In this document: positions 1 through 64,000 of the stretch, one piece after another
How positions within the stretch are numbered: the first letter of the stretch is position 1
Layout of the letters: every line of letters begins with the position of its first letter
Source: Octopus sinensis
Lineage: Eukaryota
Assembly: GCF_006345805.1 (NCBI RefSeq)
Contig: NC_042998.1
Location: 103,602,001-103,666,000 of the forward strand
Length of the DNA: 64,000 nt
Direction of reading: 5' to 3'
The notes under the pieces: generated by a model
What the model was told of the DNA's origin: nothing
What the model saw: the letters and a program-made list of their open reading frames with translations, nothing else
Databases searched by the model: none
Made by a program: the position numbers and the translations under genes

Positions 1-1162
1 ATCCGTTCCCTTGTACCTGTCATTCAAACTGCCAACTTTACCACTGAGGTTTACTTTATTGTTGCAGTTTCTACTGCTGCTGTTATTCAGCCTCGGGTGA
101 GCTCTGGTAAAGCAGGCATAATATGTGAACAAAGATATTCTAACCGTGACCATCTGTGAGACAAAGGGAAATTTGGTTCCATTCATACTGTTAACAGCAT
201 CTATTTAAATTGTGCATTAAGGTATTCTTGTATAAGCAGTGCACGCTTTGATCCATCGCTGTGAAGTGCGATTGAATCAAATCAAATCATTCGCACAGAA
301 CATCTACCGCTGGAGCTCTGGCAATTTATAACCAATATTTTCCACTCCTCTCGTCAAAGGGCTTTCATAATATATTTTAATGTTCCGATCCCAGTTCACC
401 CCTTAATATCATTGAGCCAGCTTCTCCTTCATCACCCACTTACCGTTTTACAGCATATTTGCAAGTAATCCAGTTATTCTACTGAATTTAAGGGACCGCT
501 GTAATTTTCGTCATTTTAATGTTGCTTTGAGTATATCACTCTTTCTAACCGACATTTTACGTTATTCTAATATGGTCTGGTTGGTCTGACAGTCGTTCCA
601 GGTAATGCTGACAATTTCATAGCGTTGATTATTTTTATTTATTTATCTATTTATTTATTTATTTATTTATTAAGTATGCCCATGTCTCACATCAAGACAA
701 TTCTACAAGTGTTATAGATTGTTTTAGCCTAATTAATTTAATAAACTTGATCAAAAGTAAACAAATATCTTATTTGGACTCAGATAAAACAGACATAGTA
801 CATGTCTAGACTATACTATACTGATGAGATCGAAAAGACCGATGTATGTGTCCATAACTGACCCTTGCTTTCAAACACAGATCAGGCTGTCCTTTCGATA
901 TGCATGCAAATTTACACATGAATTCCATTATTCACTTCCTTCTGAAATTATCCCCCTTCTCGAGAAATGTTGAAAGAGGTTAACGCTAAGAGTTTGGTTC
1001 CTTTCACTAACAAAGAAATTCAATAAATGAAGACTTTATTGTGTAATGAACACAGTACATCGTGCGTTTGTATAGACATACATACATATATACACACATA
1101 CATACACCACACACGCATATTTATATTGCATACATATATTTGGATGAATACATATAAAATAT

Positions 1163-1203
<41 letters not shown>

Positions 1204-1236
1204 TACATGCATGTATATATTATATGTTTATGTATG

Positions 1237-1281
<45 letters not shown>

Positions 1282-1621
1282 CGAAAAAGAGAGAGAGAGA
1301 GAAAAAGACAGACAGAAAGAAAGAGATGGGAAAGAGAGAGAGAAGAGAGAGAGGAGAGAGAGATCTACGTATCTATATACTTACACACACGCATATATAC
1401 GTATGTCTGTATGTCTGCCTATGTTTTCATAATGCATGTCTGTGTGAGTGTGTAGCTAGTACACGTAGTAAGACTATTATATCATGTTCCAAAAACTGCC
1501 TTTGTTTGCCATGAAAAGATTTCAACATTTATACTGAATGAAAATATAATTAGATATACGAAACGGAAGAAAGATGAGAACGTTAGTGAACAAAACACAG
1601 GAGTGAGCATATGTTCATACG

Positions 1622-1721
<100 letters not shown>

Positions 1722-3269
1722 TGTGTGTGTGCATGTTTGTGGGGAACGCAGAAGGAGAGTGTGGTGTAAAAGAGAAAGAAAATATATAGAACTGGTTCAT
1801 CATGAAATGATTGGTTGGCATTATTTAAAGAACTTTTAACTCCTGCCGAGGAGAAATTATGACCAAAAAAACCTTAAAGTTTTGACAATCTTGTGTTTAT
1901 ATAAGATGTAGTGTATTGCAGCATCATAGTACAATATTTTTAAAGACTAGCGTGTGTGAATTAAGGGGGATTTTGAGCAAATCTAGCAATCCTGGTTTTG
2001 GTTTTGTGGCTAGGCTAAATGGTTAAAGTAATCGGTAGCAAGAAATAGAGAGAGAAACAGAGAAATAGAGAGAGAGAGAGAGAAAGGAGTGAAGGAAATA
2101 GAGAAAAAAAGGGAGAGGTGAAAGAAGTGGAAAAAATCGGATGTTTGGGCAATGGATTTGAGAAAACGAACGATAAAAACTGCAGTTTGTTTAAGAGGAC
2201 AGGGAGTGAAAAAGAAAAAGAAAAGTGACAGAAAGAAGAAAAGGTGAAAACTAAGGAAATTTATAAATAAAACTCCATCTTCATAAAAACAACATCAACA
2301 ACAACATTGAGAACATGTTGTAATTGCAAATACAAAAGAGACAAAGACCTCAAAACTGTCTTATCAGATCAAATCTATGCATTTACGGGAGCAGAAATTC
2401 TTTTGTTCTATGAGTCTGAGAGAAGCTTGTCGCAAAGAACACCTTTTTCTTTCTTTTTTTTTCCTCCAGTAAGTTCACCCTCTTATTAAATACACCGACG
2501 CCACCACGTGGAGATTTTACAATTGCTGTCTGGCTGCCACCCCTTTAAACAATCTTCTTCATCATTACCCGGGATATTTCAAAACCATAGTCTCCAAAAC
2601 AATATGGATATTTTTCTTTTTATAATCTACTGACGTTGATTGTCGCTACCGTCGATGCTGCCTTTACAGTTGTTGTTTTAGCTATTATCGTTGCTCAGTG
2701 TCGATGTTGCTATTGCTACTGTTGCTAATATTGCTAACATTGCTAATATTTGTTAATATTGCTAGTACTACTGTTACTGTTACTGCTGTTGGTTTTGTTC
2801 TGTTGTTGTTGTTGTTGTTGTTGGTGGTGGTGGTGTTGTTATTGTTGTTGTTACTGTTATGGCTACTATTGCTGATGATACTGTGGCTCTTTCGTCGTAG
2901 CCATTGTTGCTTACGTATTCGTTTCAGCTGGTATATACACTTTGATGATGATGATGACTGTTGACAACCACAACGAAAACAATGAAAATTCTAAGTTTCT
3001 CACACTCGTTACTCAGTGATTCACACACATAAACATACGCACACATTTATATGTATCAGCTGTTACTTTCAGCCGCTATTTGAAATTTCACGAAACGTTC
3101 GATCAGTTCACGATTGAAAAAAGAACTAATTAACCCCAGAACGAGAAACGCCTATATTTGATTTCTTACTAACATTCAAAATTTAGCGCAAATTCTTGTC
3201 CTGTTTTTCGAGTTTCGTTTCTAGGTGTTCCTTGGGTCATATAGCACGATAAGGAGCCGTATTAAATTA

Positions 3270-3672
3270 TGTATGTATGTATGTCATTGTTCAGTTGCAT
3301 TTCAAGATTTCTTGCCAATAGAGAAAGAGCTGGTTTCTAACCTAGATCCAAAGCTCCTTCATTGGAATGTCAACATTAACAACGAGGTATTTTTGTAATT
3401 ATGTATATGTGCAAATTTGTATGTTTTGCTTTATAGATATATTCTCATGTTTATAGTTGCATATCTAGACATACTTATATATAATTTTCTGGAAAGTTTT
3501 ACAAATTTTTACAGCTCCAGTGAAGGATTGGATCTGTAGTCTTCGAATTAGCTTTCTCCTTTCTGGTTTTGATTTGCTCAATTTCTCGATATTGGTATTT
3601 AGGCAGTGTGTTACATATCCCAGGGCCCCAATAATTACAGGCATAAACTTGAAGTTGTAATTTGGATAGTAT
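3270..3672 (-). mobile_element. 3' fragment of R4/Dong-type non-LTR retrotransposon (ORF C-terminus, 3'UTR, (TACA)n tail)
   Basis: Minus-strand translation YPNYNFKFMPVIIGALGYVTHCLNTNIEKL...LQIQSFTGAVKICKTFQKIIYKYV* (stop about 3465). The PVIIGALG motif is typical of the end of RLE-bearing R4/Dong ORFs. A second copy lies at 23161-23460. Confidence 0.8.
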
Positions 3673-3790
3673 ATATTTATGTATGTATGTATGTATGTAT
3701 GTATGTATATTTGTTTGTATGTATGTATGTATGTATGTATGTATGTATGTATGTATGTATGTATGTATGTATGTATGTATGTATGTATGT

Positions 3791-4462
3791 AGATTTTTGA
3801 TTGAGCTTAATTTATGTTCTTGAGAGAGTTCACGCCGGTCACTAACAAAGGGACAAACATTTTTAAGTTAAGAGGGTTCCAGGTGTTTCTAAATGTGTAG
3901 TTGAGTTGGTGTACTGGTTGAACTGTCAATGCATACACCCAAGTGTATGCCTTTATTCACATAAGAATCTCAGGAGAATTTTTGGAATGTCTTACAAACA
4001 TTAACTGTACCGCTAATAGATTGGATTTGGAGAATCCACATCAATTTCTTTTGCTTTTTCTTTGCGAAACCGGGTATTTCCAGGTTTTTGTGCATATTTG
4101 TTGGTACATAACCAACTGCACCTATGATGGTAGGTATAAATGAGAATTCATAATCAGAGCACTAGAGCTGCAAGTTCCGCGTTAATTCACAATAAGCGTT
4201 CCCTTTTTTTCTGGACTTTTGATTGTACATTCGCATCCGCTGGGCAGCTAACCTCTACAACAGAGCATGACGTCTGTTCCTTGTTCCACGGAACAACATC
4301 AATTCTGTTATGATTGCAACGAATTGGGGGTTTTATTGGGGTGTTCCATCAGTATTCTTTCTTTTTAAAGGCGTGAATAGCTGCTGGCTCTGACATGGCA
4401 GACCTTCCTGAAGATAGCATCGTAAATAGTTTTCGCAACTCTATCATGCCTCAGTAATAATG
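3791..4462 (-). mobile_element. Decayed R4/Dong-type LINE: RHD motif, restriction-like endonuclease domain and 3'UTR
   Basis: Manual minus-strand translation: LLLRHDRVAKTIYDAIF / EY*WNTPIKPPIRCNHNRIDVVPWNKEQTSCSVVEVSCPADANVQSKVQK / NAYCELTRNLQL*CSDYEFSFIPTIIGAVGYV...LQIQSISGTVNVCKTFQKFS* (stop 3970-3972), with 2 frameshifts and 2 internal stops. The order matches RHD...HNRPD...EVSCPxD of PD-(D/E)xK RLE domains. Confidence 0.85.
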
Positions 4463-5126
4463 CATGCATGCATATATGTATGTATGTAAGCATGCGTATT
4501 AATTATTAGTGACAGACGTTGCCTTTGTAACGAATGTTAATTTGCACATCCTGCTCGTCTTGGATGTGTTGTTTAAATGCCGTAAGCTTCCCGAGAAATC
4601 ATCTCGTAAAGACATTAAGTGCTAAAAAGCACAGGTTATATCGGCGGACGAAATTTCGTCAGCACCGGCCGATTGGACAGTTGTACCATGTGACTTCAGC
4701 GCGTGTTTTATGTTATCGCCTTCCAATTGGTTATGATTTCCTAAAACATATAAATCAATTGAAGGAACCAACCAATTTAACTCTACAGGTAAAACTACAT
4801 TCTATATATTGTATATGTTTCTCATAAAACTGCAAATACGCGCACGCGTGCATATGTGTATTTCTATTTGCTTGTGGATGCTGTTAACGAGGGAATGATA
4901 GGTAAAATCAAGGGTAATCATGATAGGTAAAATCATGTGTAATCATGAACCGCACTGATTCTCTATTTGATTAAATGCCATTCCAGAAATAACGGTAACC
5001 CTACTATTGAAAATACTCCCTACTCTCTTAAAAACGAAGGGACGTGATAGATAATGTTACTACTCGATATATAATAATTTTGTCTTCTTCTTCTTCTGGA
5101 GGGTTCATAAACAAAATAACAACGCA

Positions 5127-5234
5127 GGGTGGTGAGGTGACGGAGTCGTTAGCGCGCCAGATGGTATTTTATCGGGTATTTGTGGCTACTCTTTGCGTCT
5201 TGAGTTCAAATTCCGCTGTTGCTTACTTTCGGGG
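5127..5234 (+). mobile_element. Degenerate SINE family A head, truncated by a family C copy
   Basis: ggtgaggtgacggagtcgttagcgcgcc...gagttcaaattccgc resembles the family A 5' end. Confidence 0.6.
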
Positions 5235-5235
5235 G

Positions 5236-5570
5236 ACTCCCTTCGGTCACGACACTGACCATGGGATTGCAACTAGAAAGTTACCCTCCTAGTCACAAGT
5301 CTGGGCAAGGTGGTTTATGGAAGACCAGCAGTCGCCCATGCATACCGGCCTCCCCTCTCCACGCCATCAGTGTTATCCAAGGGAAAGGCAAAAGCCGATA
5401 CAGCTTGGCACCTGTGACGTCGCAACTCATTTCTACAGCTGAGCGAACTGGAGCAACGTGAAAAAAATAAAGTGTCTTGCTCAAGAACCCAACACGCAGC
5501 CCGGTCCGAGATTCGAGCTCACAACCTCACGATCGTAAGCTCGACGCTCTAACCACTGAGCCATGCGCCT
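5236..5570 (-). mobile_element. tRNA-derived CORE-like SINE (family C), near full length
   Basis: Minus strand starts aggcgcatggctcagtggttagagcg (A box), has a B-box-like gctcgaatctc, then CORE-like ttcttgagcaagacactttattt...gctccagttcgctcagctgtagaaatgagt. Homologous to 24873-25199. Confidence 0.85.
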
Positions 5571-6205
5571 TCACTTTATTGGTCGGCTTAATCCGTTACC
5601 TACTCTAGAAGCACCACCAAGCTCGTACATATCTTGAGCAGGGTCTATTCTTGTTAGAAGCATTCGAGCCAGGTCTAAGATTGGGATGATCCCTTCGTGT
5701 ATCCCTTCAGTATCAGATCTGAAAATGATTTTTGACGAAATGGCTTTTCTATAGTGTAAGCGATAAACAACATCTAACAGCAACACTATCTAACAACTTA
5801 AAACAGCTAATAGATCAATAATAAATTAACTAACTATGTCTGTGAGCTAGTTTAGCTATCTAAGAAACTAGGTGGTTATCTAGGCAACTAGCAAGTAACT
5901 TTTCGAGACAGCTTTATTCGTTTAACAATCACCTGTATTTTTGATATATACAATGACTATCTCCTTAAACTGCTCCCACCCTCGTGCTGTGTTATGCGGC
6001 CCTATTATATATTTCATTGATAACAATGATGGTAATAGTAGTAGTAGTTGTCGTTCTCGCTGTTGTTGAGATGATGGTGAAGAAGAGAGCAAGTGAAGGC
6101 CTCGAAAATAATAGATTATCTCTAAATAAACTTATAAACATTCACGTCTTTAGAAATTGCAGAAACTTAATTTCTCCCCCAATCTCTTTCTCTCTCTCTC
6201 TCTCC

Positions 6206-6243
<38 letters not shown>

Positions 6244-6621
6244 CGCTCGTGGCTTTTTCTGCTAATACTGACCCAACTTTGACCACAACTATATACACAT
6301 GAATACACGAACACAAACACAAGCACGCGCGCGCTCAAATACGCACACATGCCTATGCACATATGTGTCTGAAAAGTTATTTACATATAACAGTGCTTAC
6401 GTGCAGTGTTTTTATGTTAGGTAGAGGGCAGAGTGTCAATACACTGAAATGAAATATATTTGTATGTAGTAAGTTTGTTTGTTATAACACTGAATTATAG
6501 ACATACAAGGTAAAACTACAACTTTGTTTTATTTTATTTTATTTTCTCTTTCCTTTTGTAGTTTACTTTGTACCTTCTCGCATTGTTCCGGCCTTTCACA
6601 AAAATTCTCTTCAGTATACAC

Positions 6622-6656
<35 letters not shown>

Positions 6657-7686
6657 CATATACACGCACACACGCACAGACACACATACACACACAGATA
6701 TATATATATGCAGATGTGTGTGTTTGTTCACGTAAAAACTTATATTTGGAGAGAAACATTTTTGTTGTCGTATGCTGGCTACAACTAAATATAGATTGTG
6801 TCTATTTCAAAGAAGCGAACTCTACAAAATCTTCTCCCGTCTATTGAAGATAAATTTTCAATCATAAAGAGTAAGACTTCAATTGACAGAAATTAGAGAG
6901 TTCGAAGCCATGTGGGAGCGTATATGTGTTTAATCAACGAACTAGAAACATTAGCTATTGGTTAATTTTCCTTCGTATCTCCTTGAAACATCTTAAATAG
7001 TGGAAGGACACGACAGACAATTTACTTTTATATTTGTAAAGTATAACGTGAGAGATGTTTCTTGTTCCTAAATTACAAGATTTCTGAGTTTCATTATTGC
7101 TATATCTGTAAATAAACAACTTAGATAAACAACCTAGCACTATTTTTTAAAAAGGTTTTTATCCACCTTCTCTTTTGCTATTCCTCTTTTCTTCAGTTCT
7201 TTCAATTTGCTTTTACTCACTCTATTTTCATAGTTACTACGAGAGTTGTGGCATCTATCCGTGTGTGTGTGTGTATCCAATATAGGTAGAATCAACCAGC
7301 ATAGAACTCCATCCAGTGAGAGATAAATATCAATTTAATACATAACGTTTTTTATGCTTTTAGGATATATTTAACATGATGTATTTTACAAAGACGTCAA
7401 GTTAAAGTATCACGAAAGCATGAAACTATTAGTAGCTCTATCGGGTATGTATTAAATTCAAACACGCATACGCACACACACTCACACACAAACACACAAA
7501 CATATGTACAATATGTATACATACATACACACACACACACACATATATATTATATATATATAATATATATAATTATATATATATATATACATATATGTAT
7601 GCATATATATGTGTGTGTGTATATATATGTATATATGTATATATATATAATGTTTGTACATATGTATATATATATATATATATATA

Positions 7687-7723
<37 letters not shown>

Positions 7724-8595
7724 TTGTCAAACGTTGCATACGCACACATACAAAGATTTCGATTGTATGAGCATGTAAGCCACTGAATAAGTATTATTAT
7801 TGTTATTAGTTTTATTGTTTTATTTTTAGAAATGAAATTGTGTTCTATATGTGAGATGGTGCGAATTTAATATGAACGAATTATGTGTGTTAGCTACGTT
7901 AAATCTTTAAAAAAAACGACCGCATTTATTATGTAGGCTGAGCTTCTCTCGTGGTTTATCTCTCTGTCTATCTGTTTGTCTCTGTCTCTCTCACCTTCTC
8001 TCTCTCTCCCAATAATATATATATATAAGCTATGTACAATGTAATAAAAATAAAATGTAGGCGTGAGATGGAAACAACTATAAAAAAAGAACCCCTTGAA
8101 AATGATAACATCTGCATACAGAGTCGAACAAAGGATTATAGCTATAAACAAGATGTGTAGGATTTAGAAAATTGTATATTTGTGGGTGCTTACACAAAAG
8201 ACACTTTGCTACAAAAGTTTTAAGTTTATGTTTTAGTAGTTGTTTTGTGTGGATTAACTAACTATTAACAGAAGGAGTGGCTACGATTTAAAGATGTCTA
8301 TCTCGAGGTAAATGCAAGCTAAAAATAACTTTTATGCATATCGTGGATGATGTAATTAGAAGATTTGGCACGATAATCCGAGAAAATATAATATGAAAGT
8401 ATTCCTGAAATAGCAAGCATAGATAAATATAAAAAAGTGTCTTACAGTTGAGGGCGTAACTTGTCTGTGTCTTCAAGTATGGATCGCGTCTTGATACGAG
8501 TAACAAGTGAGATGATTCAGCCTTTTTAAGACGAAATTAAGCAATGAGGGGATAAGGCTGAATTAATTCAGTTTTAATGTTATTTTAGCGGTCAA

Positions 8596-8808
8596 GGCGG
8601 CTAGCTGGTAGAATAGTTAGCACGCCGGACAAAATGCTTAGCGACATTTCATCTGTCTTTATGTTCTGAGTTCAAATTCTGCCGAGGTCGACTTGGCCTT
8701 TCATCCTTTCGGGCTCCATAAAATAAGTACCAGTTGAGTGCTGGGCTTGATGTAATCGACTTGTACCTCCCCGAAAATGTTGGCCAAGTGCCAAGATTTG
8801 AAACCAAT
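8596..8808 (+). mobile_element. tRNA-derived SINE family A
   Basis: ggcggctagctggtagaatagttagcacgcc...gagttcaaattctgccgaggtcgacttggcctttcatcctttcggg...aataagtaccagtt. A and B boxes are present, and more than 20 homologous copies occur in the window. Confidence 0.9.
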
Positions 8809-9029
8809 ATTATTTTAGCAGTTAGTCCCTAGGGAAAACAGAGTCAACTTTCAGGAATTTTTCGGGAAGGAGAGAGTAAGGGGAATCTCAAACTGGGGAC
8901 CTGGCCCGAATGTTTGCGAAGTGGATTCAGTTAAAGGTAACCATGAATCAGGTACAAGTTTTAAATCGGGAGATTATTAAATCTAACACTCACGTATTCC
9001 ACGACGTCAAAGAGCAGGAAGAAATGCGA

Positions 9030-9210
9030 CCAGGAATCCTATTTAACGCTCTAAAACACTCGCCTTTCCAACGCTCTAGGCTGCTACTTTATTTATCGAT
9101 CCCGAAAAGATGACAAGTAAAGCTGACCATGGGGACTTGAGTTCAGAACGCAGAGTCAGCATAAATACTACAAGACATTTCTCCTGATGGCTTAATGACT
9201 TTGCCACTAT
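9030..9210 (-). mobile_element. Degenerate SINE family A
   Basis: tactttatttatcgatcccgaaaagatgac...ttgagttcagaacg is the reverse complement of the family A core. Confidence 0.65.
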
Positions 9211-9946
9211 TTGTTAGAGATATTAGGGATTTTATAAACGATTTGTACAATGGCTTGAAAAATATTTCGTCAATTTTCATTAACTTTCAAATAATTTATC
9301 TGCTATTTTATCGTATCAATGTCACTAAGTAACAAATGTATGACAGTATTTATGTAAAAAACAAAAAAAAAAAAACTTAATATTTGTTATTTTCATCCTT
9401 GCAAAAAGTCTGTCTACTGATTAGCAGAGGAAAGAAGATACTACATTTTTCAAACAAATACCGGCAGTTATATTGCCCGACTTTCTAACGAGTCTGCCCG
9501 TTCACCGCTCTTGTACTTTAAAGGGAAATAATAAATGAATAATGCGGTATAAGTTAATCTTAAGTTTTGATTCTTTTTCTCCTACTACCGAAAATATTAT
9601 TCTGATTCGTTGCTTTAACACACGTGGACTTTGTAAAATTTTCAATAACTAACTGTCTTAGCTATCAAAGCAAAAGTGGACTGAGATGACGTTATCAGGG
9701 AATCAACAGTGCATAATATTCAGGACGGGAAATTTTATAAAGAGCATGGACTGACATATCATGGAATTTTAGAATAAGAGACGGAAGCGTAATGATTGAA
9801 ATTAAAGGCACCCGACCAATTTTGATCGAATATTTCATTTAATCATCTCGACGAAGGTTGTCATGTTTGTTTTCAGTATGGCAAATTAAACAAATGTAAG
9901 CAACCAGAACTGAAGTAGAAGCAAATGAAACATTTCCTAGAACACA

Positions 9947-9995
<49 letters not shown>

Positions 9996-10239
9996 TGTAG
10001 GCCAACACAATAGATTGTAAAGAATGTATAGGGTTCATTTATACAATATGTCCGTGGATAGAAAAAGTGAATCAGTTCTTACTAGAAGTGCCATCAGCTA
10101 TAAATGTGCCTTCTCAAGCACAATATTAAGAGATACAGTAAACTGGATAAACCTATAGACGTATTTTACAATATGTATTAGCAATAAAACGAAGCGCTTC
10201 ACTCACCAGACATTTAATGTTTGATCTAGCAAACTAGGA

Positions 10240-10740
10240 AACTATTGAAACATATGAATTGGAGGTTAAGGTAACCTCTAACGTTAGTGGTTATATAAGC
10301 AGCGTGTTTGTAGATAAGAGGAGACAGTACATAGTTACCTATGACGATTCCAAGAAGACTCGAAATACGTGTACAACTGTTCTTTCACTTTTCCTATCTA
10401 CTGACATTGTGTATGGATGAATCGTTAACAGTTATCGTAACACGAAGTGTTCGCTATAAGACAGCAAAAACTATAGGTATGTCTGTAGTACATTGTAGTA
10501 ATGAAACGAAACACTACTGCCACAGCAAAAATTCCTGATGATCCAAAAACTATCTGGATTCTATATGTTTAGGTTTATTGAAGAAAATGCAAGTACGGAA
10601 CGTAGTGCTGCAGCGAGATATCCCGACAAATTGGGAAACAAAAATTAGAGTATGAGTTATTTTGATTCTCAAATTTCAAAGCTAACAAAACGAAATTGTT
10701 TTAAAAACGAATGCTTAATAAAACTTGCCGAAGGTAAGAA
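10240..10740 (+). pseudogene. Possible heavily decayed LINE RNase H-like remnant
   Basis: Spaced weak motifs in different frames: YIVTYDDSKK (cf. YTDGSK), SVRYKTAK (cf. SVFTAE), LF*F (cf. W) and KNECLIKLAEG (cf. GNExADxLAKxG). Many stops; weak call. Confidence 0.25.
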
Positions 10741-12216
10741 AATTACAATCTGGGTTCAAACTGGTTAATGATCGTTTAACACTTTTATTGAATACAGTTC
10801 AATACAGTCCAATACAGTTCATTCGTTTGTTTTCTTGTTGATAATATATTTAAGTTTTTATCGTTTCCCTCTCCTCAAAAATAATAGATAGATAAAGGTT
10901 ATAATATTTAATGCCAGTTCAATATCCTCTTTAAGCACCATTTAATAAGCAGGCGGTATTTTAATTTGGATACTGACCATGAATTGACTGAACGCGATTC
11001 TCTTCATCTTGACAAATGATAAACGTTTCAATCGACACCATACCAATACATTATGTTTGTGTAGTCCAAGATTATTCTTAAAACATGACATGAAAGGCCT
11101 CAAGCTATGTAACAGATAAAATTCAAAACATCTCTGGTTAAGTCTACACACGTCGCTACTCTGTTATCGCTTTGGGACTTCAATAGAGAAACAAGATGAA
11201 ATGAAACATCTGTACGTCACCGAATGTAATTAGCATACTCCTGTACAACACGTATCCCACTCGCTTAATATTAGTAACTAAAATCTAGTGACAAGCATTG
11301 CATGATGACAGGCAGCTACATCAACAGCAGATTTGATTTCAGAGTCTTCTCGTATATTTCCCCACCAAAGGATGCATAGAAATCAGCAGGGATTTGAAAG
11401 AAGCACATTTCCACACAAACTGGATAGTCGTTAAATAATGACTTCATCCACCTTTTAAAGTGCATTGATTTTTTTATCCCCCAAGGTGTCCAAAAAGCTA
11501 CGCCCCTCATCAAGCTGGTCTTGTGGTGTTGACGATTTAACAACCAATGAATCGACTATGCAACAGGTTGTACTCGGTTGCTAGTTACCAGTAGCAGTTA
11601 AGGGTGATCGGACACAAGAATCTCCTAAAATATACATACACGCATACAAACATAAAATTAAAACCAATGCTGATGTACCCATTTAAATGATATCCTACCT
11701 GTAAATCAGAAATTCTATAGAAATACATTTTCTTTCCATCTTTCTTTTTTGTTTTTGTTTGTTTGTTCCATGGACTAGTGTGAGCCTAAAAATTAGTTCA
11801 TATGATGGAATGGGTCTCAGTGAAGAAGACATCTCAAATTAAGAGCAGGTGATGATGATCTCAATGATTGAGAACTTTTCAATTTAGAGCGTGCATTCTA
11901 TGAGAATGACACAAACCATTTGAAAATATACTCAGCAGATCTGGGTTCATACACAGATATAAAAGGATACCAAAATTTTGAGAGGCATATACTTGCAGAA
12001 TATCAAAACCAGAAAACTGCTTTCCTCTTTTGGCTTTTTCCCTTTTTATTTTTTGCGTATGCTACCGAGAAACGGAACTGCCGCAAATACATTTATTAAC
12101 TATCTTTATTTAATTTACATCAGTTTGCATACGCTGCCCTGTAAAGAATTTCTTGAAGTTAAATATTTATTTATTTATTTATGTTGAAATCTAGACATTA
12201 ATTGGCGTTCTCACAT

Positions 12217-12260
12217 TATTGATACGTCCAAATACTGACGTGTTTTATATATATAATATT

Positions 12261-12321
<61 letters not shown>

Positions 12322-12406
12322 GTGTGTGTGTGTGTGTCTGTGTGTGTGTGTGTGTGTTTGTGTGTTGTGTGTGTGTATAACACGTCAGTATTCGGACTAT
12401 CAATAA
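12217..12406. repeat. About 30-bp inverted repeat flanking a (TA)n(TG)n tract
   Basis: tattgatacgtccaaatactgacgtgttttata (12217-12249) versus tataacacgtcagtattcggactatcaata (12376-12405). Confidence 0.85.
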
Positions 12407-12502
12407 CAGTCCCAATGTATTTCATCCGATGGGTAAATTCTGAGTTTGCTTCATTGGATTATAAACAGTTTACTGAGTGTAATTCCAAGGCAATTCAAAT
12501 AA

Positions 12503-12772
12503 ACAAGGAGAATATACATCTACTCTGTCTCTATTATTACACATATTTATACAGCATATTTAAATTAAATTTTAAATCACTGTGAATAGTGGTAACACCT
12601 TGAATAAATCTACATGGACACATTTTTAACCAGATGAACAAACTGGATACAAATGAGAATTGCATTGCGGGATATCCAGGTAACAGAAACATATCCGAGA
12701 GAAATTTAAATTTTAAATTCAATATGCTATATAATAATAATAAAACTGTGTAGATGTATTATTCTTTTTATT
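12503..12772. repeat. Degenerate inverted repeat with about 80-bp arms
   Basis: gaatatacatctac...cagcatatttaaattaaattttaaat pairs with atttaaattttaaattcaatatgct...gtagatgtattattc. Confidence 0.7.
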
Positions 12773-13022
12773 TATTTTGTCGTCTCTTTCCGCCTTTAGG
12801 TTCTCTCTCAACCCTTAGATTCGGGAAGCTATAGCCTGAAAGTGACAGGCGTCTGTAAGAGGCTTGCCTGCAAAACTTTAAGTTGCATAGAACCGAATCA
12901 AACCGCTTTAAAGAATACATGTAACTCATGCTAAATGTGTTGTGTGTCCTTCTCTTTCATGTGTCCATTCACCCATACATACATACATACATACATACAT
13001 ACATACATACATACATACATAC

Positions 13023-13226
13023 ATGACCACGTGTGTATCGTTGTCAATTTTCTTTCTCCGTCTTCCCTCCCTTGGACTTTTCCTTTTTCTATATTTCTGA
13101 CGAAGAGCTCCGCTCGAAACGTTAAATCCTCCTTCTTTCTTTCCTTTCCTGAGCGTCCATTAACACTATACTCGTTCCACGTCCTCGTGTTGTTGTGTTT
13201 TCTCTTTGTTCATGTTTTTGATTAAG
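13023..13226 (+). mobile_element. Non-autonomous Penelope-like (pLTR-derived) element carrying a minimal hammerhead motif
   Basis: Lies between (CATA)n and (TA)n tracts and contains a hammerhead core. A homologous copy is on the minus strand at 21400-21610. Confidence 0.7.
13093..13127 (+). ncRNA. Minimal type I hammerhead ribozyme motif
   Basis: ATTT-CTGACGA-A-GAGC tcc GCTC-GAAA-CG-TT-AAAT: 4-bp stem I, 4-bp stem II, palindromic ACGT in place of stem III (dimer type), GUU site. Confidence 0.7.
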
Positions 13227-13275
<49 letters not shown>

Positions 13276-13331
13276 GATATATATATATATATAGATTACT
13301 ATATATTATATACATATACACATATACATAC

Positions 13332-13369
<38 letters not shown>

Positions 13370-13680
13370 GATATATACATATACAAACACGCACGCATAT
13401 ACATATTTGCATACATACAAGTATACATACATTTGCCTTTTTACTAATATTAATCATCAAGCTGGTTGACGAGTGGCATGTAAGAAAAAACTCGGTCTTT
13501 GAGTCACCTTTTACCGATTAAAAATAACAGACATACATATGCTTATGTATTGCGCTCTATCCTGTTTGTTCTGCTAAATCTACACACTCACACACTTACT
13601 CAAACATACGCACGTATGCATGTAAGAGCGTACGTTTGTATACATACATACATACATACATACATACATACATACATACA

Positions 13681-13716
<36 letters not shown>

Positions 13717-13965
13717 GCCCTTACCTGAAGGCAGGTAATATTTAGCGACAGGAAAAGCAATCGGATGTACAATAAAGCCTCTGTAATTAATATTCTTCCA
13801 ACCAATGCTAACACAGAAAATATATTGTGAATCGAACGAAGGAATACACACATGCGTACATACATACATACATACATAACATACAACATACCTACATACA
13901 TACATACATACATACATACATACATACATACATACGTACGTACATGTTTGTTTTGCAGAAATGTT

Positions 13966-14026
<61 letters not shown>

Positions 14027-14302
14027 CTGCGTATTATACACTTACTCACAAACACAAAGACCCAATCATATCGGTGTGTTTGTGCCTGAGCGTGTATTTA
14101 TGCAAATATTATGCATATCATTTAGCATTTCTATCAAATACACACGTGTATACGACTTTTGAAAATCAACTAGGCAAAAAAAAACAACCTCTCACAGGTA
14201 TATCTTGTTTATAGGGGTGTGCATGTTATAACAAGAACAAGCAAGCCTATATGAGTAGAATAATAGATACATGCAAACAAATGCATATACGTATGTATAC
14301 AT

Positions 14303-14348
<46 letters not shown>

Positions 14349-14379
14349 CACACACACACAAACATACGCACAAACATAT

Positions 14380-14421
<42 letters not shown>

Positions 14422-15700
14422 ATATACACAATATGTGTATATATATATATACATACATGCCTACATATATAGTCACATATACATCCATTGCACATACATA
14501 TATGTATATATCAATATATATGTATATATAGGTATGTATATATATATGTATATAATATATATTATATATTATATATATATATATATATATAATATATATA
14601 TATATAATATATATATATATATGTGTGTGTGTGTTATATAATTAATTAAAAAATGGAGAAAGAAACTGGACAACAGGAGAACGCAACAACGCAGGGATGT
14701 GTTACCTGGAAAGTATTAAGACGCTCAGAGAAGGATGTACATATACGTATGTGTCTGTGTGTGTGTGTGTGTAGTGACTGTGTGTGTGTGTGGTGAGTGT
14801 GTGCGCGCGTGTGTGTGTTTTGTGGAGGAGGGTGTTTGAAAAAATAAGAATTTTGTTTGTGAAGGTAGTACTGACTGTGGGGGTAGGCACGAAATATATG
14901 AGTGTCAGAAACTAAGTGGAATTGGGGTGCTTAGGTGAGTATTTTGTGCAGGGGTAACACATTTACGTGTAGTCCAGGTGCACGGTTGCGGTGAGACATA
15001 CATAGAAGCAGATGGTTGTCGCTCCGTTGAGTGAACATGTTATGTACACCCGAGCAACTGTCATTGTCACATCTCATAGACATTCACCGTACACACCCGG
15101 AAACCAGAGTAATAGCTAATTGGTCACCCGGCTCATGGTTTATCATATTAACAATGTTCTATGACGTTGAGGACAGTGGGTGGGAAATGAAGAAATAATT
15201 AATATATATATACACGTATAGAGATATATGTATGCATGCGTATGTACATAAATGTGTGTGTGCTACAGTATACATTAACACATGTATATATGCTTTTAAG
15301 TAAATAATTTATTCCTACATTCACATATATGCAAATATGTATGTGTGCATCACACTCATGCATGCACACACACGCACGCACACACACGCACACACACACA
15401 CACACTCAGACACACACAAGTAAGCACTTAGTTGCGACACAAAGTGGAGAAATATAGTACTCAAATACTCGAATATCAAAGGTAGAATAGAAGTATAAAT
15501 AAATAAATAATTTTTTTTAAAAATATATATATATATGCACACACATACATACACATACATGCATATATATATACATGTATATACATATACACATAATATT
15601 ATATATATATATATATATATATGTATGTACGTATGTATGTATGTATGTATGTGTGTATGTATGTATGTATTGACACTCACACACATACACACATGTATTG

Positions 15701-15752
<52 letters not shown>

Positions 15753-16093
15753 TAGATGAAGATAGATAGAAGATAGATAGATAAATAGATAGACAGACTG
15801 ACAGACAAACAGACAGACAGATAGATAGATAGTCTTTGCAACAATATATTCATCAATTCCCATAGTCAGATGATTAGTATAATGTCATTGTTGTTGTTAT
15901 AGTATATATTTTTCGGTGTGGATTAGTCTATGCCGCGGACGATTTGAGCTGCAGAGCAAATTATTCCACAGCAGTGAATCCACCAATGAACTTCCAGTAG
16001 AAATATGGATTTGCAGGCAATGTTCACTCATAATTATTCATAGTTATGAGCAATGAAGTAGTGTTTTAAGAATCCTTTATGATGCGATACGAG

Positions 16094-16380
16094 AGCGCTT
16101 GCCTATTGGTTAGGATGTTGCACTCACAATCTTAAGGTCGTGGTTTCTATCCCCAGACCCGATGGTACGTTCTGTTCTGTTCTTGAACAAAACACTTCAT
16201 TTCACGTTGCTCTTCGATAACTTCGACTTCAGACATTTGGCACACTGTAGACGCGTAACAGCAATACCGATTTGATGGAGGGAGTCAGATTATGTGCAAC
16301 ACAAACATTTGTTCGCCATAAAGAAATCATCTCTGCTGGTTGTTCAGCAAGAAAATTGCAGAACCGTCATTCTTGAACTA
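16094..16380 (+). mobile_element. Degenerate CORE-like SINE related to family C
   Basis: tRNA-like head, then gttcttgaacaaaacacttcatttcacgttgctc. Confidence 0.65.
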
Positions 16381-19034
16381 GAGAGACTACCATTAAAAAC
16401 AATTTAAGTTGCGATATGTGGAAGTTAAGAAACAGTTATTCTCCGTTGTTTAACTTGCAAGTCATCCTTAGCCCACTTTACTTCATAATCAAACTTTTTC
16501 TAGTGGTGATCATCTTGTCATCTGTCTTCAACCACAATGCACATAAGAACGCATTTTCGAAAATGTCTTTCTCTCTTTTTGAAGAATGTGACATATGCTT
16601 CGAAACACATTTATTTGACTAGCATTTCATTGGCTGGTGATTTTAGTTGTAAACAATTTCGAGTTTGTCAGAGACCAGAAAAACCAACTACAGTTTCACA
16701 AAATGATATGATTAGCCAATAATATTGAGCATATTAAATTATTCAATCTTGCATTACATGGGAGAGAACTTAATATAATTATAAAATCTTTGTATAAGAA
16801 ATATTATAAAATAGTGGCACTTCAGAGAATGAATTGAATCGGCGAGTCTTACAATTATGATATAACGTTAATCAAATGTTTGTGTAGAGATAAAGTTGAG
16901 CTGGTATTATAACGAAGGATATAATTGAGATTTATTGTCAGAATATCTAAAGTATTTACTAGAAATGTCATTTAGATAGTTACTTGTCGTTGTATCATTG
17001 AATATAAACACAACCTGTCATTTTAAAAACCAATGGATAGAAATAGGCGAAGATATACTATATGTGAATGAAGACGGCTCAACTAGACCTGACTGGACTA
17101 AGAAACCAATACAACTGAAAAGTTAAATAAAACTTAAAACTTCAACTGGGATATAATACTATTTATATTCGCGCTATATTTAAAAAAAAAAATTATTGTG
17201 TTAAAATGGCGGCCTTGTCAGCCTCAGATATGTGTGCTTTCATTATAACACACTTGTGATAGTGTAAATAAAAGAAACATTGGGCAAATATACGTTTTAA
17301 GCAGACTTTGATATATTAGCTTTTAACAGATACATATTTCATGATTAACTTTAAATTTGTTAAAAAGATTTCATAAATAAGGATATTTGCTCTGAAGTGT
17401 TTCAAAGGAATAACAGGAAATCATGATCAAAAATGAAAGTTTTAAGTGATATTGGAAAGCCACGAATGCATTAATTATGATTTAGAACCTAATTTAGTAT
17501 AAAAAATTTATCAAAATAAAAAAATAAAATAAAATAAACAACTAAAACCCATCAACTAACAAACAAGGAAAATATGAATTACTTTAAAACGTAAATCAAA
17601 TTTTAGAGGTGATAGATTCGTGTTGGCAATTAATTAGTAAATAAATAAATAAATAACTGAAGGAGAGTGGAAAAGTAAGAAGAAAATAATGAACGAGAGT
17701 GAGTGGGGACAGACAGAGAGTGTGGTATGTTATAGAGGGGAAGAAAGAGAGAAAAGAAAGAAAGGAGAAAGAAAATGGAAGAAAAATGATAAATGATAGC
17801 GATTTGCGGTAAATATACATTTATTAGTGGGTAGAAAGATATAAACACCCGGAGAAATATTCCGAAGTGTGATAAATTATATACAATTATTACTTAAACT
17901 GAATATTTTAAACGTAATAAATATGCCTGGTAAATAGTTTAGAAATACTAATTCATAAATAATTTTCTAACATAGGCCTCAAACTTAATAATTCATCAAT
18001 ATTGGACGTTAATGGATTTAATTGGGATAATTAAATATGTACGTAAGTAAGAATGTGTGTTTATACATATATGTAAGTGTATAAACATATGCACGTTTCT
18101 GTATCCGCTTGTCACGTACACATACTTACACTTTACAAGCACACATAATTTTGTGTATATGATGAGAATATAAAATGAAGAAGCCATATGATTATAGTAG
18201 GTGGAAACGGCGGCAAAACAACTTGCTGTATTTAGTTACTTCTGTTTACTTTCTGAGGTCAAATCTCACCATGGTTGATCTACTATTTCATCCTATCGAA
18301 AACATTTTTTTAAAAAATGCCTATAGCGTATTTGTGATGAGACGATACATCTAGCTTGTTACCTTTGTGCACATACTTAAATTCTATATATAATTCTATT
18401 TGCGAATGAAATTACGAAGCAACATTCCCTGTTTAGTTACGTCCTGAAGTAATGAAAAGTGTTAAATATTATGTATACACAGAACAGGAAGCACCAAAAC
18501 CTCTTATGTATAAATTCATTCTGAAACTGTTTCGGCATGCTTGACTTAAACATGGCTTTTCACTGATTTATTTCGTCTTCAGAGAATTCCTTCTCTCTTT
18601 AAATGATACGTATAATCAACACACTTTCACCACATTGACATTATTGGAATGAGTGTGTAAACACTGTTAAACCAGTGCGTTGTTTAGACATTTCGTGCAA
18701 CTAAAAGAAGGAGGCATTCTACCAATATAGAATCCAACAGCAAAAAGTCATCTTCACGTCTGTGTTCTGCGGAAATGTGTTAAGAATAGGCGAATGTACA
18801 TATTAGATATTCTAATCCTAAGTATAACTATAAAGTGACAGATGGCCATGGATGGAATGCCTTTGATATTTGGCCTGCTTGATCTGGACCAATCTGGCGC
18901 TAAATAATATTAGAACAACCAATAGTAGTTTTCATTAAAACTAACAGATCTCTCGATTTAGACCTGTGGCATTCTGTCAACATCATTGTTTCCATTTCGA
19001 ACCAGGAAAGAAGAGGTATAATTAGTGTCACCAC

Positions 19035-19100
<66 letters not shown>

Positions 19101-19777
19101 CACACACACACACACACACGAGGTAAATACGACGGTATGGCTGCATTCAGTATACATACTGATGTACCTGTTAGATATTTTGATAGAGATATTTCATAAC
19201 TCTACTGATATAAATCAGCCTAATGTTTCTTACAGCTTTTGGATTATTATTTAAGTGAACAAAGTATCATGGCTGGGCAGATAGGTTGGAAAGATAATAA
19301 AAAAACACTCGATAATATTTTAACGGGCGCCATGTTTCTCAGATTACATCTTTCTATTGTTGACTTACCTTTGGATATAAATATCAGTAATATTTCAATT
19401 GCCAGGCCTTTTACGTAGAAAAAACAAACAATGTATGAAATATTGGAGTGTTGGTGGTGATAATAACAAATAAAAGAGAACATAAAAAGTACGTCAGGCC
19501 ATCAACTCTGGAGAATTGCTTATTCTGTTATAATCATTGGAGGTCGGGAGAGTAAAATAATAATGATACATATCGTAGGTATAGGTTCAAATTCTGCGGG
19601 GCCTCATTATTTGGGTGGCACTTTACTCTATCGATCCTGACATAAAGATGGACAAATCGAATTTAACAAGATTTCAGCTGAATATGTAATGTAGTTTAAC
19701 TTGGCTAAATACGACAAAAAGCATTGTCGATGCTTTAACATTCTACCTATCTACTGCTTTATCAATATACATATATG

Positions 19778-19855
<78 letters not shown>

Positions 19856-19889
19856 ATATTATATTATATATATATATATATTATATAGA

Positions 19890-19928
<39 letters not shown>

Positions 19929-19974
19929 GAATATATATATATCTATATATATATATATATATACATATACAACT

Positions 19975-20272
19975 AATGTAGGATAAAATTTTTTTCGAAA
20001 AAAAATAAGTACTTAGGTCTGCTCAGGACTTAGTGCTTGCTTTTTCCATGGGTATGAGTAAGTATTTCATTTATGTCTTACTATTTATCGCTGAAGAGGC
20101 GAAAATTCTTATGAATTAAACCCGAAATTGGGACCAATACAGTAATAACGGATTTTTTAGAAATTTCTTTGTCTTGTTTCGAGACGAATAAATCATAATG
20201 GATATTGACAATTTTGTCTTTTTTTCGGCATATTTGGCATTAGAATTTTTCTTTTACCCTTATTTTATAAGT
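19975..20272 (+). mobile_element. (TA)n-embedded element carrying a hammerhead motif (Penelope-like remnant)
   Basis: About 300 bp of unique sequence bounded on both sides by (TA)n, containing the motif at 20085-20145. Confidence 0.6.
20085..20145 (+). ncRNA. Type I hammerhead ribozyme motif
   Basis: TTATCG-CTGAAGA-GG cgaa AATTC ttat GAATT aaac CC-GAAA-TTG ggac CAA-TA-CAGTAA: intact core, stem III ATTG/CAAT, AUA site, 5 of 6 stem I pairs. Confidence 0.7.
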
Positions 20273-20655
20273 TATATATATATTATATATATATATATAT
20301 ATATACGTATTGAAATCAACGTTGCGTTTCAGTTTATAGCGTATTCTTCACAAGTTTGTTCCCATTCTGGAGGTAATATTGTAACTTATTAGTAACCGTT
20401 AACTTCAAAGTTTGCATTCTTTCTTTTTTTCTTTTTTTTTTCTTGATATTTTTTTGTATTTTATTTTTGAAAATGCATTTTCTGTTTGTTTTCAAGTAAA
20501 CTCTCTAAATGTTTTTAAAGAATCATGAATGACAAAAGATGGATATATAGCGTAAATATTGAAAGCATATTTTTAAACCGTATAAAATTTGTGTTGTTGT
20601 ATACAAATAAATGGGAAACTCTTAACCATTAAGATAGCAATATATATATAGCACA

Positions 20656-21036
20656 GGGGGGCGAACTGGCAGGAGCGTTAGCACACCGAGCGAAATGCTT
20701 AGCGGTATTTCATCGGCCGCTACGTTCTGAGTTCAAATTCCGCCGAGGTCGACTTTGCCTTTCATCCTTTCGGGGTCGATTAAATAAGTACCAGTTACGC
20801 ACTGTGGTCGATATAATCGACTTAATCCGTTTGTCTGTCCTTGTTTGTCCTCTCTGTGTTTAGCCCTTTTTGGGTAGTAAAGAAATAGAAATAGGTATTT
20901 CGTCTGTCTTTACGTTCTGAATTCAAATTCCGCCGAAGTCGACTTTGCCTTTCATCCTTTCGGGGTCGATGTAATCGACTGGCCCCCTCCCTCCCACAAA
21001 AAAAATTCGAGCTTTGTGCCTAGAGTAGAAAAGAAT
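20656..21036 (+). mobile_element. Tandem SINE family A pair (long-tail copy plus 5'-truncated short-tail copy)
   Basis: Two successive cores gttcaaattccgccga(g/a)gtcgactttgcctttcatcctttcggggtcgat at about 20730 and 20920, with different 3' tails. Confidence 0.9.
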
Positions 21037-21346
21037 ATGTATATAGCACTTAAAACCAGATCAGTAAGCCTTGCGCAGTTCATCAAGTCTCATAAAATAA
21101 AACCATAATAAGAAGTACGTATTTATTCAAACATGGCTACCCTTTCTGAGAAAATCCAAAATTTGCCCGAAAAAATATTTGAATATCCGCAGCAACCTTC
21201 TTCTTTACGATAGATATGAAGGGGAAAACTTTGTGAATTGCATTAAAATACCATGCGTTGAATGGTAGAAAACGATTTGGCAGAAAATGATAGCACCATA
21301 ATATCGATCGCATAAAATGATATCATATATGATCTATATATATATA

Positions 21347-21399
<53 letters not shown>

Positions 21400-21402
<3 letters not shown>

Positions 21403-21610
21403 GTTAGTGCGCCAATATGAAAACACAAAAGAAACAACACAACGCGAGGACGTGGAACAAGTATAGTGTTATTGGACGCTCAGGAAGGAAAGAATGAAGA
21501 AGGATTTAACGTTTCGAGCGGAGCTCTTCGTCGGAAACTTAGAAAAAGGAAAGATCCAAGGAAAGGAAGACAGAGGAAAAACAATCGCTAGCGATACACA
21601 CGTGGTCATA
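21400..21610 (-). mobile_element. Second copy of the 13023-13226 hammerhead-bearing element
   Basis: The reverse complement reads atgaccacgtgtgtatcg...gtttCCGACGAagagctccgctcGAAAcgttaaat...gagcgtccaataacactatac. The core has a U4-to-C change; flanked by (TA)n. Confidence 0.85.
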
Positions 21611-22237
21611 TATTGAATATATATATATATATATATATATAATCGTGTAAATTAAGTTCAATAGCCTTGGCACACTCATTGATATTATATAAGTGTATAT
21701 ATTCCTTTAAAAATTTGATCTGTAAATCTTGATTCGCAATCGATACAGTAAGTGATATGCAACGTAATTCGGGGAGATATGACATCAAAAATAGTCAAAT
21801 AGCACATGGAACTATTTCAGCTGTTGAAGCAATAAATCATCTTAGAAATATAAAAACATTATTTTGTTTGTTTTTGGAAATATCTTTGACTGTACGTTTA
21901 ATCGATCGAGTCAATCATTTACTTAATGAATCAATCAATCAGAGAATTAATTGTTCTATAGATAGCAATGTTAATTAAGTATATATTTTTTTCTACAATC
22001 GACCATCAGTGGAAATATTAATTAGCTTTGAGTTTCAATTATATTTAAGTATTAATTACTATAGATTTTGTCATAAAGGCCTCAACATTATTCGATACTA
22101 AAATAATACTCTTAGTATATAAAAAGATGTGACAAAATAAGTGTATGTGTGTGCGTTTGTGCGTGCGTGCGTGTGTGTGTGTGTGTGTGTGCGCGCGCGC
22201 GTGCATGCATGCGTGCGTGTGTATGTGTGTGTATTAG

Positions 22238-22378
22238 CGTGGTAAGAAGTTTCCTATTCAACCAGATGGTTCTGTGGCACCTTCGGCGAGTGTCTTCCAC
22301 TTCGGCAAGTGTCTCGGGCCGACCAAAACCTTGTGGGCGGATTTGACAAAAGGAAACCGAAACTAACCCGTCGTATAT
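22238..22378 (+). mobile_element. Partial SINE family B
   Basis: gtggtaagaagtttcctattcaaccagatggttc...gggccgaccaaaaccttgtgggcggatttg. Confidence 0.7.
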
Positions 22379-22402
22379 TATGTTGTATGCATGTATGTGC
22401 AT

Positions 22403-22466
<64 letters not shown>

Positions 22467-22528
22467 TATCCATTATTCTTTGACATTTCAAGCCTCCTCT
22501 TGACAGAAAGAGGATGGGAGGAAAGCAA

Positions 22529-22570
<42 letters not shown>

Positions 22571-22636
22571 CAGAGAGACAAAGTATTGATCAATTTAATG
22601 AAATTACTTATATATATATATATATGTATATATATT

Positions 22637-23040
22637 GTGTGGTAAGTAGCTTGCTAACCAACCACATGGTTCCGGGTTCAGTCCCACTGCGTGGCATCTT
22701 GGGCAAGTGTCTTCTGCTATAGCCCCGGGCCGATCAATGCCTTGTGAGTGGATTTGGTAGACGGAAACTGAAAGAAGCCTGTCGTATATATGTATATATA
22801 TATATATATAAGTGTGTGTGTATATGTTTGTGTGTCTGTGTTTGTCCCCCTAGCATTGCTTGACAACCGATGCTGGTGTGTTTACGTCCCCGTCACTTAG
22901 CGGTTCGGCAAAAGAGACCGATAGAATAAGTACTGGGCTTACAAAGAATAAGTCCCGGGGGTCGATTTGCTCGACTAAAGGCGGTGCTGCAGCATGGCCG
23001 CAGTCAAATGACTGAAACAAGTAAAAAGGTAAAAGAGAGA
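22637..23040 (+). mobile_element. tRNA-derived SINE family B (internal TA/TG microsatellite, (GTAAAAGA) tail)
   Basis: gtgtggtaagtagcttgc...ggttcagtccc...ttgggcaagtgtctt...; nearly identical to 38238-38646. Confidence 0.9.
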
Positions 23041-23080
<40 letters not shown>

Positions 23081-23160
23081 TACGTAATATATATATACAT
23101 ATATATACGTACGTATGTATGCATGTGTACACATAAAAACATGCACATACATATATATAT

Positions 23161-23460
23161 GTAATTACTGGGGCCCTGGGATATGTAACACACTGCCTAA
23201 ACACCAATCTTGAGAAATTAGGCAAGTCAAAACCAGAAACGAGAAATCTAATTCGAAGACTACAGATCCAATCTATCACTGGAACTGTAAAATCTGTTAA
23301 ACTTTCCATACTTACATTCATACATACATACAGACAGACAGACATGCATACATACAAACAAAAATACCGTCTTGTTGATACTAAATTTCCAATGAACCGG
23401 TGCTTTCTCTATTGGCAAGAAATCTTGAAATAAACTGAATAATGACATACGTACATACAC
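23161..23460 (+). mobile_element. 3' fragment of R4/Dong-type LINE (same family as 3270-3672)
   Basis: VITGALGYVTHCLNTNLEKLGKSKPETRNLIRRLQIQSITGTVK, shared 3'UTR tttctctattggcaagaaatcttgaaa, ends in (CATA)n. Confidence 0.85.
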
Positions 23461-23851
23461 AATGGGCTTCTGCATGGTTTTCGTACACCAAATTCCACTC
23501 GCAAAGTATTGATCCGTCAATGGCTATAGTGATAGACGCATGACAAAGTGTGTTGTTGTTGTTTTTGTTGTTCAACTCTGGCTCACACCTAATCGAGTAG
23601 TGCTATGCATAAATATAGACTAACCTTGATGTACCTGTCTTTTTCCTACATGAAAGAAGACTGAGAGAACTATCTAATGCGTCCTTCACTGACACATTCG
23701 GTTATGATTTGAGAAAAAAATTGATTACTATTTCTTGCAGAACAAATTACCGCATAGAAACACACTCATTATTCGGTTCTGGCATCATAGCCAACGATCC
23801 AAAACGTACAAACTTATTGAAGGTGGAGCGCTCTGGTAGTGATTCGGGAAC

Positions 23852-23917
<66 letters not shown>

Positions 23918-23967
23918 TGTGTGTGTATGTGTGTGTGCGTGTGTGTATAATTATAATATTTATTGAA

Positions 23968-24124
23968 ATCGGTGAGCTAGTAAAATTTGGACACCGGACA
24001 AAATGCTTAGTGGTATTTTGTTCGTCTTTATGTTCTAAGTTCAAATTCCGTCGAGGTCAATTTTGCCTTTCATCTTTTTGGGGTTCAATAAAAATAAGTA
24101 CAAGTTGAGTAGTAGGATCGATGT
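23968..24124 (+). mobile_element. SINE family A
   Basis: Family A head and core. Confidence 0.8.
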
Positions 24125-24537
24125 ACGTGAATATATTTAGTTTTGCGGAGTCTCAGATGCGCCATCACTCACTAAGTCTGATGTAAACCGATTTTTTCCA
24201 GGAGAGAAGTAGATGGAAAATGTAAGAAAAAAGGGAAGAAAGAGAAAAAAGTGACGAGAAGAACTGAACCCAGTTGGAGTACGGGTAATTTATAAATCTC
24301 GGAATATATGAAAGTCAATCAAAAGTAATTTCTACTCGTGCATTCTCTAGTTATGCACGTAACAATTTAGATATGTATTTGATATAAATTTCTTTACTTA
24401 AAATTTTTTTTTTCCACTTTAGACCAATCATGTAAATCTTGTTTCGAAGCACAACTAATATACCATTTGTAATAATAACCATTGACATGTCTGATTGTTA
24501 CTGCAATGCATAGACAAATACATAACTATTACATACA

Positions 24538-24741
24538 TTCTTTTCTACTCAAGGCACAAGGCCAGAAATTTTTGGAGAGGCGGGGGCAGTCGATTAGATC
24601 GACCTCAGTACGCAACTGGTACTTAATTTATCGACCCCGAAAGGATGAAAGGCAAAGTCGACCTAGGCGGAATTTGAACTCATAACGTAAAGACAAACGA
24701 AATAACGCCCAGTGTACTAACGTTTCTGCCAGCTCGCCTCC
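24538..24741 (-). mobile_element. SINE family A
   Basis: Reverse complement of family A: tcgaccccgaaaggatgaaaggcaaagtcgacc...gaatttgaactc. Confidence 0.9.
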
Positions 24742-24872
24742 TATGACTATTACCTACATTAAACTACTATGTCGCATATTGCTTCGAATTTCATACTTCC
24801 TTTCTACATGGACGTTTAATCTGACATTTCTGACGATCCTGATTTATTATATTTTCAATGTTATTTGATGAG

Positions 24873-25199
24873 AGTTCATGGCTCGATGGTTAGAGCGTCG
24901 GGTTCACAATCATGAGGAAGTGAGTTCCATTCCCAGACCGGGTTGTGTGTTGCTCTTAAGCAAGGCACTTTATTTCGTGCTACCCCAGTTCTTTCAAGTG
25001 TAGAAATCAGTTGCGACACCACTGGTGCTAAGCTGTATCGGCATTTGCCATTCCCTTGGATTACATCGGTGGCGTGGTGAGGTGAGGCTGGTATGCATGG
25101 GCGACTGCTGATCTTCCATAAATAACCTTACCCGGACTTTTGTCTCGGAGGGGAACTTTCTAGGCGCAATCCTACGGTCATCATGACCGAAGGGGATCT
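24873..25199 (+). mobile_element. CORE-like SINE family C
   Basis: catggctcgatggttagagcgtcg head; colinear with 5236-5570. Confidence 0.85.
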
Positions 25200-25719
25200 T
25201 CAACTTTCTCTATGTTATTTACGCTCTATTACGTTTGATGTTCAAATAGACCTCGATTAATTTCATAGATTCGACTTCACACCTTCTCCAAAGTATGTGG
25301 TCTTAATTTGACTTGATGATAGTAAGAATACCATGCCCACAAGTGTAGTTAGATCCGAAGCTAAATGAAATAAAGTAAACGTACAAGATGCATTTATATA
25401 TATATATTATATATATAATATATATATATATATATTATATATATAAAACACACACACACATATATATATACATATGAATAATGTATATACAGTTATATAT
25501 ATGTATTACTTTCTCTCCTTCTCTCAATATATATGGGTATGTATTTATAATATATATATATGTGTGAGTGCACATACATACATACACATACAAGCACTCA
25601 CGTACACTCATACGCGCACGCGCAGATATATGTAATAAGCTCATCTAGACCCCTTGACAGGAGGTGCTCCAGTTTTGTTTTGAAACCACCTACATCCACG
25701 CCATGCAGGTCTCTCAGGC

Positions 25720-25750
<31 letters not shown>

Positions 25751-25851
25751 TATATATATATATATATATATAGATATATACATATATATATATATATATA
25801 TATTATATTATACACATACATATATACATATTATATATATATACATATATC

Positions 25852-25893
<42 letters not shown>

Positions 25894-28493
25894 TATATAT
25901 ATATATATATATAAAATATAACTAATATGTATATACAAATATATCTGCTTGTATACATATAGATTAAATATATATATATGGGTGTGTGTGTGGTGTGTGT
26001 GCATATATACATATGTATATAATATAATTATATATATATATATTTATATATATATGTAAATGGATATTGATATTGATATGTATATGCATTTATATATATA
26101 TATATACATATACTACACACACATACACACATACGTATACATCCATTGTTATCGCTGTCACTGCGCGTGTACCGATCTAATTCCTAAGTACATGTTTACG
26201 ACAGTTGCTAATAAGGTATAATTAACTCCAGCTGTTGAAGAGCGAGCAGTAAGGGAGATAAGGCTATCTAGCCCCCAACTGTCATACTGATAACATATCC
26301 GAAGACACTATGGCCCTGAAGAATATAACTCACAAGAGATAAAAACCATTCTACGTTTAACAGCCGGAGACATTTTAATAGTTTTACATGCGCGTATCCA
26401 TAGTTATATACATACATATTTATATATATGTATATGTATGTATTTGTATGTATATATACATATACGTCATACGTATATGTATACATACATGTCTAGTGGA
26501 AGAGGTGAAATGCAGTGTGATTTTTGGCTAAAATAATGAGAGACAAGGGGATTAGAAAGAAAGCTAAAAAAGAGGTATAATGCTTATGTTTAAAGTATGG
26601 AAAGAAGGAAAGCGATAATTAATATGTATATGTGATTATTTGTGTATGCGTGCGTTTGTCATGGTTGTTTAAATACCAGAACGAAACAGAGATTGAAGTG
26701 GAGTTTCTTGCATCAACAATTGACCAGAATATAAATAATATAAATAATGACTTTGATATTTCTCTGTAGTGTAAGAAAGATATATGAAATGGCATACATA
26801 ATATGTTAATGTGTTTATACTTAGAAATAAAGCATTCGTGTAGATACTTTAAGAGAGGAAAGAAAATATTTTTGTTTGCACACGAAGTCCATTTGTTATA
26901 GCCAACGATGGAGCCTCTTCATAATTGCTCGACCCACAAGAATTAACAAAGTTAGCGGCATATTACATTTTATATTGTTTTATGTAGGGAAGAGCACGGG
27001 ATGTCACGATAAGGGCACCGTTTTTATCCAACGGCAACAATAATTTGTGTGGATAATATCTTCGTTGCTCTCCTAGAGAAGATAACTGCTGATGGAAATT
27101 TAACAGCTTAGCAATATACTGAAGCCATTAGGTCTGAGAAACAACCGATGGCTATTACTTTGGTTTTATATGTCAAAGATGTAGCGTAACAAATTCGGTA
27201 GGTCATGATACAAAGCTACCATCTCGAAGCTTTGTGAGAAATATGGCAATCTACGATATCAACAACTCCATTATATATCTGGTACTTCCCACTACAAAGA
27301 AAAGTAATACATAACTCATAGCAACAGAGGCTGAACTCGAGAAATAGAGAGAAAAAATTATACCTAGTATTTGGCCTTTTCTTATATTCTTCTACGTGGC
27401 GTCTCTTTTTGAGATGTTTTCCCCTTAAACAAATTTTAGGAATCGAATCTAAGATATTAGAAAACTGGAAAGTAAGATTGTGTACCACGAATTTACCATT
27501 ACAGCATAAAATGCGTAAGACAAAACAATCTTGTCAACAGTAGCGACAAATAATTCATTCCATAAACAAACTAAAAATTGCTTTCTTATCTGAATAAACA
27601 TATTGTTTATATCTTTAATTCTTATTCTATTTTCTTGTATTTTCTCTTTAAGTTAATTCATTAAAGCACTTGTATAATCATAATGTCTGAAATGTAAACT
27701 GTTTCCAGTTGGTTTGTTGCTACTAAATATTTCGGTATTTATATTTCCCGCAAAGTCATAGAGTAGCGGAAATGGGATGTAGCTAGAGAAATTGCCTTAC
27801 AATATTCGGATTGGACCTCCTATGTTCTGTATTATTTTTCATTTCTTTGAGGTTCGATATCACAAATACCACTAATATACCCGGTTAACTGCAACCAATA
27901 ATACCCATTTACCGCGAATTCGTAACTTTTTTCCAATGTTAGAAATCAAGGGACAATATTATTTCAGCGTGAATTGCCTAACTTCGTTTCACTCCTCAAT
28001 TGATAAGAGGTACCAGTCAAATACTGAGGTCTAATAAATCGACAATACGTTTTTCTAAATTCGGAGCCTTGCACCATAGTCTGAAATTAATATTACATTT
28101 GTATTTACATTACTTTATAATTCGTTGTCTCGATATTTTTCAAGAACTACCCTCTTTAATCTTCTCCATTATACATCATTATTTTCATCGGTTCCATATC
28201 AGACGTATCTGATTTTTTTTCTGTCAACCGCAATAGTATCAGCTCGCAAATTATCGCATTTTTCATGAACTTGCTGACGTTATCTCGAAGTTTCAGAATG
28301 AACAAACAACTAGTGTTCTGGAAACCCTTGATCTCATTTCCCTTTTAATCTGGGCAAGAAATTATTTTTCCCTTTCCACCATTTAAATCTATCAAAATCT
28401 ATCAGACGAACTCCTATATCAACACTTCTTCTAACAGTTTTTGTTAATATTCCGACTATTTTAAACACTTTCTATTATTGCATATCACTTTAA

Positions 28494-28900
28494 GGTGGTG
28501 AACTGGAAAAATCGTTAGCAGACCGGGGGAAATGCATAGCGACATTTCGTCCGTTTTACGTTCAGAGTTCAAATTCCGCCGAGGTCGACTTTGACTTTCG
28601 GAGTCGATAATTACCAGTTGAGCACTAGTGTCGATATAATCGATTTACACTCTCCCTCGAAATTGTTAGCCTTGTGCCAAAATTTGAAATCATTTTATTT
28701 CAGTTGAAGGCGGCGGCGAGCAAAATGCTTAGTGGCATTTCGTCAGTCTTAATGTTATGAATCCTATTTTCCTCGACGTCAGCTTTGCCTTTCATCCCTT
28801 CGAGATCGATGAAATAAGTACCTGTAAAGTACTGGAGTCAATGTAATCGACTACACCTTTTCAACAAAATTTCAGGCTTTGTGCCTATAGTAGAAAAAAT
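28494..28900 (+). mobile_element. Two adjacent SINE family A copies (about 28494-28693 and 28709-28900)
   Basis: Two family A heads and cores in tandem. Confidence 0.85.
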
Positions 28901-29694
28901 TATCATATTTCAGTTTATTTGCATATTTTTCTTTGATGCAGATTACATCTCTCATTTGCAACGCTTTAAAAAAAAAATAGCAATATTTCATATACGGGGC
29001 AGGTAGTTTTACAATTTTACCACACCTGACCAAACTTCACTAAATGAAAACATTTCTCATGAAACACTTTTTAGTTATAGGTACAGGTGTTCTTTTCTTC
29101 TTTAATATTAGATATATTTTCTAGGAACTGTTTCAGTTGTCTCCACCGAATATGTATCTGATATTTTACCGTTCCCCAAATTTCTTCATGACTTGTGGAA
29201 TAATAAAGTAATGACATATGGGATTTAGTTACTCAAGTCTCTTTACGGACAGAGTTCATATTCTGCTGAGGTCGACTTTGCTGTTTAATAACTTCCGAGG
29301 TTGATAAACGAAATACTACTGAAGTAATAGGTTTGTGTTAGTTAATTATACTTCGCAGAATATCGAGCGTTTTCCTTCGATCATGTGTTAATATGTTTGG
29401 TTAAGCATACGGCATAGTCTTACTTGTGTTATGTAGTGAGGAGATAAAACCCCGAATAACTGTGAATATTCAAGCAATTAGTAAACAAAAACTTCCTCAA
29501 ATAAGATTAACTGACTGAAGTTTGAAAGAAAAATCTACATCCGACTTATTTTATTCAAAATATTTTGATCGCATAATCATATTGAAGTTGTTTTTAGATT
29601 TTAAACACTTCCAACACTGAAGTTATCAACGCAATTTTATGCAAAATTCATAGTTAACATCAGAAGTAGATGCTTTCATTTCGCTATATTACAA

Positions 29695-29858
29695 ATATTG
29701 GTTTCAAATTTTGGCACAGAGCTAGCAGGAGGGGCTAGTCAATTAAACCTACGAAAGGCAAAGTTGACACCGGCGGAATTTGAACTCAGAACGTAAATAC
29801 ACATTAAATTCCACGTTGCATTTCGCCTGGCGTGCTAACAGTTCTGCCAGCTCGCTGC
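29695..29858 (-). mobile_element. SINE family A (internally deleted)
   Basis: aaggcaaagttgacaccggcggaatttgaactcagaacg...ttctgccagctcgc. Confidence 0.8.
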
Positions 29859-30842
29859 TACCGTTATATTACACAATGAGATCCTACCTTATATTGATTT
29901 ATGCGTATGTGAAATATTCCCCTGATGTACTTGCCCTTGGGTCTTATAGTTGCCTACGGTACAGTACGATTGCTGACTTACGCGGTTGATCTCGAAGTGG
30001 ACAGAAAAGCCCAATGAAATAAAGGGATCCTTTAGAATTAGCAGCAGTTAACCCCTCATGTTGAGAAGGTGCAATCTAGCTATGCTGTGTTTTGATTTAC
30101 TTTCTGGGGTAAATTATTCCATATAGTCGAATATCACTCTCATTTCAAAAGGAAAATAAATGAAGGGCGTATATAATACCTATTGAAAGGAAGATTTACT
30201 ATTTGGAGGATGTTACACTTGTTCACTAAACAATGTTGAACCGTTTGCAAAATATCTGAATCTGAAATTTTCTGTTTAATCTAACTTCCCGGCTACACAC
30301 AGACAAACAAATAGGTCACTCAAGCACCTATGTCTGAAGTTCTGGCTAAGTGTTTGCTTGTCTATCTCTATATGTATACTTAGCTGTCTATCTGTGAATG
30401 TGTGTGTGTGTGTGTGTGTATGTGTGTGTGTTAGCGTGTGCATGTGTATTTGAATTTGTGTGTGTATGTTTATAAAAGAAATCTTTAATATATATTTTAT
30501 ACATTCGCTTAATCTTATTTGACCGATATTTCGTTTGACCGATATTTCGTCTGAAGATAGTTTATAAAAAAATTGATTACAGATTAACAGTAAACCTCAT
30601 TTGAAAGTGCAGTGTCAATTTGTTTCAATACTGTCTGGTTATAAGGTATATGGAAACAATCGTCATATTTTCTGGTAATTATCATAAGAACCGTACAAAA
30701 AAATGGTACATTGCAAGAAACGGATTCCATAGATTGATAACTATCTCAGTTGAAGGGTTTCGTTTTTATATTAGTTATATGTATTAAAATACCAGTTTCC
30801 TTCACAAAGCCTCTCTTTTGTTTCTCTCCATTTCTTTTCACA

Positions 30843-30903
<61 letters not shown>

Positions 30904-31185
30904 CGTCTGTCTGTCTGTCTGTCTTTCTGTTTATCTGTCTCTCTGTCTATCCATTCATCCATCCATCTATCTATATTTCTATCCATGCATCCATCCACCC
31001 GTCCGTCCATTCATCTATGCATCTATCCATGCATCCATGCATCCATGCATCCACATCCGTCCGTCCGTCTGTCTGTCTGTCTGTCTATCTATCTATTTAT
31101 CTATCTATCCAGCCATCCGTCCAACCGTCCATCTGTCTATCTATCTATCCATGCATGCATTCATCCATCCATCCATCCATCCATG

Positions 31186-31264
<79 letters not shown>
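30843..31264. repeat. Compound microsatellite (TC)n/(TCTA)n/(TCTG)n/(TCCA)n
   Basis: Direct inspection; it generates the three overlapping spurious ORFs here. Confidence 0.95.
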
Positions 31265-31359
31265 TCTTTATTATGAATGTTAATTGCCACGATATTCTCC
31301 AAGAAGTACATTAGTAAGTATTCATTAAAATTCAGTCTAGTTCGTTTACTTAATTGGTA

Positions 31360-31712
31360 TTCTCTTACTTGTTTTTGTCATTTGACTGCAGCCTTGCTAT
31401 GACAGCGCCTTCAAGGGCTTAGCCTTTACCCATCGACCTCACTATATATATATATACATTTGATTCTTTTGCCGGTCAATCCATTTGTCGAACTGCTAAG
31501 TTATGGGAATATAAAGAAATAAGTACCTCTTGTAAAACATAAATTTATGCGCGCGTACACACACACACACACAGACACATTTCGCTAACCAAATTCGCTC
31601 AAAAAGTACTGGTTGGCACGGAGTTATAGTAGAAGACGTTTGTCCAAGGTGCCGGACAGCAGGGCCGAACCCGAAATTAGGTGGTTGCAAACTAAGTGTT
31701 TACATAGCCAAG
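31360..31712 (-). mobile_element. Degenerate SINE family B
   Basis: ttacttgtttttgtcatttgactgcagcc and agaagacgtttgtccaaggtgcc are reverse complements of the family B tail and core. Confidence 0.7.
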
Positions 31713-32434
31713 CCTATATCTAAAAATTATCCGTTAGATGTAGAATAAGCATAAATAATCAGTGTCGCAGAGGTCATGAACCAAATTGCTTTAAACTTTA
31801 GTGAAGTATAGTGACAAATTATATTTCTTTAAAAAGAAATAATTCCTAACCAGCAGAATCAGATATGGTATTACCAGCTGTAGGATTATCGGCTCCTATC
31901 TTACAGCCGGCGATTAACAGAATCCGTGCCACAAATGTAGATTTTCATAGTACATTTTTCTATCTTTCAAAGAGCACCATGAGATGGTTTAGCTTATCGT
32001 TGTAAAAAGCCAGAACTCTGAATGATTAATGGGCGCTTCCTATGCTTGAAAGGTTGACTTAAATTCCACTGAAAGTGGATCGTAAGTAGCAAAATGAACC
32101 CTTTCTTTTTCCATATACCCAGAGGGATCTTCAAATAGGCATTCAGGGTGATTAAACTATCAAAAATGATCAACAAGAGATAAAAACAAAGTTAAATAGA
32201 TTAGGAGAAACAGAAGTCCTCTTACTGCCATTAAAAACAAAATAAAAGGAATTATTTTTCGTTTACTTGGTGTTTCGATCTGAAGATTTGTTATGCCGGC
32301 TTCTGCTTATCAGAAAAAAAAAAAAAAGAACACACAAATATATTTGTGGTTGTTGAGTTGTCTCGGGTCAGCGCTGATTGCTCAGGCCTTCGAGCAAATG
32401 CATTCTTGGCACGATCATACCATTTTATAAGAGA

Positions 32435-32781
32435 CTAGCAGTATCGCCCGGCGTTGCTCGGGTTTGTAAGGGAAATAACTATATAAGCATTTTTAGAGAG
32501 TTACAGCCAAAAAATAGCAAAAAAATGCATTAAAAATGGAAAAAAAAAATGATGGTAAATTTTTTTTTAAATCGTTGACTCATCGTAGACATTTTAAGAG
32601 AGTTACTTCCCTTATATAATAGCGAAAAAATGCATTAAAATGGAAAATACCCAGAAGGGCTCGATATGAATCACGACTATAAGATACCCGGTTTTGGTTA
32701 AATTGCACCGCAAAATATGGGAGTAGTTAGGAATCTAAATCGTAGGAGACAGACACACAACTTGACTTTTATATATAAAGA
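32435..32781 (-). mobile_element. Complete non-autonomous Helitron (347 bp)
   Basis: Minus strand begins TCTTTATATATAAAAG and ends cccgagcaacgccgggcgatactgCTAG (GC hairpin just upstream of CTAG). Inserted between host A and T with no TSD. Confidence 0.88.
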
Positions 32782-33085
32782 TATAATGTTCATGACAGCA
32801 TTATCAAATAGTACGTTATGATCTGCATGTTATTTAGCTACTGTTTCTAGCATATCATGCGGCTATGTAAAAGTACGCTCTGTGGCTCAGTGAATGTTTC
32901 AGTTCAACATGTTTATATAAACAAAATCTACACACACACACACATACATGTATATGTGTGTGTGCGTGCGTGCGTATACAAATGTATGTACCTATGTATA
33001 TATGTATGTACGCATGCCGGTACGTATGCGTATGTCTGTTTGTATGTGTGTGTGTTTGTATGTATGTATGTATGTGTGTGTGTAT

Positions 33086-33139
<54 letters not shown>

Positions 33140-33527
33140 GTGTGTGTGTGTGTGTACGTTTGTATGCGCCTGTATGTAAATTGAAGAAAAGAAAACAGAA
33201 ACCGCGGAAATTGTCAAAAGAAAACTATAAATCTCTAAATTTCATAAAACGAGAGGTTTGTGAGTTATAGGAGAAGTTGAAATTTTTATCGTATTTTAGG
33301 AATTGCAAGTAAGGTTTCTATTACAAGACGAATAGGTTTTGGACGGTCCTTCGACCTTGTCATTGACGAACAAGGAACAAATGGAATACAAATTACAGAT
33401 ACGTTCATGCAAAAGAGAACGTGGGGAAATGTGGAAAAAGTAGTAGTAGTAGTAGTGGGTGGTGGGCTGGTAGTGATGGTGGGGGTGGGCTGGTGGTGTT
33501 GAGGTGGTGAATGTAGTGGTGACAAGA

Positions 33528-33632
33528 GAAGAAGAAGAAGAAGAAGAAGAAGAAGAAGAAGAAGAAGAAGAAGAAGAAGAAGAAGAAGAAGAAGAAGAAG
33601 AAGAAGAAGAAGAAGAAGAAGAAAGAAGAAGA
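33528..33632. repeat. (GAA)n tract, about 30 pure units
   Basis: Direct inspection. Confidence 0.97.
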
Positions 33633-33869
33633 AGGAGAGAGTGGTGTGAATGAGCATACGCTAAAGCAGCTAGTGACTTGTACAGGACCCGACCACCTAG
33701 GGCAGTGAGCATCCAAACGGTATATTTGTACTCGAGACTCTTAATTCTCAAGTTCTATACTGAAAGACTCTTATGCAAAACACATGACGAGGTCCTACAT
33801 TGACAAAATAATACAAATGGATTAAATAGTAGAATCAATGTCATGCCAAGGCGATGAAATGGGGAGACG

Positions 33870-34400
33870 CAAAACTGTCTTAAGAGCTAACCAGTGCACT
33901 AGGCCCTATAATAACCAATGCTTTGGGTCCTATAATAACCAAGGCACTGGACCCTGTAATAACCAATGCATCGAGCCATATAATAATTAATGCATTGGGA
34001 TCTAAATAACCAATGCACTGGGCCCTATAATAACCAATGCACTGGGCCCTATAATAACCAATGCACTATGCCCTATAATAACCAATGTATTGAGCCCTAT
34101 AATAACCAATGCACTATGCCCTATAATAACCAATGCCTTGGGCTCTATAATAACCACTGTACTGGGCCCTATAATAACCAATGCATTGGGTTTTATAATA
34201 ACCAATGTATTAAGCCCTATTATAACCAATGCGCTGGACCCTATAATAACTAATGCTTTGGGCCCTATAATAACCAATACACTGGGTCCCATAATATTTA
34301 TTTCTTGATAACATGCCACAGCATATATATGTATCTGGCCCCTAAAGCCGTGAAGCTCCTGTGTAACTCCCCAATGCGCCCATGCCTTAAGACTGCTCTG
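33870..34400. mobile_element. Putative hAT-like non-autonomous DNA transposon shell
   Basis: Imperfect terminal inverted repeats caaaactgtcttaag / cttaagactgctctg; possible degenerate TSD gggagacg / ggaagatg. Confidence 0.5.
33889..34295. repeat. 24-bp minisatellite, 17 copies (consensus AACCAATGCACTGGGCCCTATAAT)
   Basis: Units counted by eye; one unit is 23 bp. Confidence 0.95.
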
Positions 34401-34957
34401 GAAGATGTGTCGGGTTTCAAAAGATGATGAAATGAAAGTGAGTTGTTGTTTAGTTCCAATTCTGCTCTAATCGGGAAGATGAAATGTAAAGATAGCCCAT
34501 ACCAGCTCACTACTGGCTGTAACCCACGTCATAGCTGAAGATTATGGTCAGCACCATGTTAATCCAGTCTCAGCTCCTCATCAGTCTTAATACACCATTT
34601 TGCCAGCTATTTGGACTGGAGCAACGTGAGATAAAGTTCCTTGCCCAAGCACACAACATGCCTCTCTGACTTAGAATCAAACTACGATCTTATGATCTTG
34701 CTTAAACCATTTGGCTGCGTGCCTTCTCCCCAATTTAGAAAACCTTCGATCAACAGTGTCCCTGCTGTAATCATCTCATAATTTCTTGTTTTATTATTTG
34801 CACCTACATTGTGTCACGTGTCCAGCCTTTTCTTAAAGACGATATTGTGTAATTTGAGGTAACTTGGTTGCTATTTTCATTTTCAGAGGTCAGATAAAGG
34901 TTCCATCATTGGTTCACTAAACTCTGATTTGCTGTTGTTGTTATTATTTAATATCAG

Positions 34958-35153
34958 GATTGTGAGCAGCTGGTAGAATCGTTAGCACGCCTGGCGAAAT
35001 ACTAAGCCGTATTTCGTCTGTCTTTATGTTCTGAGTTCAAATTTCTCTGAGGTGCCTTTCATCCTTTCGATGTCACAGTAAAACACTGGGATCGATATAA
35101 TCAACTAGTCCCTCCCCCAATATTTCAGGCCTTGAGCTTTTAACAGAAAGGAT
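34958..35153 (+). mobile_element. SINE family A
   Basis: gctggtagaatcgttagcacgcctggcgaaat...gagttcaaattt. Confidence 0.85.
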
Positions 35154-35934
35154 TAGTTAGTATCGGGTCAAATCTGACTGTATAATCCGTCCATAACCAT
35201 GTCTTTTTCTTAAGCATAATCTATCTAAGACTACAAACTATTAGTGATGATTTTATGATAATCAGAAATTCATTGAGGGAAAATTGACTGATATTTCAAG
35301 TCAGCCATGCGATCACGTAGAAGTTCCTCGTTAGCTCAGCAAACTCAAAGTAAACGCCACTAGTGGTTATACATAATTTGCCACAGTAGGCAAGAGCAGC
35401 ACTGCAAAATTACCGATTAACACACGAAGCTTGCGATGATGAGTTCAATTTCTTATAGAGTAAAAATGAATAAGCAAACACCAACATTATTTGATATAGA
35501 CCAGCGTCATGCTCAGTTGAGAGATTTAAAATCAGGGATAAACGTCAAAAAGAAAATTGCAATAGTAACAAATTCTTGTTGACCAAAAACAGATCTCTGT
35601 AACTTCATGAAGGATAAGGAGGGAGAGGAGGGAAACGACATGAAGGGAAGGATCAAGAAATAGTGAATGAGATGGTTGGAGTTTGAAGCTATGATAAAGA
35701 TGTTAGGAAACTGAAGCAGATGATACACAGTATGGAGAGAGAGAGGGGGGAGAGAAACTCAGGAAGAAAGACGGTGAGTGTAGGGGGCAGAAAATTAGGA
35801 AAAGTGAAAGGAGAGAAATTGAGAACCATATATAAAATATTAGAACCAGAAGATAGAACTGTATACATAGGAAAATATATTGGAAGTAATGGAGAAAACA
35901 AACATGGAAACAAGAGAGAAGCAAAGACAAAGTA

Positions 35935-36009
<75 letters not shown>

Positions 36010-36799
36010 GAGAAAGAAAGAATTGAACAAGGCAAAAAATGAATAAGAATGAAAAGAAGGGAAGAATTCAGAAACTCGGGGAGAAAGAAAGAACGGAATG
36101 AAAAATGGAATATAGAGAAAGAAAAGAACGATTAGAGGAAGAAAGAGAGGATAGAAAAAGGAGGAGAGAGTCTGACAGAGCGAAGAGCTGATAGAAAATT
36201 GCTTATGAAAAAAGATGGTGTGTGATAAATGATGTTGAGGGCCGACATGTAAAACAATAACAAAGTAGAGAGAGAGGCTGAGTGGGAGATGGAATTAAGA
36301 TAAAATATTTGTGAAGAAGAAAAGAAGCAAAAGATAGAAAGGGGAAAGGAAGAGAAAAAAGAGGAGAATGAAGTAAATGTTTTGTTTTGATATTGTTCGA
36401 TTAATTGTTTGTTTAATTTAGGGGACATTAATTCCCTTTAAAGTGGGTGTAAGAAATGTGAAATTTTAACTGTGAATATACATAATTCATCCATAATTCA
36501 AGCTTGCCTCACTTCAAATGTTATCAAGATTTGTGCATTAGACAAGCACGTTGGTCCGGTTTGGTTTTAGTGGAAGACCACACTGTAATCTGTGATTAAA
36601 TCTTGGAACAGTGGGAGGAGAGGGGAAGGATGTGCGGTTTAATGCTTTTTTTATATAAAAAAAAATATGAACAGTTGATACGGTGTACATTTGACGCGAC
36701 AGAAGGTGGAAATACAGTTACATGATGAGTTAACAGAAGTGGGTGGTGACTTCAGATGAGAGGGAGGAAGAGAGAAAGAGAGAGAGAAAGAGAGAGAAA

Positions 36800-36848
<49 letters not shown>

Positions 36849-37752
36849 ATCCGCGCTAGAAAAAGAAATAGCTTAGTGCCATATCTTTTTTTTCTTCCCT
36901 TTTCTCTCATGTCGATTATGCATTTCTATTCCCTTGGAGTTCGAGATAAAAAAAGCAGTATATTCTTCATAGGGAATAAAATAATTATCCCCGAGCGAAT
37001 GAGACAGCTCCTATACGCTTTCTCACCAGATATAGTAACTAAATCGGAATATACCGTTCTTAAAACGGGAGAGATACATTTGAGAGTGTAGTCGTAGAAA
37101 GATAATGCCTGATAATGTCTTTAATAATGGAATGTTTGGTTACAACTGACCTGAGACAGAATAACATGCTTATAATCACAGGTGTTGTTGCATAGTCATC
37201 ACCCCGTCTTTATATACTTTCAGATATAGTTTATATAGAACTAAACTAACCAATATATATCTTTCCTCATTGTAAGACTATGGTTTGTGATTTCAATGAT
37301 TTTTTATGCAAATTCTGGCAGGTAGACCATACTAGCTCCTTCATTCACTTGAACACAACGAAGAACTAGAACCAAACATGAGGCGAACTAATCGTCCTTA
37401 ATAAAATTCTTAACAATACTACGTACGGAGGTACAAATATTGAAGATAAATGTTATATTCGGTAATGTTTTTAAAAGGAAGATCAGGATTCATTGACGTG
37501 CAAGAAAAATGTATTCTCTTAGGTACTGGGTCATAATGAATATTGCACAAGATTAACTGCTTACTGTCAGATATATATATATATATGAAAAGAAGAGGTG
37601 TATTCCCATGCAGGAAAAAATATTGGGGAATTTGTTTTGGAGTTTGAAAATGCACCTGAATTTGAAAAACGTGTAGTTTTTAAACAGATTTATTCACATA
37701 CATGTAAATACATGTTTCAGACCCAAAACAAATTCTCCCATACATGCATGTA

Positions 37753-37809
<57 letters not shown>

Positions 37810-37810
37810 C

Positions 37811-37888
<78 letters not shown>

Positions 37889-37939
37889 GATGTACTAGGC
37901 GAGACAGAAGATGAAATTCACGAGACTCTTCTTTCAGAC

Positions 37940-38042
37940 CCACTACAATAGTTTCGACTCATCGTGGACTGGTACCTTAGAGGTGAGATGCTGTACAATC
38001 AATTGTTGTAGATTATAGGTGCAAATGCATCTCCTCAGTTGA
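37940..38042 (-). ncRNA. Degenerate hammerhead-like motif with extended stem II
   Basis: Minus strand CTGAGGA-gatgcatt...(about 80 nt)...gatgagtc-GAAA-C tatt G-TA-gtgg; close to a (TA)n tract; stems partly decayed. Confidence 0.4.
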
Positions 38043-38237
38043 CTTTTCAAAAAGTACCCCTTCGCTTATTTCTATAACAATACATTTTGGTTAGTGTAGC
38101 ATACTATCTGTCTTCATAATGAACTGTTATAGAGAAAAAACGAAACGGCAAGTATGACACAAGATACTTTAAGAAAAGTCACCTGAGAAAACTTTAATTA
38201 TAAGAAAAAAAAGTAAATGTTAAGAGCAAACATGTTA

Positions 38238-38646
38238 AGGCGCAGGAGTGGCTGTGTGAAGTAGCTTGCTAACCAACCACATGGTTCCGGGTTCAGTCCC
38301 ATTGCGTGGCATCTTGGGCAAGTGTCTTCTGCTATAGCCCCGGGCCGACCAATGCCTTGTGAGTGGATTTGGTAGACGGAAACTGAAAGAAGCCTGTCGT
38401 ATATATTGTATATATTATATTATGTGTGGGTGTGTGTATGTGTGTGGTGTTGTCCTCCTAGCATTGCTTGACAACCGATGCTGGTGTGTTTACGTCCCAG
38501 TCACTTAGCGGTTCGGCAAAAGAGACCGATAGAATAAGTACTGGGCTTACAAAGAATAAGTCCCGGGGTCGATTTGCTCGACTAAAAGCGGTGCTCCAGC
38601 ATGGCCGCAGTCAAATGACTGAAACAAGTAAAAGAGTAAAAGAGTA
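38238..38646 (+). mobile_element. Full-length SINE family B
   Basis: aggcgcaggagtggctgtgtg...gaaacaagtaaaagagtaaaagag; nearly identical to 22637-23040. Confidence 0.92.
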
Positions 38647-39490
38647 AACATTTGATATTTAGCTATAATGATTTTGGCCCTCGGCCAAAATTAAAAATAT
38701 AACCTTTTATATATTAAAGAAAGCTCTATCATCACCATCATTGGATCTGGTTACACCAACACTTCAACGAGTTTTGCAACGATTTGTGGAGAAGCAATTG
38801 TAATCTATAATGCTGAATATACATTTTAATGCCAACTTTGTACGCGTAATTTCTTCTATACTGAAGACTATTGTGAAACGGCCGTAATTCTACGGAAGTC
38901 AGGTGGCTAAATATATATATTCACTTCTTACGTCTCTTCACTTTATAAACACACACACACGCATGTATATATAAATACACACACACACACACACGCATGT
39001 ATATATAAATACACACACACACACACACACACACGTACATATGCATGCATGACTGTATACACTGTGAGAGTGACAGACAGGCAGACATACAGAGAGGGAG
39101 AGAAAGAATGAGAGAGAGAGAGAGAGCACTTATCTTAATTCTAACTGTGAACAAATCTAAGTTGCTGACTCACTATATTCCGTTTAACAAATTTGTCACC
39201 AAATCATAATCAAACACGACGCAATTGATCTTAACAATAACCTAAATGTGGGTGATGGGTATCGATCTTAGAGTAAATATTTATATTATTAACATTAATA
39301 TAAATATTCTAGGCGTACAAGTAATTTATATTTATATATATATAAATATATATAGCATGTATGTATATATATATATAATATATATATATATATAATATAT
39401 ATCTGGAGAGAGGAGAGAGAGGAGAGAGGGGGAGGGGATAGATAGATATAGATAAATATGTATATATACACACACGCACACACACATATG

Positions 39491-39538
<48 letters not shown>

Positions 39539-41946
39539 ATATATGTATGTATATATATTATATATTATAGAGATAGAGATAGAGAGAGAGAGATAGAGAG
39601 GAGGAGGGAGAGGGGAGAGAGGGGAGAGAGAGAGTAGATAGATTGATATAGATAAATATGTATATACACACACACATATATGTATATCTATACATATACA
39701 TACATATAAATGTTGTTGTATATATATTATATATATATATATATATATAATATATATATATGTATGTGTGTATGTATGTATGAAGGTATGTATGTATGTA
39801 CTATTTATGTGTGCGTGTTTGACATGTGCTTGTCTCCCACCAGTTGCCAAGCGATGGTGGGGGACAGTAATAGCACCTTTCCCATTACGTGGCTACAAAA
39901 AACATAAATCTGCACATGAATACGAACCAAAATAAAATAAAATATAATAAAATAAGTAAGAAAGAAAAAGCAAGAGAGAGAGAGAGAAGCTCTTCTGGCT
40001 GAAAGAATAATGGAAAAATCAAATATTGTATAAAACTTAATATATTTAAGTAAGCAATAAACAAATAATAGAACATTTGGTAATCGAAAGAAAAAGAGTG
40101 AATGTGGGTTTGTGTAGGTGATCACTTAGCTAAAAGTAGCTGCCAAATCTACTCCCAATTCACACGCAATCCTCTCACAGAAGAAAGGGACTTTCTTTCA
40201 TAATGTACTTCCAGTTAGAGAATGCTTGAACAAAGAAAACGGAACGACCAAAGTGGAAACGATTTGGAACATGGATCGACTCGATTAGGGCTAAGCATGG
40301 GGGATGCAAGAAACGAAAAATTGAAGGAGAAGAGAATGGGAGAAAGAAGGAATAAAGAAAGAGGGTGAAAGAATGACAGAAAGATAGATAGATAGGTGCA
40401 GAGAAGAAAGAGAGAGGTGAGAAGTGGTGAAGAAAGAAAGCGAGGAAAAGAAATAGAAATGGAATATGAGAGGAAGACAGAACGGGGGAAGGAAAACTGG
40501 AAACCACAAGATTTGTTGTATGTGCGCGCATACATTCACACGCACACATACACACACACACACATACACACTTATGCATACATGTATGTATACATATATG
40601 TATGGGTGTATGCATCCACGTAAATGTATATGTGTATGCACACATACACACAAAGAGATATATATATATACAAACACACGCGCGTGCGTAGTCGTGCATG
40701 AAATATATATATGTTGTATTTTGGGAGGGTCATTCTGTAAATAATATCACAAGCACTGGTTGTAACTCGATGTTTATGATTAGGCAATTAATTCAATATT
40801 TAATGAACAACAGCTTGTGTATACGCTTTTTTTTATTTTTTCATAAGAATGACTCAAAATCCGTACAACAGCATATATTTCGATGCACAGATTTACATTT
40901 TTAATGGCTTGCGAAATAAAAACAAATACACACGCACACACACACGTGTATATAAATAATAAATATATATATATATATATATTCTCACGCACATACACAT
41001 GCATATGCTGCTTGTAAGTAGAAAGTTTTGCATAGAGTTTAGCGAAGGCTGGGCTTAAAAGGATTATGAGCGAAGGCGGGGTATTTAGTAAGCAGTAGAG
41101 CTTGTAAAAATATAACGTAACTGACTAGCATCCTCCCTCCCTCCTTCCTTAATCACCTTTTACATCAGAGCCAGCCTACTTGGGTTGTTTTTATCTTAAA
41201 ACAACCAATAGTAATTATCCGATTCAATTGAGCCCTTCTCTACGTTTTAACGGCGAAGAAACCAACGGATGCAGTTGCCTACGTTCGACATGCTAAAAAT
41301 AGCAACCAAATATCTGTAAGATTACAATGCTGACTTTAAAAGACAAAGGTATATTAGATTATTCCCGTTAAAAAATTAAGACAGTAGTTGTATGTAATGT
41401 CTGAAATAACATGATTTCGGCCATAATTTGCTTGCGGCTGAACAACAGCAAATATTTTTATCTTTGCTTTACATTAGCTTTGCAGACGTAATACTTATTA
41501 TTGTTGTTGTTGTTAAAGTAGGAAAAAGAAGGCGGGGATGATCTGTGATGTAGATTTATATATAATAGGGTAAGAGAAGGCATCAAAATTCGTTTCGAAA
41601 TAATTAGTTCTTATGATTGGTATCAGTACTAGATTAATGCATGACCTTTGCAGGCTGCAGCCCAGAGGCTTCGGCCAGCAGAAAAGCTTTCAGATTAAAA
41701 GAAAAAAATTACTGAAATTAAAAAAAAAAGTGCTTCATGGGACTTGTAATCCAGGAAACGGTGGGGAGAAGGGAGTGGGCTGCATTCAAAACGTTTATCC
41801 GGCTCAGAGGTACATGATCACACATTTCGAAAGGGAATATAGCCGATTAAGTCTATTGCAGAACTAAATTAGCTAGTACAAAAACACAAGATTTTACCGG
41901 TTCGTGAGATGTGTACGCATAAATGTAGAGACGTGGCCTAGAATTT

Positions 41947-41990
<44 letters not shown>

Positions 41991-42115
41991 CTCATTAAAG
42001 GTATAGGGTAAAGAATTATCAATTTAATAATTAATAAATTTTACCACGTAGCTTCGGTATGTAAAATTCGGTAAAAAATTGTACAAAAAGTTTTAGTTTT
42101 TATATATAATTATAA

Positions 42116-42364
42116 ATATAATTAAGGGTTTAGCAACAAGCTGCTTCACCACATACCAAAAATTTAGAAATAGCAGCCAAAAGACCGTTAATTCTTTTCA
42201 CTACAAATGTGACTCCACAGACAACAACATTTGTAACTCACATAGGTAAAAAAGAAAGAAAAATAATGAAATCAGTCTTCGATTAATTATGGACGCGTTT
42301 TGGATTAGAATTATAAAAAATAATTTCCTTTATTAAGATAATATTGTTGCTAAACTCTTAATTT

Positions 42365-42368
<4 letters not shown>
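42116..42368. mobile_element. (TA)n-flanked element with about 23-bp terminal inverted repeats and a decayed hammerhead
   Basis: tataattaagggtttagcaacaa versus ttgttgctaaactcttaattttata. Minus strand 42288-42338 reads cTTAATAA-a-GGA aattat..ataatt ctaa TCC-AAAA-CGCG-TC. Confidence 0.7.
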
Positions 42369-42418
<50 letters not shown>

Positions 42419-42426
<8 letters not shown>

Positions 42427-42540
42427 GAAGGAGCTTCTACAGGACTAGAACTGTTTCATTCAAGAGAAATCTTCAGAGCTTCCTGAAGATTTCTCTTGAA
42501 TGAAACAGTTCTAGTCCTGTAGAAGCTCCTTCTATATAAT
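42419..42540. repeat. Perfect palindrome: 58-bp arms, 6-nt spacer
   Basis: 42419-42476 is the exact reverse complement of 42483-42540. Confidence 0.95.
42476..42528 (+). ncRNA. Type I hammerhead ribozyme, near-canonical
   Basis: GAGCTTC-CTGAAGA-t TTC tctt GAA t-GAAA-CAG ttctagtc CTG-TA-GAAGCTC: 7-bp perfect stem I, intact core, 4-bp stem III, GUA site (cut after A42521). There is a U-U mismatch at the base of stem II. Confidence 0.8.
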
Positions 42541-42617
42541 AAATTAATTTTACTCTGCTATGTATTGAGTACCTTATTTACTGTGGTTAACCCCGAATCA
42601 ACCCGGGACCTACATAT

Positions 42618-42649
<32 letters not shown>

Positions 42650-42859
42650 CGCATATAGATATATACATACATATTACATGTATATATGTGTGTGCGCGCG
42701 CGCGTCAGTATATATATACATATCAAATATGGGGGTTTAGTTCACAGGTGATCTAAACAACTAGGTACGCTGGGTAAGTGCTATAATGGATTACCAGGGC
42801 TCCAAGGTTATATCCGAGACGGGAGTTATGGAACCTTTGTAGATTTCCTATATAGCGGA

Positions 42860-42919
42860 TATACAACTGTTAAACAATTATTATTGTTTAAAATTTTATA
42901 ATTGTTTAACAATTATATA
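42860..42919. repeat. AT-rich 22-bp inverted repeat
   Basis: tatacaactgttaaacaattat versus ataattgtttaacaattatata. Confidence 0.7.
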
Positions 42920-43981
42920 TGCATATACTCAGTGGTGGACTGGTCAGTTATCCCAGCTTGCCCGATGGCAAGTGGGCCCCTTAAACATTAGAGTCTATAT
43001 ATAAGTGTCTATGAAAAAAAAATTCGGTTTCAAAGAAAATATCTGATGTCTTAGAGAAAGAATAAAAATTTGAAAAAGCAAATACAACAATTAAACAAAG
43101 CAGTCGGTGAAAAAATTCCCTAAGGAGTTAAAAGAAATCAAAATATATGATACAGCAGAGAGCTAGTAGGTTGTGTTAAATGTAAGTAAATTTATATACA
43201 TATTAATGCACACACACACACACGCATACACACACATACACACACACAGACACACACACACACACATATATATATATAAGGTACACACAGACATACACAC
43301 AAAACACCGTCAACTGTTCATTTTCCTAGGGGACTTTGGGTTGAGCCTAGCACTTATTAGCCTCCACACAACAAGCAATAAAACCAGAAGCAGATTATAA
43401 TTGATGTATGTATATCTGCATGTATCTATGTATGTATGTATGTATGAGAGAAAGTGTGTGTGTGTTTGTGTATGTGTTTATGAGTGTGTGTGTGTGTGAG
43501 CAGTTGCATGTAAGTATGAATGAATAAAAAAGAAATAGATTAACAGAAAGAAGTTCAAATTTTATTTTTCAACGCATGACTGAGCAATGATCCTGGAATT
43601 AAAGGCATATTCACACACAAACACAGACACACACACACGCGCGCGCGCGCGCAAACATACACATGAAGATACATAATATATTGGCATTTGTAAACTTCCT
43701 TATTTCTACCAGGCATCGAAAACTGGTCTTACAATATGAACGAACAGATAAGTAAAAAATGTTCTACAGTGTTATGAATTTAGCTTTAGTTATAAAATTA
43801 CATCACACGACAGTTAAAAACGTTTTGCTTTTCGGCATTAGAATTATTGAATATATCTTCAAATGTTTTTCATTAAATCGAACCTTTTCCTTTCTTTCTT
43901 TCTGTCTTTCTTATATTTTTCGTCATTTTATACTATTCGTCAGGCATCTGTTCTTTTTAGCTGCTGACAAAATAATAATTA

Positions 43982-44189
43982 TGATTTCAGATTTTGACAC
44001 ACGGCCAGCAGTTTCGGTGGAGTGGGTAAGCCGATTACATCGACCTTAGGATTTCACTGGTACTTAATGTATCGATGCGGAAAGGACAAAAGGCAAAGCC
44101 GACCTCGGTGGAATTTGAACTGAAAATATAGCGACGGGCTAACTATGCATTTTTCCCGGCGTGCTAACGATTCTGCCAGCTCGCTGCCT
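43982..44189 (-). mobile_element. SINE family A
   Basis: Reverse-complement core and head ttctgccagctcgctgcc. Confidence 0.85.
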
Positions 44190-44203
44190 TAACAATAATA
44201 TTG

Positions 44204-44552
44204 TTGTAGTAAAGATCGTTTGCCAACATAACATGGCTGTCCTGGTTTAGGACTAATGTTATTGTAATTTAGCCCCAGGAGATATCGTCTCCAGCTAGCT
44301 ATACGACACGATCTATGTCCTTATATTTTCGAATTATTCTGTGCTGATGAAGAAAAAATAACCCGGAATTCGCGATACACAGATATTGTTTTGAGCTGAG
44401 TGGCGGGTGCTAGATTCCCTTATTCTAAAATATAAGGACATAGATCGTGTCGTATAGACAAATGGAGACGATGTCTCCTGGGGCTAAATTACAGCAACAT
44501 TAGCCCTAAACCAGGCCTGCCATGTTATGTTGGCAAACAATCTTTACTACAA
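44204..44552. mobile_element. Fold-back element: about 131-bp inverted arms and an 87-bp spacer containing a hammerhead-like motif
   Basis: 44204-44334 pairs with 44422-44552 with few mismatches. The spacer has TCTGTG-CTGATGA...C-GGAA-ttcgcga-TA-CACAGA. Confidence 0.88.
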
Positions 44553-44608
44553 AGTACTGTTGCTGAATATCTCACGTTGCGAGATAATAGTAATTTTCTA
44601 ATAATGTT

Positions 44609-44899
44609 GTGGTTTGTTCCTTCTCGAGCCATGCCTGGCTCATAAGGGCCGGTTTTCTGGTTTCATTGGCGTATAAGTTCCCCACCTGGACGGGACGCCG
44701 ATCTGTCGCAGGTGAGCTGCTTGATGTAGGAGGAAAGAGAGAGAGAAAGTTTTGGCGAAAGAATCAGCAGAAGTTCGCCATTGCCTTCTACCGGAGCTGC
44801 GTGGAGGTTAGGTGTTTCGCTCATAAATACATACATCGCCTGGTCTGGGATTCGAACCCGCGAGTCCGCTACTCTAACCTCTAAGCCATGTGCCTCCAC
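44609..44899 (-). mobile_element. tRNA-derived SINE, fourth family (E)
   Basis: Minus strand gtggaggcacatggcttagaggttagag...GGTTCGAATCCC (B box)...cctgcgacagatcggcgtcccgtccagg. Confidence 0.8.
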
Positions 44900-44921
44900 C
44901 TTAACAATAATAATAACAATC

Positions 44922-45268
44922 ATTTCTATTATGGGCACAAGGCCTGGAATTTGTGGGAAGGGATTTTGTCGATCACATCGACCTCAGTACATGGCTGGTG
45001 CCTAATTTTTCGACCCCGAAAGGATGAAAGTAAAGTCAAACTCGGCAGAATTTGAACCAAGAACATAAAGATAGACGAAATGCCGCAAAGAATTTTGCCC
45101 GGCGTGCTAACGATTCAGCCAGCTCACCGCAATAGCAATAATAATCCTTTCTACTGGAGGTTGAAGGTCTGAAATTTTGAGTGAAGGGACTATTTGACTG
45201 ATACTTAATCTATCGATCCCGAAAGGATTGAAGGCAAAGTCGACGTCGGCGGAATTGGAACTCAGAAT
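44922..45268 (-). mobile_element. Two SINE family A copies (about 44922-45130 and 45143-45268)
   Basis: Two reverse-complement cores cccgaaaggat(t)gaa...aaagtc. Confidence 0.85.
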
Positions 45269-45292
45269 GTGAGGTGGGACTACAGCAAATAT

Positions 45293-45760
45293 TATGCCCA
45301 ATACCACAGATTTGCTTGTCAGTTGTTTGACCGTAACCAGTTGAGCATGTCTCTTAGTGGCTGACAATATGTGCATCTCTGATCACAAGCAGAAGTAGTG
45401 GAAGAGCATCATAGCCATGTGTTCAAAGGAATTCTTTGGGGTTTGGATAATTCACCTCTGGAAATATGGATGTTTCGTTCAACATCCTTAAAAACCCTTA
45501 TTTGGGGACCTTCTGAGCAGGATAGGCTACTCGACCTGAAGAAAATTCTAACTGGGCCCCACCTGCAAGGTCATGCGCTGTTTATCTTGATATGAAATCA
45601 CCATGTCGCTCACATGTGGTTATGATGCATGTACCTGGTGTACCCTTATGAAACGAGTAGTTATGATGGGTATACTGGGCCTCGTATATTTTACCCCAGT
45701 GTCACTTTGATGGCATGCCCTCCTCTCTCACTCAATAATAATGATGATGATGATGATGAT
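45293..45760 (+). mobile_element. Unclassified retroposon 3' end with (AAT)/(GAT) tail
   Basis: GC-richer block of about 440 bp that replaces the head of the preceding SINE and ends ctctctcactcaataataatgatgat. The family could not be determined. Confidence 0.5.
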
Positions 45761-45981
45761 AAATTAAGAATATGTTAACTCTTCAAGTTACTTTTGGAGT
45801 AACCATTTGAAAATGTTTCTCTTCAGAAAAATAGTTAGTTAAGTTGTATTAGGTAAATAAATAAATTTTGTTAAAAAGTCACATGCTTCGACAGCAAATA
45901 GAAGATATGGAAGCGCATCCTTCCCTCCTTCTTTCTATCCATACAGACACCCATACACACACGCACACATACACATGTATG

Positions 45982-46012
<31 letters not shown>

Positions 46013-46065
46013 ATGCATGTATCTATCTATTTATAAATCTATATATACATATAATAATAATTGTT

Positions 46066-46128
<63 letters not shown>

Positions 46129-46130
46129 AA

Positions 46131-46270
46131 CTTTTCTACTATAGGCCCAAATCCCGAAAGTTTAGGGTAGGCGGCTAGTTGATCGAATCGATCTCTGTGT
46201 TTAAATTGTATTTAAATTATCGACCTCGAAAAGTGAAAGGTAAAGATGACCTTGGCGGAATTTGAACTCA
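46131..46270 (-). mobile_element. Degenerate SINE family A
   Basis: ttttctactataggcccaa...ttggcggaatttgaactc, preceded by (GTA)n. Confidence 0.7.
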
Positions 46271-47196
46271 AAAGAACGATGTGTACTTCTATATTTCACA
46301 CTAGCCAGTACACTGGAATGCTTAAGATTTGTGCTGCTGGACTGTTGTCTCAGAGGAAATTCCTCATTATGGATGCTCTATTTAAGTTATATGCATTTAG
46401 GGTTTCTGCAGCGAAGCTCTTCCACCGACTAGTTTAAAGAGCGTATTAATCATAAATGTACACATCTTTAAATAGAGTAAATATTTCTCATATAAATGTG
46501 TTTTTGTGCGCGCGCAGACGCATATTATGCAAAATCTAGTGTAAGTCAAAATAACAAAAAATTATTTAAATGTTAGATTATAAATCATTACTGTGGGTGT
46601 AATATATTCTATATTATTGATGAACAGAGTGTGAAGGCGACGGAAGGAGTTTCCTGATAGATTCTATAAAAATAAGAGAAGACTGAAACGGCTTCCTTCT
46701 CCAGTCATTAGCATAGATTAACTACGATATAAAGCAGTCATGAATTTGATTAGCACATTAGTGAATTGCCTAATTTGAATATTTGTGCTTTTGAAAGGTC
46801 GCAGTTAATTAAATATCATCTACTTTATTCACAGCAGAATCTATCCATTAACGTGCTAGCTTAATTTATGACTCTTTTATATTAACAAATGATCTGTGCG
46901 ATTGACTGGAGGAAAGGGAGTATTGTGCGTCTCTGAGGAGTAGTCAACCTGTCAGTCAGGAAGCCTCCTCGCCACCTTTTCTTTTTCCTTTTCTGTAAAA
47001 ACACGCGCGCGTGTGTGTGTGCAGAGAAGGAGAGAGAAGATGGGGTAGAAAATTTTATGCATCAAACTGGGACTTCAGTTAATTATATGGGGGATTACAT
47101 ACGAGTTTCCTAATACTGTTTTGAAAATAATATTCCGAAAGAGATCGATAGTTTTCAAGAGTGTTGTCAATCTCAAGCGCACACGTTCACAAATAA

Positions 47197-47404
47197 TATT
47201 GGTTTCAAATTTCGTCACAAGGCCAGCAACATCGGGGGAGGTGATAAATCGATTCCAGTGTTCAATTGGGACTTATTTTATCGATCCTGAAAGGATAAGA
47301 AGTAAAGTCGACCTTGGAGCAATTTGAACTCAGAACGTAAGGACGGACGAACTGCTGACAAGTGCTGTGCCAGGCATGCTAATGATTCTGCCAGCTCGTC
47401 GCCT
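47197..47404 (-). mobile_element. SINE family A
   Basis: Reverse-complement core and head. Confidence 0.85.
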
Positions 47405-47906
47405 TGTAATAAATATAAAATGATGACACATGAGACAAATGTGAACGTTTAAGTAATCGCTAGAGTGATCAGATCCGTTTAAACCACACTCTACACTGTA
47501 GAGAGTAGAGTCTACAGAACTCTGATGATCTCAGAATATATTTTCCTCCTTTCTAGTCAACGGGACCATAAAAAAAAAGTCATGAATATTTTCTTCTGTA
47601 TTCTAGATGAATCATGAAAGATTCATAGGATAAAGTCCGAGATATTTCTCTCTGAAAAAAACAGCAACAAAAAATAACTAAAACTGGATGGTAAGCTCCC
47701 ACACCGAACATTTCGGTAGCTCTCGTGGTCATTGGTTTCTCAGGCTTGCTCAATCTGAAGCTAAACACTAATATCAACAGCACAAATAAATAACCATCGA
47801 ACAGTCCTCAGATTACACCTCACGTGACTTCTTTAAAAGAAAGTTCTACTTCAAAATATAATAGTCCTAATTACAAAGTCTTGAAGCCAAAAGATAAATA
47901 TATACA

Positions 47907-48053
47907 TTTCTTTACTACCCACGAGGGGCTAAACAGAGAGGGGACGAACAAAGGGATTAAGTTGATTACATCGACCCCAGTGGGAAACTGGTACTTTATT
48001 TATCGACCCCGAGAGAATGAAAGGCAAAGTCGACCTCGGCGGAATTTGAACTC
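47907..48053 (-). mobile_element. SINE family A (long-tail type, headless) nested in an older repeat
   Basis: tttctttactacccacgaggggctaaac...gcaaagtcgacctcggcggaatttgaactc. Confidence 0.85.
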
Positions 48054-48475
48054 AATATATAAAACTTACAGGATGGTCATAGCTGGAACGCCTTTCATAA
48101 TAAGCTGACTGTATTATCGCTGATGTCACGCTAAAACAGCAACAACAGATACGTAATAAAAGAGACAGACATACACATAGACACAACTACATAAACAAAC
48201 GCACACCCGTGACTATGTATGCGTGCATGCATGTTTGCATGTATAGGAGTTTAATTTGCACATTAATTATTCCCATGAGAATTTTGTCAAATCAACTTTT
48301 TAGTATTTTGTTTTACTGTTTTCTCTCGCCTCCACCTGCTTTCCTTAAATACCTCTCACCTTACCTCCTATCTCCCTGCATGCCTATCTACTTATTCTTC
48401 CCTTGTAAAGTGTGTGTGTGTGTGTATAAATATGAAATATATGCATATATATATATAATATATATATATATATAT

Positions 48476-48518
<43 letters not shown>

Positions 48519-48547
48519 CGTATATATATATATGGTGTGTGTGTGTG

Positions 48548-48578
<31 letters not shown>

Positions 48579-48579
48579 G

Positions 48580-48613
<34 letters not shown>

Positions 48614-51600
48614 AATATATGCATACATATCTATCTACACACGCACATATATGCACACTTACACACAAACACATTTTCGATTTCATTCGCTTATTTACCG
48701 TTTTTTCTTCCCACCTCTCATCATCACCATTACCACCACTGCCACCACCACTACACACTTGTGTGTCCTTTGTTATTTCTTCGTTCCTTGTGTGCCTTTG
48801 TCTTGTCCCACTCTTTTATGATAAGATGTTGTCATTCTATCAGCCCTGAAGGCAACAGTATCTCCTCGGTCACAGTCCACTTGTTTAGGGTTTCAAATGA
48901 CAGTTGTATTTATTCACATCATTGTATTTCCCACTCTTTTATACTTTAAATTTCACCAGTAAAGAAAAAAAAATCAGATGTATCTATTAGGAAATGTTTG
49001 CTCATTGAAATTTGTACAGAAAAACTAGGTAAAGTATAGAGTAAGCAATATACTGATGAGTCTTGTTCATTCTTATTTTCTTTTATATGGTTGGATTTAC
49101 AAACATCTCCTTCAGAATTTTTCTTTTCCGCCGTCAAAGAACTACTATAGAGTTAGCAAATTGGCGGTGTCTTTCGAGTGTAAAATAAAAGACAAAATCC
49201 AGATTCTTCACTCCTCACATCAATTAAACTACCAAAGTGTTCTGTGAACTTTCGCAATCGTGAGGGCGTGAGAATGGGCATTGAAGTCATGTCATTTATT
49301 TTCAGGCACAGTGTATCTAAGATTATCCAAGTGGTATGATGCACTTCAAAGGAGATTTGAGTGCTATTTCTAGGAGGTCTACAGACTTCGATGAAGCCTT
49401 GTTATTCGCACAACTGTCATTTATGATTGGAAATGGTATATTTCTATTACGAAATTGTATTGTCGTTTATTATGACAAATAGTTCGTAACTGGTAGCCTG
49501 AATCCATCGCCCGATTTAACATCACCACCTGGTTTTTAGGGACCTTTACCAGAGCCTGATAGAAACTTCCTTCCCGTTCATTTCTCGAAGTCCCTGACAA
49601 GTAAAATAATGCCACCCTTCCTCCTCTAAACGATAAAAAATGCAACAAAGAGACTTCATTTGAAGCAGCTGAAACTGGGTGGTTAGACAGACGTATATAT
49701 AATAGCTTTATTTTGCTGCTGTCTCCAAGTATATTTTATGGGTGTCTGTGTTCATCATTCTTATGAAATCTGATGTATTGTTTTAGGAAACTGACCCCAT
49801 AAGAAGCATTTATTTGATAAACTTTACAATATGTAGATATTCCCTCCAAATATGCCTAATGGCGATTCTACGGTCCTCTGTAGTTAATGTTTTGATGCAC
49901 ATTAGAAGTTAATATAACACACCAACTAGGAGAGCTACGTAAATAGTGAAGTAAGAATTTGCACTTATATTTCTTCCTCTCAGTTTGAAGACATTGCATT
50001 AGCGAAGTCTTTAGAATGTTGGACAGAATGCCATGCAGAATTTCTTTCAGTTTCCTACGCACTGATTTCAAATGTCCGGCATTGGATTTTGATTTTCATC
50101 CTTTGGGGATCGATAAATAAAGTACTAATCATCTCCTAGGGCCGTCTCTCCTTGACCCTCTCTCTCTCTCTGTGCATTGTTCTAACCAAAGGCTACATGT
50201 TATCATTGGCCTAGAATATTTATTGATAACATTAACAATATCCTTACAACTCAAGAGACTCATAAAAATACTTTTGGTTCATTCAAAATACTCCTTTTTA
50301 AGCTCATTATCTTGGCGTTTACGTAAAAAAAATTCCTCCACAATTTACAATCTTCAGTTATTCTGTTGCATTTCTCGATGTCACAATTTATCCATCTACT
50401 TAATCTTATTTTATTCCCAACATTTTCCAAGTTGTATTACATTTAATATTACCATTAAATAATTCCATATTATTAATGAAGCCTCCGAACCGGAAGTCAA
50501 TTAATTGTTTATTGCTTTTGATCATTTATGAAGAATTAATGATGATCCTGACTTTCCCTTTCTGATAAGTTTACCAATTTGCTCTGCTTTATAAATAAAA
50601 TAGCTCAAAGGGAAGACTAAAGCATCACCTTGAATTACTTCGTTGGTATTCTGGTAAAACAGCATTTTACACTCAAGGAGTTGTTGAACGCATTCAAAGA
50701 TATTAGACCCTCATAGTTTTTTACTTTTCTCTTTTTACCAGAAAGTCACAAATTCTTCACTCTTTTGATTTGTTTGTATAACTACAACGTTCAAACATAG
50801 GTGTTCCATGTGTGGTGGCTAATTCTATTGAAACTCGATAACTTACTTTTGATACCAAAGTAAGATTATGCCACATCATGATAATATATCTCTGCTTGCA
50901 AATATATTTCTTTAGCTTCTTCCGCATGAACTGTTTTCTTCATATTCTAATATTTCAAAATATAGACTTGGAGACCTAGATGAAAATAAACAGAAATCTA
51001 GAAGCTAATGCCCAGGTATTATTTTCTGGGATATGGAACAGGGAAATCCATAGGTTCAGTGTTCAATAAGGCAATAGTACCACTAAAACCAAATCAATCT
51101 GCTAAATGTATGACATTAAAACTGCAACGTGTTTATGGATTGGGGAAAAAATATGGAGCTTAAATTAGTTTTCACAATTTATCTTACTCATAGCTAAAAC
51201 ATTTCACAGAATTTTTTCCTTGTCATATTGGTGCTGAAGTCCCTTTTAATTATTGATGACAAAATCAAAATACGTTTTGATCTTTTATTGCGGTCTCAAG
51301 CGTTAATTCTATAGTGTGCGTTGTTGATAGCTTTCTATCTTCTTTTTTGTCTCTCTTTCATTTTTTTCCCTCCGCGAAAACTGCATTTGCACATTTATCA
51401 ATTGGATAGGACACAATTCTCACCACTAAACATTTTTTTTTTGCTATTTGTTTCCAAACTATTGATATTAACGTCATTTTCGACCTTTCAACCACACTCA
51501 GTAGTATGCAATACTAATGGAAATAGAATTATAGCCTAACAAACATAAATAAATAAAATAAAATAAATAAAAACCATTAATAGTACAGTCATCTAATGAA

Positions 51601-51749
51601 GTGCTGTCCTAGACTGATTTGGGGATTTATCCACTCCCATGAAGTATTGTTAACTACAACCACATTGCGAATTTTTACATGGATAGGAATCTTCGACAGT
51701 GCAAGATTAGTGAGATAATACGAACACCAGTGTCCATTCTACAGACTCA

Positions 51750-52042
51750 AAACTGATCCTTATAGTGTTATTAGTGCCTCTTCCCTAAAATAGATTAAAA
51801 GCTGCTCTATACTGCATTTTAAGATTTTATTCTGTTGACTTCCAGCTGACCCTCAGAGCTTTATAAGTACTATCTATTTTTGCCTTTGACTTCCAGTTGA
51901 TCTTTACAGTTTTATAATACCCATTCCATTGGCTTCTAACGCCTCCATGCTGAGCTTTACTGTTTTATTACTATCCATTCAGTTGACTTCAAGTTGATCC
52001 TTACAACTTTATGAGTAATGTACATTTGATTGACTTCCAGCG
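51750..52042. repeat. Degenerate tandem repeat, about 45-55 bp unit, 4-5 copies
   Basis: Recurring ttgacttcca(g)ttgatccttacagttttat(aa)tactatccatt-like units. Confidence 0.7.
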
Positions 52043-53289
52043 TTATAAACTTCTTTGGAAACATTTTCGTTACTTATTTTCCATGAAACATTAAAATGCA
52101 CTCTATAATAACAAGTATTAACAAGTTGTGAATACTAGAATAATAATAATATTATCTTTTAAGCATTTTCTGTCTCAGAAATAACATCGCTAACGCCAAT
52201 TCGAACTCGTGACTAGCAAGATAATAGTTCATTATTTTAGTCTCTCGGTCATTATACTATAAATATTCTTAATATCGTGCTACAAGTTATTTTCTGTTTT
52301 ATCTCGTAGTTTCTTACGTCTAATCTAACATGCTGAGAGATACTTAATACGAAATACCGGTATTATAATTTATCAGTTGACTAAACATTTTTGTTTGATT
52401 TATCACTCATCAAAATATAATATAATTTTGGAAATGGCAGTTGGTGGGAGAAGTTTAGTGTGTGGGTGGTAATGCTGATATCAGAATTGTTAGTATATGG
52501 TGAGGGAGATAGCAGAACTACGAGAGATATTATGACATATACGTTATAATATCTTCTGCTATTTGTTCTCTTCATGTTTTGAATTCAAATGTTGTCTAGT
52601 TTCACGGTGCGTTTCAACCTAAAGAGGCTAGTAGAATATGTATTGAAGTCGATGTTGGTAACGCTGTTTTTGATGATTGGCTTCTGGTCGGTTATGATCA
52701 TTGCAGACCTATGAACAAAGGGTTTAAATTTGTAATTCTGTATTTCTGAGGGAACAGAGACCCACATCATCTGATGCAGCACTTTTCACGAGTGTAGGAC
52801 GTAATTTATAAGAATTTGGTTGCTATTTCTAGTAGGGTAGGTGATCACCTAGATTCTCCTTTGCAGTCATGGAAGTGGAAACGGATGTCTTTCAACTCGA
52901 TCCCGCAGCAGGGCCACTAATTATTGACTTAACCAGGAAAAATTAGAAAAAAAAGAAATCCCTTTACGCCTCTTCATTAAAAGAAATGTAAGTAGCAACT
53001 GTAGCATTTACACCAACGTAAAACAAAGAACAATCATTTTAATATGCACAGTATCAGATACTGAAATATGAGGAGATCATGCACTTAAGTTGCCAATCAT
53101 TATTATCCCTAATTACATCTATACATATGTAAATTAAATTATTTTGTATAATTTAAAACAAAGCATTGAACATATCTCAGTATAACTTCTCGTCTTACCC
53201 GTCGTTTTTATGTAACTTTATCTGTTTAAGCTTACCTGTTTTAGCAACAACTGTGTGTATGTGTGTGTGTGTATGTAAGAGAGAGAGAG

Positions 53290-53332
<43 letters not shown>

Positions 53333-53347
53333 TGTGTGTACGCAAGA

Positions 53348-53535
53348 ATCTTTTCATCTCTAGGTACAAGGCCCGAAATTTTTGGGGAGTGGACCAGCCG
53401 ATCAGATCGATCCCAGTACGCAACTGGTACTTAATTTATCAACCTCGGCGGAATTTGATCTCAGAACGTAAAGACTGACGAAATACCGCTAAGCATTTCG
53501 CACGGCATGCTAACGTTTCTGCCAGCTCGCCGCCT
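53348..53535 (-). mobile_element. SINE family A
   Basis: Reverse-complement head ttctgccagctcgccgcc. Confidence 0.9.
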
Positions 53536-54430
53536 TAGAGTGTATGAAAGAATAAGTTGCAATGCAATACAAACATCATTATAATCGTCCATTGTTCAGC
53601 CATAGAATATGATATAGGCATAAGGTCTCATTTCTGTTTAGGAAGTGGAATGCGTAGTCGACAACAACGAAACCAGGACTTGAAATGGCACATTTTATCA
53701 CTCCCATAAATGTAAAAGGCATTGTCGATACCGATCACGTTTAACTCAGAAACTAAAGCGACGAAACTAAAATATCGCTAAGCTTTAACGATATTGCCAA
53801 GTCACCTTTTATTTTAAGGCAGTGGATTGACAATTGTGAAGGTCAATTCAAGTCAATTTATATAGCGTGCCTACAACCTGCAATGGTATGGTCGACTTTG
53901 CTTTTTATTATTCTTGAGTTATTAAATTAAAATGGCAGTCTATATATTGGAATATATCCTCACTCCAGAATAAATGAAATCGTGCACAAAAAATAAATAT
54001 ATAAATGTAAAAGCGACATAGTAAAATATGCTGATATTTAAAATAAAACTAATTAAATGAAATAAGATTAATTATTTTAGTTTCGACTCTTTACGTGCAG
54101 AATTCGAATGTTACAGAGGTCTCACATTCACTTTTTTTTTTAGGTTGTCGGGGCTTGTATTATGCAAACATTGAGAGCAATATAAACAATTATTGTTCAA
54201 CCTCCCCAAAATACGAGACCGGGTGTCTATGTTGGAAAATCTTATTTTAACAATAATTATATGTTTGTGCTTGTTTGTTGTTGCTTAGCCTTGATCATTC
54301 GTGAAGAAGCAAATTTATGATCAGAAACACTCTTGTCGTTTTAGAGCAATCTAAAATTAAATTATCTATCGTGCCCTTCCTTTTCGGAATATGGCAGGGT
54401 GTAACTTGAGGGAAATTATGGTGTTACTTA

Positions 54431-54600
54431 TACAGAGTTATTCAAAAGTCGCCCTTTATTTTAAATTTAACCATCCTGGTGCTTTTCCTTTGGGTTTGTC
54501 TGAAAGAAACAGTTTAAGTAATCGAGCTCCAAATACTCCTGGAACTAAAGAATAATATTATATAAGAAAGTTGAGCATTGGAGCGAAATACCTTTCACTT
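54431..54600 (+). mobile_element. Tc1/mariner-family transposase C-terminal remnant
   Basis: From about 54464 it reads NLTILVLFLWVCLKETV*VIELQILLELKNNI, resembling DLTPLDFFLWGYLKxxVY...TLxELKxxI. Preceded by a TA-CAGAGT TIR-like start. Confidence 0.55.
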
Positions 54601-55039
54601 TGGCTGTCAAAGATCACTGCCAAGGCATCTGTTTGTGCAAGGTTTTACTCAACAAGTAGTTCAGAGTAAATTGCAATGTCTAAGATAAATATATATGAAA
54701 GGAAAGTTTAAGGAATTTCTTAATATTTTATTTTAAACTTTTATATATAAAGATATTATCTAAATTTTAAATTGGAACATTACTTTTGTATAAAATTGAG
54801 TGATCGATCGACGTAGAAAATCTTGAGATGAAAAGTTATTTCTTATCGCTAGAGATGAAATATAAATATCAACATTGAGTATAAAATCACATGAAAAAGA
54901 AGTATTAGACCATGTTTTGTAATGAAAGCATCATGTGATTCGCACGGAATCTGTACAGGGACCATACTGTAGTGCAGTTCGGCAAAAACCTTGATTGCTG
55001 TGTCCCGGAATAACAAAGGACTGAAACTATTGAAATAAT

Positions 55040-55497
55040 ATTTGTTTCTAATTTAAACTCAACAACAGCAATTTTGAGGGTGGAGGCTGATCGATACTAT
55101 TGATCCTAGTACTAGATCCCAGTACTTTATCATTGATCCCAGTCTTTATCTTATCGATTACTGAAGGATGAAAGGTTGAAGTTGATATCAGAGAGATTTG
55201 AACATATACAGTCGGAAGAATTACTGCTAGGTAATTTGTCTGATCATTTCACGTTTCTACTCACCATTAATCACCATTACAGTTATAATAATGTTTTCAA
55301 ATTTCGGCATAAGACTAACAATTTCGGGAGAGAGAAGTAAGTTGATTACATTGATCCCAGAACTCAACTGATACTTATTTTATCACTCCCTAAAGGCTAA
55401 GTCAACCTACGTAGAATTTGAACTCAGAACGGACAGACGGATTAAATACTGCTAAGCATTTTGTCTGGCATGCTAACGATTCTGACAACTCACCGCT
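55040..55497 (-). mobile_element. Two SINE family A copies, followed by (AAT)n at about 55500-55625
   Basis: Reverse-complement cores at about 55150 and 55380. Confidence 0.75.
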
Positions 55498-55514
55498 TTA
55501 ATGATAATAACAAC

Positions 55515-55572
<58 letters not shown>

Positions 55573-56225
55573 TAATAATAATAATAATAATAATAATGAT
55601 AATAATAATTATAATAATGATAATAAAACATTGGCAGGCGTTTTGTTAATTTAATCTATAAGTACTTGAATGGTAATTATTTTTGGTCTTCGAAACTTAA
55701 GAATCTATTCTGCAAAATATTTAACTGGTATGTAATATTCCACCGAAAAAATATTCATGAGAGCACTCTGTTTCGTATACAGAGATGTTTTATTTTGGAA
55801 TGATATGTTTACCATTTGTAAACAGTCAAAATCTGATTGTGCTAGTTAATTAATCTATTAATAAAGATTGTCATGACCTTTGTTTTATTAGTTTGGTCTT
55901 CAGGAAGGAGTTATATATCTATAGCTTTCGAAAATCCTCTCAAGGTTTGAGTCAATAATTATATTAATCTATCGTTCCTCCATTAAATGAAATGAAATAG
56001 TTTAGCCAATAAAGGATTGGATTACTTCGTCATGGCTCTTGAGTTTGCACATTACAGATTCGATGTGTCAGCATTTCTATCAGCTGATATGAAATACAGG
56101 TACAGGGTATATTTGTGGGAAAACGACTTTATGATTGATCACACAATATAGTATCTTTGAGAAATAAACCGAGACACTGTCACAATACATATCAAGGTTA
56201 CACACACCCCCTATCTCGTACACTA

Positions 56226-56277
<52 letters not shown>

Positions 56278-56554
56278 CTCACTTCTCGTAAACAGCATAC
56301 AATTAAAACCTTCACACAGCTTTTACTAGTGCAGCCCATCCTAATCTCTGATAATCTTTTATTACAACCACGCATTTATAGCGCTGTTGAAACTGTTTAC
56401 CAATTGCTATTCTTTGACTTCAGGACCATAAAATACCTTTGTTATGAATAGTTGCAGAAAACTTAAAAGAAAGAAAGAAATATGAAGCTCCTGCAAACAC
56501 GAACAACCTAGATTTCATTTGGAATATAGCCATAGGTGCAGACATAGCTGTATG

Positions 56555-56647
56555 GTTTCAAGTTTAATCCTATTGCACAGCCCCGGCCCGACCAGTGTCT
56601 TGTGAATGAACTGGTAAACAGGACCTGCGGACAAGCTCGTCGTGTGT

Positions 56648-56701
<54 letters not shown>

Positions 56702-56930
56702 AGAGAGAGAGAGTGATAAACAGACAGACAGACTTTATGCCTGTGATCCACCATCATTTGATGTCCGGTGTTGTTTTGTTTACGTTCACACAGTATAGTT
56801 GCTCAACAAAAGGAAACTGATAGAATGAGTACTAGACTCTAAAAAATTAAGTGCTATGGTGAATTCGTTCGACAAAACCTCTCAAGGCAGTGCTCCACCA
56901 TGGCCACAGTCTGAAGTGCATAAAAGAATC
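56555..56930 (+). mobile_element. Degenerate SINE family B
   Basis: agccccggcccgaccagtgtcttgtgaatg...gatagaatgagtactag...ggcagtgctccaccatggcc. Confidence 0.75.
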
Positions 56931-57446
56931 TGACTGGTTGACAAAACTTTTAACAATCGACATCAATGATTACTGTTTCAGATTTACAAGACTTCAGCAC
57001 TCTGCAACAATGACTTTCTGATAGGTTCACAAAATTTTGACACACTACTTAAAGTCAGAATCTTTCCTTGAACATCAACACTCAAAATTTCCCTATTTAT
57101 CACGTTTTACTCATAGGGTACGATTATGCAAATTCCAGCTGGATATCGACTGCATAAACCTTCTCACTTCCCTGCAGAGGATACAAGTTGTAATCTTCTT
57201 CAAAATTCCATTCTGCTGTTTTCAATTCACAGTCATATGAATCCTCAGCATGCCTTTACAAGTTTATGTGCGTTATTTTTAGGCCTGCCAATCCATGTTG
57301 GCTAAATACTACTAGTTAGACGAGATCCACCTATGGCCTGGTGTTGTAAACAAGGCCATCGACATTAAGGTATAATTTATACTTGTTAAAATAAAGAACG
57401 CATCAACTATTGGGGTCAGTTTACTCGATTAAAGCCTTCTTTTTGA

Positions 57447-57676
57447 TGGCGAACTGGCAGAAACGTTAGCACGCCGGGCGAAATGCTCAGCGATATTTCG
57501 TCTGGCTTCAAGTTCTGAGTTCAAATTTCGCCGAGGTCGACTTTGCCTTTCATCCTTTCGGGGTCGATTAAATAAGTACCAGTTACGCACTGGGGTTGAT
57601 GTAATCGATTTAATCCCTTTGTCTGTCCTAGTTTGTCCCCTCTATGTTTAGCCCTTCGTGGGCAATAAAGAAATAA
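57447..57676 (+). mobile_element. SINE family A (long-tail type)
   Basis: Intact head, core and tail, as at 20656. Confidence 0.92.
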
Positions 57677-57878
57677 GAAATATTTATTATTAAACCACCG
57701 AACACTACAGAAGCCTGAGATTTTGTATTCGATCGTATCCTACATCGAGAAATCAAATCAGCCATTTCTCTCCTACTATGGTTAAGTCTTTCTCTTATAC
57801 TTCTATAATCCAGTTCTTCATGGGTGCTTGTAGTTGTTAGAGCTCGTAGATGTTAGCAAACTTGTATCTAGGTATGTA

Positions 57879-57983
57879 GGAGGGGGTGCTGAAAAGTTCC
57901 TGGCTTTAAGAATAAAATCATAATTAACTGATCCTCCTGTATTTACGTTTACCCAAAGCTAGGAAATTATCGGCACCCTCTCG
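57879..57983. mobile_element. Mariner-type MITE with TA target duplication
   Basis: TA-ggagggggtgctgaaaagttcctggcttt ... aaagctaggaaattatcggcaccctctcg-TA; about 29-bp imperfect TIRs. Confidence 0.8.
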
Positions 57984-57988
57984 TACAC

Positions 57989-58024
<36 letters not shown>

Positions 58025-58044
58025 CACACACACACATACGCACG

Positions 58045-58075
<31 letters not shown>

Positions 58076-58716
58076 GCAGAAAGAGATCGCACGTAATTGA
58101 ACCCAAGAGGACTGGTGGCAATTTCACTGTAGTCTTTCTGTTGCATATACGCATACACATACGCACGAACATAGATACATTCTGAATGCATTTCGCATTA
58201 CGATCCTATTTAATTATTATGGATCTTTCGGTTTCTTCTATAATTATTATATTTCAAATTCATGATTTAAATATTTAAAAACAAAGTGAAATTCAAAGAC
58301 AGCATTAAATTCAAATGTATCGCATAGAGTTATGCATTTTATGATAACCGAAAGTTTGTTTACTATCAAATTCAACTGCTGTTACTCGCTCGCACTTACA
58401 TGTCCCACAATTGAAAGATCGTTAACTTCGCTAATTGAACAGCTACGACAGTTATAGATATTGGCTTTTTGGAAAAATATCGTCAGTTTGTTTTTCAAAG
58501 GCTGTATTAATCCCTTTCGGTTTAAATTGTCGAAATATCAAGGTGACTTTGAATATGAAGTATCAACCACTTTTAACTGCTTAAGATGCTAATAAATATA
58601 TGAATAGAATAAGCAAAGATATCTGGGAATTATAATAGAGGTCAGAGTCGGCAGATAGTGAATATAGATAGATATATAATAGAAAAAAATGTTAAGAAGT
58701 GAAGAAGAGAAAAAAA

Positions 58717-58750
58717 TCTAACGTTTCGGATAATATATTTCGTCAAAAAG
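58717..58750 (-). ncRNA. Decayed hammerhead-like motif related to the 13093 type
   Basis: Minus strand tTGACGA-a-atatattatcc-GAAA-CGTT-aga in a similar pyrimidine-rich context. Confidence 0.4.
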
Positions 58751-58858
58751 TGGGACACTGAAAAAAAGTAGCGACAAAGGGAAAAGGAAAGTGAGAAAGA
58801 GTGTTAGGGATTCCCTGATGCAGTTAATGAATAGTTTGGGAGAGATAAATAAATTAAA

Positions 58859-58993
58859 GGTGGTGAGCTGGCAGAATCGTTAACACGACGAACGAAAGCT
58901 TTGCGGTATTTCTTACGTTCTCAGTTCAAATTCCTTTCACCCCTTCAGGGTCGATAAAATAAGTACCGGTTGAACATTGGAAATGTAATCAAC
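58859..58993 (+). mobile_element. SINE family A (deleted)
   Basis: ggtggtgagctggcagaatcgtt...gggtcgataaaataagtacc. Confidence 0.85.
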
Positions 58994-59039
58994 TCAACTA
59001 CTCCTGAATATGAGTCTAAAATATGAGTAGAAAAATAAG

Positions 59040-59215
59040 AGTAGAAAAACTGCATTCCTCTGCCAATCCATGTCGAGCCAGTGTAACAGAGTAAGCTCAT
59101 CACACCGGCATGATCTCAAGCTCAAATTCCTAGCCTCCACATCAGACCCTGATTGGGTGCAGGGAACACGCTGAGGCCTTCGTCTTGCAGTGGATTGAAC
59201 ATGAGCAATCGAATC
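59040..59215 (+). mobile_element. RTE-clade LINE 3' end remnant
   Basis: gaggccttcgtcttgcagtggatt encodes EAFVLQWI, a characteristic RTE ORF terminus. Confidence 0.6.
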
Positions 59216-59490
59216 CAATCTAAATAAATCAATAGATAAATAGCTATATAAATAAGCATGTCAACATGTAAGGTGACACACAAGGCGACGATGTGGCGGT
59301 GGTAAGGGTGAAGAAGGGACAGGCGTGGAGGAAGATATTATTGGATTTTGGGAGCTGGATGAAGAGGCAGAAAGAGAAAGAGAAAGAAAGATAATGAACG
59401 AGCGGGGAAGTGAGAGAGAGAGAGGAGGGGAGTAAGGTTGTGTAGTGTTGATAAACATGAGAAAGGAAGAGAGAGAGACAGAGACAGAGG

Positions 59491-59521
<31 letters not shown>

Positions 59522-59921
59522 CGGAATGAGGTTAGGCGGAAGGCATGTATATGGAATAAGAAATGCATTGTCAGGGACGTGGATGGCAGAGGACGTGTGC
59601 GGGAGATTGTATGGTGGCGATGGTGACCGGTTGGCAGGTAGGCTGTGTATGTGTGTGTGTGTGTGTGTGTGTGATAGGTAGAGATGTAGGGGTGGAGCCA
59701 GAACCTATTGAGCTAAACACCTTCAAACTTAACTATGTGTTCGAATAAAGAGAAAGGTAAATTATTTGTATTCTACGGCGCGTGTACGTTCATCAGTCGC
59801 TCTCCCAACCACACACACACACACACACACACATTCAGACTTCTCTCCTTCTCAGCCTGTCAATGTATCTATTTATCACTCTTTAAAATGTGCGTGTATT
59901 CATACAATTATACACATGCTC

Positions 59922-59959
<38 letters not shown>

Positions 59960-60180
59960 GTGTATAAACATCAAGTTCTCTGACTATGTGTGTGTGAGTG
60001 TGTGTGTGAGTGTGTGCTTGTGTGTGTATTTGTATGTATATGTGCATGTATGTGAAACTTTAAGTCACATGGAACCGAATCAAACTCTTTTAAATACTAC
60101 TACTACTACTACTACTACTACTATTACTACTACTACCACAACTACTACTACTAATAATAATAATGATGATGATAATGATG

Positions 60181-60211
<31 letters not shown>

Positions 60212-61204
60212 AACATAGCTATATATGTGTGTGTGTATATATAAATATATATATATGTGTGTGTTTGTGTGTGTATGTGTGTATGTGTATATTCCACAGT
60301 CACTTACGCGCGCCACGCATCCTACCACAGCATCTCACTTGGGGGTCTAGAGTATTGTTGAAAAACAAAATCGCAAACTCATCCTTTATCCACAAACTCC
60401 TTAGATATAATACAGCAGGAGGAGCCATTATGGATGCTTGTAAGTGCTCGTTTATTTTGCAAGAAACACCAGCTAAATATCCTCTATTTTATACACTTAT
60501 AGACAGACATCAACGAAGGAAGTAGTTGATATACAAAATATAGGTAATGGTCACTGTTGAAGTATCTTTGACAATAAGCCTGCTTAAACAAAGAACAAAC
60601 TGGAGTTAAACAGCAAGAACACAAAATATAGGGAAAGTATTTAACTCAGGCACTTTGCTGAAACTTGAAAAACTTATCAACTTTTGACTTGTTCAATAAA
60701 TATGATTTCATCATCAGTAAATGTCCTGGTGTTTTCTTTAAGCTTGTTAAACAACATATTTGTGTGTGTGTGTGAGGGTGTGTATATATATTATATGTAT
60801 ATGTATATAATATAATATATCTATTATATATATATATATATATAATATATATATATAATATTATATATATACATACATATCTATATATATATACATATAT
60901 ATATATATGTTATATGTATATATATCTATACATACATATATCTATATATATATATACATATATAATATACATAATATATATATATTATATAATACATATA
61001 TATTATATATATATATTATGTATATATATATATATATATATTATATATCTATATATATATATATATATCCTGCTGGGTCATATTTATTTATATAATATCA
61101 TTTAATAGTGTGATATGGTAAATTTAGCAACAGCTGTTACTAACGCACAAAAACAATTGTTTGTGATGTGATTAAAGCCTGTGATGCCATTTTTATTCAC
61201 ATCA

Positions 61205-61278
<74 letters not shown>

Positions 61279-61293
61279 CCTATCTATCATCTA

Positions 61294-61340
<47 letters not shown>

Positions 61341-61356
61341 AGATGCGCTCGATAGA

Positions 61357-61395
<39 letters not shown>

Positions 61396-61535
61396 ATATA
61401 TAGGTATATACATCTATACCGTATATATATATATAATATACATACATACATATTTTTGTGTGTGTGTGTGTGAGTGGATGTGCGTGAGAGTTTAAATTGA
61501 TTCGTTCAAACCTAAATCAAGGGTTCATATCGATT

Positions 61536-61635
61536 NNNNNNNNNNNNNNNNNNNNNNNNNNNNNNNNNNNNNNNNNNNNNNNNNNNNNNNNNNNNNNNNN
61601 NNNNNNNNNNNNNNNNNNNNNNNNNNNNNNNNNNN
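61536..61635. other. Assembly gap (exactly 100 N)
   Basis: Run of N. The fixed size suggests a scaffolding join of unknown true length. Confidence 0.98.
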
Positions 61636-63019
61636 AGTATGTAAATTCTTATAGAAATCCGAAAGAGTATTGGATACAGGTTTATCAAAAATACGTATAT
61701 CCCCGAAAGATGATTATATTAGTGACTGTGTAATGTTTGGAGCATATTCCAATATGCCAAACCCTTAAAGAGGGAAAACTACGGTTGTGACTTTTGCCTG
61801 TCAGAGAAAATTAATTATATTGTTTTACCACGGTTCCATATTCAACATCCGTTCAATGATGATGTATTTTCATGTCGCAAATAAAAATGATTGTTAAAAC
61901 GTTTTAAATAACCTAAAAGCTGAAAAGAACATATATTTGTTTAGTAAGGTTTACTCATTACACTACTTACGCGTTTTCCCAGCTACATCTGCTATCAACA
62001 CAGTGATGTCCTCTGCTCCTCAGTTACAGCTGTTTGCATATCACATCTTCTCTCCTCTATCTGTTTTCCGGGTATCAGTGTGAACAGCTTTGTCAGTTTT
62101 GATAAGTTTGAACCCGTGACGTAATGTCTTAGAACTGATTATAACAAGGCATTGAGTAGTACATTAAGTAATTCTACCATAGAAAAATTTATGAATATTA
62201 CTATACAAATTGTGTTAGAATTACTAATAAAAGACACCTTCCAGAACATCAATGAAGGCAGAATTTGATTCCATTACAGACAAAGAGAAATCATTATCAG
62301 TTTTCAGTATATCTTCAAACGAAGTGGAAAACAAAAGGAAGACAATTATATCATATGTATTGATAACAACTTTTGATGTTCATACATTAAGCGTCAGTTC
62401 TAGAACAGTTATAATTTATTAACGTACTTATGAGAATTTAATATTGTGTAGCCAACTTGTACTAAACTAAACCTTTTCATTTCGGTCCCATTAGGGATAA
62501 CAAGAAAGGAGCTTTAATCACTAAGAGTAACCGATATGATGATTTAAATGCAATAACCCGATTATTGGATAGGAGAAACCTATTTCAAGTGGACAGTAAA
62601 AGGGGTTTATACTAATTGTTGGATCTCGTAATGAGTATAGGAAATGTTTAGAGCTTCAGTTTATGTTATATATTGTCTTTTGGTCCATTTTCTTTATACA
62701 TTTCATTTTATATCCTGTATTTACTAAAGCAATAGAACACTTGCACAAAAATCGAAAACAAAATTCTTAATTAGACTACAAACTTTACAAGCCCCACCTA
62801 CTTTTCTGCTATTTATATATTCTCTAGTTATATAAAAAAAAATATAAGATATAAAATAAACCGTTTGCGTTAATTGACCGAAAGTAATACTGCTATATTT
62901 TCCAGCCTGCAGCAAGATGAAAGTTTCAAAGATTTGTTCAGTGTTACTTCACAGATAAAACGTCTAAATAGGCTTGTTGTGGGGCATCTAGTGCACACAG
63001 TGTGGTCACGGTGACTCCA

Positions 63020-63757
63020 ACACTAGAGGGCGATGTCTACTAGCAAATTCATATATTCTCTAAATGCACTTTGCATTCATGTTCACATAATAGAATAATC
63101 TAAAATGAAAGTAAATGGAGCATAGAATATATTCGAACATAGACATCATTTACATGCACGCATACGTACGCATAAACATACACAATATATATATTTATAG
63201 GTATTTTTCTGTGAGCATATATTTGCTTGTGTACGTGAGAGCGTACTTGCATATGCGTGAGTATTTGTCTCACGGCGTGGTTACGTGTGTGAGCGTGCAT
63301 TCTTTTATTCTTTTATTACTTTGAAGCCGAGGGTTGCGGCTGCACTGGAACATCGCTAGTGTAATTCGTGCTGCTTCGCCTTACGTTTCATGCCGCTGTT
63401 CTCTGTTGCGTTTCGTCGTACGACATTGGTTCGTTTGGAATTGTACATATTTGGTTATACAGGCTCTTCTGGAATACATCTAAATCCACATGTAGTTTTG
63501 TAATTTTCGTTGAACAAATATTAAAACGCTTTGGTGCTGAACCTGGTTTGTTGCAATGTATAGTCATGATTTTCGATGAAAAGGATGGACGGGGATCTTC
63601 GGGACTATGCAGTGGCTATTCATCGTCAAAAACTTACTTCGTTTCCTTTTTTATTATATTTTGATAAACCCACGACTATTCGTATTCGACACCAGACCTG
63701 TTCTGGCACTATAATTCTATATATCGATAGCAGAGTTACCTCGCGCCATCTATAGCG
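63020..63757. promoter_or_regulatory. Convergent CTCF-like motifs near a CpG-richer region
   Basis: acactagagggcga (63020-63033, forward) and gcgccatctatag (63743-63755, reverse). Motif resemblance only. Confidence 0.3.
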
Positions 63758-64000
63758 TCTGAGCGTTCACTGTTGACAAGGCCAGGAAAGGCCGATATCA
63801 GTGTGATCTGGTAGGCCTCGGAACCTGCCCCTCATGTGTTCCGAAGTCTATTAGGACCGTATAGTTAATAAATGCGCGTTTCTTAATTAGCCCGAGAGCT
63901 GATGATATACTCAGTTGGGTTCACTTAGTTGTATACATAACCTAAATATCCTTCTGCCAGTATCAATGTTGTATTCGATATATTGTTATATGTGCATTCT

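What the first reader, a model, noticed from the sequence alone, without database searches (positions are those of the whole stretch)
42419..42540. Hammerhead embedded in a perfect palindrome: built-in antisense switch
Seen: the right arm plus spacer encodes a near-canonical ribozyme and the left arm is its exact complement. The minus strand therefore carries the same core but lacks a full stem I. A read-through transcript would form a 58-bp hairpin that blocks the ribozyme (a Dicer/ADAR substrate), while a transcript starting at the centre could self-cleave. The inversion point lies in the self-complementary stem I sequence (AGCT). Inference: fold-back priming during retrotransposition creates these inverted ends. 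Perfect arm identity implies recent origin or gene conversion.
Basis: partly seen in the sequence, partly recalled or inferred. Interest (0 to 1): 0.72.

Follow-up and report, generated by a model that had tools for sequence, protein, structure and literature searches.

The report
Capped-RNA head-to-head Penelope retrotransposon stub
The palindrome and its hammerhead motif are real and are one of hundreds of short head-to-head insertions of a Penelope-like jumping gene, likely made by copying the capped front end of one RNA twice, once onto each cut DNA strand, and likely not an evolved switch.

Summary
The palindrome is real: 59-bp perfect arms (42418-42476/42483-42541), 6-nt spacer, type I hammerhead motif on the right. 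It is a 197-bp insertion, in a TA microsatellite, of the first 138 nt (+1 = 42477) of a Hydra-clade Penelope-like element, preceded by an inverted copy of +7..+65. At least 567 such junctions exist genome-wide. The layout (inverted pLTR, one-sided tail) is published, and this scan found it before in other genomes. Family statistics point to a mechanism: 50 of 51 loci pair a short arm (about +68) with a long arm (+138). Arms stop at +1, 29 nt below a TATA box, and 74 of 86 and 45 of 52 ends carry a non-genomic C, the likely cap signature. Either arm may reach deeper, and arms share variants and template position. So one capped sense RNA is likely copied twice from both target strands, then end-joined. 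This argues against fold-back priming and against the published antisense self-priming idea. A second family repeats the pattern with the same ~70-nt offset. Ribozyme cleavage is untested; cleaved templates are rare. An evolved antisense switch is unsupported.

The parts
42365..42417 (.). Left (TA)n target tract
   Evidence: TRF period 2, 42365-42426; TA-rich tracts flank both ends at the 51 sampled loci
42418..42476 (-). Short inverted arm = element +7..+65 read on the minus strand; carries the hammerhead core (42476-42470) without a full stem I; inferred cDNA primed from one target strand at the upstream start site
   Evidence: 59-bp perfect complement; exact short-arm end is +68 in 32 of 50 short arms
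42476..42476 (+). Junction G: last base of the short arm and, likely, the cap-derived extra base of the long arm (1-nt microhomology)
   Evidence: Source element has T here; overlap 0 without and 1 with the cap letter; extra C/G at 74 of 86 and 45 of 52 arm ends
42477..42614 (+). Long arm = element +1..+138, the 5' end of the inferred transcript; ORF of the full element starts at +184
   Evidence: At least 40 copies 100% identical over 42476-42610; same sequence precedes the ORF in L057, L064, L067; ATG at +184
42477..42527 (+). Type I hammerhead motif: stem I 42477-42482/42522-42527; core 42483-42489; helix II 42490-42501 (U-U plus 3 bp, 4-nt loop); GAAA 42502-42505; helix III 42505-42520 with a near-palindromic loop; predicted cut after A42521
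   Evidence: Sequence, motif scan, constrained fold and helix III self-dimer -12.8 against -1.4 kcal/mol in cis; activity untested
42518..42536 (+). Predicted 8-bp hairpin (+42..+60) over the cut site that competes with stem I even without the left arm
   Evidence: Stem I probability 0.99 in a 52-mer, 0.18 in the 138-mer; not seen in the second family
42545..42614 (+). One-sided 'tail' (+69..+138): the stretch between the two inferred reverse-transcription start sites
   Evidence: 50 of 51 loci have it on one arm only; about 70 nt also in 15 of 15 loci of the second family
42615..42649 (.). Right (TA)n target tract; first 4 bases also match the element (+139..+142)
   Evidence: TRF 42614-42687

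Best explanation
This is a 197-bp head-to-head insertion of the first 138 nt of a Penelope-like element in a TA microsatellite, likely made when the element's protein cut both DNA strands and copied one capped sense RNA twice, from two internal start sites, to its 5' end, after which the two copies were likely end-joined. Shown: family identity, two fixed outer ends (about +68 and +138), a common inner limit at +1, an extra C at that limit, short microhomologies and locally templated inserts at the junctions, and concordance of the two arms. Inferred: +1 is a capped transcription start (TATA box at -29); both strands are primed; the template is one molecule (the second pass would have to displace the first cDNA); joining is by microhomology end-joining or a template switch. 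Because every transcript has the two start sites just behind its cap, most events give ribozyme-sized palindromes, while read-through RNAs give long copies. The hammerhead belongs to the element's 5' leader; the copied RNA was almost always uncut.
For: Family: 6305 exact matches to the helix III region, 567 close junctions, 36 matches to an ORF piece; ORF with Hydra-clade motifs. Two ends: 50 of 51 loci short+long, 1 long+long, 0 short+short; 30 of 30 pairs among 40 chromosome-order C1 loci; 15 of 15 in a second family of 47% amino-acid identity, ends +84..92 and +148..159. Cap: among the first 50 of 74 listed loci with both arms at +1, 43 do not run upstream; of their 86 ends 74 have C, where the genome would give A, and no C end continues CCTT as stem I templating predicts (counted by eye). 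Older subfamily: 45 of 52 ends (first 50 of 58 loci, by eye). TATAAA at -29. The extra G from capping is described for L1 (PMC11702581 passages). One template: +34 variant A/A 14, T/T 34, mixed A/T 0 of 48; both arms run upstream 12, neither 17, mixed 1 of 30 (p 6e-8); no C-ended arm paired with an upstream-running arm in 100 listed loci, 3 ambiguous. In vitro, a Penelope/Poseidon protein cuts and extends both strands, starts at two internal sites that define the tail, and uses uncut RNA (PMC11167929).
Against: No RNA start was observed; the runs available are contigs only. The extra C could be non-templated addition unrelated to a cap. In the second family the C is less clean: C 48, G 26, T 20, A 6 in the first 100 of 134 rows, and most C rows also fit a 1-nt microhomology (by eye). 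Concordance could come from one source copy being active per cell; two pairs are discordant (L213 at +34, L224 in loop II) and one locus is long+long (L088). 10 of 40 sampled loci showed no partner within about 6 kb. PMC11167929 found no difference in start site between strands, which does not by itself predict strict short+long pairing. The samples are the first rows in chromosome order, mostly C1, and include 3 tandem duplicates; junction patterns needed exact matches.
Confidence: 0.75

Rival explanations
1. Same double target-priming, but the two arms come from two different RNA molecules (one per protein subunit) made by the same active source copy.
For: Explains the extra C on both arms and symmetric depth; a dimeric protein is predicted for PAc (PMC11167929); variant concordance follows if one source dominates in a cell.
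Against: Does not explain why capped-end arms were not seen paired with upstream-running arms (0 of 100, 3 ambiguous; 1 of 30 mixed), nor the strict short+long pairing (50 of 51), without extra assumptions.
Confidence: 0.12
2. Fold-back or self-priming: one arm is a copy of the other, or arises by self-priming on an antisense template (hypothesis in PMC3846280), or is copied from the second DNA strand of the first cDNA.
For: Would give identical arms and a centre at a short palindrome; 17 of 51 junctions are perfect palindromes on AGCT; 6 of 21 shortened-arm loci join through the stem I repeat.
Against: A copied arm must be contained in its template. Short arm deeper 16, long arm deeper 15, equal 20 of 51; in L061 and L206 the short-ended arm is far longer than its partner; in all 6 stem I joins it is the long arm that is cut short. 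Both arms carry their own extra C at many loci. An antisense template gives no reason to stop 29 nt below a sense TATA box with a C.
Confidence: 0.07
3. The left arm is a selected antisense switch that silences the ribozyme in a read-through host transcript, or feeds Dicer or ADAR.
For: The read-through hairpin is very stable and abolishes stem I in silico.
Against: The same layout occurs at 567 or more young loci with at least 15 junction forms in 51; this copy equals the family sequence; the TATA box is absent; no ORF of 130 aa or more outside simple repeats in the window, though short exons would be missed; stem I is predicted mostly unpaired even without the left arm.
Confidence: 0.03
4. 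The palindrome is a non-autonomous mini-element that multiplies as a unit.
For: Some junction forms recur at many loci (17 of 51 identical).
Against: Recurring forms are the ones microhomology predicts; outer ends vary among loci with one junction form; the same two outer ends bound kilobase-long copies.
Confidence: 0.02
5. Chimeric-read or assembly artefact.
For: No independent record spans this locus with its flanks.
Against: Fixed biological ends and varied junctions at hundreds of loci; junction forms in contigs of 4 of 4 other runs.
Confidence: 0.01

Closest known systems
Inverted 5'-truncated pLTR plus one-sided tail of endonuclease-bearing Penelope-like elements (PMC3846280 passages; PMC8557442 Fig. 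2 legend)
   Same: Head-to-head inverted copy next to a direct copy, palindrome at the junction, tail on one end only, TATA box in the pLTR, microhomology junctions.
   Different: Tail about 70 nt rather than 30-40; whole insertion only about 200 bp; junctions cluster at a likely capped +1, which favours a sense template over the antisense self-priming proposed in PMC3846280.
Hydra clade of Penelope-like elements (PMC8557442 section 11 and supplement)
   Same: Single ORF, C-terminal GIY-YIG, DKT, RW[K/R], CxCX5C linker, CxxC and CxH, hammerhead, (TA)n target.
   Different: Protein differs by eye from the listed Hydra-1_Obim; unit 4.6-5.8 kb because of a long microsatellite-rich 3' region, against generally under 3 kb; no tree was built.
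PAc Poseidon element in vitro (PMC11167929, parts 1-2 of 4 read)
   Same: Two internal start sites bounding the tail, both strands extended, AT-rich target, uncut RNA as template.
   Different: Start sites lie in the 5' leader here, not in the ORF; strict pairing of one site per strand and copying to the cap were not reported in the parts read.
Metazoan PLE hammerheads (PMC4209133, parts 1-2 of 4 read)
   Same: Type I, in the pLTR, palindromic helix III suited to dimers, dual motifs on opposite strands noted there.
   Different: Helix II short with U-U in place of the conserved G10.1-C11.1 (a natural U-U start is reported in PMC3088659); 4-bp helix III can form in cis.
L1 twin priming (PMC11702581 passages; otherwise recalled)
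   Same: Second target strand primes on the same RNA; end-joining with microhomology; extra G from the cap.
   Different: In L1 the two cDNAs cover different parts of the RNA (recalled); here they overlap fully and start at two fixed sites.
Non-LTR retrozymes (bioRxiv 10.64898/2026.07.22.740005, part 1 of 5 read)
   Same: Short non-coding, hammerhead-bearing PLE derivatives.
   Different: Retrozymes are head-to-tail tandem units; this is head-to-head and shows no sign of spreading as a unit.

Membership tests
Endonuclease-bearing Penelope-like element | Parent ORF with RT and C-terminal GIY-YIG domain | tested here: met
   YRDD and VY..YIG motifs; by-eye likeness to Hydra alignments; atlas look-alikes 0.95-0.97, some with GIY-YIG or RVT_1 on part of their members. 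Pfam and PDB gave no supporting hit.
Endonuclease-bearing Penelope-like element | pLTRs, partial tandems, inverted 5' copy, one-sided tail | tested here: met
   L057, L061, L067; 50 of 51 and 30 of 30 short+long pairs
Hydra clade | DKT for DKG; RWK motif; GxKF/Y absent | tested here: met
   DKT at 116, RWR at 38 (R for K), no DKG or GxK[FY] in the N-terminal 285 aa of L057
Hydra clade | CxCX5C linker; CxxC and CxH in the endonuclease | tested here: met
   All three found in the C-terminal 399 aa of L057
Hydra clade | (TA)n target and hammerhead | tested here: met
Hydra clade | Generally under 3 kb | tested here: not met
   pLTR-to-pLTR 4642-5837 bp in 5 copies; the paper says 'generally'
Hydra clade | Placement in an RT tree | not tested
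   Reference proteins were seen only as text in the supplement
Type I hammerhead ribozyme | Core C3 U4 G5 A6 N7 G8 A9, G12 A13 A14, A15.1-U16.1, H17 | tested here: met
   Sequence 42483-42521; core, palindromic helix III and GUA also in the second family
Type I hammerhead ribozyme | Paired 10.1-11.1 (usually G-C) at the base of helix II | tested here: not met
   U-U here, A-A in the second family; PMC3088659 reports U-U as natural and the best-tolerated mismatch
Type I hammerhead ribozyme | Stems I and III form; Rfam match | tested here: inconclusive
   Stem I 0.99 in a 52-mer but 0.18 in the 138-mer; helix II 0.05-0.12; Rfam 0 hits at gathering score
Type I hammerhead ribozyme | Self-cleavage | not testable with these tools
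   Genomic hint only: 2 of 30 examined loci end exactly at +45; 6 loci join at +46 but also at the longest microhomology
Non-LTR retrozyme | Head-to-tail tandem units each with a hammerhead | tested here: not met
   Single head-to-head pair

The most novel reading that the evidence does not exclude
Penelope-like elements integrate by a two-pass mechanism unlike LINEs: one protein assembly sets two reverse-transcription starts a fixed ~70 nt apart on a single capped sense RNA, assigns one to each cut DNA strand, runs both to the cap and joins the two cDNA tips. The one-sided tail and the inverted pLTR would then be one event, and the antisense-template hypothesis for these elements would fall.
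Probability: 0.6. Interest if true: 0.62.

Novelty: new member of a known kind. Interest (0 to 1): 0.45.

Why it matters
The locus itself is an ordinary insertion scar. The family is useful because hundreds of near-identical young copies record both outer ends and the inner junction. PMC3846280 left open whether the template is sense or antisense and proposed self-priming; PMC8557442 lists the origin of tandem and inverted structures as unresolved. The extra C at +1, the short+long rule, the ~70-nt offset shared by two families and arm concordance turn this into a direct barcoded-RNA test. It also implies that the genome holds hundreds of 60-70 bp perfect hairpins that would form double-stranded RNA if transcribed (untested).

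Tried and rejected
Rfam scan of the window: 0 hits. Pfam on two ORF pieces: one unrelated sub-threshold hit; PDB sequence search: 0. One search used the wrong side of L019 and found only itself; repeated properly. Sequencing runs: no RNA holder on record; four guessed-RNA contig sets cover the ORF but cannot show starts, strand or level; no contig spans this locus. Search for copies ending at the predicted cut: 41 matches, 30 examined, 2 true ends (L245 = L209, L263); the rest are point changes, indels or microhomology deletions; no control position was run, so no enrichment is claimed. Stem I fold-back as source of the extra C: rejected, no C end continues CCTT in the listed rows. Competing hairpin as a conserved switch: absent in the second family. 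Within-subfamily divergence script failed; one search shows both subfamilies nearly uniform. Cap test in the second family is ambiguous. Paper searches listed no paper stating the two-pass single capped-RNA model; the library lacks most subscription journals, including the 2005-2006 PLE reviews, and I saw no supplements other than that of PMC8557442, so absence from print is not established. The 2017 paper on dimeric PLE hammerheads is recalled, not seen.

Full report
Observation. The window has a perfect inverted repeat of 59 bp, 42418-42476 and 42483-42541, around AGCTTC, between two TA tracts. The spacer and right arm carry a type I hammerhead motif: stem I of 6 bp, core CUGAAGA, helix II of 3 bp opened by U-U, GAAA, helix III of 4 bp with a near-palindromic loop, and GUA with the predicted cut after A42521. 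Rfam does not call it and the 53-mer folds no better than shuffles, so the motif rests on its core, on its conservation in related families and on variation confined to loop II among subfamilies (by eye).

What it belongs to. 42476-42610 has at least 40 identical copies (40 of 356 candidates scored), most with an inverted partial copy directly upstream and TA tracts outside. An ORF fragment in one junction led to long copies in which 42477-42614 is the leader of a single ORF beginning at +184 (+1 = 42477). [quoted passage not shown] Pfam and PDB gave no support; atlas look-alikes scored 0.95-0.97. No tree was built. The helix III region has 6305 exact matches genome-wide; close head-to-head junctions number 567 (control 0), a lower bound because exact matches to one subfamily were needed.

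Outer ends. In the first 50 junction loci in chromosome order plus the window, 50 of 51 pair a short arm (exact end +68 in 32 of 50, range +62 to +72, 4 not scored) with a long arm ending at +134 to +141; one is long+long, none short+short (3 of the 51 are tandem duplicates). In 40 loci taken in order from the start of C1 by a motif blind to junctions (leaving out those already fetched), 30 are pairs, all short+long, and 10 showed no partner within about 6 kb. A second family (47% identity) has 372 junctions, and 15 of 15 examined are short+long with the same ~70-nt offset. This is the published one-sided tail, which PMC11167929 traced in vitro to two internal start sites.

Inner ends. None of the first 50 junctions runs upstream of +1. 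In the source element +1 lies 29 nt below TATAAA and is preceded by T. Among loci with both arms at +1 and an insert, 43 of the first 50 listed (of 74) do not run upstream, and 74 of their 86 ends add C, 11 T, 1 G; the genome would give A (by eye). An older subfamily repeats this: 26 of the first 50 (of 58), 45 of 52 ends with C; 22 loci run upstream on both arms, 2 are ambiguous (by eye). A single extra base opposite the cap is the signature described for full-length L1 insertions (PMC11702581). I infer a capped sense transcript starting at the first base of stem I. With that letter allowed, 39 of 51 junctions have 1-4 nt of overlap; the window's junction overlaps by the single G42476. The second family is less clear: C in 48 of 100 rows, most also explained by 1-nt microhomology; its commonest centre is CTAG near its own inferred start.

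One template, two passes. Fold-back makes one arm a subset of the other. Instead the short arm is deeper in 16 loci, the long in 15, equal in 20; in L061 the short-ended arm holds the ORF while the long-ended arm is about 270 bp. Yet the arms are not independent draws: the +34 variant is A/A in 14, T/T in 34 and never mixed in 48; both arms run upstream in 12 pairs, neither in 17, one in 1 of 30; no C-ended arm is paired with an upstream-running arm in 100 listed loci, 3 ambiguous. One locus shares a private A-to-G change on both arms (L097). Against: L213 and L224 have discordant arms, and a single active source per cell could mimic part of this. The simplest reading is that both cut target strands prime on the same RNA, at about +68 and +138, both run to the cap (or stop early), and the two cDNA tips anneal by AGCT or another short overlap. 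PMC3846280 proposed self-priming on an antisense template and left the question open; these data favour a sense template.

The ribozyme. Core intact; U-U at the base of helix II is reported as natural and the best-tolerated mismatch (PMC3088659); helix III pairs far better with a second copy than with itself, as for dimeric PLE hammerheads of low in vitro activity (PMC4209133). A hairpin at +42..+60 is predicted to cut stem I occupancy to 0.18, but only in this family. The copied RNA was nearly always uncut: 6 loci join at +46 and 2 of 30 examined end at +45, each with a microhomology alternative or no control. Activity is open.

The switch idea. A read-through RNA would indeed lock the ribozyme, but nothing shows such an RNA, this copy lacks the TATA box, and it is one of hundreds with varied junctions. 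I read the left arm as a by-product.

Prior work. The architecture is published. Earlier notes of this scan in other genomes reached the same filing, and three of them the same-RNA or sense-template reading (seen after my reading was recorded); they are unchecked notes, not support. My paper searches did not list the two-pass capped-RNA model, with the limits given under Tried and rejected. Verdict: real, ordinary as a locus, new member of a known kind; moderately interesting for what the family says about the mechanism.

Noticed in passing
window 13097-13125 (+): Minimal hammerhead-like motif (CUGACGA, 4-bp helix II, palindromic helix III); a similar copy lies in L177, so likely another repeat family.
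   Followed up: no
window 38861-38890 (+): Hammerhead-like core with palindromic helix III and GUA, followed by a short TA tract; related motif on the minus strand near 6614.
   Followed up: no
window 44204-44552: About 350-bp element with long imperfect inverted arms (31 bp perfect), unrelated to the finding; MITE-like by shape.
   Followed up: partly
window 42080-42330 and 42700-42890: Both flanks are pieces of other high-copy repeats.
   Followed up: partly
L209 1887-1931: A pLTR piece ends exactly at the predicted ribozyme cut and is followed by a second upstream-plus-pLTR copy, as a template jump onto a cut RNA would give; L263 also ends there.
   Followed up: yes
L172 (second family) and L184 (third family): Related Hydra-type families carry hammerheads with the same palindromic helix III; one has A-A at the base of helix II, the other a U4C core and a long helix II. 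Several ORFs of about 720 aa look open.
   Followed up: partly
L186: About 476-bp tandem repeat with a hammerhead core in each unit, in both orientations; retrozyme-like.
   Followed up: no
L057 3580-6150: The element's 3' region is over 2 kb of microsatellite-like sequence that varies in length between copies.
   Followed up: no
window 33888-34296: 24-bp minisatellite, 17 copies.
   Followed up: no
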